64,000 bases of DNA from Ruditapes philippinarum (Eukaryota). The stretch is taken from assembly GCF_026571515.1 (NCBI RefSeq), contig NW_026865826.1, forward strand, positions 124,001-188,000, written 5' to 3'. Position 1 is the first letter of the stretch; each line of letters opens with the position of its first letter. Position numbers and translations under genes: made by a program. Below the pieces are notes generated by a model. The model was not told where the DNA came from, did no database searches, and was given only the letters and a program-made list of their open reading frames with translations. Below, one piece after another: positions 1 through 64,000 of this stretch.

Positions 1-240
1 ACTATGTTGAATACTAAACCTTTTATATCTAAGTAAAATTACATTTTTTTTTTCAATACAAATGAGCCAACATAATTGAAAGCTGAACAATACATAACTA
101 CAAATCATTTAAAACTTGCATATTGTTTACAAAATATGTTAAACAAAGCGTATATGTTTAAATTTGAAGAAAATATAATACAATATAAATACCAACATGT
201 AATTCAATTTTTAAACTTATCTATTCAATATTATACAAAC

Positions 241-3200
241 CTTTAGGTCAGCAAAGGCATGAATGGCTTGTTCCTGTTTCAAGTTTCCCCTGACCACATG
301 TAAGCACACATCATATACAGCTTGCCTGAAGTCATGACTACCAAGACTCGCCAACACTGTCTTATCTCCTACACCATTGCAGTAGCGTATACTGTGATAC
401 AAAAATAAAAACCCATTTAATACTTATATCATTATCAATGGCTTCTGTATGTAAATTTAGTGGAAGCATAAAGTGTGTTTCCAGGGCTCAAGCTAGGTTC
501 AAAATTTAGGGAGAAGTGGGGAGACTTTAGGGAGAAGTGAGGAGATTCAGTTATCGATGTTTGTTGTATGTTATCGCAATTATGTTGACTCACTGTACAT
601 ATCTTATTAAATGAATTGGATTTGTGTTACAACAGAATATTCAATTTTAATTTAAAAGTAGTTTGAAACAAGTAATAAGAATGAGTATCATGTAATGCAA
701 CCATTGCATTAAATGAAGATAAAAAAGCCATAGTTGATTCCTATCATGGATCATATCATGGGTGGATTAACAGTTATTCCCTTCTGATTTAATATTAGAA
801 AGCTTGCACCGGACATTATATTCATATTCACTTATGTTGTAAAGAAAATGAAAGCAGATAACGAAAGAAACGATCTTTAATTAAACTTCATTTGTAATTA
901 ATACAGTGTAATACGCCGTCAATTTTATCAAATTTAACTCGTCGACAAAAAAGGTTATCATAACTTTCATTTAAAATTACCGTTACAGTTATATGTCGAG
1001 CGGTCCTCTTAATTCTGACAATCATTCGATAGTGAAAATTTAATTGACGTTTGATCCGTCCATCATAAATAATTGTTACGGGTAGTTGTATGTTAGCGAT
1101 TTAATGTTTGGCTTAATAATGTCGCCTCGATTAAAACGTGAATTACGATTGGTTTCTTGCACGTATCGGTAATGTCGCCGGGGGCGGAGTCTAATTGTTC
1201 CTCGAGTGTCTGTTAATTAGACTTTTATGACATGTTGGTAAACAAACGGATTAATGACATTTCGCGTTGATTGAGATGCATGACAGTCCCTTTTTCCGGC
1301 GGCGAGGGTAAACAAAGCAAACACACACAACATGTTATTCACAGTTATTGTTATGATGGTAATTTTCAATAATGGATCAATAAAATAGGGCGACTTCATC
1401 TTCGCTTTCATGTAGGATGTCGGCGAAGTCAGACGGAATTCGGCGACTATTTTGCCCGAATCGCCCACTAGCTCGAGCCCTGGTTTCTATATTTTCCTTG
1501 TCCTTATTTTCTTCTTTCATAGAGTTTCTCTATAAATTTCACATTTACGAAAAGCCAATGTATGATGTTGACACTTTTGGTCAATTCTTCACCATTTTGG
1601 TCAATTTGTCCTGAGCGAAAAAACTTGTTCTTATTTTGGTCAACTTCATACTAAATATTTTATCATATCAGGAAGAATTCAAGAGCCGTTAATATGACTG
1701 GGTGCTTGACTTTACTCAGTGCCGCTGTCCAATTGAAGTATACATTCTCTTTAGTTTATGAAATCATGATATTTCGTCTTTTAAACATTGTCAAAAATTA
1801 CAAAAATTGGTGGAAAGCAAGTTCTATGTTCTTGAATTGACTGTTATATTCTAGAATAAGCTTTGGTACTAAGCCAGGAGTATACGGAAGATTCATTCCA
1901 CTTTCGTTGGTTTATTATGTAACAAAATGGCCAAACACAAATAGCACTTTTGCAAAAAAGAATATGGTCCTTAATAAAAAGAGATGACCATTCTCTAAAA
2001 TACGGATTCATTGGCGCTCTACGGGGGACAGTAACTGGATATCTAATGTCACACAGCAGTGTTTTTTTTCACCAAAATATTCGGCGAAATTCTCCCCATT
2101 CCCCACTCAAAATAGTATGTTTTTTCCCCCCTCAAAGCTGAAATTTCCCCCTATAAAATGGCAGCCCAAGTTTGCCTGCAATGAATATCATTTTTTTTGC
2201 AACTAACTGCCGAAAAATGCTTTATTTTATGCCTGTAAGACTTACTGTTAAGCAAGGTTTTTCATATAGGTAAGGGGAGCTACTCCTGGTATCCCAACAA
2301 GTTTATCATGTGACACATCAATATTTTAGATCCGTATAAAAATCCCCCTCCTATTTCATTTTTCCCCCTCCAATGGGCACCGACCCCCTTCCCCCAAAAG
2401 TGAAAAAAAACACTGCACAGTGAGAAAAATGTGCAGCCTGAGGCTGACTGGGACTGGAACCCTTGGGATACCTTACTGCTGCTCTACTGACTGAGCTATC
2501 CGGCCACTTACACATCTTCTCCCCTAAATAATTAACAGTTCTAAACCATGACATACTCCCCTTCTATATTGAAATTCATCCTCGAATTTCTAATGGGTAC
2601 AGAGAAAAATGTGAAATTGGACTCGGAGCTTATACTATCACTGTCCCATGCTGGATGCCAAATGTCACAGGGTGAGATAAATGTGCAGCCCGACTGGGAC
2701 TCGATCCCCTGGACTCTAGGAAAAATGTTCAGCGGCTCTACCGCCTGAGCTATCTTGCCGCTTACACATCTTCTCCCCTAAAAAGTGAACAGTTCTGAAC
2801 CGTGTCATACTTCCCTGCTGTATTGAAATTTGTCCTCCAATTTAACAGAATTACAGAGCAATGTGAATTAAACTCTGAGCTATATTCACTAATTCAGTCA
2901 TGGTCCCCCATTGGGCGTCAAATGTCACAGGGTGAGAAAAATGTGCAGCCCAACCCGGAATTCCGTTCCGGGTCTCTACTGAGCTTTCCGGCCACTTACA
3001 CATCTTTTCCCCTAAATAGTGAACAGTTCTGAACCATGACATGTACAAATTTTGTCCTGAAAAATACATCTATCGATACAGGTGTCTAATCCAGGAGATT
3101 GCAGGAGACTTGGCTCATTCACATGATAGAGACTTTTCATCCGTAGACGCTTGTTTAATTGAAGTGCTTTGTATGAAGATAGACCCATCAGTTTTGTTCG

Positions 3201-3613
3201 GCAGTTACTTCTGTCATTAACAGGCATTCTATTGAATGTCAATTTGTTCTGGACATGTGACATTCCACAATATACAAAAATTAGTTGACGTATAGTTTGC
3301 ACAGTCAATTTAAATTGATGTATAAAATACTTAGAGCGGAATAAGAAGGGGCCCGACTCACATTATGCTAAGCGTCTGTGCATAAATTGATTATTCTGGA
3401 AATCAATTTTGTTTTCTTATTTTTTTTTCATTTGTCAGGAACAAAATACGAAAAAATAAAAGGAGATTACATTTTAATTTTACATCAAAATATTCTTAAA
3501 GAATAACAATATAAATCTGAAATAATGTATTAAAAGATTTGCACGTACAACTCTTGCTTTCCAGACTTTTCCCAAGATTTACAATGTTCAACCGTCACAC
3601 ACGACGCCGCCAT
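241..3613 (-). CDS. THOC2: THO complex subunit 2, first two coding exons (3549-3613, 241-391); gene continues off the left edge
   Basis: GT-AG splicing with matching phase 2 gives MAASCVTVEHCKSWEKSGKQEF-IRYCNG...HDFRQAVYDVCLHVVRGNLKQEQAIHAFADLK, resembling the recalled human THOC2 N-terminus ([24 protein letters not shown]...[24 protein letters not shown]). Confidence 0.9.
482..1482. mobile_element. Non-autonomous TIR DNA transposon (CAG termini, 5-bp TSD; hAT-like)
   Basis: TIRs cagggctcaagctag (482-496) / ctagctcgagccctg (1468-1482), 1 mismatch; flanking direct repeat GTTTC (477-481, 1483-1487); no transposase ORF. Confidence 0.8.
2047..3041 (-). mobile_element. Tandem three-LTR miniature LTR retrotransposon (TRIM) with tRNA-derived LTRs (Helenus/Cassandra-like architecture)
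   Basis: LTRs TGTCA...TG(A/T)CA at 2047-2553 (interrupted), 2663-2807 and 2923-3041. On the minus strand the LTRs at 2923-3041 and 2663-2807 are each followed by a tRNA-Lys-type PBS; those at 2663-2807 and 2047-2553 are each preceded by a purine tract. A-box and B-box lie inside the LTRs. Confidence 0.8.
2057..2415. mobile_element. MITE with 16-bp perfect TIRs and 5-bp TSD, nested in a TRIM LTR
   Basis: cagtgttttttttcac (2057-2072) / gtgaaaaaaaacactg (2400-2415); TSD CACAG (2052-2056, 2416-2420); removing it restores the LTR. Confidence 0.85.
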
Positions 3614-3630
3614 CTTTTCCAGTGACGTCA
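3606..3630 (-). promoter_or_regulatory. YY1-type motif overlapping the THOC2 start codon plus a CRE palindrome
   Basis: Minus strand AAGATGGCGGC at the ATG; TGACGTCA at 3623-3630. Confidence 0.5.
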
Positions 3631-5949
3631 ATATCACCGGTTAATATCGTACCCGAGCGGCAACGTACCCAAGTCGTAATGTTTTGGAATTAATTATTTT
3701 TTAATGTTGTCAAGATTCTCCTGAATAAAAAAGTGAAAATGTTTGATCTGTTGGTCGAACAAAAAAAAAGAAATATAAAAGTGCTGTAATATAAACATAT
3801 AAACATAAGTGTTGGGTTTTTGGAACCGTATAACTAATATTTTATCTCACTAAAAAGCGGCCGGAAAAAATTAAATGTCCAGAAGGGAAAAAAATTGAGA
3901 GAACCACTTGTATATATTACTCCCTTGTTTACATGACAATCAGAATTATTCAAATATGCAGGTCTTTATCAAATTATAGCCTCAATTCATTTCATTCAAT
4001 AAATTGATTGCAGTAGAACTAACGTCATTAATAAATTTAAATGCTTATAGCTGTACATTAATTTTTGCAGGGTCTTTCAAAAAGAATGGTCCCAATTTTA
4101 GGAAAAAGATTCGGCTGAGTCATGTGATTATTAGGTCATCTACAGACCGTGATCTGGCATAGTACATAACCGTTCAAAAATCAAATTATATAAGATAATG
4201 TTTTGTTAAATTTATATAAAAAAAAATACTGAAAACTAATTCTGGCTATATTACATTATCAGTTTTTACTTAAAAAGTAACAATTTTATATATTTGCAAT
4301 GAAATGAGGATTTTTTCTACTTGAAAGAACATGATTGCATGTTCGTTTTGTTCAGTATATAATCAACACAGTGTATATTTTTATCAGGTAGACCTGCTAA
4401 TTCATAAGAGATTGTAGAGTGCAATAAATTTTCCCCCTCGCACAGACTGAAACAATATTCATTCTTTTACATTAAAAACACTATATACAGACCCTTTCAT
4501 TTTGACATCTTCACACAAACATTAGATTTAAGTTTTAGCTTAAACTATAACTATTTTAGCTCAATTTGTGAAGACTTCTTGTAGGTAACGTATTTTTACC
4601 ACTCTCGAATCCGATTTCTGGAGCAAACCACTTCTGACACAACAACTTGAAACGTGGTCGGGTGTTACGACCACTGTATGCGTTTAAGATAGGATTCTTG
4701 GTTGAGAAACAGGTATATTAACCATATGTGCACCGATCCAATAAATTAGAAAAAAGGCACGTTTACTATCTTTTTATTATTTTTCAGTAACTTTACATTT
4801 CATAAAGTACTTATTTACCATGCATATCATGTGATGGGCATCATTAAAAAAAAAACAAATACCCAACGAAAACTGGATGTTCATAAAATGACAACTGCCA
4901 ACTGCTGAAATGCAATATTTTTTCCATATTTGAATCATTTTACTATTTTACAAAAAAGTTGTCCTGGAACCATTATTCAAGGGTCACTGTGTTATATATA
5001 GAATGCAAAAATTTGAAATAAAAGGCACAAACATGTGAATAATTTGACCTTAATTTTGGTAATTGTACGTACATTGTAAATCTCTCCTACGAGTAACATA
5101 TGAATATGAGATACATGTACTTCCAGTTTCATTTTGCCTCGCCAAGTTTTGGCAACTTCAACCCATATTTATACGCACTATAAAAATATTAACACTATCT
5201 TAAATTATTATATTTTTAAGGTTAAAAAATAAACGTGTCTCATTTGTTGCGTTCATTGAACACCACCCTTCCTGATAATCTTGATTTTTTATCATTATTA
5301 ATTTATATAAATATAATATTAAATATTTATTGTGTAAAAATGCTTGCCAAATTGCACTTAGCCATGGATTTTCGGTATTTTCACATGGCAACGTATTATA
5401 TTCTATACATAATTTTAAGTCATTGTTAAATTATAAAAACTTAAAATTAACTACCACAGAAAGTCCAAAACCTTTCACACAAACTTTAAAAAAAGCACTT
5501 CTTTGAACTTTCTGAACAGAAACACATCATCATAATAATCATAATATGTTTCTTCATCATTTTAGACAGTATCACTATCATCATCGCTGTAGTATCATCA
5601 TCGCTGTAGTAATCAATCATAAGTCTATTTTATTACTATGGTCATGGAGCTTTTCTTATGTATATAAACTAATATTTTATGTATAAAAGTTTTTTGTCAT
5701 TTGTATCATTCAGACAAACAAAATATTTATATGGATAATGATTTCTTTCAACTATATCGATGTTTAAAATGAAAAAAATCCTAGAGACCCTTCAGGACGC
5801 TATGTTTGTCATAGCGACATGAAATACGCGTGGATAGACATTAGTTTTTTTACCTTTCAATTGATAATTTTATGTATGAAAAACATTTGTCTCGCTATTG
5901 TTACTTACAGTCCAGAATTAATAAATAAACTTAAATTACGGATTATTTA

Positions 5950-7630
5950 AACAAGAGGGCCATGATGGCCCTGGATCGCTCCCCTGACCCATCAACCGCA
6001 TCCAAGCAATGTCATAGACAAGCATCCTGGCCAAATTTGATCACAATTGAGTCAAAAATGTGACCTCTAGTGTGTTAAAAATGTTTTCCATATTTGGGCA
6101 ATGTGACCTAATTTTTGGCTGGAGACGACCCATATTCGAACTTGACCTAAAAATCATCAAAACAACCTTTCTGACAAATTTTCAGGATATTTGGATCAAA
6201 ACTGCAGCCACAACAAATAAAGATTTTTCGTATTTTTAGCTTCTGTGACCTAGTTTTTGACCGGAGATGATCGATCTTCGAACTTGACCTAGAAATCATC
6301 AAAACAACCTTCCTGACAAATTACCAGAATATTTTGATCAAAACTGCAGCCACTAGAGTGTTCACAAGCTTTTTCTATTTTCATCTCCTGTGACCTAGAT
6401 TTTAACCGGAGATGACCCATCTTCAAACTTGACTTAGAAATCATCAAAACAACCTTCCTGACAAATTTCCAGAATATTTGGATCAAAACTGCACCCACTA
6501 GAGTGTTGACAAGCTTTTTCTATTTTTAGCTCCTGTGACCTAGTTTTTAACTTGAGATAACCCATCTTCGTACTTGACATAGAAATCATCAAAACAACCT
6601 TCCTGACAAATTTCCAGAATATTCGAATCAAAATTGCAGCCACTAGAGTGTTAACAAACTTTATCTATTTTTAGCTCCTGTGACCTTGTTTTTGACCGGA
6701 GATGACCCATCTTTGAACATGATCTAAAAATCATCAAAACAACCTTTCTGACAAATTTCCAGAATATCTGGATTAAAACTGCAGCCACTAGAGTGTTAAC
6801 AAGTCTTTTCTATTTTTAGCTCCTGTGACCTAGTTTTTGACCGGAGATGACCCATATTCGAACTTGACCTAAAAAATATCAAAACAACCTTCCTGACAAA
6901 TTTCCAGGATATTTGGATCAAAAATGCAGCCACGAGTGTGTTAACAAGCTTTTTCTATTTTTAGCTCCTGTGACCTAGTTTTTGACCGGAGATGACCCAT
7001 CTTCAAACTCGACCTAGAAATCATCAAAACAACCTTCCTGACAAATTTCCAGAATATTTGGATCAAAACTGTAGCCACTAGAGTATTTACAAGCTTTTTC
7101 TATTTTTAGCTCCTGTGACCTAGTTTTTGACCGGAGATGACCCATCTTCAAACTTGACCTAGAAATCATCAAAACAACCTTCCTGACAAATTTCCAAAAT
7201 ATTTGGATCAAAACTGCAGCCACGAGAGTGTTAACAAGCTTTTTCTATTTTTAGCTCCTGTGACCTAGTTTTTGACCGCAGATGACCCATCTTCGAACTT
7301 GACCTAGAAATCATCAAAACAACCTTCCTGACAAATTTCCAGAATATTTGGATCAAAACTGCAGCCACGAGAGTGTTAACAAGCCTTTTCTATTTTTAGC
7401 TCCTGTGAACTAGTTTTTGACCGGAGATGACCCATCTTCGAACTCAATCTGTATTTCATTTAGACAAACATTCTGACAAAGTTTGACAATGATTCAATCA
7501 AAAGTGTGACTGCTAGACTGTTAACAACTTAATTGTTGACGACGAACGACGCACGACGCACGACGACGGACGCCGGACATAGCCCTATCACTATACCTCA
7601 CCTTGACCACTTCGTGGTCAGGTGAGCTAT
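5950..7630 (-). mobile_element. Helentron/Helitron-associated non-autonomous element with about nine 145-bp tandem repeats
   Basis: aacaag end with hairpin agggccatgatggccct; subterminal inverted repeats gctc(a/c)cctga / tcaggtgagc; ACG/GACG microsatellite at 7538-7575; 145-bp period (tgtgacctagttttt at about 6244, 6390, 6535...7405). Confidence 0.8.
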
Positions 7631-7676
7631 AAATAATCTTGGTTTATATGAACATTAAATCCTTTTCATTGTTTAA

Positions 7677-9443
7677 CCCTTTCTCTCATGAGCATATTGT
7701 GAACAAGAGCCATGTCAACATGGCCATCCCTCGCCGAATGTGTTTGCTCATTGGAAGAATGTATATGTAGTAGAACAGAATAATTCTATTTTAAGAGGTC
7801 TTTTGGTAATGAAAACTGATGGCTATAGTGATTACAGCTTTGAAACCTATGTGAATACTGATGGCTGAAAATAACAAAGGGCAATAACTCAAAAATAATG
7901 CAGGGTAGAGTTATCATTCTTAAGCACTGCACTCCTCCTCAATGAGATCCATCCGCCTTTGAAGTTTCAAGTTGATACATCAAATACTTTTTGAGATAAG
8001 CTCTGGACAAAATAGCATAAAAAAACAAAGGGCAATAACTCAAAAATTGTATAGGGAAGAGTTATCATTCTTGCGCACAACATTCCTCCTCAATAAGATC
8101 TATCCAACTAAGACATTTCATGTTGATATCTCACACTTTTTTTTAGTTATGCTCCACTCAGGTGAAAAATTAGGTATGAAAAATAACAAAGGGCAATAAC
8201 TCAAAAATTATGAAAGGTAGAGTTATCATTCATGTGCACTGCACACCTCCTGAGTGAGATCTATGCACCTATGAAGTTTCATGTTAATATCTCATAGGCT
8301 TTTGGAGTTTGCTCTGGACAAAAATCAATTTTGAAAAATAACAAAGGGCAATAACTCAAAAATCATGCAAGGTAGAGTTATCATTCTTGTGCACTGCACT
8401 CCTCCTCAATGAGGTCTATCCACATATAACATTCCTCCTCAATAAGATCTATCCACCTATGACATTTCATGTTGATATCTCAAACACTTTTTGAGTTATG
8501 CTCCACTCAGGTGAAAAATTAGGTATGAAAAATAACAAAGGGCAATAACTCAAAAATTATGAAAGGTAGAGTTATCATTCATGTGCACTGCACACCTCCT
8601 GAGTAAGATCTATGCACCTATGAAGTTTCATGTTAATATCTCATAGGCTTTTGGAGTTATGCTCTGGACAAAAATCAATCTTGAAAAATAACAAAGGGCA
8701 ATAACTCAAAAATCATGCAAGGTAGAGTTATCATTCTTGTGCACTGCACTCCTCCTCAATGAGGTCTATCCACCTATGAAGTTTCAAGTTGATAACTCAA
8801 ATACTTTTAAAGATATGCTCCGGACAAAGATGTCGGACGGAAGGACGGACGGACGGAAGGACGGAAAGTCGGACGGACGGACGGACGGACGGACGGAGAC
8901 TATTTCTATATCCTCCGCCGAAAATTTTTTTGCGGGGGATAAAAATGGCCGTTTTCACTGAAAAGTCTCCTGTTACAAGTTCAAACTGCTATGAAACTAT
9001 GAAAAATGCTTCAATACTGATCAAACTTGGCGCAAATGTTGACTGGACCATTGCCTTTGTAACGACATGCTCTGTCTTAAATTTCCTGTTACCATGGCAA
9101 CGAGGAGACATCTCAAAATTGCTAAAAATCACCATTTTGCCTCGATTTTTTCCATCAAAATTTATTTCAAAGTGCTGCAACTTCTCAAGGGATTGAGATA
9201 GAGTCAAAGGCTTTTCAGCGTTGGTTACACGTTACCTAATGATCGACCTGGGGTCATTTTTAGCCTCTCACAAGTCCAAAATTTTCTTGGCGATGAGAGG
9301 GACTCCACCCCCTTCAAACCCCCCAAACAGAAGGGGGCACATCTCCCTTCTGGCAACCCCCTGATGTATCTTTTGGATGAGGGGCGGCGCCGAAAAAGTG
9401 CTCACTTTTTTTAGCAACATTTCTCAAACGAAAGCATGTGTTT
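7677..9443. mobile_element. Truncated piggyBac-like MITE (same family as 11876-12499), interrupted by a Helentron-like element
   Basis: TTAA|CCC start; 7677-7701 plus 8941-9443 align closely with 11876-12405; right TIR missing. Confidence 0.75.
7702..8945 (-). mobile_element. Helentron-like non-autonomous element with about 155-160 bp tandem units and (GGAC)n
   Basis: aacaagagccatgtcaacatggcc terminal hairpin; repeated aacaaagggcaataactcaaaaa; GGAC microsatellite at about 8833-8897; inserted in an A-run of the host MITE. Confidence 0.75.
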
Positions 9444-10060
9444 GAAAACTTATTTACGATTTAATTAAATATTATTTTTGCTTTGATAAAAAATAAAAAC
9501 CTTCAAGACGCTTCGGGACACTATGTTGGTCAGTTAGCTACTTGTAATATGCGTGGATATACGTTTGTTTTTTTAGCTTTCAATTGATAATTTTATGTAT
9601 GAAAAACATTTTTCTCGCTATTGTTACTTACAGAATTAATAGACAAACTTAATTGACGAATTATTTCAAAGAAATGTTGGTTTATATAAACATTAAACCT
9701 TCGGGACACTTATTTGGCACACAACTGTTTTTGAGCAAGGTTAGTTTTATTGATATAAATAGAAAAATGTCAATAGAGATAAATTTTTTCTACCATAAAA
9801 ACCTTTTATACATAATAATAGACACCATAAATATAACCTTTTTGGTTGTTAAAATTAAAAATAATGCCTCGGGACGTTTCGGGACGCTTTTTAGTGAGAC
9901 CGTATATTTATCTCTTATCTTATCTATATACAAACTGTGATATAATGTCAATTAAGACGCTCCTTTCGCTTGATTTCCATTTCTTCCCCCAAATTGGTCA
10001 CTTTCGTATTTTAATCATACAAGTTTTCGTCTAAAATTAATTCTACTTCTAAGTTCAAAG

Positions 10061-13000
10061 ATGGCGGCTGCTGAACATGATAGTGAGAAGTTGAGAAGAA
10101 AAATATGTAAAAAGTCAAATAGATTGCGTGAAACTCTATTAAAGAAAGAGAATATTTCTGCAGTTGATTTTCCAACCTTGGTATGTAGTTTTATTTTCTT
10201 ACTTATCTATCTGACCAACCTAAACTGACATATTGAACGGAAGATTGACGTTTCGCCCTCAAGACTGTTCACACCAAGATGGTTCACATCAAGATATTTC
10301 ACTCCCTTTTTATGATAAATCTTTGAAATATAAATGCAAGAAATTTTCCGTTTTTTTTTTGTTTTTTTTTTAAGAACAGACATACTTCCTATTTATCTAT
10401 CTTCCATTAATGTCAAACCTCTGACGGGGACGTTGATACATAATTTGAGGATTACCTGGATTTCTTACCAGTACACCTCTAGTTAATTTGGAAACACAAA
10501 GTGTCTCAGAAAAATCCCAAGGGTGTTACCCAGGATTGAACCCGGGACCTCAGGAGTGACAGCCAGTGGTCTAACCAACTTAACTATTGTGCCACCTACA
10601 TGATTGTGTAATTCTTAAACAAAACAAATTATAAAAAGAAGGGGCTATCCGAACTGGCCGTATGGCCAGCCACAAATTATAGCCGTACATGAGTCAGCAA
10701 TTGTATAATTGTATTTTTAAATACATGTAGATACATTACATATGGAATATTAAATTTTAAAATCCTATACAAGGACTGACACTAATACTAATCACGGAGT
10801 TGTTTTTACTCTTTTAATAGAAACTGTAAATAGGGAAACTTTTTATTTTTATTTTGGAAAACAGTCAGTCCTGCCTGCTGCGTATGTATATACAGTTTTT
10901 ACCCAATTGCGAGTATACTCCTTGCGGAGTGATGCAATCACTTGAGAGATGATGATGACAAGAGAATTATAGAATGCTTTTCACGGAACATGCAAACTTT
11001 CCTTTGTGATGGACAAATTTGTACTGTCAGTAATTGATGCAGTTATCAGAGCACAATAACAATTATGTTGGGTCTTTTTTCATTTTTAAAGGTGTTGAAA
11101 ATTAAACATACTGTAACAAAAAAGATTAATGTATTACAATAATAATGTTAATGATTTCAGTTGAATTTGATGTTATTCAACTTTAACTGTATAAATGCTC
11201 TTTGTTCTGGAGATGACAATGATCAATATTTGTAGTTTTTAAATTGTACTTTCTTTGGCCAACATGGTGATTCATCTCTAAAGGGTAAGCATGCAAAGAC
11301 AATTATTGCTGTTAAAGTTTCTTGGTTAAATCCACGTTTAAAGACTTAAAAGAACATATATGCATTTTCGACTGTCCTATAAATTTGAAAAGTGTCATAC
11401 GGCTAGAGTAACTAAGACAATACAGTGTGTCCTAGCTTGCCATATGTGACTCACGTAGACATGCTTTTGTTGCAAATGATCCAGTTTAAATGATTTAGCC
11501 TACCTTTATCAGAGACAGAGCTGCACTTATCAAAGAAAATAAAGTCCTAAATAGATGACTCAATTCAAGACATACATGTATATTTATATGTTGTTATGAT
11601 GTAGCATTTACTACCAACTTACAAATAAAGACTGAAAAACAGCCTTTAAACATGCTAGAAAAACTTGAAGTGATAAGGATTTTATAACTATAATTATGAG
11701 AATAGTCAAGTGCAGCTATTGAGTGTTTATTTGAAATTATGAAGTGTTTTTATATTGTACATACTATCTTTACTATCTATACTTTCAAATTCTAATATAG
11801 TTGCATGTTGTATTGTATTCAGATTGCTATGAGAAATTATCACAAAAAATGTCATTAATCAACTGTAATATTTAACCCATTGCTTCATGAGCATTTTGTG
11901 AAAAATGGCTGTTTTCATTGAAAAGTCTCCCGTTACAAGTTCAAATTGCTATAATACTATTAAAACTGCTTCAACACTAATCAAACTTGGCACAAATGTT
12001 GACTGGACCATTGCCCTTGCAACAACATGCTCAGGCTTAAATTTTCTGTTACCATGGCAACGAGGGGACATCTCAAAATTGCCAAAAATCACTATTTTGC
12101 GTTGATTTTTTCCAACAAAATTGATTTCAAAGTGCTGCAATTTCTCAATGGATTGAGATAGAGTCAAATGCTTTTCAGCGTTGGTTACACGTTAGCTTAT
12201 GATCAATCTGGGGTCATTTACAGCCTCTCACAAGTCCAAAATTTTCTTGGCGATGAGGGGGACTCCGCCCCCCTTCAAACCCCCCAAACAGAAGGGGGCA
12301 CATCCCCCTTCTAGCAACCCCCTGATGTATCTTTTAGTTGGGGGGCCACGCCGAAAAAGAGCTCACTTTTTTTAACAACATTTCTCAAACAAAAACAAGT
12401 GTTTGGGGCCTAAATAAGGCATTTTTTCATCATTTGAGACAACAAAAAGGGGGGGGGGGGGGAAAAAGGCGTTAAAAGGCGTGTATATGAAGTAATGGGT
12501 TAAGTAACCTACAGTAAAGCATCTGATTGTTATAACATGATTATTTCAGATTTTATGTGTTTGCAACGGAGGTCTTGGCAATTGTGTCGCTTATGAGGAA
12601 ATGCTAGAGCAGTTTGGTCAGTTTGGCAAAAAATGTGATATTTTAATGATTCCCCAGAAGTCCTATGCATATGTGTGTTATAAAACAATAGCTGAAAGTG
12701 AAGAAGCATATAAACAAATGAATGGGCATAAATTACAATCTACTGAAAACAGACCCAATGAAGTAGTCTTGTATACATTTTATGTTAATGAAGGTGAGTA
12801 AGATTTACATGTATCCTTAATATCAAATCAGATGTACATGTATTTAAAAATCTAATGTTAATCAAGGATGTTTGCTTATTCAAACAACTTATACTTTGTT
12901 TTTGTAAGAAAATGAACAAGGTTTATATTTTAAATATCTATATCAACTTAAGAACTAGGAGAAATGAGAATACTTGACCTAAAAATATAGTTTCCATACC

Positions 13001-16000
13001 CCATTGACATAACTTTTTAATAAACCATACTGTAAAGATGTATGATGATGTAAAACATGTATCAAATTATATTTTGATATTACAGTAGGTAAGAGTGTGT
13101 CACCATCTAGGGAAAGACCGCCAGGTTTGATCCTGCTAGAGGAATATGTTACAGAGGAGTATGCTGCTGAAATTATTAAGTCTGTTAACTGGCAGGACGA
13201 TCATGTCAAAGGTATACTAGAACTACTAAATTAGAAACAATACCTTATGATGTTTTGTTTATAGATTCTATTTTTATTTTAAAATTGAATCATCTCCTGT
13301 TAATTCATGAGCTTCATCAGCGAGTAGTTTTTATAAATTTCCGACAACATTTCTGTATTTGTATTATTTGACATTGCGACATGAGGAGAATTTCTCAGCT
13401 CTCTTGGTGCTGTTATTTCTAATGAACATGTAAATCAATGTTGTCTAGTCTTGTTAAAACAAGACATACATGTAGGGTAGAAAGTACATTGTATAATGGA
13501 AAAGGAAAGTGAAAAGAAAGACCAAATGGCAAACTTTAAAACTACATGATATCATTTGATAGTACATGATTATTGTATACCGGTATGAGAGCCAGGTATA
13601 AGTGGTACTGTACATTGCGTACTGAAAAATTCATATGAAATTTAATAATAGGCAAACAAAAAAACCCATGAAAATGTCCTTTGTGGTAAAACTTCGAAAT
13701 TACATGCCCACATATTTATTTGAATTCACAGTATTTAATGAATTAGTTTTGGTATAAATTTAATGAAAAAACCCATTTTGATAAAAGTAGTAATGTATTA
13801 TGCTATTGTTGATTCTAATTTAATTTAAGGTCAGCAAGGTCAACTTAAGCATCGTAGAGTGAAGCATTATGGGTATGAGTTCAGATACGATATAAACAAT
13901 GTTGACCCAGATGAACCGTTACCTGAAGGTATACCAGATGTCTACAAGCCTTTATTGGATAAACTTATTGATAGTGGTGTGGTCAAACACTACCCTGACC
14001 AGCTGACCATTAATCAGTATCAGCCAGGACAAGGTTAGGTGAACATGGCTTAAATCATATTTCATAAGCTTATTTCACATATTAAACAATAACTTAATTA
14101 GCTTGGTTTATTCAGAAAATTATTTTAGTTTGATTGTGTAGGAAACTATAAGCTTATAGACACAATCTCGAAACTGTTCCTTGAACCAACCAGTACTGAG
14201 CAATGAGTGTAAAGTTTTTTGTTCAAAGAAACAACAACTTGACCTTGACGGGGTTTGTACCCATGCTGATAGCAATCAATTGATTGCTTAAATGTAGCTT
14301 GCAATTTCATTAAAAGGAGAAGCTGTGTTTTTGAACAATTTTAGGTAAGGCGACAAATTTGAAAATATCTGTTAACATGGCCAGATTTATGTATAGGTAA
14401 TTGGCTTTCTTGTCGTTTTTTTTGTAACATTTGTAAAAAAACCCTGCAAATACTGAGAATACTGATGCAAGCTGTACAAATAGTTGACTTGTGTCAATGT
14501 ATTAAAATTTATAATGTATTTCAGGCATTCCTCCCCATGTTGATACAACAACAGCATTTGAAGATGGTCTTATATCACTAAGTCTAGGATCCCAGGTATG
14601 CATTCTTCTTAAAACTTATAAAACAAATTCTAAATATAGACTGAATGGACTTGTAATTCTTGATTGTTTTCATATGACATCCAAAATTTAAGTTTCAGCC
14701 TGTTTCTCAGCCCGAAGATTATGAAAATTTGAATCACTTTTTGGCCTTGAAGGTGTTTATGTTGTATTTTAGATTTTGATAGAGTTTGTGTTGTATTTTA
14801 GGTATTGATGGAGTTCAGGCATCCAGATGGTAGACATTTGTCCGTACTTTTGCCACCTAGAAGTGTCTTAATAATGACAGGGGAATCAAGGTAATATATA
14901 TTTATAAGTTTTAGGATAATATAGATTGTGGTTATTTGTTTTACGTGATTGACCTCCTTTGCTATTTTGGTGTAAGCAACCATAACTATTTAGCTTTTGA
15001 TGATTATGGTCACTAACACAATGTTGGCTTTAAATCTGGCCAGGGACATTTATTATGCGCCCCGAAAAATTTCGGGGAAGCATATAGTCGTCGGGTTGTC
15101 CGTCAGTCCGTCCCAAATTCGTGTCCGGCCAATAACTTTGTTATTTGAAGTCGGATTTTAAAATTATTTCACAGAAATGATCACCATATTGAGACAACAT
15201 GTCGCGCGCAACATATGGTGCGCTACCTTGAAGGTCAAGGTCACAGCATGATCTTGCAGCAAAATCGTGTCCGGTCCATAACTTCATTATTTGAAGTCAG
15301 ATTTTAAAACTATTTCACAGAAATGATCACCATATTGAGACGACGTGTCGCGCCCAACATTTGGCTCGCTACCTTGAAGGTCAAGGTCACAGCATGACCT
15401 TGCAGCAAAATCGTGTCCGGTCCATAACTTCATTATTTGAAGTCGGATTTTAAAAATATTTCATAGAAATTATCACCATATTGAGACAACGTGTCGCGTG
15501 CAATATTTGGTTCGCTTCCTTGAAGGTCAAGGTCACAGCATGACCTTGCAGCAAAATCGTGTCCGGCCCATAACTTCGTTATTTGAAGTCGGATTTTAAA
15601 AATATTTCACAGAAATGATCACCATATTAAGACGACGTGTCGCGCGCAACATTTTGGTCGCTACCTTGAAGGTCAAGGTCACAGCATGACCTTGCAGCAA
15701 AATCGTGTCCGGCCCATAACTTCGTTATTTGAAGTCGGATTTTAAAAATATTTCACAGAAATGATCATCATATTGAGATGACGTGTCATGCACAACATTT
15801 GGGTCGCTACCTTGAAGGTCAAGGTCACAGCATGACCTTGCAGCAAAATCGTGTCCGGCCCATAACTTCGTTATTTGAAGTCAGCTTTTAAAACTATTTC
15901 ACAGATATGATCACCATATTGAGATGATGTGTCACGCGCAACATTTGGGTTGCTACCTTGAAGGTCAAGGTCACAGCATAATCATGCAGCAAAATCGTGT

Positions 16001-19000
16001 CCAGCACATAACTTCATTATTTGAAGTCGGATTTTACAACTATTTCACAGATATGATCACCATAATGAGACAATGTGTCGCGTGCAACATTTGGGTCGCT
16101 ACCTTGAAGGTCAAGGTCATGGCATAACCTTGCAGCAAAATCGTGTCCAGCCCATAACTTTGTTACTTGAAGTTGGATTTATCAACTATTTCACAGAGAT
16201 GATCACCATATTAAATCAACGTGTCACATGTAGCATTTGGGATGCTACCTTGAAGGTCAAGGTCACAGCATGACCTTGCAGCAAAATCATGTCCGGCCCA
16301 TAACTTCGTTATTTGAAGTTGGATTTTACAACTATTTCACAAAAATGATCACCATATTGAGACAATGTGCTGTGCACAACATTTGGGTTATTTTTACACT
16401 TTGAACTTTGTCTGTGACATAACTCTGACACTACAAGAGGTATACTTTCCTGTGTCCAAAACCTATTCGGGGAGCATCACCCGATGATTCTAGGACACAT
16501 GCCTCATATGTTTTGAAATGGTTGATATTTGCCCCCCCCCCTGCCCCCACCCCCCTGAAGAATTCTGAGACCCCCCTTCAACCCTCAGGTCTTAAAAAAT
16601 TGAAATTGAGGAAAATTGCCATTGAAATATTCTTTTCAACTTTGTCCTGTTCTCTTTATTTTAATATTCTGCCAAGTAATAATTTTAAGCAGTTTCTTTA
16701 GTAGTCTTAAACTTGTGTCAGTTCTATTATATGCATTATGTTCGCCCTTTTAAATGTTTAGGGGAGTAAATGTCCGGCCATCCAAAACAGTGCAAGGGGG
16801 CAAATATCTTTAAAACTCTGTTGCATTTCTTGTCTTCATTATCTAGGTATGTGTGGTCACATGGTATAACACCGAGGAAGTCCGATATTGTACCACTAGC
16901 TGACGGTGGTCTAACTCTTCTACAGAGAGAATTGAGAACTTCATTTACCTTCAGAAAACTTACTGGAGTTAAACCTTCACAATTAATCAGGTACTTTATA
17001 AAAAATGATCATGCTATTTATAAGTGTTTCAAAGTAAAGAAACATACAGATAATTTAGGACAGTGGGAACATAACAGTATCACATGAAATGGTAGAAAAT
17101 ATGAGCCACATCATGACAAAACCAACAAAATGGGTTTGCGACCAGCATGGATCCAGACCAGCGCGGATGCGCAGGCTGGTCTGGATCCATGCTGGTTGCA
17201 AACGCACTATGTTGGTTTTGTCATGACACGGCTCTTTTGTTGGTCATTTTGTCACCTTAGTGCAGTAATGGGTTAACGTTTTTTAAATTTAACAGGAGTA
17301 GATCTGTCACTGCACTTATATGATAATTTGTTTATTTGAATTTTTTCTTTACTAGAAACAAAACATTTAACCTTATCATTGTGGCTAGCATATATAATGT
17401 ATTGATATATTGATGAATGTATGCATGTATTCTAATTCAATTTTAAATGAGGGTCCATCCACCTTTTAAGGCACAAAAGCAGCTTTTGCTGTCAAGTATG
17501 GACCCTGGACATGTCACCAGCCCTTAAAGGGTTAATTTTGAAGCACTTAGTGGTGATAATTTACCTCCCTTTTCTGCAAAAGACTTTGTATTCTGTCATG
17601 GGAGGAAGCTTGCTATCGGAACATCTGTGGTTCTACTCAGGTGCCTGCCTAAGCCAGAAATAAAGTATGGATGTAAAGCTGGAAAATTGCCAGATGATTT
17701 TTACTGTTTTGATGGCAAAATAAGTTACCTGAGGAAGTGTTTGGGGTTCTATAGAGTCCAGATTTGGTGTTTTAAAGTTCTACATAATAACTCATGAAAA
17801 AAATAGAAATTTCAATTATAATGATATTTCAATGATATAATTGCGTGAAAACCAATGTTTACTTACTGAAGTCAGTGATTTGTAAATGTCTGTTTTTTTC
17901 AAGCAGTGATAAGCCAGATGTGCCGTGTAATAATTCTACTGCCTCAGAGCTGGAGAAAAAACATGTTTATCAGGTAACCCTTCATGTAAACTAGTAATAG
18001 TGTTATTCAGCTGATTTGTAATGGTATTGTTTCAAGCTTTCAGGAATTTGCCTGAAGTTCAGGTTTTAAGGTTTTCTCACAGATTGAACTGGCACCCAAA
18101 GCTTTTAACCAGCTTTGTACCAAAATACCATTATTAAATGTTTATTATACCTTATAAAATTGTATTTTAATTGTTTAACAACTTTTTATTTATGTTGTCT
18201 CATTACTGTGATCAGTAGGTGAAGTTTGTCATGGTATTGACCACTAAAAAGTTTTTCTTTCCAATAATTAGGGAAAGCTTTGACCTTCCTAAAATTTTGG
18301 TTTGGATGTTAGTCATCAACAGTAGGTGACCTGTATTGATTTTGAAGTCATTTTATCAAAGGTTAAAATCACAGTGTCACTGTGTATATTTAAAAAAAAA
18401 TAACCTGAGAAGAAATAAAAGCCTAAGTTTATGAAACTTTGTTACAACATGACCTATAAGATTTAAGGTTATTCAAGTATTTCCTCATTTATGAAGGTTG
18501 TGAAGCTTGTTATTTATAATATATTATTCCATGTATATTTATATTACTTATTAAAGATAGATTAAGCCTCAGGAATAAATGAAAGGTTTCTTTGTATTTT
18601 CACATTTCTAGTTTTATTCATGTTATATAGGTATATGAAGAAATAGCAGATCATTTTAGTGGAACAAGACATACGCCTTGGCCTAATATTGCCGAGTTTC
18701 TCAAGAAACAATCTCCAGGTTCTCTACTTGTTGATGTTGGTTGTGGTAATGGGAAATATTTGGGAGTCAACAAAGACTTGTTTGAGGTAGATATGCATGA
18801 TTTACATGTTTCTTAATGTGTAAATCTTTTTACTGATTTTGTGCCATAATACACAAGTACAAAGGATAAATACACCTTTGTTGAAAAATTTAATGTTTTT
18901 ATATTCTCAATATAAGAAAAATTGATAGTTTCATTGTAGGAAGTTCACAACACAAATACAAATTCCATAATCTTGGTCAAGGGAAATAACTCGATTTGTA

Positions 19001-21619
19001 AATTAATTTCCTTGACTTATTATAAATTAAACATCTTTTGTGATACACTTTTATGAAAAAACATTGGACATACCCGATTCATTTCACAGCTGAATCTATA
19101 TATGTTTCTGATGAAAACTAATTTAATAATGTAATGCAATTTACAGTAATTTTCTTTCTAACTACATTTTCAAAGAAAAAAAAGAGAGCTTTTGTCATGA
19201 CTCTCTTGTATGCATGAGCATTGGTAAATCTATTGTCAAGGTCCATTTTCTCTAAAACTATAAACAACTATACTTGGTATACATGTATATTGTCATAAAA
19301 GGACACCATTTCAAAGGACAGATAATTTTAAAATTATTTTTTGCAAAGTTATGCCCCCTTCTGCTACTGTGTTTTTTTTTTTCACTATCCAGCATTGAGA
19401 AAAGTTGATTGCGCTGTCTGCGGACAGGTCTTGTTTTTGCATAATATCACCCAGCTAAAATACTAATTCCATAAATATATGAATGAAAACACAATAACAA
19501 AAGTAATTTCCTTATTCTAATTTTTATATAAACTTGATTTACAGCACCTAAATATCATATCTATGTATCATATCTATGTATCATATGTTGGACAATTTTT
19601 ACTTAGATAGGATCAGACAGGAGCTACAACTTAGCTAGGATAGTTCGGGAGAGGAAGTTTCAAGTTTACGTCGGTGATATTTTATCTATACCACTGAGGG
19701 CAGAAGTGGCCGATGTGTGTATATGTATAGCTGTAATACATCATTTATCCACGCAGGTTGGTACAAAACTTTATGACAAAGAGGTTTAGTTTAAATAGAG
19801 GATATTGAATGAGTGTAGGTTTAATACTAAATTTATTGAACAAGTTAAATAAAACCATATTATTCGAGCCTGTGGCGAGCATGATATTGTTTTATTCAAC
19901 GAGTTTAATAAATTTTGTGTTGAATCTACACAAATATAATATTCTATTTATCACATATATAAAATATGAATGGATTGGTAAACTGTAAAAAAGAGTCATT
20001 TTTCATTTGATGCGCCTATAGTGTATCACTAACATTAGCACGCTTTAATACAATATTTTAACAAAATGCAAGTGATGTCATGTCAATGTGTTATTACACT
20101 AGTGTAATATTGTTCTTATTAAATTGCTTTATTTCTCTCCTGTGTCGCGTTTTATGCGGTAAACATATTTATTTAAGCTTGATTGCCAAACAAGTTTTTG
20201 CAAATAATATTAATCACTTAGAGTCAGCTTCCTGGTACCAAACAGTACAAGTGTCATATGAAGAAACATGATTGTGGCCCGAGTAGGGATCAAAGCCATG
20301 ATCCCTGGATTGAGAGGCAGACACATTAACCACTAGGCAACCGTTCCACTTAAGATGTTTAAATCACTTGTTCTTGTAGGAGATGTTGAATTATTTTACA
20401 TGAAAAAAAAAGCTTTACAACAGATGTATTGTTTCACCCATGTGCTAACTTTATACATTCATGTTTGTTTGTACCAATATTGCTTGGAGAAATGAGTATG
20501 ACATTTTACATTGTAACTCTTAATAACTAAAAATTAAAGAAATAGATAAATGATAATGCAAATCTATGAAAAAAGTAAATGCTGTCTTTTTAAAAACAAG
20601 TTGTTTTTGACAACAATCACTCAAGAGAAAATTTAAAATGGTGTTATTTAATAATAAAGTTTGCGTGTAAATTTTATATCTGTTCAAGAAACCAGTCTTA
20701 ACTTCAATACTTATAAAGCTATTGAACATTGAAACATTATATGTGGATGCACTATGATGAGTTCTACCAGTCAGACCAGAAAATAAGTAATAGATTAAGA
20801 AAAAATTATTAGGTAATTATTACTGGTATTTGAGAGTCTCAGCCAGGAAGTGCTTTGTTAAGCCTTTGTTTTCCAGATTTATTATTTAACCATATTATTC
20901 CAAGACTCTTTTTTGGCTTATATTTTGACATGCATATATGTAATTTTTATATAATGCAGGAAAGAAGAAAGCGAGCAATATGTGAATTATTAAAGGTTCT
21001 TAGACCAGGTGGGCAGGCATTGATTTATGTGTGGGCAATGGAGCAAGAAATGAACAAAGTCAAGTCAAAATATTTAAAGGATAACAAGTCTAGCAATGCA
21101 AAATTTGATGTAGAAAACCAGTCTTGTGAAAATTCAAAAGGTGATATTGTAAACCACTCTCAAGAAAATTCAAAATGTGAGTCAGAAAACCAGTCTTGTG
21201 AAAATTCAAAGTGTGAGACAGAAAACCAGTCCTGTGAAAGTTCAAACTGTCATACTGAGAATCAGTCTCATCAAAGTAAAGAAAAAAATATGAATGAAAA
21301 TATAGTTTCTGGTTGTAGTAACTTACAAAATAATATAAAGACTGGTAATATAAAGACTGATAATACAGACCTATCTTCTGATCTTAAGAAATTGGAAGTT
21401 CATGTGAACAGGACACAGTTTAAACAGCAAGATCTGTTAGTGCCATGGCAACTTAAAGGCAAGGAGAAAAAGTCTGAGTCTAGTGCAACATTCCATAGGT
21501 TTTATCATGTTTTTCAAAAGGGTGAATTGGAATCCTTATGTGAAAGTGTGAAGAATTGTTCAATTATTAAAAGTTACTATGACCAGGGTAATTGGGCGGT
21601 GATATTAGAAAAGATATAG
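10061..21619 (+). CDS. ALKBH8: Alkylated DNA repair protein alkB homolog 8 (tRNA wobble-uridine methyltransferase/hydroxylase; RRM-AlkB-MTase), about 677 aa
   Basis: Eleven GT-AG exons in consistent phase: 10061-10180, 12550-12793, 13086-13211, 13830-14033, 14525-14595, 14802-14890, 16847-16990, 17904(or 17907)-17973, 18631-18786, 19607-19756, 20960-21619. Motifs: [95 protein letters not shown]. Confidence 0.95.
10430..10593 (-). mobile_element. tRNA-derived SINE-like element
   Basis: Minus strand has A-box-like tagttagttgg and B-box gggttcaatcc. Confidence 0.5.
11876..12499. mobile_element. piggyBac-like MITE in ALKBH8 intron 1
   Basis: TTAA TSDs (11872-11875, 12500-12503); TIRs cccattgcttcat / atgaagtaatggg (1 mismatch). 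Confidence 0.85.
14098..14290 (-). mobile_element. Meta-domain-type SINE, degraded (same family as 62091-62316)
   Basis: Shares aaccaaccagtactgagcaatgagtg...aaggaaacaac core with the 62.1 kb copy. Confidence 0.65.
15050..16483 (+). mobile_element. Helentron-like element with about nine 146-bp tandem repeats (ALKBH8 intron 6)
   Basis: 5' hairpin ccccgaaaaatttcgggg, GTCC microsatellite, 146-bp period (ttgaaggtcaaggtcacagcatg), subterminal repeat ttcggggagcat; 3' terminal hairpin missing. Confidence 0.8.
17103..17234. mobile_element. 132-bp palindromic MITE (GAG...CTC termini)
   Basis: Arms gagcc..catgacaaaaccaaca...ccagcatggatccagaccag / ctggtctggatccatgctgg...tgttggttttgtcatgacacggctc. Confidence 0.75.
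19793..20145. mobile_element. Hairpin-type non-autonomous element (family of 37066-37420)
   Basis: About 160-bp imperfect hairpin starting taaatagaggatattgaatgagtg, centred on cgagcctgtggcgag; inverted homologue at 37258-37420. Confidence 0.6.
20160..20348 (-). mobile_element. Meta-type SINE, second family
   Basis: Reverse complement of 60057-60205; tRNA-like head and gtactg..tggt.ccaggaagc.gactc core. Confidence 0.6.
21107..21272 (+). repeat. Coding 36-bp / 12-aa tandem repeat ([12 protein letters not shown]) in the ALKBH8 last exon
   Basis: [55 protein letters not shown]. Confidence 0.85.
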
Positions 21620-21646
21620 CTGATTAATTATATCAAAATTAATATA

Positions 21647-21652
21647 AATAAA
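21647..21652 (+). terminator. Candidate ALKBH8 polyadenylation signal
   Basis: AATAAA 27 nt after the stop, followed by a GT-rich tract. Confidence 0.5.
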
Positions 21653-21703
21653 ATATAAACCATTCTGTCTTTATGATTGTGTTGTTAAAGCTTATTTTTA
21701 CCA

Positions 21704-22722
21704 TTTTTAGCTCGACTATACGAAGTATATGGAGAGCTGTCCTACTCGCCCCGGCGTCCGCGTCCAGATTTTAGATTAAAGTTTTGGTGCAGTAAAATAT
21801 TTTTCACTATAACTTTGTCATTTCTTAAGGTATCAACTTCAAACTTCAAATATATGTTCCTTATCATCAACCACATCTTATGTGACAAGGATCATAACTC
21901 TAGCACCAATATTTTGAGATTTATCTCCCCTTGAACTTAGAATTTTCCTCAAAAAATATTATTTCTTACTGTTTCTTTTTTATTTCTTAAGGGATCAACC
22001 TCATACTTCAAATATATTTACGTTATCATCATCCCCATCTTATGTGACAAGGTTCATAACTCTAGCACCAATATTTTCAGATTTATCTCCCTTTGAACTT
22101 AGAATTTTCCATAAAAAATATTATTTTTTACTGTTACTTATTTATTTCTAAAGGGATCAACTTCATACTTCAAATATATTTACGTTATCATCATCCACAT
22201 CTTATGTGACAAGGTTCATAACTCTAGCACCAATATTGCAAGAATTATCTCTTCATAAACTTAGATTTTCTTACTAGAAAAATGTTATTTTTTATTATAA
22301 CTTTTTATTTTTAAAGGTATCTACCTCAAACTTCAAATACTTATTCCTTATCATCAATTACATTTTATGTGACAATGTTCATAACTCTTGAAGCAATATT
22401 TACAGATTTATCTCTCTTTGAACTTAGGATTTTCTTTAAGAAATATAATAACTTCTTAACTTTTTAAGGTATCTACTTCAAACTTCAAATATATATTTCT
22501 TATCATTACACAAATGTTGTGTGACAAGGTCCATAACTCTAGCATGACTATTTCTAGAATTATTCCCCTTGATCTTGGAATTAATGTTAACAAATGTTAT
22601 TTTTTTACTATAACTTAATACATAATTATACATAATGGATTTTTCTTTCATAGTTTTGTCCTCCTTACTGCGTCCAGTATTTTATAAGTCGAGCTTCGCT
22701 GTCTCCTGTGACAGCTCTTGTT
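21704..22722 (+). mobile_element. Helentron-like element with about five 160-bp units
   Basis: tttttagctcgact start; subterminal agtcgagc; terminal hairpin gctgtc...gacagc followed by tcttgtt; repeated ataactctagcac. Confidence 0.75.
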
Positions 22723-23974
22723 CTAAAACATTGTGATTTTACTTGATGTGGTGGGACTATTCTTTTCTTAAACTTTTTACCTCATTAATGTGATGTGCAA
22801 AACCGATACAACAATTATCCTGGCTAAAGGTCATCCTTGAAGGTCAAATATCAGACCTATAATGTCAGTATATGAATCCTACACACTTTGAAGGATTTTC
22901 TTCATAACTTAGCTTGGCAGTGTGCAGAACCCATTCCACAGCTGTGCCATTTGAAGGTCATGTCATTATTGAAGATCAAAGGTTAAATATCAGACAATTT
23001 TGTGTCCAGTCTATAAACCATATACACCTTAGAAGGATGTTCTTCCAACTTGGTACAATTGTTTGTCAGAACCCATGCCACAGCTGTGCTGTTCCAAGGT
23101 TTTTCTTGAAGGCCAAATAAGACAATTTTTATATTTGAAGATCAGATATCAGACAGTATACTGTCAGCTCTCTATACCCCTAAAGGATTTTCTGTTTCAC
23201 ATACACCATTTGTGGGTATTAGTTACTTCTAGTAGCTTTTGTTTAAACCGCACATACATGTAGATTATACTTATATAGCTGGGTAGCTTCCCATTATAAA
23301 TGATTCATTATTTCTCTGTAGAATTAAAATCCATGGAAAATCATTGGTCATAGAAACAATAGTTTTGACTTTCAATTCTGTCATCAAAGACAAAACTGTT
23401 TAGATCTTAGGCTTAAAAAAACTTGTGTCCTACAGACATAAAGCATGCAGTTGCACTTTTTGTGCTCCTTTATTATTGCAGGAAAGAGCTGATCCCTTAC
23501 AGAACCACTGACCTATAAACAGTCAATTTGAGCAGTTTTGTTTTATAGAATACTTGTTGTTCAAAGCTAATCTGCAGGTACAAACTTTTACAGTTACAGC
23601 TTTGAAAATAAGCGCAATAGGTTGACCTATCAATTGTGACGGGTAGTGCACCGTGAAGCTATAATGGTAAGTTTGTTTGTTCCTATGGAATAGCTGGGGA
23701 AAACCCACATTTGCCAAGTTCAGGATAACATATTTCATGAAAAAATTCAAATTTCCTATCTTGAATTGAACCTAAAGCTTTGGAACATTTAACATTACTC
23801 TCCAAAAATTGTGTAAATCTACTTGTCCTGCATCATCAGTGACTATTATAAATATACTTCTGTGAAGTAAAATATATAAAACATGGCCTAGGTTTCTAAT
23901 ACTGTTGATATAAACAACACCTTTAATCAGCTTGCATTCAAAGAGTCATTAACACTGAACAAAAGATGACATTT

Positions 23975-24200
23975 CGGGCCTCAAAGGCCAAGTAGTTATA
24001 TGGTTGCCGACTTAAATCACTTGCCCCCTCTCGACTTTGGGTTCAAATCCTAGGACTTTGGATTTATTTCATGTTTTTTTTCTATTCTGGTGACTGCTGG
24101 TACATGAAATAATTCATGGAGGGGCACACCAAGGTCTTCCTCCATCAGCAAAGCTGGAAAGTTGCCATATAACCTTTACAGTTTAAATCCAACAAACAAA
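23975..24200 (+). mobile_element. tRNA-derived SINE with tentative Deu/Nin-type central domain
   Basis: B-box gggttcaaatcc; ggaggggcac...ggtcttcctcca..aaagctggaaagt core; related copies at 61763-62015 and 17590-17710. Confidence 0.55.
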
Positions 24201-24409
24201 ATATAAAATGGTAATGATAAAAAAATCAAATTACATGTATTTTACTTTAATATTTATTTAGGTTTTACAAATAACAGCTAGAGATCAACAACTTTCACAT
24301 CCGCATTTCAACAAAACATTATGATTAACATCATTTGAAACCCACCACATCAAAACAAAATTGCCATTTGTGTTGTTACAGTAACTACTGTTTTATTTTG
24401 TATAGAAAA

Positions 24410-25521
24410 AACAAGAGCCGGTTGAACCGGGTGATGCTCCCCGAATAGGTTTTGGACACAGGAAGGTATACCTCTTGTAGTGTCAGAGTTATGTCACAGA
24501 CAAAGTTCAAAGTGTAAAAATAACCCAAATGTTGTGCACGACACATTGTCTCAATATGGTGATCATTTTTGTGAAATAGTTGTAAAATCCAAATTCAAAT
24601 AACGAAGTTATGGGACGGAAATGATTTTGCTGCAAGGTCATGCTGTGACCTTGACCTTCAAGGTAGCAACCCAAATGTTGCATGCGTCACATGGATTAAA
24701 TATGGTGATCATCTCTGTGAAATAGTTGCTAAATCCGACTTCAAGTAACGAAGTTATGTGCCGGACATGATTTTGCTGCAAGGTCATGCCTTGACCTTGA
24801 CCTTCAAGGTGGCGACCCAAATGTTGCGCGCGACACATTTTCTCATTATGGTGATCATTTCTGTGAAATAGTTGTTAAATCCGACTTCAAATAATGAAGT
24901 TATGGGCCGGACACGATTTTGCTGCAAGGTCATGCTGTGACCTTGACCTTCAAGGTAGCATGCCAAATGTTGCGCGACAATTCGTCTCAATATGGTGATC
25001 ATTTCTGTGAAATATTTTTAAAATTCGACTTCAAATAACGAAGTTATGGACCGGACACAATTTTGCTGCAAAGTCATGCTGTGACCTTGACCTTCACGGT
25101 AGCGAGCCAAATGTTGTGCGCGACACGTCGTCTCAATATGGTGATCATTTCTGTGAAATAGTTTTAAAATCCGACTTCAAATAACAAAGTTATGGGCCGG
25201 ACACAATTTTGCTGCAAGGTCATGCTGTGACCTTGACCTTCAAGGAAGCGACCCAAATGTTGCGCGCGACTCATTTAGTCTTAATATGGTGATCATTTCT
25301 GTGAAATATTTTTAAAATCCGACTTCAAATAATGAAGTTATGGACCGGACATGATTTTGCTGCAAGGCCATGCTGTGACCTTGACCTTCAAGGTAGCGAG
25401 CCAAATGTTGCGCGCGACACGTCGTCTCAATATGGTGATCATTTCTGTGAAATAGTTTTATAATCCGACTTCAAATAACAAAGTTATGGGCCGGACACGA
25501 ATTTGGGACATACGTACGGAC
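24410..25521 (-). mobile_element. Second, inverted copy of the 146-bp-array Helentron-like element
   Basis: Reverse complement of 15100-16483; keeps the terminal hairpin ccggttgaaccgg plus aacaag but lacks the 5' end. Confidence 0.8.
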
Positions 25522-25695
25522 CTTGTGGGTCAAGATCATTTATAAGTCATGGTCTAGTTCAGTCTGATCATTATCAGAGTCTTGTTCAAAGGGTTGTTCA
25601 CTGTTATAGCTACTGAGTTGCAAGCTTTTATGATTATTGACTGTAAATTATATAAGTTTGTTGTGTTAATGTGATAAAAATGTAGGTAACAAAAT

Positions 25696-26499
25696 AACAA
25701 GAGCTGTCCGTAAGACAGCGCGCTCGACTTTTTTAGTGCTTGCCTATAATACAAAACATTGACAGTTAAGGGCCATAATTCAAATAAAATCTTTGACAGA
25801 ATTACCTTCTCCTGGACATGTTTGGGAATCATGATTGTAAACAAGTATTCCAACTTTCAAATTAATATCTCAAACAGTTCAGTCAAAAAGTGGACTGGTA
25901 CTAAAAACTTAACCAAGATTCTAAGTCGATAAAAGGCCTTAATTTTTAAAACAAATCCTTGACAGAGTTACCTTCTCTTGCGTACAGATGGGGGTAATGA
26001 TGTGAAATAGCATTCAAAGTTTCAAAGCAATATCTCAAAGGGTTAAGGCAATAAGTGGATTTTACCCATATTCAATGTATTTTCTAAGTCAAAAAGGGGC
26101 ATAATTCTGTCAAAAACCTTGACAGAGTTATGTCCTCTTGTCTGTTGATGAAGGTCGTGATGGTAAACAAGTATGGTCAGTTTCAAAGCAATACCTCCAA
26201 TGGTTTTGAAATAAAGTGAGGTGGTACAAAAAACTTAACCAAGCTCAATACACTTTCTAAGTCAAAAAAGGGCCATAATTATGTCAAAAACCTTGACAGA
26301 GTTATGTACTCTTGTCTGTAGATGGAGGTTATGATGGTGAACAAGTATGGTAAGTTTCAAAGCCATACTTGTAATACTTCTGAAATAAAGTGGGGTGGTA
26401 CGAAAAACTTAACCAAGGTGTGACGCCAACGCTAACGCCGACGCCGACGCCGGGGCGAGTAGGATAGCTCCCCTTTTCATAGAAAAGTCGAGCTAAAAA
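25696..26499 (-). mobile_element. Helentron-like element (ends shared with 21704-22722), about 165-175 bp units
   Basis: aacaagagctgtc...gacagcgcgctcgact and gtcgagctaaaaa ends; (ACGCCG)n; repeated ttgacagagtta. Confidence 0.75.
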
Positions 26500-26776
26500 T
26501 GGATATAGTTTGTTTTTCTAAATGTCTCATACCGTACCATTTTGCCTTATTTGAAAATAAAATACAGGCACACAATTTTCGCTGCTAAAAAATTAGATCA
26601 AAAAAAAATTTGCCAGTTAGCTTGCCCTGTTTCCGGTTATAAATTGTTGGTCCACTAATATATTTACTGGGCCACTAAAATTTTACAGTCAGTGGTCCAG
26701 GTGGCCACCAAGCTTAAATGGTTAGTTTTTATCAATGTTGTTGTATTTTAGTATGAAGACAATCCATTAAGAAAAA

Positions 26777-27772
26777 ACAAGAGCTGTCGCGAAAAGGTTT
26801 CTTAAGCATGCAGGTATTATGAAAAGAAAAGAGAATGAAAGTAACTAATTTATTATTGTATCTGTAATATAATAATCTCTAATTGTGTTCGCATGAACCT
26901 TCAAAATACAAGTGTGACCTTGACCTTTGAAGAAGTGACGTGGTTCCTGGACGAGACAAAATGTTGTTATGAGATAGACATTTGTGCCAAATTATTTCAT
27001 AATCCCTCAATGCATCACAAAGTTACAGTCTGGACACGATTGTTGTGTGAGTGGGGACAAATGGACATGAGCTTAAGCCGCGACACATTGTCTTGATGTG
27101 GTAGACATTTGTGCCAAGTTAATTTAAAATCCTTCAATGCATGACAAAGTGCATTCAAGACATGAATGTGTATCTTCAAAATCTTCTAGAGAGAAAGAGT
27201 ACCTTCAAACTACAAGTGTGACCTTGATCTTGAAGTTAGGGACATGGGTCTTTGTCGCGACATGTCGTCTGATGTGGTAGACATTTATGCCTAGTTATTT
27301 CAAAATCCTTTAATGCATGACAAAGTTACAGCCCGGACAAGAATGTGTGTACCTATAAACTCTAATTGTGATAAAGTGAACTTCAAAATGGTAGTGTGAC
27401 CTTGACCTTCGAGGTAGGAAATTGATTATTGGACGCGACACATCCTCTTGATGTCGTAGACATTTATGCCTAGTTATTTTAAAATCATTTGATGCATGAC
27501 AAAGTTACAGTCTGGACACGAATATGTGTACCTATTTACTCTAATTCCGATAATGTGAAACTTCAAAATGATAGTCTGACCTTGACCTTTGAGGTAGGGA
27601 CGTGGTTCTTTTACGCGACACATCATCTTGATGTGGTAGACATTAGTGCCAAGTTATTTTAAAATCACTCAATGTATGACAAAGTTACCGTCCAGACACT
27701 AATGAAGTGGGACAGACAGATGGACAGACAGACGATGCGATTATATTTTGCCTCCCTTCAAGCGCATAAAAA
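26777..27772 (-). mobile_element. Helentron-like element with about 180-bp units
   Basis: aacaagagctgtc end; repeated gtgtgaccttgacctt; (GACA)n at 27711-27732. Confidence 0.6.
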
Positions 27773-28305
27773 TTATGAACAATTTTGGAGTTTGTGGGCG
27801 GCAATGGGTACAGGCATGGCCGGACAACATAACTGTAGCAATAGCTCAAACATTTTCATTGAAAATGTGGAGCTAAAAATTGCCCTATATAGATTCTTAT
27901 AAAAATATACATAAAATAATTATGTAAAAAGCAATACGTTTAAGTCAAGTAGTTCAGTAAATAATATAAAATCAATTATGAAGCAGATTTTAAAACTATG
28001 CTGCCTGCCATTCAATTAACATTCATTACTAAAAATGCCAGCATTATGAAATGAAAAAAAACGTATAACAATGGAAACTTAAAAATTTAAATTGCTGTAA
28101 AAGCAATTTTTCATTGAATTATCATATATACATGTATATTGCTGCCATAAAAAACAATGTATATAAAATTAGATGTATAAGCATGCAGATTAACATCCTT
28201 AAATTATCAGTACAGTACACCCAACATACATGTACATTGTACATGTGAACATGAAAAAAAATTTAAACAAGAGCACTGCATGCCATGTTTATGCTCATCT
28301 GTTAA

Positions 28306-28814
28306 AGGGATACTCAGGCAAAATAATGACAAAAATATTAAAATGATCTTATGTATTCAAATCACACTAAAATTACTTTTTTCTAAAGTCCCAACATAAA
28401 TTTCGGTATAAATTATATATATTTTTGGTTTGAAGTGTAAATATATCTATATATGTTAAACGAAATTTAGACGCCAACAGAGTCACCGAAAAGTTTTAAA
28501 ACAAGTCATGTGACTTGAACAAACCCTGGAAAATACAATAACAGATATTGTGGATATTGTATGATTGAAACAAGTCTAAGTCATACATTTAACATGCTCT
28601 TTAACGTTTCCAGAGTTCACTGTTGCAACTAATGTGAAATCTTAGTGCTCTAACCTGACCCACGCGGGTCAAGTTAGGAAAACACCATTTTATTCTTTAT
28701 ATTTAGAAAAGTTTTGTTCCTTTGACTGTCTAGTGTACTAATTTTGAGGACATTTACAGAATAATGAATGAAACATTCAAAACTAAGAAATGAAAATTTT
28801 GCCTGTGTCTCCCT
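28306..28814. mobile_element. Kolobok-like MITE (TTAA TSD)
   Basis: TTAA|agggatactcaggcaaaa ... ttttgcctgtgtctccct|TTAA (2 mismatches in 18). Confidence 0.75.
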
Positions 28815-29480
28815 TTAAGGCAACAACTATCCATAACAAATTCTGACAAAACTATGTAAAAAAGGGACATAACTAAAAAATACAGCTTTCATAATTATGA
28901 CCCTTTTCTAATGACCGCACCTTGTCAAGATATGCAATTCTTCCATGTTTCAAGTTGATAAATTAAAATAATTTAATGGGTCACATTAAGTTTTTTTTCA
29001 AGACAACAACTACAAGTAACAACATCATAAAAATTCAAATCTTTCTTCCAAACAGATGAGCTTTGTAAGAAAAATTTCATTAAGCCATTTTAACATGATT
29101 TTTTATTATAAAACATCCTAGCATTATTGCATTTACATGTGTGATTAAATGAGCACCGGATTGTCATTGAACATTTTCTGAGACAGTTTTTTATTCATTT
29201 TTGGTTTAATGCTTAAATAAACTTTAATCACATACAACAAAGGGCATTTTCCATGTTTTAAGAAGGTCCAAGATACATTTGAGCAGACTGATTTAAGACA
29301 GTCATTTTGGCTTCTAGCGTCCTCCAAATGACTACCCTGCAATCATGTATTTAATAAACTAAATTAATTCCCACTCCTAATTTTATAATTCATAACATAA
29401 TTGTTAAGTTAACAAACAATGCCAACAATAACAAAAAAACAACAAGAAAATAAGAAATTTGGCATCAAAGTTAAGAAACA

Positions 29481-32180
29481 TTACTGATTCTGTGTGGACT
29501 GATGAAACTGAGATACATTTCCTGGGCTTTGGTATGACGGGTAACCAACAAAGCCCCAGATACTTGCAATGGCTTGACTCAAAGAGGAGTCTGAGGAGAC
29601 CGGGGTATTGGGTGCTGGTTGACCAACAGTAAGGCCTTCTGATACAGGGGTTAAAGGCACTATTGTGGCATTTTGCATCATATTTGTATTTTGTCCTTGA
29701 TTTACTTGCACTGGCTGTTGAACAGGAGTTTCTTCACCATTTTCAAGCTTGTCACAAGCTTGATTTGGCATTTTTGTAGCTACGAAAGTCATTGTAGAAA
29801 AGTCAATCACTTGATTAAATCCATTGCTAAGTGGTGCAGGGGATGCTTCACCTACATTCTGATTTTGAGATAGTTCCTGATTGTTTTGTGAAGCTGCAAT
29901 TGCATATAAAGTTCCCGGTTGAAGAGTCTGAAATGTTTGGTAATTCTGTGTACCATTAGCGACGCTACCGTTTAATGTCTGTCCTTGAACGCCATTGAAT
30001 ACATTAATATAATTTGGATCTTGCAGTATGTTGTTTTGAACAGGGTTTAACACAATAAGACTTGGTTCTTGCTGGCATATTTCTGTAGGTTCTTGCAAAA
30101 CTGGAGTTTTAACTTGTACCTGTTTTGGCGAAACTTTTTGGCTGGTTTTCTTTGATGGAGATGGTTTTTTCGATGGATTGGACTTGTATACTCTATTCTG
30201 TCCAGTCCCACCAAACACATAGTAATCACTTTTCTTCTTTACAGAAGATTGAATATCTTCCCGCCAGTTTGTTTCATTTTTCTGATGCAAAGATATCATA
30301 TGTCTTCTAATTGTTGATGTATCACCGAAAGATTTATTGCAGAGTTGGCATGTGTAAGGCCGTACACCTGAATGTATTCTCTCATGTCGCTCCATTGCCT
30401 GCTTTTGGGCAAAGCCTCGCCCACATACAGGACATATGTGGTCCTTTACAGTTTTATGTGTTTTTAAATGAATGTGAAGGGTGGTTCTTTGTCGAAATGC
30501 TTTATCACAAAAAACGCAAGTGAATCGTCGTATATTGTCATGCATGAATTTGTGCTCTTTTAATGACTTGTGATAAACAAAAGCTTTTTCACAGATGTCA
30601 CATTTATATGGTTTAATTCCATTGTGTGCATTGCAGTGTTGTTTATATGAACTCCTTTGACTAAATTTTTTCCCACATATTTGACAAAGATATACTTTCT
30701 TTTGACCCAAGTGCACTGACTTCATATGTAGAGCAAGAGAATATTTGGTGGTCAAAGATTTAAAACAATGTTCACATTTATAAATAGGTTTTACATATCC
30801 TGATTCATGGGTTTTAAGATGACTGTCAAAAATTTGCTTATTTTTGTAAACTTTTGAGCACTGATCACAAAAAAAATAGGAGCCACTGTGTATATTTTCT
30901 TGATGTTTCAAAAGGTCTTTTGTGTAACCAAATTTCTTGTCACACTTGTCACATGCAAATTCTTTTCGATGACTCCGCTGAATGTGAGAATTCAGTCTCA
31001 CCTTTATTGGTGTAACATAGTTACATTCTAGACAATGAAATTGTTCGGATTCTGAATTTTGCTTTGCCTTGACATTTCTAATGCCTGGTTCTTTGATTTT
31101 CTCTTTGACTACAATACCTGGACATTTGTGCCTATTTAAATCTGTCGGATATCCGAATCGTTTTTCACAAACATTACACTGATACTCTCTTATATGAATG
31201 CGTCTCATGTGTTCAAGGTAACGTTTTCTTGACTTCAAAGTAACATTACATTCCTTACAATTATGACTTTGGTCACCATCGTTTCTTTTAGCTCTACTCC
31301 AATAACCTTTATCCCCTGGTTTTTTTGTAGCAGTTTTCTCTTTTGCAACCTTTTGACCATTTTCTTCAGTTTTTACGACAGATTTGGTGATGTGATTTTT
31401 AATGTGTTTATTTCTATTATTAAATGATTTTGATGTGGTCACAGCATTAGAATTGTTTGGTGACAAAGAATCCAACTGGTCTAAGTCTTCAACATTTTCA
31501 GACTTAATATAAATCTTCTGCACTTTACTATCACCAGTCGTCTGACTATTTAATGGTGATATGCTGCCTTTTTTAACTGACTCGGAAGAATTGATTTTGG
31601 GTTTAGCTTTTGATTTAACAGCATTGCTCTGTTCTGTATCTTTCTTGTGCTGAATTAATATTTTGCGCTTTAAAGTTTTGTGATCTGGTGTACTTTTCTC
31701 ATTGTTTGGCACAATCCTCTTCTGGTCTTTTCTTTTGAACTTCAATTTATCTCTGAGACTGGAATACTCCTTTTCTAAAGTTTCAATAGTTTTTTCTATC
31801 AAAGCATTGTCAGATTCACAACCGTCTGTATGAAAATCATTCCATCTACTTTCACTTTCACTTTGGACATGTTTCAATTTATATTTCTGAAAGAAATCAT
31901 TGAAAGTATCACAGTTACAAATTTGAGCAATTTTATCATCCAAGACATTCTCAAAGTCAGGCTCGTGATCTGGAATCTGTTGCCAGTGGGTTAAAATCTC
32001 AAAAGCTGCATTAACACGCTCCCAGTCACCGGTCACTGCATACGATTTGTTTGCCTTACTAAACTGTATACCTGTAACCAGCCTAAGCTTCGTGAGTTTG
32101 GACTGCAGGATTTCCTTCGAACACGATTTTACGAATTCCTCTGTCAAAAGAACCGTTGTATTTGTAAATAAATCGTTCAT
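29481..32180 (-). CDS. Intronless C2H2 zinc-finger protein, 899 aa, 11 fingers (one C2HC), Q/N-rich C-terminal region
   Basis: Uninterrupted 2.7-kb ORF; CxxC-x12-Hxxx(x)H repeats with HNGIKPY and HSGVRPY linkers. Confidence 0.92.
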   Translation of the reverse strand: MNDLFTNTTVLLTEEFVKSCSKEILQSKLTKLRLVTGIQFSKANKSYAVTGDWERVNAAFEILTHWQQIPDHEPDFENVLDDKIAQICNCDTFNDFFQKYKLKHVQSESESRWNDFHTDGCESDNALIEKTIETLEKEYSSLRDKLKFKRKDQKRIVPNNEKSTPDHKTLKRKILIQHKKDTEQSNAVKSKAKPKINSSESVKKGSISPLNSQTTGDSKVQKIYIKSENVEDLDQLDSLSPNNSNAVTTSKSFNNRNKHIKNHITKSVVKTEENGQKVAKEKTATKKPGDKGYWSRAKRNDGDQSHNCKECNVTLKSRKRYLEHMRRIHIREYQCNVCEKRFGYPTDLNRHKCPGIVVKEKIKEPGIRNVKAKQNSESEQFHCLECNYVTPIKVRLNSHIQRSHRKEFACDKCDKKFGYTKDLLKHQENIHSGSYFFCDQCSKVYKNKQIFDSHLKTHESGYVKPIYKCEHCFKSLTTKYSLALHMKSVHLGQKKVYLCQICGKKFSQRSSYKQHCNAHNGIKPYKCDICEKAFVYHKSLKEHKFMHDNIRRFTCVFCDKAFRQRTTLHIHLKTHKTVKDHICPVCGRGFAQKQAMERHERIHSGVRPYTCQLCNKSFGDTSTIRRHMISLHQKNETNWREDIQSSVKKKSDYYVFGGTGQNRVYKSNPSKKPSPSKKTSQKVSPKQVQVKTPVLQEPTEICQQEPSLIVLNPVQNNILQDPNYINVFNGVQGQTLNGSVANGTQNYQTFQTLQPGTLYAIAASQNNQELSQNQNVGEASPAPLSNGFNQVIDFSTMTFVATKMPNQACDKLENGEETPVQQPVQVNQGQNTNMMQNATIVPLTPVSEGLTVGQPAPNTPVSSDSSLSQAIASIWGFVGYPSYQSPGNVSQFHQSTQNQ

Positions 32181-32281
32181 TTTTAAAAAGGAAATACGCT
32201 AACATAATGTTAGGTCCAATATAACGCTGATCTTGCCAAAATTTCCATTATTTTGGCCAGCAAACAAGCGGATAAAATCGA

Positions 32282-32290
32282 CCGGAAGTG
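32282..32290 (+). promoter_or_regulatory. ETS/GABP motif in the likely promoter of the zinc-finger gene
   Basis: CCGGAAGTG about 100 bp upstream of the ATG. Confidence 0.5.
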
Positions 32291-32470
32291 AAATTGAACA
32301 TTTCCATTAAAGAGCATAAATAAGGGAGGTAACTCTTTCACTCTTTATATTCATCGAGGCCCTGGAAGAGCTCCAGATAGGCTTATAGGGTTTCCATTGT
32401 AAACATAATGTACCCATAGACACTTTGGGTGTGGAGCTTAAAACGCCTTTAAAATCCAAATAAAAGGTAT

Positions 32471-32714
32471 ATTTGTCAATCCGAGCACATGTACTGATCA
32501 TATATATCAAAAAACTTAATATAAGCCGTTTTGAAAAAAAAACATACATGTATTTCAACGTCTATAATAATACATTTATAGACAATACTTAGTATATTAC
32601 AATATTTACAATTATAGACGTTGAAATATGAATTTTTTTTCAAAACGGCTTATATTAAGTTTTTTATATACATGATATATGATCAGTACTGTACATGTGC
32701 TGGGATTGACAAAT
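32471..32714. repeat. About 245-bp imperfect inverted repeat (foldback)
   Basis: atttgtcaatcc...ttcaacgtctataat pairs with attatagacgttgaa...ggattgacaaat. Confidence 0.8.
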
Positions 32715-33119
32715 GTACAGGGTCTCAAGAGTCAAGAGTGCTTTCAGTGGGGTTCATTGAACTATCGAATGTTTTCAAGAACAGTACATACAGTATACCT
32801 AAATTTTCGTTTTAAACGATTTTCTTTTTAAACATAATTTAAAAGACTAGCAGTTGTATTGTGTAACATAAATTTCAACTGGGAAATAGCATTTTTATAC
32901 GCCCTTTAGTACATTTAAGTGTCTGAAATAAAAAAGAACCGTACGTAAATCAACACTTTTTACATAACATTTTTCGTTGTATTATGCTCTTTTACTTTTC
33001 ATTAAATTAAATAAAAATAACCTGATGGTGTATATATCTAATTGAATTTTTTGAGATGTGAACACACATATAATCTGTAAGATGTCTTCAAAATAGGAGA
33101 ATTGAAGCGTCTGGGGTGA

Positions 33120-33447
33120 ATTGCATGGGGCATGGTGTTGGCAGTTTTCACTCTGGATCACGGCAGTTAGCCACATATTGAATTTGCCAGAGTACAGTCC
33201 AGCATTGGACAGGCTGTCAAGCAGTTTACATATGCTCATCAGAATTGGTGGATTAAAAGATATATATAAGTTACTTTCTCAAGGAATTGAAACGTCTGTG
33301 CATGCCAGAGCAGAGATACTATGCGAATGACCGTAGAAAAGGTATCAAGATCAATCACAACGAAAGTGATCTGCACCGTCCCGGAATTGAACCCAGGTCG
33401 CCCAATTCACAGCCCAACGCTCTACCTATTGAGCTAACCGGACGGCT
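33120..33447 (-). mobile_element. tRNA-derived SINE
   Basis: Minus strand: gccgtccggttagctcaataggtagagcg...gggttcaattccgg head; extent of the body is approximate. Confidence 0.6.
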
Positions 33448-33656
33448 TAATTAACTTGCATTAATGATGAGAAATCATTTTATATAGCCACGCTTAATGC
33501 AGACCTGCATGTGGCCGATGTATTCGCCTCTAAAGTAGTTCCTTGAAAGAAAATTAGTTGGTAGGAGTAAACGAATTAATTGGAAAAATATTTGTGAATG
33601 TTATTTTCCTTGTCAAAATATATAAATTAAAACAAAAAATTAAATAAATCACGGAA

Positions 33657-33658
33657 AA

Positions 33659-33725
<67 letters not shown>

Positions 33726-33726
33726 A
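33657..33726 (+). repeat. (AAAT)n microsatellite
   Basis: About 17 perfect units. Confidence 0.95.
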
Positions 33727-34473
33727 GGAAGGATGATGGCAGATATAAATCCGCTATTATTTCCAAAATGTTCACCGACCACTGCTATATTAAGCCTCTG
33801 TTAATTACTATGTAAGGACTACGGTCTTATCATAACTCTTTAAATTACAATGTAATTAGTTAGATAGTATTCTAGATTACTTCATATTACACATGCATAT
33901 TCACCAAGGCTCATATAATTGGTTTAAACATATTTATTGAAGCTCGATTGCGAAACAAGTTCTTGCAACTTATATCAATCACTTTCGAGATGTGACCATA
34001 TATAATTAAGGTCAAATATCAATTTTAGCAACAATTTCACGTTAGATTTTAGTAAACTAACATAAAAAACTATTGTTGTCTTAATCATAAAGTCGTCAAT
34101 TTTCTCTGATCGCGCTTTCTCTAGCGTGAGCGGCTGCAAAGTTTCCATGACGGGCACATTTTGAAGGTAAAGCTTTTTCCTTTTATACGCCTTTACAGTG
34201 GAGGGTACCTACATCTATGTTGCGCATACTACGGTGCTAAACGGAGCTGGTGTTTTTGACAGTGTTTCTCACTCAGGCGACATGTGACTTCACACTACAC
34301 ACCATTCAATGCAATTAGTATTTGTAAACATGTGGCCATTTGTGTATAATGTTGCGTAACTATTGTAGCTTTGCCTATGGTAAATTTGTCTTATTTACCT
34401 CTCTTTGACTGTCAATCATTACCATTTACGTATAAATTGGGAAGATTACGCTATATTTATAGTATATTATTAG

Positions 34474-35160
34474 TTATAAAGATCGTTGACCGGTTATATG
34501 GCCCTATATAAACGGCTGTTTGTAAATATAACCCGAGCCGTTGGGCGAGGGTTATATTGTAAACAGCCGTCTATATACGGCCATATAACCTGTCAACAAG
34601 ATTTCTTTATAACGAATTTATAATACAGCAAGCATCATTTTTAGAGAAATCAAGTAAGATTTCTTCATGGATCGATAGCAGCCGTGTATATAAAACTATA
34701 TAAACGTCACGATTATCCAATGAAAAATGACGTTACAAACGTGCAGTATTATAATATTTGTAACGTCGCTTTTCATTGGATAATCGTGACGTTTATATAG
34801 TTTTATATACACGGCTGCTGTCGTTTTATGAAGAAATATTGCTTTAATCCTCTAAAAATGATGCTTGCTGTATTATAAATTCGTTATAAAGATTTTTGAC
34901 ACGTTATATGGTCCTATATAAACGGTTGTTTGTAAATATAAACCGAGCCGCTAGGCGAGGTTTATATTGCAAACAACCGTTTATATACGGCCATATAACC
35001 TGTCAGAAATATTCATAACGAATTTATAATACAGCAAGCATCATTTTTAGAGGATTAAAGCGAGATTTCTTCATAAAACGACAGCAGCCGTGTATATAAA
35101 ACTATATAAACGTCACGATTATCCAATGAAAAGCGACGTTACAAACGTGCAGTATTATAA
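34474..35160. repeat. Compound palindrome built from a duplicated and inverted hairpin element
   Basis: Arrangement H-B-B'-H-B; 34757-35145 is a near-perfect palindrome centred on cgagccgctaggcgag. Confidence 0.8.
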
Positions 35161-37065
35161 GTTCAATATGACGGGCTTTTGTTTAATGGTTATTCTGTCA
35201 GATCCAAAATTTCAGACGTATCTAAAGTAGCCGAGTCTTTGCCAGCCGAGCTATCAGATCAGAAATATATTTTATTATTTATAAATCTGGACTCGTTAAT
35301 GATGATTTAGTCAATGTCCTTGTTGTGATACCCAAACCATCAAAATCGACAAAAAGAGAGGCAGGCAAAGCTAGAGTTCTTACAAGTGAAGAGGTTCAGC
35401 GTGAAAGAGAGGAAAAGGAGGAAAAGTATTAGATTATAACGGGGTAGTAAGCCTATATACAAGTATTTCCCTGATGTTTCGTACTTTTAAATATTATGCT
35501 ACACAGTTTATGCATTATCTTCATTTTTAATAATTTACAAATACAACCGTTAAATCATCTTTTATCAAACACTTTAACAATGACCTGTACTTTTCGTTAA
35601 TCGAATGCAGCAGTCTTAAACTGCCGCATGGACTTTTCCAACGAATCAGATGAAACGAGGTAAAGTGACCCCACATTATTATGGTCCCCTGTCATTCCCC
35701 CTTCCCCCGAAAAATTGTAACCTCTCTTTAAAGTAATGAACCCCGGTCTTTAGCTGTTTTTTAAAGAAAAAAATACCCTTTTCATAATAATATGGTCCCT
35801 TTACGAAAATGTAACGTCACAATTTATCGAAAATAAAATAGGTTATGATTGCATGAAAAAGCTCACTTCTTGTATTTTAATAAAATATGACCTTGATTTA
35901 CAGCAATTGCATTATTTGCATCGAGTTTCGGGGATAACGTGTCAAAATTATGATGTGCTAGGGTAATCTATGGGTAATAATATTTTAATTTAATGTAATT
36001 GATATAAGACCATTTTGGTTGTTATGTACACCTATTTATTTCTGTTCCTTTTTTTGCAGTTTCAAGGGAAAAAAACAAGTTGAACCTCAAAACAAGTTTT
36101 TACATGATTATTTGACACAGTGTCTTCGTAGAAGAAAATAATCAGGATCCAGTGGTGGACGTTTAGTATACCAGAAATATTCACATGGAGGAGTATATAT
36201 CCAAACTTTTAAGTTAGTTTTGAAAGAATAAAGAAAAAAAATTACTTACTTTCTTTAAAAGTGAATATTTATTGTTTTGTGTGTTACACTTAATTTTGAC
36301 AGAAAGGAATATTTTTCCTCACTTATCCGATTTTATTACCGATGAAATCAACTGCAAAAGAAAGGTTTATTTTCCATGATTTCCATTTTCTATGAGTTAT
36401 TTAAAAGAAAACCTTTTTAAGCATGTTGTAAATATGAATACTTTAATTGACATATATTGTAATAGTTAACGTATACTGTAGACCATTAAATGAAAATGAT
36501 TTGTTGACTGTTGTTTGTTATTACTATATAGTATTTTGGATTACACAATGTGTATAATTGTATTAACTGAAAGAGGTCTGATAAATGTTGAACTTCAATT
36601 TTGAAAAGACATGTAGCTCTTATTTTTTTTAATTTTAATAGTTTATATACAATTTATAAATATCAAACTTTATTTCATTATCACTATAAATGATTAAAAG
36701 TGAGTCATTTTTGTGATGTTATACAAATGTGTTGGAAATTTATATTTACTGTACATTAAGTTTTACATGAATAGGTAAATCAGAAACTGTGTTATACATT
36801 TTGTTTAATTGTTTTTATGATCACTGTCTTTAAATAATAAAATCACTTTTTGAGTATAGAAAGTTTTGTGTTTTCTCTTTATTTGGGAATTATTTAATGA
36901 AAACGGGTCAAATTTATGTTTGGAATTGGTTGGAATTACGTTGGAAACTAGTTGGTATTACGTAAGTAACTGGTTAGAATCATGTTGAAAACTGGTTGGA
37001 TTCACGTTGGGAATAGGTTGGAAAGTAGTTGTATATACCATGTATACGTTGAATAGAGGTTGGAT

Positions 37066-37420
37066 TTATCACACATCCGTGCCGATTTTGCGACTCCGTA
37101 AATATGGTATTGCACGGCCGTGCATATATTTTGACGTGACGTCATTAGCGTTATACAAACATAGTGTAAAAGACGCGCTAAATGTTAGCGTTATACTACA
37201 GGCGCGTCAATGAAAAATGTGTCTTATTTCACTTTAAACGGACTTTATTTTGGGTATGTGATAAATAGAATATTAAATTTGTGTAAATTCAATACTGAAT
37301 TTATTGCACTCGTTGAATAAAACAATATTATGCTCGCCAGAGGCTCGCATAATATAATTTTATTCAACTCGTGCAATAAATTCAGTATTGAATTTACACT
37401 CATTCAATATCCTCTATTTA
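37066..37420. mobile_element. Hairpin-type non-autonomous element
   Basis: Hairpin 37262-37420 centred on ctcgccagaggctcg, ending tatcctctattta; homologue at 19793. Confidence 0.6.
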
Positions 37421-39185
37421 TGTCATTTTATGACGTTGGATTGACGTCGGATTCTGATGTCTAAAAAACTTTCATATACAACTAAATTCCAATGTCTATC
37501 CTACGTCGGACTCTAACGTCTGAGCAACGTTGAAACAACGTCATGTGTTTGCTGGGTAGTGATTACATACAACAAGGGTACTAAGTCGTTCACGGTAATG
37601 CTATAAAATGCTGTGAGTGTAAAATAGAAGCTTCTGTATACTTCAAAAGTTAGCAACTGTTCTGTTGAAAGTTAAAAAAATATAAAAAGAGACCTACTGT
37701 CCTTTTGAAAGTAAACATAACCTAATGTCCTGTTGGTAGCATTCGTCATGCCCCATATATCACAAATGCAACTCAAAAGAATAGATAAAAGTCAATTGGA
37801 GTCATCCACGTGTCATGACCAACCTCCACACCAAATCTTAGGAAGGTGGATTAAAGTATTCTCAAGTACTTTGCCAGACAAACTAGAAGTGGTTAAGGCT
37901 ACATGGCCTTTTGAAAAACTGACTCCAAAGTAAGAAAAGATGATCAACTAGTGATGACTAAACTTTACACCAAATTTTAGATCCCTATGTCAAAGCATTC
38001 ATTACTCATGGATCAGATATGTTTTTTATATGTGGGCAATACCAAAGTGATTCTAATTTGAACAATCTTGGAAGAGACTCACTGGATGTTTTATGCTCTA
38101 GCCAATGAGATCTTGGAAAAGTAGCTTTAATGTATAAAGAAATTCAATGTTAATGATAACACAGAAATTTTCAACCACACACCCGTGCCATTTCAATGAA
38201 ATTAAGAAATGTCGAAAAAGATAAAGGAAACAGTTTAACGCTGGATATATTTCAGGTGGAATAATGAATGCAAACAAACATTTTCAAATGATATATCTGG
38301 AAATATTGGAAATTTTTAACGTTCTTCTATTAACGTAAATGATAAAAGTACATCTTAAGCAAAATAATAACTGATAATGCCGATAAAACCTTCAATGAAC
38401 AAATGGCACATTCGTTGATAGAGGCAATGGCAGGCATAGTATATTGAAAAGAAATTTATGTAAAAGACGGCATCTAAAATTATTTGATACATAGAAATGC
38501 AGATTCACTTAAAGTGTATAAAGCTATATATCTGAAGCAAAAAGTTATTGTTTGGATTTTAAAAAAGAATACTTCCAAACTGTTTGTATGAAATAAAAAT
38601 GGCAATAAATTGCATTAAAGCGAGTGGCGCATGCAAAAAGTAATTGCTAAACGGATAAAACAATAGTTAAAATAGCAAAATGATATTTTGTTCCAGAACA
38701 TTTTATTCTGTTTACTTACATTATTCATGTGTATTAAATAACAGAGACATTCTATGTTACAACTTTTTCGGGAATCTATAAAGGTTTGTTTTTGCCAAAC
38801 TTGACTAGTATGTTCACAAAAACAGGACAATTTGCGTAACCATAAGCCACCACTGTGCTAGCTCAAAATCAAGGTCACATAGATAGATGTATGAAGAGTG
38901 AATGTCACCTCAACAAAGAAACGTGCAAAACCCGATAACTGTGATACGTGGACTTGAGTCACATTGTCACGTCAGTCATTTGTTCCGTCTGTACGTCTCC
39001 AGCGTGTCTGTGATATAAATCATACAACACAAGTATTGGGTATTTGATTATACTAAACCCATAATTAATATTTTCAACTTGAGAATAAGAATAAGATGAT
39101 ATATTCTTATTATTGTGTATCAACCATTTCCTCATACATCTTTACAAATATCAAATAAATTCTGACTTCTTTCGTTACTACTTAA

Positions 39186-39983
39186 GGTATTAGGACCCTA
39201 ATGGGCACTATCAGGAACTAAAAAATTGACATCATAGGTCAGATGTATACCTTAAAGTACACCTGTATACAAAATTTAAACAAAGTCTACCGTACAGAAA
39301 TCAAGTTATGGCCAATTTTCTGAACTCAAGTTAGGATGTTATGAGGGCTCTTTTTAGAAATGAGGAACCTTTAAATAATCAGTCTGCAATAACATTCTAA
39401 TGAAAAATGTTTTCCCATTAATTTTTGGTAAGAAACAAATAGTACCATTCAGCTAACAATCCACATAAGCAAAATTATGGTTTCTACTAAAAATTTATGA
39501 AATCTGTATAAAAATGTTACCCTACCCCACCCATTTTTACCACGTGTCTGACCATTTTTCTACTTAGGGAGCCTAATTTAAAAAATTCTTGAAATTTACC
39601 CAAATGAGTGCCTGTTTTCAAAGTTTCCCTAAATTTTTAAAAAAGTATATTGGTTGATCTTGTAAAATATGAAATACTTTTACCGTCTAGTTTTGATTAT
39701 ATTACACTTTGAAAATATCAGGTACCATATTTATTACTAGATTTAGCATAATTTAGCCAATAAATACCTATATAAATTAAAAAATCAAAATTAAACACTT
39801 TTTTCTTTCCAAATGGGATATGAGAGATACATAAATAATGTTAAAAGAAAAAAAGAAAGAAAAAAAAAAGTTGACCCTTCTGGGGATTGAACCCATGGCC
39901 CTCATTTTCAATGTAGTTAACAGTAGTTCTAGCCTATTTGAATACTCTTCAAAGCGGAGGTAATGCATTAGGGTGCTAATACC
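39186..39983. mobile_element. Kolobok-like MITE just downstream of GPCR copy 1
   Basis: TTAA TSDs; 18-bp TIRs ggtattaggaccctaatg / cattagggtgctaatacc; empty site visible in the paralogous unit at about 48285. Confidence 0.88.
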
Positions 39984-40075
39984 TTAAGCTTACATTTCGG
40001 TCTTGACTTTGTACATATATAACTATATAATCTAGTTTAGACAAAAAATATATAGAATCTAACTAAAATATAATT

Positions 40076-41143
40076 TTAAAGCACTTCAGATCGTTGAGAA
40101 GACTGTGAACTTCTTGAGTTAAAAGAGTAAGTGGTTGACCTATGAAGCCGATAACCATTACAGCATAAACAGTTGACAAAATCTGCCCGAAACTTGGAAC
40201 CACACAGTATGTAAAGAACAAAGTTAACAGCGTTGTTTGTGTACATAAATAAATGCATAGCAGCTCCAAGAAGCATAAGTCTTGCATACCGCCGTGACGT
40301 CATAGTTTCCATTGGGAACCAGTACGGCTGTCCAATCGCAAAAATCGTGAAAGGAGAAACACATACAATAAAAGCCAAACTGAGAATAATCGCTACTTTT
40401 GTAAAGTATGAAACAGTTCTCGGCATTGAATCAGACTCGCTTCTCCTTGATCTGTTTCCAGTTTTGCGTTTGAATACACTTGATTTCCGAAAGTGGCGGC
40501 TATTTTTTATTTTCCTTAGAACAATGATGTTTCCACTAAGTAAGACGCAAAATGGAATTGCAAATGCAAAAGCGAAATCAATCCATGGCCAGATTTTGAA
40601 CATGAAATGCTCATGATGCTTCATAGCTTGACAGCTTGTTTTGTTGAATACTTCATGATAATCTAGTGTAAATCCATAAAGAAGATGACTGTTTAAACAG
40701 GATAGGCATACAACACACAGCAATAATAAAATCAAAACATTTCTTCTCGTAAATATACGCCTGACCTTATGAAGGTATAGTACGCTACAGATACGTTCAG
40801 CCGTTAAAATAACTAAAATCCAAGGTGACAGCTGCAGTAAAACGTAAGTCAAATACACATGTACTTTACATGTTACGCTTGAAGAGCTCCGAATGTCTAC
40901 TTCAAATACAGACTGCAACCATTTCACAAACACAACGAAGACAAGTATAAGACTGTCAGTAAAAGTAAGAAATATCAACATTACACCAGTTGAAGTCTTC
41001 CTGTGTTTCACCTGTGCTAGAATTATCAAAGAAGCAATGTTTCCGGTCAATCCAAAGATGATTAAAATTGGAGGATATATAACTTTTATATTTTGAGCCA
41101 CTCGATAGTCCTGATAGTCCTCCAAATCCATGGTGTTTAACAT
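40076..41143 (-). CDS. Intronless rhodopsin-like (class A) GPCR, FMRFamide/sex-peptide-receptor/GPR139-like orphan group, copy 1 (355 aa)
   Basis: Seven hydrophobic segments; GN (TM1), LTFTD (TM2), Cys before TM3, ERI, IPF (TM5), CVSP (TM6), NFVLY...FR (TM7/helix 8). Confidence 0.92.
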   Translation of the reverse strand: MLNTMDLEDYQDYRVAQNIKVIYPPILIIFGLTGNIASLIILAQVKHRKTSTGVMLIFLTFTDSLILVFVVFVKWLQSVFEVDIRSSSSVTCKVHVYLTYVLLQLSPWILVILTAERICSVLYLHKVRRIFTRRNVLILLLLCVVCLSCLNSHLLYGFTLDYHEVFNKTSCQAMKHHEHFMFKIWPWIDFAFAFAIPFCVLLSGNIIVLRKIKNSRHFRKSSVFKRKTGNRSRRSESDSMPRTVSYFTKVAIILSLAFIVCVSPFTIFAIGQPYWFPMETMTSRRYARLMLLGAAMHLFMYTNNAVNFVLYILCGSKFRADFVNCLCCNGYRLHRSTTYSFNSRSSQSSQRSEVL

Positions 41144-41874
41144 GTGCTTAACCTTCGTATAACAATAATATCTAAGTAATCCGTTACATTGTATTATATC
41201 TATATTTTACAGGGTTATTTTTGCTATACAGGAGCAATCATTATCAAACAATACGTAATACATTAAAACTGCTCGTTCATAGGCCAAAATATGGTCAATA
41301 CTTCAACATACTTAACAGTCATTAAAGTTTCACAAAGTGCACTCATAATATTGCGTATTTCCGAACTCATAAGTACTTTTAGGCATCCTGTTTTAATCTT
41401 ATTCCTAATATTAATTAGTATTTACAGCTTTATAATATTTCCGGACCCCTTTAAAATTAACTTCTGTTTAAAATTATGATATTCGGTAAAAGTGTAAAGT
41501 GATGAATTTTGCATGCGTACATAATTACATGTTATTCATTACACGAAAAGGGACAGGTTTAAGAAAATATTCATCTTTGCTACTCTTTGAAGCTACATTA
41601 ATAACTATCAATGCATTTCATCTTTTTTCCTTTCAAAATAGATTTGTAAAATATAATCTTTTACTGAAACGATTAGGAATGAACAGGTCTTTGACAAAAT
41701 ATTGCCTCGAAATATCGCAATATCTTGCTAATAACTTCTCTTCCTATTAAGTTGACTGATCCATAAGACACATTTCGTCATTCCTTTGATAGATCTGAAG
41801 ATTAAAAGCAAGAACAATAAACAAACAAACAAAATTGACGAGAAGACGGAAAACCGTACATATTTTATCATTAC

Positions 41875-42450
41875 ATTAACCTGTTAACATTCTGAGGATA
41901 TAATTCAAAATTGAGTTTGACTAGAGGGCCAGACTTCAGTTGCATATTCTTGTTGTGGTCGAACAAGGGTCTTAATACCATGATCATAAGAAGTTCTGAG
42001 TTTACCTTTATATTACAGCGTAAGGACCAAGGGTTTGGTTTGTCTTTTTTGGTTGACGTGCTTAAGTGTGTACGCTAAGTGTGCAAAATGAAACAATATG
42101 AGGTGGTAGGATGTTCCAGTGTGTGAATGTTTATGTGCTCGTCCATAACAGATCATTTGATATATCCATGGCCAGGTGTTTAGCCGATGTTACCACCTAG
42201 CTCTAGAATAGATCCATGAAAAACAAAAAGCAGTTGGTATAGAATGATTACTTCGTGTGACGTAGATTACTTCATATTGGGATGGGTTGAACTCTATGTC
42301 CCAATCCAACTCTCACTGTTCTTAATGATTAAAGTCTTTTTGAAAGATTTCTGATTGCTGACCTGATGTTAAGGTTAGGATATAGCAGTATCATCAGCAA
42401 AAAGACGGACATGAATGAAGACGTCTTCTGTAAGAGGTCGTTTATGCATG
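41875..42450 (-). mobile_element. Decayed non-LTR retrotransposon (LINE) RT 3' fragment
   Basis: Minus strand VRLFADDT at about 42388-42410; paralogous to 51350-51840. Confidence 0.65.
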
Positions 42451-44507
42451 CGTAGATTAATAGACGGAGATATGAATTCCGCTTACAAATCCTATTGTTT
42501 ACCACAAAAACTCAAATGCTTATCATAATAACCGTAATAAAAAGAAAGAAAAGTTACATAAATTTTCATTAAAAAATAAGAAAAAATTTTTTTTTCAAAA
42601 AAAGAAAATAAAAGAAAAGGCGAAAATAAAAGCACATTCTTCCAAACATACATGTATATGCAAGGGAAATAATTAAATTTTCATATAGTTGTCATTGGAA
42701 AAAACGTCGTGGGAATAAAATTGACGAGAAAACTGAAAACCGTATATGTTTCATCATTACATTAACCTGTTAACATTCTGAGGATATTTTTTAATTTGAG
42801 TTTGACTGAAAGGGTTCTGAACTTATCTTAATATTAATTAAGACACCAATATATGATACTAGTATTTTAATAAAATATGACCTTGATTTACAGCAGTTAC
42901 ATTGTTTGCATCGAGTTTCGGGGATAGCGTGTCAAAATAACTAAGGTCTGTGAAATTAACTAAAAAAGACTAACATTTTGTCAGTGACATAGAATGGAAA
43001 CACCCTTTTACATATATGATGTTTTTTGTGTATTTGTGTGTGAAAATGCTTCAGTGGGTTTAGGAAATTTTGTTTAAAGTTGTGTTGCAAAAACAAGCAT
43101 TGCAAGTTATGATGAAAGGACGTGAGTATTTAGCAAGTATAATATAACAAGGGTACCAAGTCGCTCACCTGAGAACAGAATAGTAATGCTGTAAAGTGCT
43201 GTGAGTATAAACTAGAAGGTTCTGTATACTTCAAAAGTTATCAACTACTCTGTTGAAAGTTAAAAAAATTAAACAAAGACCTACTGTCCTTTTGAAAGTT
43301 AACAGAACCTACTGTCCTGTTGATAGCATTCGTCATGGCCCATATATCACAAATGCAACACAAAAGAATAGCTAAAAGTCAAGAGGGGTCTTCTACATGT
43401 CACGACTAACCTCCATAACAAACTTAGGAAGGTGTATCAAAGTATTCCTTAGTACTTTGCCAGACAAACTAGAAGTGGTTAACGCCACATTGCCCTTTGA
43501 AAAACTGACTTCAAAATCATAAAGGATGATCAAAAGTGATGACTAAACTTAACACCAAATTTTAGATCTGTAGGCCAAAACATTCTTTAGTTATGGATTA
43601 GATATGTTTTTTTCGTGGGCAATCATATATATCTAGAAATATTGGAAATTTAAACGTTCTGCTTTTTGGCACATTCGTTGATAGAGGCAATGGCAGGGAT
43701 AGTATATTGAAAGGAAACATATACGACGACATTTAAAACATTATTTGAAACATAGAAATGCAGATTTACTGAACACGCTGCATTTGCATAAACGTTACTA
43801 CAAGATATGCATGAATCGTACAAAGAAAACATTAAATCATGAACGATGTCTTGAAAAAACACTAGTCTAAAACATCACAATACACCGGGTGATCATATCG
43901 GATACTTAATATGTAGTTTTGATAAAAATGACGAAAGCAGTGCATATAAGGAACTCGTCGTCTCTATTACATCTGAGAGAGCGTTTAAATCATCTAAGGT
44001 ATTGAACAGAAAATAAATCTCCAGAAAATGAATATATATTTAATTGAAGCGCGTGATCTGTTAATACAGTCATTAACTATTTTATTTAACATTATTGAAT
44101 CGGGAGAATTCCTGCAACATTGTCATATGGTGTTCAGTAAAATGAGGCATTGATGCTCTTGTATCAAAGACTGTACAATCGATAAGCAGTAAAGTATAAA
44201 GACATAATAATGCCAATTAAAATAAAATGTTATTTATATTGAACATATCCACTGTCATATTCAATAGTGTTGCACAAATGCTTATTATACTTCCAGCACA
44301 TAACTTGATGGGCCTTTACAGGAATAACTTTGTCCTGTCGGTCATTGTGTCCGTCTGTCCGTCTCCAGCTTGTCTGTACTATAAATCCTGTTCCCTTTAA
44401 AGGTTTATTTTATTAAAACTTGACTAGTATGTTTACACCAACAGGACAATTTGCGGAACCATAAGCCACCACTGTGCCTGCTCAGAATCAAGGTCACATA
44501 GATATAT

Positions 44508-47500
44508 GAGCCGTGTCATGACAGGTCAAATGACGTAATCGTAGAAACGCGACATCAAAGTTAATGCCAATATTTCTTAATGATATAACGCATGCTTTTC
44601 CAATCACCACTGTGCAGTTTTCAGAGAAAAATAATCTGATCTATCATTTTTCAGAAATCTCTATAATATATATATATATTTATTAACACGTCAATTGCAA
44701 ACTGATAATATCGTCAGTGAACAGAACATGGTAAACATCGACAGATATAGCAATATACATGTACATTCAAATATCTCTTCAACTGTATAAAATTATACCA
44801 CACATCACGGTCAAGTATACTTTGTTCGTTTTTGGCCCATTCGTGTTTGCTTATTCATTCGGTTTAACCCCCGCAGACATGCATTTACACAATTTTAGCA
44901 TATTTTATGTCTGAAGTACACATATTTTGAGTTTTATTGTTCTACCATACATTTGGCTATACAGAGAATAATAAACAATTGCAATGGGTGATTTGATCAG
45001 TTAAAGGTTTTGTGTTCTGCTTTTATGGCAAAACCTGATAATTTTAATTTAACATTGTTGTTTTCTTTATCGTATTGATGTTTTAAATTGATAATCAAAA
45101 ACAGAGATATTGTTTAAAATATGTTTTAATAAGTTAGGAATCGAACGTATTACCTCTTTAATCCGCCCACTAAGCTACCTGTTTAGTAATTACTTATGCT
45201 TAACGATAAGATATTTTTGTCAACAGTTTGAGCTGTTACTTGAAATAAATTATAGCTGTCATATGTTTCTGTGCATATCTTAATATCCGTCCCCAGAGGA
45301 CCTGCCAATCGGCAGGTTTCCGAAGGACGGATATTGCAATTCGATTGGAAATTTCTGTCCTTACACTGGTAACTATCTTCGTACAGTAGCGTATGAAAAT
45401 ACAACTTCATTCACAACGGCGAAATAACGTCATCCAAAGCATGCCATTGTATAGCACACGACTCATCTGGCACCCCCCTGACAGATGAAATATCCGGCAT
45501 GGGTAAAAGTTACGGAAACACCAGTCTGATATGCAAGAAATACTCTGTCAAATCATTGTAATAGTTTATGTTTAGAAATGAAAGTCTGGGTTTCTATTTA
45601 GTGATATAAAACCCATAGTATTCAGAGTATATCACTCATAGTGTTGTTAACATAGCTTTGCCGATTTTTTTGTGGCCTACGTATTAAGTTATGATTCCGT
45701 AAGTTTCCCTATAGATGTATTGTGTATCTTGTCCTTTCAAAGCATATTTCTCGGTTCAATGACAATATCTTCACTAAAGTAATCTTTTTACTCCACAATG
45801 ATGACATTATTCTGCTGTTAAACTCATTTTTTAAATCACAACTGCGCTGAATCGTACTTAAAGTACCACAAGAAAAAAAATTCAAGGAAATTTATGAGTT
45901 GACAAATTTAATTTCATCTGTTAAAACGACACGTGATATTGTCCCTGCAAAAGTGAACACTATCAGGGCTTACTTACTTAAAGTAATTAGACAGTTATCT
46001 CATTTAGTCTTTCGATTGTTATTTTATTTCCAATGTCAAGTTGTTTTCCAAGTATTAATTCTCTTTAATAATATGTATGTATATAGTAACATGTAAAACT
46101 TTAATGTCAATAGAATAAGGAAGATATTACATTACGTTGGTATCATTGTTTAATAATTTAACGGACATAAAATAATAAGAGAATATAATTAAGAGACATT
46201 TGTTCTGTTAAGTGAATGTAAGTAAGACACTTGAAGTTGTTGAAATACATTCCTGCTTTATATAAAATTAAATGGGAAGAAAATAAACCGAAATAATTTT
46301 GTCTTGTTTCATGATAATTATTGCAATACCAGTTTTGGTCTCTGAGAATATGGCATCGTAAATTATTGATAGAAGCAGAAAATGGATGATAATCAGGTAA
46401 AACTGAATGACAATTGAGTGATTCAGACTAAATCGGATAATTTCAGTAAATTGCAGCTACGTGCTGAATGACCCCGAAAAACATAGTATTGAGATATTGA
46501 AATCATTAAATTCTTTAAAATTTCATTATTAAACATAATGTTATGATATCGTTAAAGCAGCATACCTCAAGATCCATGTTTATTTTCATAACAATTCGGA
46601 AAATGTATTTAAAAGTACAATATTGTGAAGTGAACAAAGGAAGCAGTTTACATATTGCAAACGACACTTACAATCTACGTAAAATAGCCCCTACTGTATT
46701 ATATTGTTGATTGCTTTGTTTTTCTTTTTGTTCTTGTTTTTTTCAATATGGTATACATGTACATTTATATAATCACACAACGACGTGACAATCCATCAAC
46801 ATGTCCATACGCACTCGTGAAAAATAATTCTCTAACTTCTTTGTGTGATATAACATAGCATTTTTTACAGAACAACTAAATATCCTCTATTTACATGTAC
46901 GCACATTTTTGAGTAAAACGTTTATGACTATCCACGGTAATAATGCCGTCCTAGAACCTATCAGATGACCTTGTATCGACCATTATTCCAGAACAATTTC
47001 TCGTAAAGAAGACGAATATAACCGAAGTTTGACTGAGCATTCAGTTTTTTTTCACCATATTTCTACTGCGTTACTAACACAGCAAGGGCTATTTTTTATA
47101 TATGATCTAAAATTTTCATGAAAATTGGAGCAAAAATCTTGAGCGTGCTGCTTTGAGGATATGATATCACAGTTACGCAGTATTTTAATTGTATGTTTAT
47201 ATCATGTCTTGGAAATAAGATGATTCTTGAATGTATTCAAAAAATGATATCTCATTTTTTATTTATTCTTGCAATTTTTTGAAACATAAATGTTGGTATT
47301 TCTGTGCACATTCATTACCTGAGTGTTTTGACCTTATATAAGGATAGTTCCACATACTATATTCAAAAATGCACATCGTATAATGATATATTGACATCAT
47401 ATAAAGACACATTGACATCAAATAGTGTTCAGTTGACTACATATAAAAATGGATCCACATAATATATTATATATTAATGAGTGCACCTTGTATAAGGAAA

Positions 47501-47948
47501 TGTTGACTCAATATATTGCTATTTGGACATAACAACGTTCAGGTTTATAATAATAAGACAGTCAAGGCTTTCCATATACTTGTATATGTCTATTCGTGCA
47601 ACAAGTCGTTACATGTACTTAAGATGGCTTACGATTGACACGGTACTCTTTAACAATACAAATGTGAGCTTCGTCGTTAGTAACGTTAATAATTTACATG
47701 CTAAGATACATGTTTATAGGAGTATATGTCAAGCAAAACGATGATTCAGTTTATTCACGTTGCATTTTTAATCCGTCGAATAAAACGACGTCACTTATAG
47801 TGTTAAAAAGTGTTATAAATCAAGTTTTCTTTGTCTAAAGATAATAAATTTTGTCTTGATGATTTAGAAAAGATTGCATTTTGAGAATCTTTGAAAAAAG
47901 TAAAATGTAAAATATGACCACTATGTTGGAAATGTCATGTCAGGGCTC
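44508..47948. mobile_element. 3.4-kb Sola-like TIR element (GAG termini, 4-bp ATAT TSD), no intact transposase
   Basis: ATAT|gagccgtgtcatgaca ... tgtcatgtcagggctc|ATAT; absent from duplication unit 1 (about 38885). Confidence 0.7.
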
Positions 47949-48379
47949 ATATGCAGATTAAATGCCAAGCGATAATTGTAATCTCTATAAATTCTATAAT
48001 CATCGGGTTGGCCCATATTGCCACCTCAACAAAGAAACGTGCAAAAACCCGATAACTGTGGTGCTTTGGCTAAAGAGCTGTCAGTCATTTGTAACGTCTG
48101 TCCGTATCCAGCGTGTCTGTGATATAAATCATGCAGCACTAGTATTGGGTATTTGATTATACTAAACCCATAATTAATATTTTCAACTTGAGAATAAGAA
48201 ATAAATGATATATTATTTTATTGTGTAACAACCATTTCCTCATACATTGTTCGAAATATCAAATAAATTCTGAGTTCTTTACAACTTAAAGTTACATTTC
48301 CGTCTTGACTTTGTACATATATAACTATATAATCTATTTTGGACAAAAATAATATATAGAATCTAACTAAAATATATTT

Positions 48380-49447
48380 TTAAAGCACTTCAGATCGTTG
48401 AGAAGACTGTGAACTTCTTGAGTTGAAAGAGTAAGTGGTTGACCTATGAAGCCTACAACCTTTACGGCATAAACAGTTGACAAAATCTGCCCGAAACTTG
48501 GAGCCACACAATATGTAAAGAACAAAGTTAATAGCGTTGTTTATATACATAAATAAATGCAAAACGGCTTCAAGAAGCATAAGTCTTGCATACCGCCGTG
48601 ACGTCATAGTTTCCATTGGGAACCAGTACGGCTGTCCAATCGCAAAAATCGTGAAAGGAGAAACACATACAATAAAAGCCAAACTGAGAATAATCGCTAC
48701 TTTTGTAAAGTATGAAACAGTTTTCGTCATTGAATCAGACTCGCTTCTCCTTGATCTGTTTCCAATTTTGCGTTTGAATACACTTGATTTCCGAAAGTGG
48801 CGGCTATTTTTTATTTTCCTTAGAACAATGATGTTTCCAGTTAGTAAAACGCAAAATGGAATTGCAAATGCAAAAGCGAAATCAATCCATGGCCAGATTT
48901 TGAACATGAAATGCTCATGATGTTTCATAGCTTGACAGCTTGTTTTGTTGAATACTTCATGATAATCTAGTGTAAATCCATAAAGAAGATGACTGTTCAA
49001 ACAGGCTAGACATACAACACACAGCAATGATAAAATCAAAACATTTCTTCTCGTAAATATACGCTTGACCTTATGAATGTATAGTACGCTACAAATACGT
49101 TCAGTTGTCAGAATTACTAAAATCCAAGGTGACAGCTGCATTAAAAAGTATGTAAAATACACGTGTACTTTACATGTTACGCTAGAAGAGCTCCGAACGT
49201 CTACTTCAAATGCATACTGTAACCATTTCACAAACACAACGAAGACCAGTATAAGACTGTCAGTAAAAGTAAGAAATATCAACATTACACCAGTTGAAGT
49301 CTTCCTGTGTTTCACCTGTGCTAGAATTATCAAAGAAGCAATGTTTCCGGTCAATCCAAAGATGATTAAAATTGGAGGATATATAACTTTTATATTTTGA
49401 GCCACTCGATAGTCCTGATAGTCCTCCAAATCCATGTTGTTTAACAT
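48380..49447 (-). CDS. Intronless class A GPCR, copy 2 (355 aa; 24 aa differences from copy 1)
   Basis: Same motifs as copy 1; intact ORF. Confidence 0.92.
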   Translation of the reverse strand: MLNNMDLEDYQDYRVAQNIKVIYPPILIIFGLTGNIASLIILAQVKHRKTSTGVMLIFLTFTDSLILVFVVFVKWLQYAFEVDVRSSSSVTCKVHVYFTYFLMQLSPWILVILTTERICSVLYIHKVKRIFTRRNVLILSLLCVVCLACLNSHLLYGFTLDYHEVFNKTSCQAMKHHEHFMFKIWPWIDFAFAFAIPFCVLLTGNIIVLRKIKNSRHFRKSSVFKRKIGNRSRRSESDSMTKTVSYFTKVAIILSLAFIVCVSPFTIFAIGQPYWFPMETMTSRRYARLMLLEAVLHLFMYINNAINFVLYILCGSKFRADFVNCLCRKGCRLHRSTTYSFNSRSSQSSQRSEVL

Positions 49448-50070
49448 GTGCTTAACCTTCGTATAACAATAATATCTAAGTGATCCGTTTCTTTGTACTG
49501 TATCTAAATCTTACGGTGTCATTTTTTGTTATGCAGGAGCAATCATTATCAAACAATACATAATACATTAAAACTTCTCGTTCATAGGCCAAAAGTTGGT
49601 CAATACTTCAACATTATCATTTTCACAAAATGCACTTGTAATATTGCGTACTTCCGAACTCATAAGTACTTTTGAGCATCCTTCTTTATAATGTTATTCC
49701 TAATATTAGTTAGTATTTACAGCGTTATATTTACACTATAACGTACATCCGGACTTATTTAAACTTAACTTCTGTTTAAAATTATGATATGCGGCAAAGT
49801 GTCAAGTGATAAATTTTGCATGCATACATAAGCATATTATCTAGTACACGAGAAGAAAAAGGTTTAAGAAAATATTCATCTTTGCCGCTATTTGAAGCTC
49901 CTTTAATATTTATCAATGCATTTCATCTTTTTCTTTTCCAAATAGATTTGTAAAATATAATCTTTTACTGAAACGATTAGGAATGAACACGTCTGTGTCA
50001 AAATATTGCCTCGAAATATCGCAATATGTCGCTTATACTTTCTCTTTCTAAGAAGTTAACTGATTTATAA

Positions 50071-51217
50071 AATATGATAAACAAGATCAACATGGAAAAG
50101 CGGCGTTCAATAAACGCAACCCCCACACGACCCAGCAGGAAGAACCAGTGACAACGAGCCCACGAGGACTCCAAAAAAAAGGACAGGGCACAAGACAGAG
50201 CATGGACAGGCTAATCTCTAAAATGATACATAAGAAATAAAAGTAACCACCAAGAAAATCAAAGAAAATAAATAAATGATTAATAGGCCCACTAAGTAAA
50301 GGGCACTAGGGAAGGGGATAGGATATGCGGGGAAGGAGGGGGGTCAAAATTAAAGAAACCATACTCGGGGCAAAAGGGAAGATATTTATCGTAGACGAGA
50401 AAACAACAAGGACACAAACAAAATTGTCACCAAAGCTGTATGAAACAACATTACATACATCTGGGGTACAAAAGGGCACCGCCTTGGAACGGTCATCAGC
50501 ATAAGTACTACTGGGGTGTTTAAACGGATTAATGGTGCACCAAAACTCACTCTTAGCCCTTCCATGTTCCTATAAACGAGAAGGTGTATATAAAATGATC
50601 CCCCGCCAAGTGAAATCCTAACAGTTGTTATGGTTACAAAAAGGAAAAATAAGTAAAACACCATAATGATCATACAGAAACATATAAAAGAAAACCCAAT
50701 GACCATAACAAAATTACTCAATGTCTTAAAAGAAGACAGAGCAACAAGAAAATCACCTACAAGGGCCCGACGAAGCAAGACAGAAGACGAACATTAAGGC
50801 AATTTAGTCCCAAAGGGATTTAAGAACTGACTATCAGAACAGTCTCCCATTTGGTCCGTCAGATGTAATCAAAAGAAAAAAGAGTTGTGTCCAACTGTAA
50901 AAGGGTTGAACACCAATCATGCGGTATGTCTTAAAATAATTGGGTCGTAATTTCTTTTATGATTTAGTAAAAACAGCAGAAAACTTACCATGACCCAAAA
51001 TCTTTCAAAGTTTGTAAATCACATCGCCATAAATACCAAGCTATCTTAACCTTTGTCACAGAAGTGTTTTTAAATCACTATCAAATTTTGAAATTAAATC
51101 AAAATTACGATTGTAAAATTTGCAAAATGTTTCCGTAATTTATGATAGCGGTAGCCCTGATTTAGAAGCTTGCTGGAAATGAAAATAGTCCGCTCGTTGA
51201 AATCCTTTACGTTGCAA
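50071..51217 (-). mobile_element. 5'-truncated Penelope-like retroelement
   Basis: Minus-strand decayed frame KDFNERTIFISSKLLNQGYRYHKLRKHF..FYNRNFDLISKF..YGDVIYKL..ILRHTA*LVFNPFTV; absent from unit 1 (about 41765); the same terminus recurs at 63970-64000. Confidence 0.65.
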
Positions 51218-51349
51218 AACAGAGTTCGTCGTTCGTTTGATAGATCTGAAAATTAAAGGCAAGACCAATAAGCAAATACGGATTGGAATAAACGTCGTGG
51301 TTATAAAATTGACGAGAAAACGGAAAACCGTCTTTGTTTCATCATTACA

Positions 51350-51840
51350 TTAACCTGTTAGCAGTCTGATGATATATTTCAATTTGAGTTTGCTAGTAGG
51401 GGACCAGACTTCAGTTGTATATTCTTGTTGTGGTAGAACAAATGTCTTATATGCCTTGGCCTTGACCTTAAGGGTATATGAGCTTACCTTAATATTAATA
51501 AAAAAACCAAGTGTTTGGTTTGCCTTTTTGGTTGACCTATTTATATGCTCGTCATAATTTGATATATCAACGCGCAAGTATTTGACTGATGTTACCATCA
51601 GTAGAATAGTTCCATTAAGAGATTAAGCAGTTGGTATAGGATGATTATTTCTGACGTGGATTACTAATATTTGGACTGGTTGAACTCCATGTATCAATCA
51701 AACTCCCATTTTATAAGGATTCAAGTCTTTTTGAAGGGTTTCCGACCTGATGCTAAGGTAAGTATAGGGCTGTATCATCAGCAAATAGACGAACTTTTGA
51801 GGGGACGTCTTCTGAAAGAGGTCATTTATGCATGCGTAGT
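51350..51840 (-). mobile_element. Decayed LINE RT C-terminal fragment
   Basis: KYLRVDI...HINRSTKKANQTLGF...KAYKTFVLPQQEY..EVWSP, matching the KYLGV/KKAN..LGF/RP.LEY..VW.P pattern. Confidence 0.7.
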
Positions 51841-52497
51841 AAAGTTAGCGGAGATATGAATTCCGTTGAAAAATCCTCTTGTTTACCACGAAAACTCAAA
51901 TCTTTACCATTGCAGCCGTATATGAATAGCAAGGATATTACAAACACTTCACGAGGAAAAAAAACAACCAATAAAATAAAATAAAAGATAAAACAATAAT
52001 TAGAAAAGCAAAATAAAAGCCTAGTATCCCATATATATGTAAGGGGAGTAATTTAGAAACAAATTTCGACAGAGATTTTAATAGTTGTCTTTTGGTCTTG
52101 CCAATATGTCATTTGGTATCTACGAAGAATAACAATATAATAACTTCTAAATTATCGGTTAAAGAAGATGGTGTTACTAGTATATAGATTTCTTATCTTC
52201 GATTATTTGTTGTACGTAACGCACTTTGGGCAATAACCCTAAAATTAATTTTACCCCAAAAGCATAACTATGTAGGCGATTTATTACTCAGTCTTATTCA
52301 ATGTGTGACAACTTTCAGTGTTATACCATGCTACATTGCTGTTGTTGATCTGATTAAATATTGAAAACTGATTATATAGATGTACTCTATCGTTTGAGCT
52401 TGATTTATCTTTATGTCTATTTTCATATACTGATTAACGGAACATGTTGCAAGTGAATGAAAATCTTGTCCGAATAGATATATCAAACGAGAAGCTA

Positions 52498-53715
52498 CAA
52501 GGCGTGTTCAAATATTCATGAATGCAATTGGGTCAATTTTCAGAAGTTCAAAATATTCACCACCATGTGATATACATAGTTTTTGTCTTTTAATTCAATT
52601 TATAAATGCGTTTTCATAATCTTTTCGAGGTATACTGTCCAGACACTGAACAATAGCCGAACCGAGATTTTTTCGCGTTTGATATTTCCAGCATGGTAGA
52701 AAAATAGTCACAAGAAGCAAGATCTGTCAAATAAGGAGAGCAAGGAAGCTCAACAACCGTTTCCTGTTTAAGATATTCTCGTACAATGGCCGCTTTGTGT
52801 GACGTAGCACTGTCATGCAACAACATGACACCACGGAGACCAGTTGCTGGGCGACGGTTTTGAATTATTTCTTTAATTTATGATGGATGTTGCCTTCGTA
52901 AAACTTGGCATTTACAGATTCATCCTTTGGTACTGCAATTTGAATTGGTAAAAAAAGTTACATATGTAATATTTTTTGACACTCATGGTGCCTTTTTCAA
53001 GTCCTTTGACTAACTTTGGTTGCCCATATTTTGTTATGTATCTTTCGCTTGGGCTCATAAAAGTGAAACCACGTCTTATCGCCAGTGATGATTCTTGCAA
53101 AAGATCGATTGTTGCATTAAGAGAACTGTTTTAACAATTGTTTGGAGATTCTTACCCGAGCAAGTTATTGCTCTTTTGTACGATGGGGGTATCCCTCTGG
53201 CATTTATCCTTCTCATTTTTAAATCACGTCTGAGAATTGTATGAGCGGCTCCTGCATTTATTATAAAACTTGCATCAAAAGCGATCAAATCCTTAACTTT
53301 TTCAACCATTTTTGGCAAAGTTGCAGTTTTAGGACGGCGTAATTTTACTGAATCAACACCACTTTGAAATTTCTTATACCACCGTGTGACAGATGAAAAA
53401 GCAAATTCATTGTTCCCATAAACACGACATATTTCATTAAATATGTCTTTCGCCTGTATACCAAGGTACAGCGGTTCTTGATATTGGACCGTATTTGGTC
53501 TGAGAAAGAAGACCTTTTCCAAACCATTAGTATACACGAGTAGATAGCCTTAATCGATTTATAGCCAAAGCTAGACTGAACGAACTGATTTACACATGCA
53601 TTGTATCAATTGAGAGCTTTCACAACCATCTTTGCGATACATGTACATAGTTCGTGCAAAACGTGGTTCAAAGTGACATATTGGCCTAGTTGCATTCATA
53701 TTTGAACACCCTTGG
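52498..53715 (-). mobile_element. Full-length defective mariner transposon; transposase pseudogene
   Basis: TA TSDs; TIR core gtgttcaaatat / atatttgaacac; frameshifted HTH (VTRWYKKFQSG), IITGDKTW, LLHDSATSH, SPYLTDLASCDY (YSPDLAPCDY-like). Confidence 0.88.
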
Positions 53716-56155
53716 TATATAGTTTTCATGTGTATATGAACTATAACAAATCAAAACTCGTAAGCGTTCTCCGGTATGGAATGTTACAATCCTTTAATTA
53801 CAGCAATATATATTAAGAACTAGATATTTGTTTGATTATTCATCTATCAAAAAGCCAGTAAAATTTTCTTAAAGCTTAGGACAATGATGGTAACGTAGCT
53901 TTTGTTTATTTTTTGCATCATTATTTGAATATGATATCCAATTACGTACCGTAACACATAGTAAGCTAGTTTTAAGCAATGAGATCATATTATCAAAACG
54001 TTATTGAGCAATTTGTTTGTGTATTTAAACTTTAAACATGTTCGCTAACAGAAGTCAATTGGAAAAGAAACAATTAACATTGTATAATGTTTGCTTTCAA
54101 CGTAGGCTACATTGCCGAGGTGAATAGAAAGGCATATACCTATACGCACTCAATGTAAAGTTAAAAGACAAACGTTGCTCGTATCATGCAAGTCCTTCTA
54201 TTTTTATTTTTGTTTGCCTAATGGAAATTACATTTCATCTAATATTTTATTATTTCGGAGTATATATGCATTATATCTATAGCTGACAGTGCGTAAGAAA
54301 AATTATTCAAATAAACCTAAAGCTACTTATACACTTATACATGAAATATACACTTACAAGCACATAGTAAAATATCTTTTTTAGGTATAAAATCAAAGAT
54401 TAGACAATTTGGTATTAAATTGTGCAAGAGTGCATGGCAGTGGTTGTCTTACTCTTAATTCAAATATATTACTTATCTGTAAACTGTGTAATGTGTATAA
54501 CAATCTAGTAGCTGAACAATAAGAGAATTTTTTAATTAATGTTTTGTAACTGTTTCATGCACATTTCACAGGTTCAACAATGTTCTAATTTAAACAAACA
54601 TTCAATTAAGATTAAAGTATCGTTTTGCTTTAAATACATAATGCCATTTGTTGGTTCATTTTGCTTGTTCAAATATATAATTTATAAAGCTAAATATCAT
54701 TTAAAAGACTATGTACGTATAATAGATTTTATTCAAAAAGATATAACTGAAGGATGATTAAATAAGAGTACAAAACGTTTGCCTAGTAAGTACATTCTAA
54801 GTTTTGATTTTATCAAAATTTACGCTAATTTAATCTTGACAACGCATAATGTTATCCTTTAGGACAAATTTATAGGTTATGCGCATGAATACGCAGCATT
54901 AATTTAGTTCTATTGGGAGTGGTTGATTTGTCATTTGTTACATGAATTAATTATACTTTATATTGGCAAATTATCGATTACATCAACCTTGTGTTTTCTC
55001 AAAAAGTGAATAATACAAAAATATATTTTTTTTTAAAGATTAGAAACAAGAAAATAAACGAGAACTACATTAATTAAATCACCCCCTGCTAATATCTGGT
55101 ATATTGTGTTTTTATTCAACATTACCATTCAATGTATCTTCATTCATTTTCTGAATTTCTATCAGCATTGAACGTTTCTTTCTTGATAATTGTTGTTTAT
55201 CAAAAGACGTTTCATTCTTAACGCGATTACAGAGCATTATTTTCAATTTATTGATAAATAGCAAGTCATGAATTGTCTTGAACTATAAATGTGTCTGACA
55301 AAATGCCAGATCATCGTTGAGAAATTTATTAACCTGTATTTACTCAATAATAGACAATTAAAAAAGAAAAGAAACAAGAAAAGGTAGAAACCGAATATAA
55401 AATCGTATTTTCTTAACAGTTTTCTAAGCGAGTGACATTAAAATTCCTGTGCATTCGATCTTCTACTTTAGGGTCGTTAAGTTACTAATGATATTTCTCT
55501 TCCTAACAAGTTTCACTGATTCTACACTATTTGCCCATTTTATCATTTTAAGCACCACCTGCTAAGCAAGGTATCCTTATTTCGCTAGCAAAATTTTATT
55601 TATATTTTGTATCAACGAACTTCTTCTAAGTCCAGCCATTCGCAAGTTACATAAATTTATAGACTGGCAAGTCGTTACAATCAAGTTTGTTTCTAATGTG
55701 TTTCTAGCTATATGATTTGCTTTGATTTCCTTTTTGTCTCGATAATACTTTTCAATCCAAATACGCGCATTTAATACAAATATCTAGTATGTTCTTTTTC
55801 TTTCTTTTTTTTGTTCTCATATAAGTGTAAGTCGATGAAGCATATATGAATTTTATAAAATATGATAATTGTAAACGATCATGAATAATATAATGCAGTT
55901 TTTGTAAGTGAAAACAAATATATTACAATTAACATAATGAAATCAGTTGTGACACGTTATTGTGATAAAAATCTAGATTACGTTTTAAAACTCTTTGATA
56001 TTCTTTCGGCTAATAAGTTTACAAATTACTTACAGGCATAATAAATATTCAAGCCTTACGGTATAATCAATTAACAAATATAAGAGTCAGTATTACTTAC
56101 GAAATCTTACAGGTTGAATTTCTTCGACATTGGTACGTATCGAACAAAAATAGCC

Positions 56156-58645
56156 ATGAAAATCGGACAAATTTGCGTGCTTCTTTTCTTTTTTAAGAAT
56201 GTTTACGGAGGAAGTCATGTTCCACCTCCTCCGATGTTGGATTTTACAATGGTAAGTGCATCACTTTTGAAAACAACAATTACTTGCTATTCTTTTTCTC
56301 TTTTGATCACTGTATGACTGTAAACTGCAATATTTATTATCAAAAAGGTGTTTTATTGTGTAAAATACGAGAACATTACATAAATGTGTTCCTTCTTTAT
56401 CAGAAAAGTGTCACCGGGTATTTAAATAATATAATATTTACGATAACGTCAGCGTCCAACAAAAAAGTACAGTGACCGCTTAAACGGGCGCTATTGCATT
56501 TTGATTGACGTGTAATTGCGATGAATGGTTCACAAAACGTGCACTATCAACAGTGTCAGTATATTTTACTAAAAATTGTATTATTTAAACAATGTGCATT
56601 TCTTCTATAGTGAACTTTTGCCATTTTGTTAAGACAATGTGCAGTATAATATAAGAAAAACACACAGTACTTCGGACGTCATAGCAATATTCTGACCTCC
56701 CAGTCAATTCCTGACTAAATGGTTATTATAATTCTATGAGACCCTCAGTGTTGTGAACCTTTACTAAAATAGACTACAAGAAGTAAAAAACAAACTGTCG
56801 GTAGTATTTTACTTTTCACTTATGTCTTACCTTATTTCAAGTTTTACCATTATAAATACTAGTCATACGCAAAAACATACAGACATAAAAGTTTAATATG
56901 CTACATAAAGGAATTAATAATAAATACTTAAAAATGTGTAAAAGAATTGTAAATGTCTATGCTGAAAATAATTTATTATAAATAACTGTTTCCATTCATC
57001 AACAACCTGTCTCTTTTAACAATATTTTCCAATTGTTTAGGAAATCGATATAAATCTTGAGTACAAGTAAAATTAAAATATATCATGTTATAAATGACGT
57101 CATATGGCGTCAAGCGTTCGTTTTTATTTTGTGCATATATCGTGCAAAATGCACTTGATTGTCCTATCTGTTTGATAGTGGAATAGTGCGAAGCGTGTTA
57201 GAATGATTCGATCAGGCAGGATTATACAATATAGATCTAATATGCGTTCTTTCGGTAGGGTTAAATGTTCCTTTTTATGTTTACAGTACCTTTGTAATTG
57301 AATTGTTTTGAACTCTTGCAGTTACTAGCTGCTGCCCGGCAAAACCAGGATCATCTGACAAACATCATTAACGGGATTCAGCAAGTCAGTATACCAATTT
57401 AACACTGAAACAGTACACCTTAAGATGTATTTGAATTTTAATGAACATTTTAGAATTGTTTTCAAACTCTAAACAAAGTTACTCGCTGTCCACAAAATTT
57501 AGGGTTCATCTGTACAAACCCAAAAATTGTAAATATTACAATAACTGAAAGTAAAAATCTCTTGAATTGAATTTCTTTTAGAATTCGTTTCAATTAAAAG
57601 TATCATATATTATTTGAACTTTTGAAAAAGTGTTGTACAAAATTTATTCTTAAATTTTATTTTCCATTATTTTATGTAGATGATTTTGAAAAAAGGTATA
57701 ATGCCACTTTTTGCATAAGTGAGAAAAACAGAACATATAGGAAATGTTTTTTTTATTATTTTATCTTTTGAATGTAAACACGTGAAAAGATAATTACGGA
57801 ATTAATGATAAGGAGAGAAAGTTTAAAATGTTCAGAATATAAAGCCTATGGCGACATTTCTATATTTCGTCTACATCATGTTTCATATAATGTTTGTTTC
57901 TCTTGGAAATTTCGTGTTACTGTATGTGTTGCATTTGAAATCAAGTTGGAAGTCTATTCACGTCTAGGATAAACTGCACAATACATTAAACGATACGTAC
58001 ACTCATATCGCTTAAAAAAAATGATACTACTTTGATTAATTGTCAAAACTGATCATTTAAAATTTGTTCCCCGAGTTGATGATATTAAGATAAATATAAC
58101 TTTTTATTGTGGAACAATAGATATCTACGTTAAACTCAATGTTTCCTGAAGATACTTTTTTCTTAACGTTTCAGACGATTGCACAGCAAGTTTCCAGCAT
58201 TTCAGACATAGCAAATACAATTGCAGTCAATGCGTCAGGCATCAACAAACGGGTTATTTTAGAGAAAGTAAATGATCTAGGCAGTACGTTCACAGATACA
58301 AACACCAAATCCAGCTTAATACAAAGCAGTGTAAATCACATGAATGAAAACATTGATTCTATCCTGCAAGTTGCACAGTCAGTCAATGATAAAACCGATA
58401 CTGTTAAGGGAACGACGAACCAAATTGAACAAAGCATGGAATCGATCGGGTCTTCCTTTGATCATATTGCAGAAAGAATCGGTTCTACCAGCCACACCAC
58501 AAACGAAATCAAGACGCAAACTGATTCCATTCAGAGTTTGGCCTCTGAAACAAACAGGAAAACGGACACGTTACGAAGTATGTTCAACAACTTCGCTAGA
58601 ATCACTCGACAAACAGTTCAAACGGCCAGATGTTTGTTTGGATAG
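56156..58645 (+). CDS. Uncharacterised, probably secreted coiled-coil protein (about 209 aa; exons 56156-56251, 57322-57384, 58175-58645)
   Basis: Signal-peptide-like MKIGQICVLLFFFKNVYG; phase-0 GT-AG junctions; 156-aa heptad-rich last exon; AATAAA at 58745-58750; paralogue at 62735-63229. Confidence 0.72.
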
Positions 58646-58830
58646 ACTTGAACGATACACCTGACCAAGATATTTCATCTACGAACCAGCCATTTTCAAA
58701 ATTACGATTTATTTCTGAATATTTACATATTGCAAATTAAATTCAATAAATATGTAAGACTGCAACCAAACATGTTCTGTTTTGAATGAATACATACAAT
58801 GTTGATTAAATAATTAAATAACACCACATA

Positions 58831-59815
58831 CTGTAAACTTCACTTATAGCGAACACGGTTATAGCGAACTTTCGGTTATAAGGAACATTTTATCTTGGCC
58901 CGAATTTCGCCCTTCTTTATTTAATATAAATATATACGGTTATGACGAATACGGTTATAAGGAGTTATCGCTTATAAGGAACTCAATTCTTAGTCCTAAT
59001 TTAGTTAACAGTACAGAAAGTTACACGTTTATAACGAACTCCAAAATATCGGCTATTCCTAAATAGATCCCGCATTTTTAACTTTCATTTTCATTGGCAC
59101 GGATTAAAACTCGTTATTGTTGTATGTTCTTCAAAACATCTATGAATTTGTATAGCAGTACGTAATAATTTTCTATTTACGATATTTTTAGCATGAGTTC
59201 TTGTCACCAAGATAAAACGGTTATTACTTTTATTCTTTTATTTATTCTTTAATAGTTTTACTCGAGTAAAAACATACTGATCATTTAAAATCGGTTTTCA
59301 ACATAATCACGTATACTTGCAAGCACTATCCTTTGAAAACTACAAAGTACGCTTGATTGAAATGAAAATAAATCTATATCTATCATGATTAAAAGACACC
59401 CTTAAAATACAATAGAAGGTACTCAATATTATAGGAAGGAAAAATCGAAAATCTTGTTTATTCTTAATCACTGAAATAAAACGAAAAGCACAGAGTTAAG
59501 AAACAAAATATGATAGTTTATGAGAAATTAAAAAAGGGAGTAAAACTTAAACTGAAATAGCAAAGGATTTTCAATTTCCATAAAGAACGCTCCCGGGTAT
59601 TGTGCCCAAAAATTAAATAAATGACTTATTTGTCTTGATCAAATTCTCTTCAAAATGGCGGACGATGGTAAACAATAAGTTCGTTATATGTAAATATGTT
59701 CGCTATAAAAACTCCTGGTACAAGGAATTTATTCGCTATATGCTTACACGGAACTCCAGATATAAGGAACAGATTTTGAATGTCCCGATGAGTTCGTTAT
59801 AAGCGGAGTTTACTG
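58831..59815. mobile_element. pogo/Tigger-like MITE
   Basis: Imperfect TIRs ctgtaaacttcacttatagcgaac / gttcgttataagcggagtttactg; subterminal gttataa(c/g)gaa repeats; TA at the left flank. Confidence 0.7.
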
Positions 59816-60056
59816 CAACCAATAATATTTGCATTAATTTTCATAACAAAATTTTTGGAGAAAAAGAACAAAGAAGTGAGGCGAAATTCAACTTGATAAC
59901 TGATCTAGGACTTTGTGTCTTTTGGTCATTTGTCTTTCACTGCTTATTTAGATATTATGGGGGTAAGTAGTCGGTAACTTGCCGAGAAGTTGGTAATTAC
60001 TGGTGGGTTATGCAGGAAAGCCGGTGAGGTGGGTCTAACGCAGTGATATGACCGAA

Positions 60057-60205
60057 ACGCAGAGATCATGGGTTCGAGCCCTACTCAGGTCACGACCATA
60101 TGTCTTCAAATGACACCTGTACTGGTCGGTTCCCGGAAGCGGACTCGAAAGTGATAAATAAAAGTTGCAAGAACTTGTTTCGCAATCAAGCTTAAATTAA
60201 TATGA
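60057..60205 (+). mobile_element. Meta-type SINE, second family
   Basis: B-box gggttcgagcc; gtactggtcggttcccggaagcggactcga core; fragment also at 33926-33989 (minus). Confidence 0.65.
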
Positions 60206-61762
60206 TTAAACCAAACCATATGACCAAAAAAGTGTTTAAATCGGCTGGCGTAAAAAAAGTTCACAAACAGACCAACCAAACTAACAAACAAACAAACACT
60301 CTTTGAAAATAAAATCACATTGACATGTTGTACTGCTGAAGCAAATTCAAAAAATAGTTGAAAACAAACAATTTTCTTACAATTTAAAACGTGCATAGTT
60401 GGTTTATTAATATCATACTTATGTTTTTTTCATATAATTTATATGTACATTAGATTTACATTGTACATGGACGGATTTGGATACTGCAAATTACCATTAA
60501 CCCTCTAGCACCAGCTTAAGTAGAATATTCAACATTTAAACACAAAATTTGTGAAATTTTGAATTTAGAAACATCCACAGTTGTTTTCATACGGCAGTTA
60601 ACATTGAACCTTTAATGTGACACGTAAGTTCCATTCCGTTAAACATGTTAAAAGCAGAGTATGGTCCCCAATTAAAGAATGCGACTGCCTAAACGAGCCT
60701 TAAACGAGAACACATGATGTCAAAAGACAAGTTTAAAATCAGGCAACATATCCTAACGGTGATTATACAGTGTTTAAGTTGGAATACTTGAAACTAATAA
60801 ATCAAATACTTCAAATATATCACTTTAGCTTCGAAACTCGCCAGTGACATTGAAATAGATTTAAATAGATGGTCTTGAAAAGCTTTCAAGCTGTCCTTTA
60901 CTGTATGTCATTGGTTCTAGTGCTTAAAATACTGTAGGGATTCATCGTTCATTTAGCTCAAAAGTCGCCACATGACCTGACAGTGGTTGTAAAATATCAA
61001 TCCATATATGCCATCGACCGACTAAACATCCTTATTAAACCAATATGAATACGGCCATTATTCTAAATATCATTTTCGCACAAAGTATAAATAACATTTA
61101 TGTCTCAAGCAAAGGTATATGAAACGAATAAAATGTATATCCTCGGGATATCTTTTTCTTTAAGTGTTTATTGAAATAAATCTTTTATGTTTATATATTT
61201 TAGAAAAATATTTCCATTTCGCGCTGTACAATAAACGTATAGTCATTTTCTATGACGATTCATTCTCCAGTAAAAGTATTCTATGGCTGTAATCCTTTTG
61301 CCTTCAGGAAAAATTATTCTGCGATGTATATAAATATTTTATTCAATTGGCAATTCTTTCGTTATAAGTCAAATATATCGGAAGGCTTTATAGGCTTCTT
61401 CAGTTGAATCAATTGAAACATTTGAGATAGGCGTATCCTTTTTAAATATATTTTCTGCAGCAAAGAACTTCAAATAGAACAAAAATATCTTCGCTCATTA
61501 AATTCAAGCAACTAAGGAAATAGGAAATCCCTTGAAAGCATGATATTAAATGTAAAACTGGCCGGTCGCATTGAATGCGGATAATGAAAATTGCAGTATC
61601 TCTCTCCCGTGAACTTTATAACATCTAATCGATGAGTTTTTTATTACATGTATCATATTATAAATACATTTTGTAGTATAAAGCCAAATATTTTAATGCA
61701 AGGTAATTCAATTGGATGGAAAACCATAATTTCATTTATCAATTTCCTATTATCACCGAACA

Positions 61763-62015
61763 AGCCGTGAGCGAATGGTAAAGATTGTTTACATAAAATC
61801 ACTTATCATTAACCGGTAAGCTGGTTTGAATCCCTCCAGAAATTAAAATTCTTTCATGCAAAGAAGCTGTCAAGCTAGCTTCTTGAACGTCTGCGGTACT
61901 TGTCAAGTGCCCATTCGTTGTTGGACCGAGAGTCTTCATCTCTTCCTCTACCATTAAAGTTGGAAAGTCACCGAACGCCCATTAAAACATGTCGGCGTCA
62001 TTTAAAACCAAACAA
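61763..62015 (+). mobile_element. SINE related to 23975-24200
   Basis: ggtttgaatccc B-box; ttcctctaccattaaagttggaaagtc core. Confidence 0.5.
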
Positions 62016-62090
62016 AATAGAAGCAAAACGTAGGTAGTTTATAGTTTAAGTTCAAAACAATGTTCATTCCCCAAAGGAAAATAAATTTTA

Positions 62091-62316
62091 AAGCTTATTT
62101 GGTTTATACAGAATTTATTTTAGTTTGATTGTGTAGGAAGCTATTAGCTTTTAAACACACTTCCGAATCCGTTCCTGGAACCAACCAGTACTGAGCAATG
62201 AGTGTTAAGTTTCTTGCTCAAGGAAACAACGACTTGCCCCTGTCAGGGTTTGAACCCATGCGGCTAGCGATCATTAGATTACTAGTCCGACGCGTTAACC
62301 ACTCAGCCATGCCGCC
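62091..62316 (-). mobile_element. Meta-type SINE, near full length
   Basis: Minus strand: ggcggcatggctgagtgg A-box, gggttcaaacc B-box, ccttgagcaagaaact...gtactggttggttccaggaacggattcg core. Confidence 0.75.
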
Positions 62317-62734
62317 ACCGTAACGCTTATTTAGGGATCATAACATAAATAAAGATCGTTCAGTTCAGTTCAGTGTTTATTGATATATATTTTATTACAG
62401 AAAGAAAATTTGCAAAAAAGTAAAAGTGGTAGTTAAATATATAGATTTAGAATTATAATCATGCAATTGACAGCTACAGTGAAATCATAATTGTATTTTT
62501 GTTTTTCTTGAGAGAGTTGAGGTTGACACGTTGTTGACAAAGACATACTGTAGCTAATATGCAAAGTTTTATCCCAGCATGAAAAACTAAAAAAAATATA
62601 TGGTTATAGATATATTAAATATCTTATTTTTGAAAAGGTCGGAATCAATTTAAGATACACACATTGATTTTGTTTTAAATGAATACAAAATGTTTTCAAG
62701 AAAAAACTTGTCATAGGTCGTTGATTTTTGAGTG

Positions 62735-63229
62735 TTAACATTTCTTGTTAGAATATCGTTTCGTTTCATCCATCTTTTTATCCGTCAATCGAACCAGTCC
62801 ACTCAGGCTTCGAACAGCAAAAAGAAGGCCATCGTTTTTTCTATTCGTATCAGTCACTGTCTCTTCAATGGTTCTGGTAGAAGAAGCGATTTCCTTAGTT
62901 GTTTGATCGATATTATCCACGTCTCCCGAAATATTTTCAGAAGTAGTACGTATGGAGTTTGTTTGACCATTTACTTTGTCCGTTGTTGTCTTTATCTCGT
63001 CTGTTTTCCCATTCAGCGAATTTAGAAGGTTGCGGATAGAGTCTACTTTTCCGTTCATGTCGTTCACAGTTCCTTGAATTTCGTTAGTTTTAGTGTTTGT
63101 GTCAGAGGCCGTTTTCCCAATTCCATCAAGTTTGCCATTAATTTCTCGATCAGAAGCTTGCAAACCATTTACCGCTGATTGAAGAGTGCTAATAGCAGTG
63201 TTGATAGCATTTAGTTGATTAACAATCGA
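62735..63229 (-). CDS. Terminal exon (164 aa) of a paralogous coiled-coil protein; upstream exons not identified, probably beyond the window
   Basis: Acceptor ttttacAG at 63230-63231, phase 0 as in the paralogue; gapless alignment with the 58175-58645 protein (DTNTK, MN..(I/V)DSI, N.KTD, TT.EI, TNRK.D). Confidence 0.75.
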   Translation of the reverse strand, partial: SIVNQLNAINTAISTLQSAVNGLQASDREINGKLDGIGKTASDTNTKTNEIQGTVNDMNGKVDSIRNLLNSLNGKTDEIKTTTDKVNGQTNSIRTTSENISGDVDNIDQTTKEIASSTRTIEETVTDTNRKNDGLLFAVRSLSGLVRLTDKKMDETKRYSNKKC

Positions 63230-64000
63230 CTGTAAAAGATATGTTTATCAATACAAACAGGAGAGAAATTGCACCTGATTTTTATTATTAAAATTTTTTT
63301 TTGGTCATGATTATCAAAATCAACATTAAAAAACAAATTTGATTTATTTCAAATAGTTCCGATAAAAATATGTTATTCGTTATTTTTTTTATATTTTGCT
63401 TTGCAGTTTGCAAAATCATCTGTCTTAATAAACGTTTTGGTCGACTGTTAAGAATTTTTCATATTATTTAAGATAGAACTATTTGGTATACAAGTTTTCA
63501 AAAGCTTAAGAGCACATCGTAATATTGTTTTGGGAAACATGTTCGAACCGACAATGATTTGCCTTTACCATCTGTATAGATTAGAATGAAATAGAATCCC
63601 TAAAAAGTTCAAAACGGTACATTTGAAAATGTTGCAGGCTCGGTTTGATTGAGCCTGTTCATGGACAGTACTGGAATATGCAGGCTACTATCCAAGCCCC
63701 GTATCACCGGCTAAAGCAGAATTCAAATTTTAAACATGGAAAAGGTGATATTTTGAATTGAGGCACATCCGCAGATGTGTTCTTACGTCGGTTATCATGG
63801 AACCTTCAATGAAAAACGTTAGTGCCATTCCATGATAAGCGGCGTATGGTTCCCGAGTAAAATATTTCATGTGCACTAAACGGGCAAACAATAGACAAAA
63901 GTAAATCAAATGAAATTTTGAAAGGGGATCAGAGCTTATTAAGCCTGCATACAACATATAAGCTATCAAAAAATATGATAAACAAGATCAACAAGGAAAG

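Follow-up and report, generated by a model that had tools for sequence, protein, structure and literature searches.

The window analysed here, a 64-kb stretch of DNA (64,000 nt) taken as a whole, carries on its minus strand a compact array in which three LTRs alternate with two short internal regions. The layout LTR-internal-LTR-internal-LTR had been proposed in a first-pass annotation, and every one of its coordinates has been verified. In the order in which the minus strand is read, the elements of the array and its 3' flank are:

2923..3041, minus strand: LTR A, 119 nt, TG...TGACA, with a 26-nt loss inside its tRNA-like unit
2808..2922, minus strand: internal region 1, 115 nt, non-coding, the family's majority type
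2903..2920, minus strand: PBS 1, a tRNA-Lys(CTT) site, decayed
2822..2841, minus strand: predicted pre-PPT hairpin, copy 1, 7 bp, mean pair probability 0.96
2808..2820, minus strand: polypurine tract (PPT) 1, from the sequence
2663..2807, minus strand: LTR B, 145 nt, the shared middle LTR, best preserved
2762..2780, minus strand: U3 arm, complementary to the T-run/U5 arm (~2689-2668; equivalent places in LTRs A and C)
2686..2759, minus strand: tRNA-like unit of LTR B, A box 2752-2741, B box 2707-2697, Rfam RF00005 14.3 bits
2554..2662, minus strand: internal region 2, 109 nt
2660-2643, minus strand: PBS 2, decayed, worse than PBS 1
2571..2590, minus strand: predicted pre-PPT hairpin, copy 2, 7 bp, mean pair probability 1.0
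2565-2554, minus strand: PPT of internal region 2
2416..2553, minus strand: main part of LTR C, A box retained, B box damaged
2057..2415, no strand assigned: MITE, 359 bp, 16-bp perfect TIRs (16/16 bases match)
2047..2056, minus strand: duplicated 5 bp and final 5 nt of LTR C
2035..2046, minus strand: 3' flank resembling the start of internal region 2 (9/12 match, background 4e-4, one of six such tests)

The window also contains an intronless GPCR ORF, whose best named relatives are in Ruditapes philippinarum (81%, 52% and 50%), Mercenaria mercenaria (53-61%) and Mya arenaria (43%); this one gene family points to a venerid clam as the likely host.

LTRs A, B and C measure 119, 145 and 143 nt (143-145 nt, with the third at 119, had been claimed), the figure for LTR C being the sum of 2553-2416 and 2051-2047, that is, minus the insert and one copy of the duplication; the internal regions measure 115 and 109 nt, as claimed. 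All three LTRs start with TG and end with TGACA, which bears out the TG...CA ends attributed to them; the PBS adjoins the 5' LTR and the PPT adjoins the 3' LTR. Identity over aligned columns is 87% for LTRs A and B (103/119), 83% for B and C (113/137) and 87% for A and C (103/119), with BLAST E values of 1e-18 to 1e-22, so the repeats are not due to chance; the two internal regions are 75.5% identical (80/106). Preservation is best in the first 48 and last 27 nt of the LTRs; between these, LTRs A and C have a damaged tRNA-like stretch. One TRIM unit comes to ~400 bp (two short direct repeats, <1 kb). No ORF of at least 110 aa lies inside the TRIM, one stop-free frame of the flank overlapping its first 30 nt, and no further copy was found within the 64-kb window.

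The MITE, which belongs to a separate repeated family, had been placed 10 bp from the end of LTR C, and the 10-nt remnant at 2047..2056 agrees. It is flanked on both sides by CTGTG, a 5-bp duplication at 2420-2416 and 2056-2052, and would have landed in the last LTR after the array had formed. The array itself, as had been remarked, lacks a clear TSD: its 4-nt flanks match at 1/4 positions, and flanks of 3-8 nt are never identical. The sequence directly after LTR C resembles the start of internal region 2, which suggests that the array may once have extended into another unit at this point. The upstream flank is marginally similar to the internal 3' end (background 0.045), a match left uncounted, and a search for older units in either flank gave 0/10 local alignments that beat shuffles.

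The claim that the LTRs contain a tRNA-like unit stands for LTR B, in which both boxes are found, and needs amending for the damaged LTRs A and C: a combined A-box and B-box match is kept in LTR B only, and LTR A carries its 26-nt central loss. A functional tRNA gene is rejected, ARAGORN calling 0 genes and the scores of LTRs B and C with the Rfam tRNA model (14 bits) lying under its gathering score of 29. An HDV-like/CPEB3 ribozyme is likewise rejected (18.1 bits where the gathering score is 35, and 28 positions of the model core left without a match). TTTTT after the unit in two of the three LTRs had been reported correctly: it is present in A and C, where LTR B has TTTAT. LTR B also has an extra T5 within its tRNA-like unit, and this one is specific to the copy. 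In family reads the T5 after the unit is the majority state (row 2678), the internal T5 is absent (row 2725), and the B box is intact (loose end at 2950; 330 reads in X21, 11 in X23).

These and the following statements about the family derive from reads placed on 1750-3340 at 80% likeness, drawn from DNA runs X1 and X4, which come from different studies, and from RNA runs X21 and X23. The median TRIM bin has ~1,700 times the DNA depth of the median flank bin in both X1 and X4 (range 60-5,700x), a ratio that is not a copy number and is taken only as high repetition. Depth drops ~1,000-fold or more between the bins at 3045/3046. Loose ends accumulate at 3041/3042 (104 contigs in X1, 163 in X4) and at 2663 (206 reads in X21), with unrelated loose ends also at 2804. 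At the TRIM edges the loose ends agree with one another at only 0.40-0.43, so the flanks are unrelated; loose ends within the TRIM agree at 0.56-1.0 and continue into family sequence. The difference between edge and internal loose ends establishes that family copies begin at TGT and finish at TGACA. The first-pass annotation had staked its reading on boundaries of this kind, and other copies do begin and end at the LTR termini amid unrelated flanks. Its tRNA-Lys PBS is also upheld by the family: most copies have the canonical G at 2918 (94% of depth in X1, 97% in X4, 573/656 reads in X21, 23/23 in X23), the window's own PBS copies having decayed. The primer sequence is that of tRNA-Lys(CTT) in Fig. 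S2 of PMC10886601, where the same PBS type is found in Gypsy-125_CGi and many bivalve Helenus. The 5' half of internal region 2 is of a rarer type (X1 depth 251 vs 12,019 in the matching internal-1 bin), which makes it likely that the array joins two different elements. No empty-site read or contig was found among the joints listed, and an exact 21-nt LTR-end pattern had 0 matches in metagenome contigs and 0 in prokaryote genomes.

The ends of the LTR are partly complementary, the U3 arm (about LTR positions 28-46) to the T-run/U5 arm. Equally stable duplexes arose in 3 (LTR B), 36 (LTR A) and 84 (LTR C) of 2,000 shuffles, and 10/3,000 genomic 48-mers equalled the duplex of LTR A. In folds of two putative unit transcripts the partner of the arm is the right arm of the upstream LTR (16.0 and 11.9 expected pairs), its own LTR contributing none (0.0); the RNA would thus be closed. 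Among the three LTRs no two-sided change was found in the stem (0/37 pairs), LTR C (z +0.67) and the B-to-C unit fold no better than shuffles, and the duplex of a sister family, described below, is not significant (471/2,000 shuffles). The oyster element Helenus-4_SaGl has, by eye, a comparable complement in different letters.

A second predicted structure lies just before each PPT. It is a hairpin with a purine-rich loop, and the 18-nt motif of copy 2 ends 18 nt before LTR C; in ten X23 reads (loose end 2813) the hairpin is a perfect inverted repeat around AGGA. Among published bivalve Helenus internal sequences, 24/51 have a stem of at least 6 bp around an RGGN loop, a count made by eye that ignores kinship, and these comprise at least eight different stem sequences with pairing kept. 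Similar stems were seen, again by eye, in nemertean and wasp Helenus families. The consulted text of PMC10886601 gave no match for hairpin, palindrome or inverted, and word finds in the available parts of PMC10886601, PMC13570524, PMC3605345, PMC3059260 and PMC10085805 returned no pre-PPT hairpin, only a T-rich box before the PPT; a literature search, with subscription papers and current Repbase entries beyond its reach, also yielded no description. A PPT-side box is reported as common to retrozymes and Gypsy elements (PMC4918200).

Scanning metagenome contigs for the 18-nt motif gave at least 117 loci. Among the matches listed, a PPT and TG follow the motif at 16-20 nt in 19/113 testable loci and lie on its other side in 0/113; these 19 loci represent 13 distinct contexts (among the matches listed), were picked by motif and do not come from the window's host. 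In all four loci scanned for domains (L015, L021, L045 and L068), SH3_Tf2-1 and/or Chromo lies upstream, above Pfam's cut-off, which identifies them as Ty3/Gypsy 3' ends. These chromodomain Gypsy 3' ends resemble the TRIM in placing the 18-nt motif 16-20 nt before the 3' LTR, followed by the PPT, and differ from it in being protein-coding and in showing no BLAST likeness to the window's LTRs. Since they are not from the window's host, they are not its helper. Selection by motif accounts for the invariance of the motif among the compared loci, but not for its spacing or for the flanking domains. The chromodomain frame of L068 ends immediately ahead of the motif, which, together with the non-coding nature of the TRIMs, argues for a nucleic-acid role of the hairpin. 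Purine tetraloops bind retroviral nucleocapsid proteins. Packaging or setting up of the PPT would be the likely role of the predicted hairpin, and, as a structure shared with coding elements, it is a candidate for the signal that a helper recognises. PMC10886601 raises the question of how recognition works for a TRIM that has LTRs different from its helper's. A broader proposal, which we advance tentatively and regard as possible rather than probable, is that the hairpin would act as a cis signal common to Ty3/Gypsy RNAs (in Gag packaging or in setting up the PPT primer), kept from chromodomain Gypsy to animal Helenus, and that hairpin and U3-U5 clamp together would make up the minimal set of signals with which a Pol III transcript of 330 nt takes over a Gypsy particle. 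At a fixed spacing in TRIMs and coding Gypsy elements alike, the hairpin offers a small testable target and a route to the helper in the host genome.

One cluster among these matches, 28/117 of the metagenome loci listed, is a second tRNA-LTR TRIM; it shares the hairpin but has another PBS, and its LTR and internal region measure 152 and 110 nt. ARAGORN recognised tRNA-Ala in its LTR units at 7/7 loci tried. Both ends are TG and CA in 4/28 of the loci (among the matches listed); two of these, L035 and L051, have exact 4-bp TSDs (2/2 scorable), L051 being, like the window copy, an array of three LTRs. The other two, L101 and L114, belong to longer arrays, with another PBS or PPT directly beside them. 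At the extrapolated ends of the decayed loci L004, L020, L061, L063 and L098 no TSD was found. This sister TRIM supports the mechanism of the class, the TSDs being scored there and not on the window's own family.

Very probably, then, the locus is a decayed 3-LTR tandem of a gene-less, highly repeated TRIM that carries a tRNA-like unit in each LTR and is likely to be transcribed by Pol III and mobilised by Ty3/Gypsy machinery. By way of the A and B boxes, TFIIIC and Pol III would begin transcription close to LTR position 47, which divides the LTR into a U3 of ~46 nt, an R made of the tRNA-like unit as far as the T5 run, and a U5 of small size. For a full template of ~320-340 nt, Pol III would have to pass the first T5 and terminate at the second. 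In the predicted fold of this RNA, its 5'-terminal U5 arm pairs with the U3 arm close to the 3' end, which would close the molecule and place the two R copies side by side for strand transfer. Gypsy Gag or RT would recognise the RNA, most likely through the purine-loop hairpin before the PPT; host tRNA-Lys would prime at the PBS and the PPT would prime the plus strand (the sites are present as sequence, and the mechanism is that of established LTR biology), after which Gypsy integrase would insert the TG...CA cDNA with a 4-bp duplication. The array itself may be the product of recombination that joined two distinct elements, or it may have lost another unit. Either history would explain the unlike internal regions and the missing TSD, and recombination of neighbouring LTRs is one described route to 3-LTR arrays (PMC7215508).

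That the locus is a TRIM at all could be disputed, since a tRNA-derived SINE or a satellite with a unit of ~250 bp might merely resemble LTR-internal-LTR. The head-to-tail period of 234-260 nt, the tRNA-like head, the window copy without a TSD and the wide occurrence of tRNA-derived SINEs in bivalves (PMC11481361) would all suit such an origin, but the tRNA unit begins 46 nt inside the repeat and not at the 5' terminus, the LTRs outnumber the internal regions three to two, PBS and PPT adjoin the LTRs with no A-rich or simple-repeat tail, TRF does not call the array, the family ends at TG and TGACA in unrelated flanks, and 4-bp TSDs have already been seen in the sister family. We accordingly consider the SINE or satellite origin the most improbable of the alternatives. 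Annotators would nonetheless be expected to mislabel such high-copy TRIMs as SINE, satellite or tRNA.

The polymerase and the primer of the tandem TRIM are each open to a different reading. RNA polymerase II, starting in U3 or reading through from a host gene, might make the template, with the tRNA-like unit a structural R region or passenger. The RNA runs, whose libraries are poorly suited to the Pol III question, contributed 6,558 (X21) and 147 (X23) reads on both strands, of which 90% and 67%, respectively, continue into unlike sequence, and the table of start and end pile-ups is empty for both runs. This pattern, which counts in favour of the Pol II reading, is that of passive inclusion in host transcripts; it neither shows nor excludes Pol III products, passive read-through being expected for any high-copy repeat. 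The T5 directly after the unit in the 5' LTR should halt Pol III early and shorten its transcripts, which counts against a Pol III template, and the Pol III activity of Helenus is given as not validated by Kojima (2024; PMC10886601). Against Pol II stand the B box kept in family reads, the A and B boxes conserved across Helenus (PMC10886601) and the report that Cassandra, the 5S analogue, starts inside the 5S unit of its 5' LTR. On this evidence a Pol II template is unlikely, though it keeps some weight. Far less probable is a self-made primer, in which the tRNA-like unit would be excised, given a CCA end and annealed to the PBS. In LTRs A and B the last 22 nt of the unit do form a modest pairing with the PBS (-16.5 to -18.2 kcal/mol; 13-41/1,000 shuffles as good), but LTR C lacks such pairing (304 and 394/1,000 shuffles), the helix is missing from both predicted unit folds, any two tRNA 3' ends are expected to be somewhat alike, and the family PBS follows the tRNA-Lys 3' end of Fig. 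S2 in PMC10886601, a source in which Kojima reports finding no such complementarity.

The first-pass description, a tandem TRIM with tRNA-derived LTRs, tRNA-Lys-primed and Helenus-like, holds in the light of the family's ends and canonical PBS base, and its remark that tRNA-bearing TRIMs were described only recently is also right: Helenus, defined as TRIMs with a tRNA-derived LTR segment, was published by Kojima in 2024 (PMC10886601). Judged by sequence features, the window TRIM is of Helenus type and closest by eye to the oyster families Helenus-3_CGi and -4_SaGl. As seen by eye, Helenus-3_CGi, -3_CVi, -4_SaGl and -4B_SaGl have LTRs of 139-140 nt that start with TGTCA and end with CCTGTGACA (143-145 nt in the window), and internal regions of 103-120 nt (109-115 nt in the window); they also share with it, by eye, the A/B-box unit with its T-run, the tRNA-Lys PBS, the pre-PPT hairpin and a PPT ending as in the window's internal region 2. 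Helenus-3_CGi has the exact 18-nt hairpin motif. The four oyster families differ from the window TRIM in U3 sequence, and the window copy, unlike them, is a 3-LTR tandem without a TSD. Animal Helenus have 4-bp TSDs and PBS types shared with Gypsy elements, and tandem arrays are mentioned for one fish (zebrafish) family (PMC10886601).

The 51 bivalve Helenus families, many of them Lys-primed, all come from Pteriomorphia, whereas the host of the window TRIM likely belongs to Veneridae (Heteroconchia); in the parts consulted, PMC10886601 is silent on whether venerids were searched. Two 10-nt words from the LTR had 0 matches in the available supplement of that paper, where a line break or one mismatch would hide a match, which suggests that the window TRIM is not a listed Helenus family, and a literature search that left Repbase aside found no clam Helenus. 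The TRIM is thus likely to be a new family in a new host lineage, the venerids, for a class published in 2024, and not a new kind of element. On the same tentative footing as the broader proposal above, occurrence in a venerid would place the origin of this Helenus lineage as far back as the ancestor shared by oysters and clams, or would show transfer between them.

Two other systems bear comparison. The biv-TRIM of Satovic (2019; PMC6934838) is likewise a TRIM of venerid and other clams with solo and tandem forms, but it has repeats of 202-218 bp, an internal region of 77-80 bp and no canonical PBS, and its tRNA likeness is reported in the internal region only; identity with the window TRIM is rejected on repeat size, internal size and PBS, and the two are different families. 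Cassandra of plants (Kalendar 2020; PMC7215508) likewise has a small-RNA-derived Pol III unit in its LTR, arrays with shared LTRs and predicted pairing between parts of the LTR. Its unit is a 5S rRNA and not a tRNA, its transcription has been shown, and the units of its arrays are near-identical, whereas those of the window are 75-87% alike.

Within the third LTR of the three-LTR tandem TRIM (LTR C, minus strand, window 2553-2416 and 2051-2047) lies an insertion:

2057-2415: MITE of 359 bp, bounded by 16-bp TIRs and flanked by a 5-bp duplication

This MITE belongs to a repeated family separate from the TRIM, its read depth being ~100-500 times that of the flank, and RNA reads on it are skewed by strand in X23, one of the two RNA runs aligned to the region. 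The rearranged part of LTR C is also covered by a weak match to the CPEB3 ribozyme (window 2423-2474; 18.1 bits vs 35, Rfam), which is taken to be a chance match and rejected because the ribozyme core is unmatched.

The predicted purine-loop hairpin motif that precedes the PPT of the window TRIM recurs in metagenome contigs. Among the matches listed, L015, L021, L045, L068 and 15 other loci are Ty3/Gypsy 3' ends, in which the same motif stands 16-20 nt before the LTR; SH3_Tf2-1 and/or Chromo domains are present in the four named loci, which were the ones scanned. Also among the matches listed, locus L051 and 27 related loci constitute a second TRIM family with tRNA-bearing LTRs. Its LTRs are 152 nt long, with units in which ARAGORN calls tRNA-Ala(TGC); the PBS is of a non-Lys type, the PPT is weakly purine-rich, the TSDs are 4-bp and TA-rich, and tandems are frequent among these 28 loci.

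Elsewhere the window holds candidate coding frames and tandem arrays:

20834-21619, plus: frame of 261 aa
29481-32198, minus: stop-free frame of 905 aa
40076-41206 and 48380-49510, minus: tandem pair of intronless 7-TM GPCR ORFs that closely resemble each other
53076-53549, minus: frame of 157 aa
58121-58645 and 62735-63244, opposite orientations: two frames of 170-175 aa
6102-7444, 15114-16388, 24523-25505 and 27079-27703: tandem arrays with units of 145-180 bp

Host placement is based on the first GPCR ORF. The 905-aa frame has a run of C2H2-type zinc-finger motifs, recognized by eye, and the two 170-175-aa frames resemble one another in their T/N/S-rich, coiled-coil-like sequence. The 261-aa frame, which contains a 36-bp coding tandem repeat, appears to resemble the C-terminal methyltransferase exon of ALKBH8; the 157-aa frame likewise appears to resemble a decayed N-terminus of a mariner-type transposase. 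The arrays are of the kind that occurs within non-autonomous DNA elements of bivalves.
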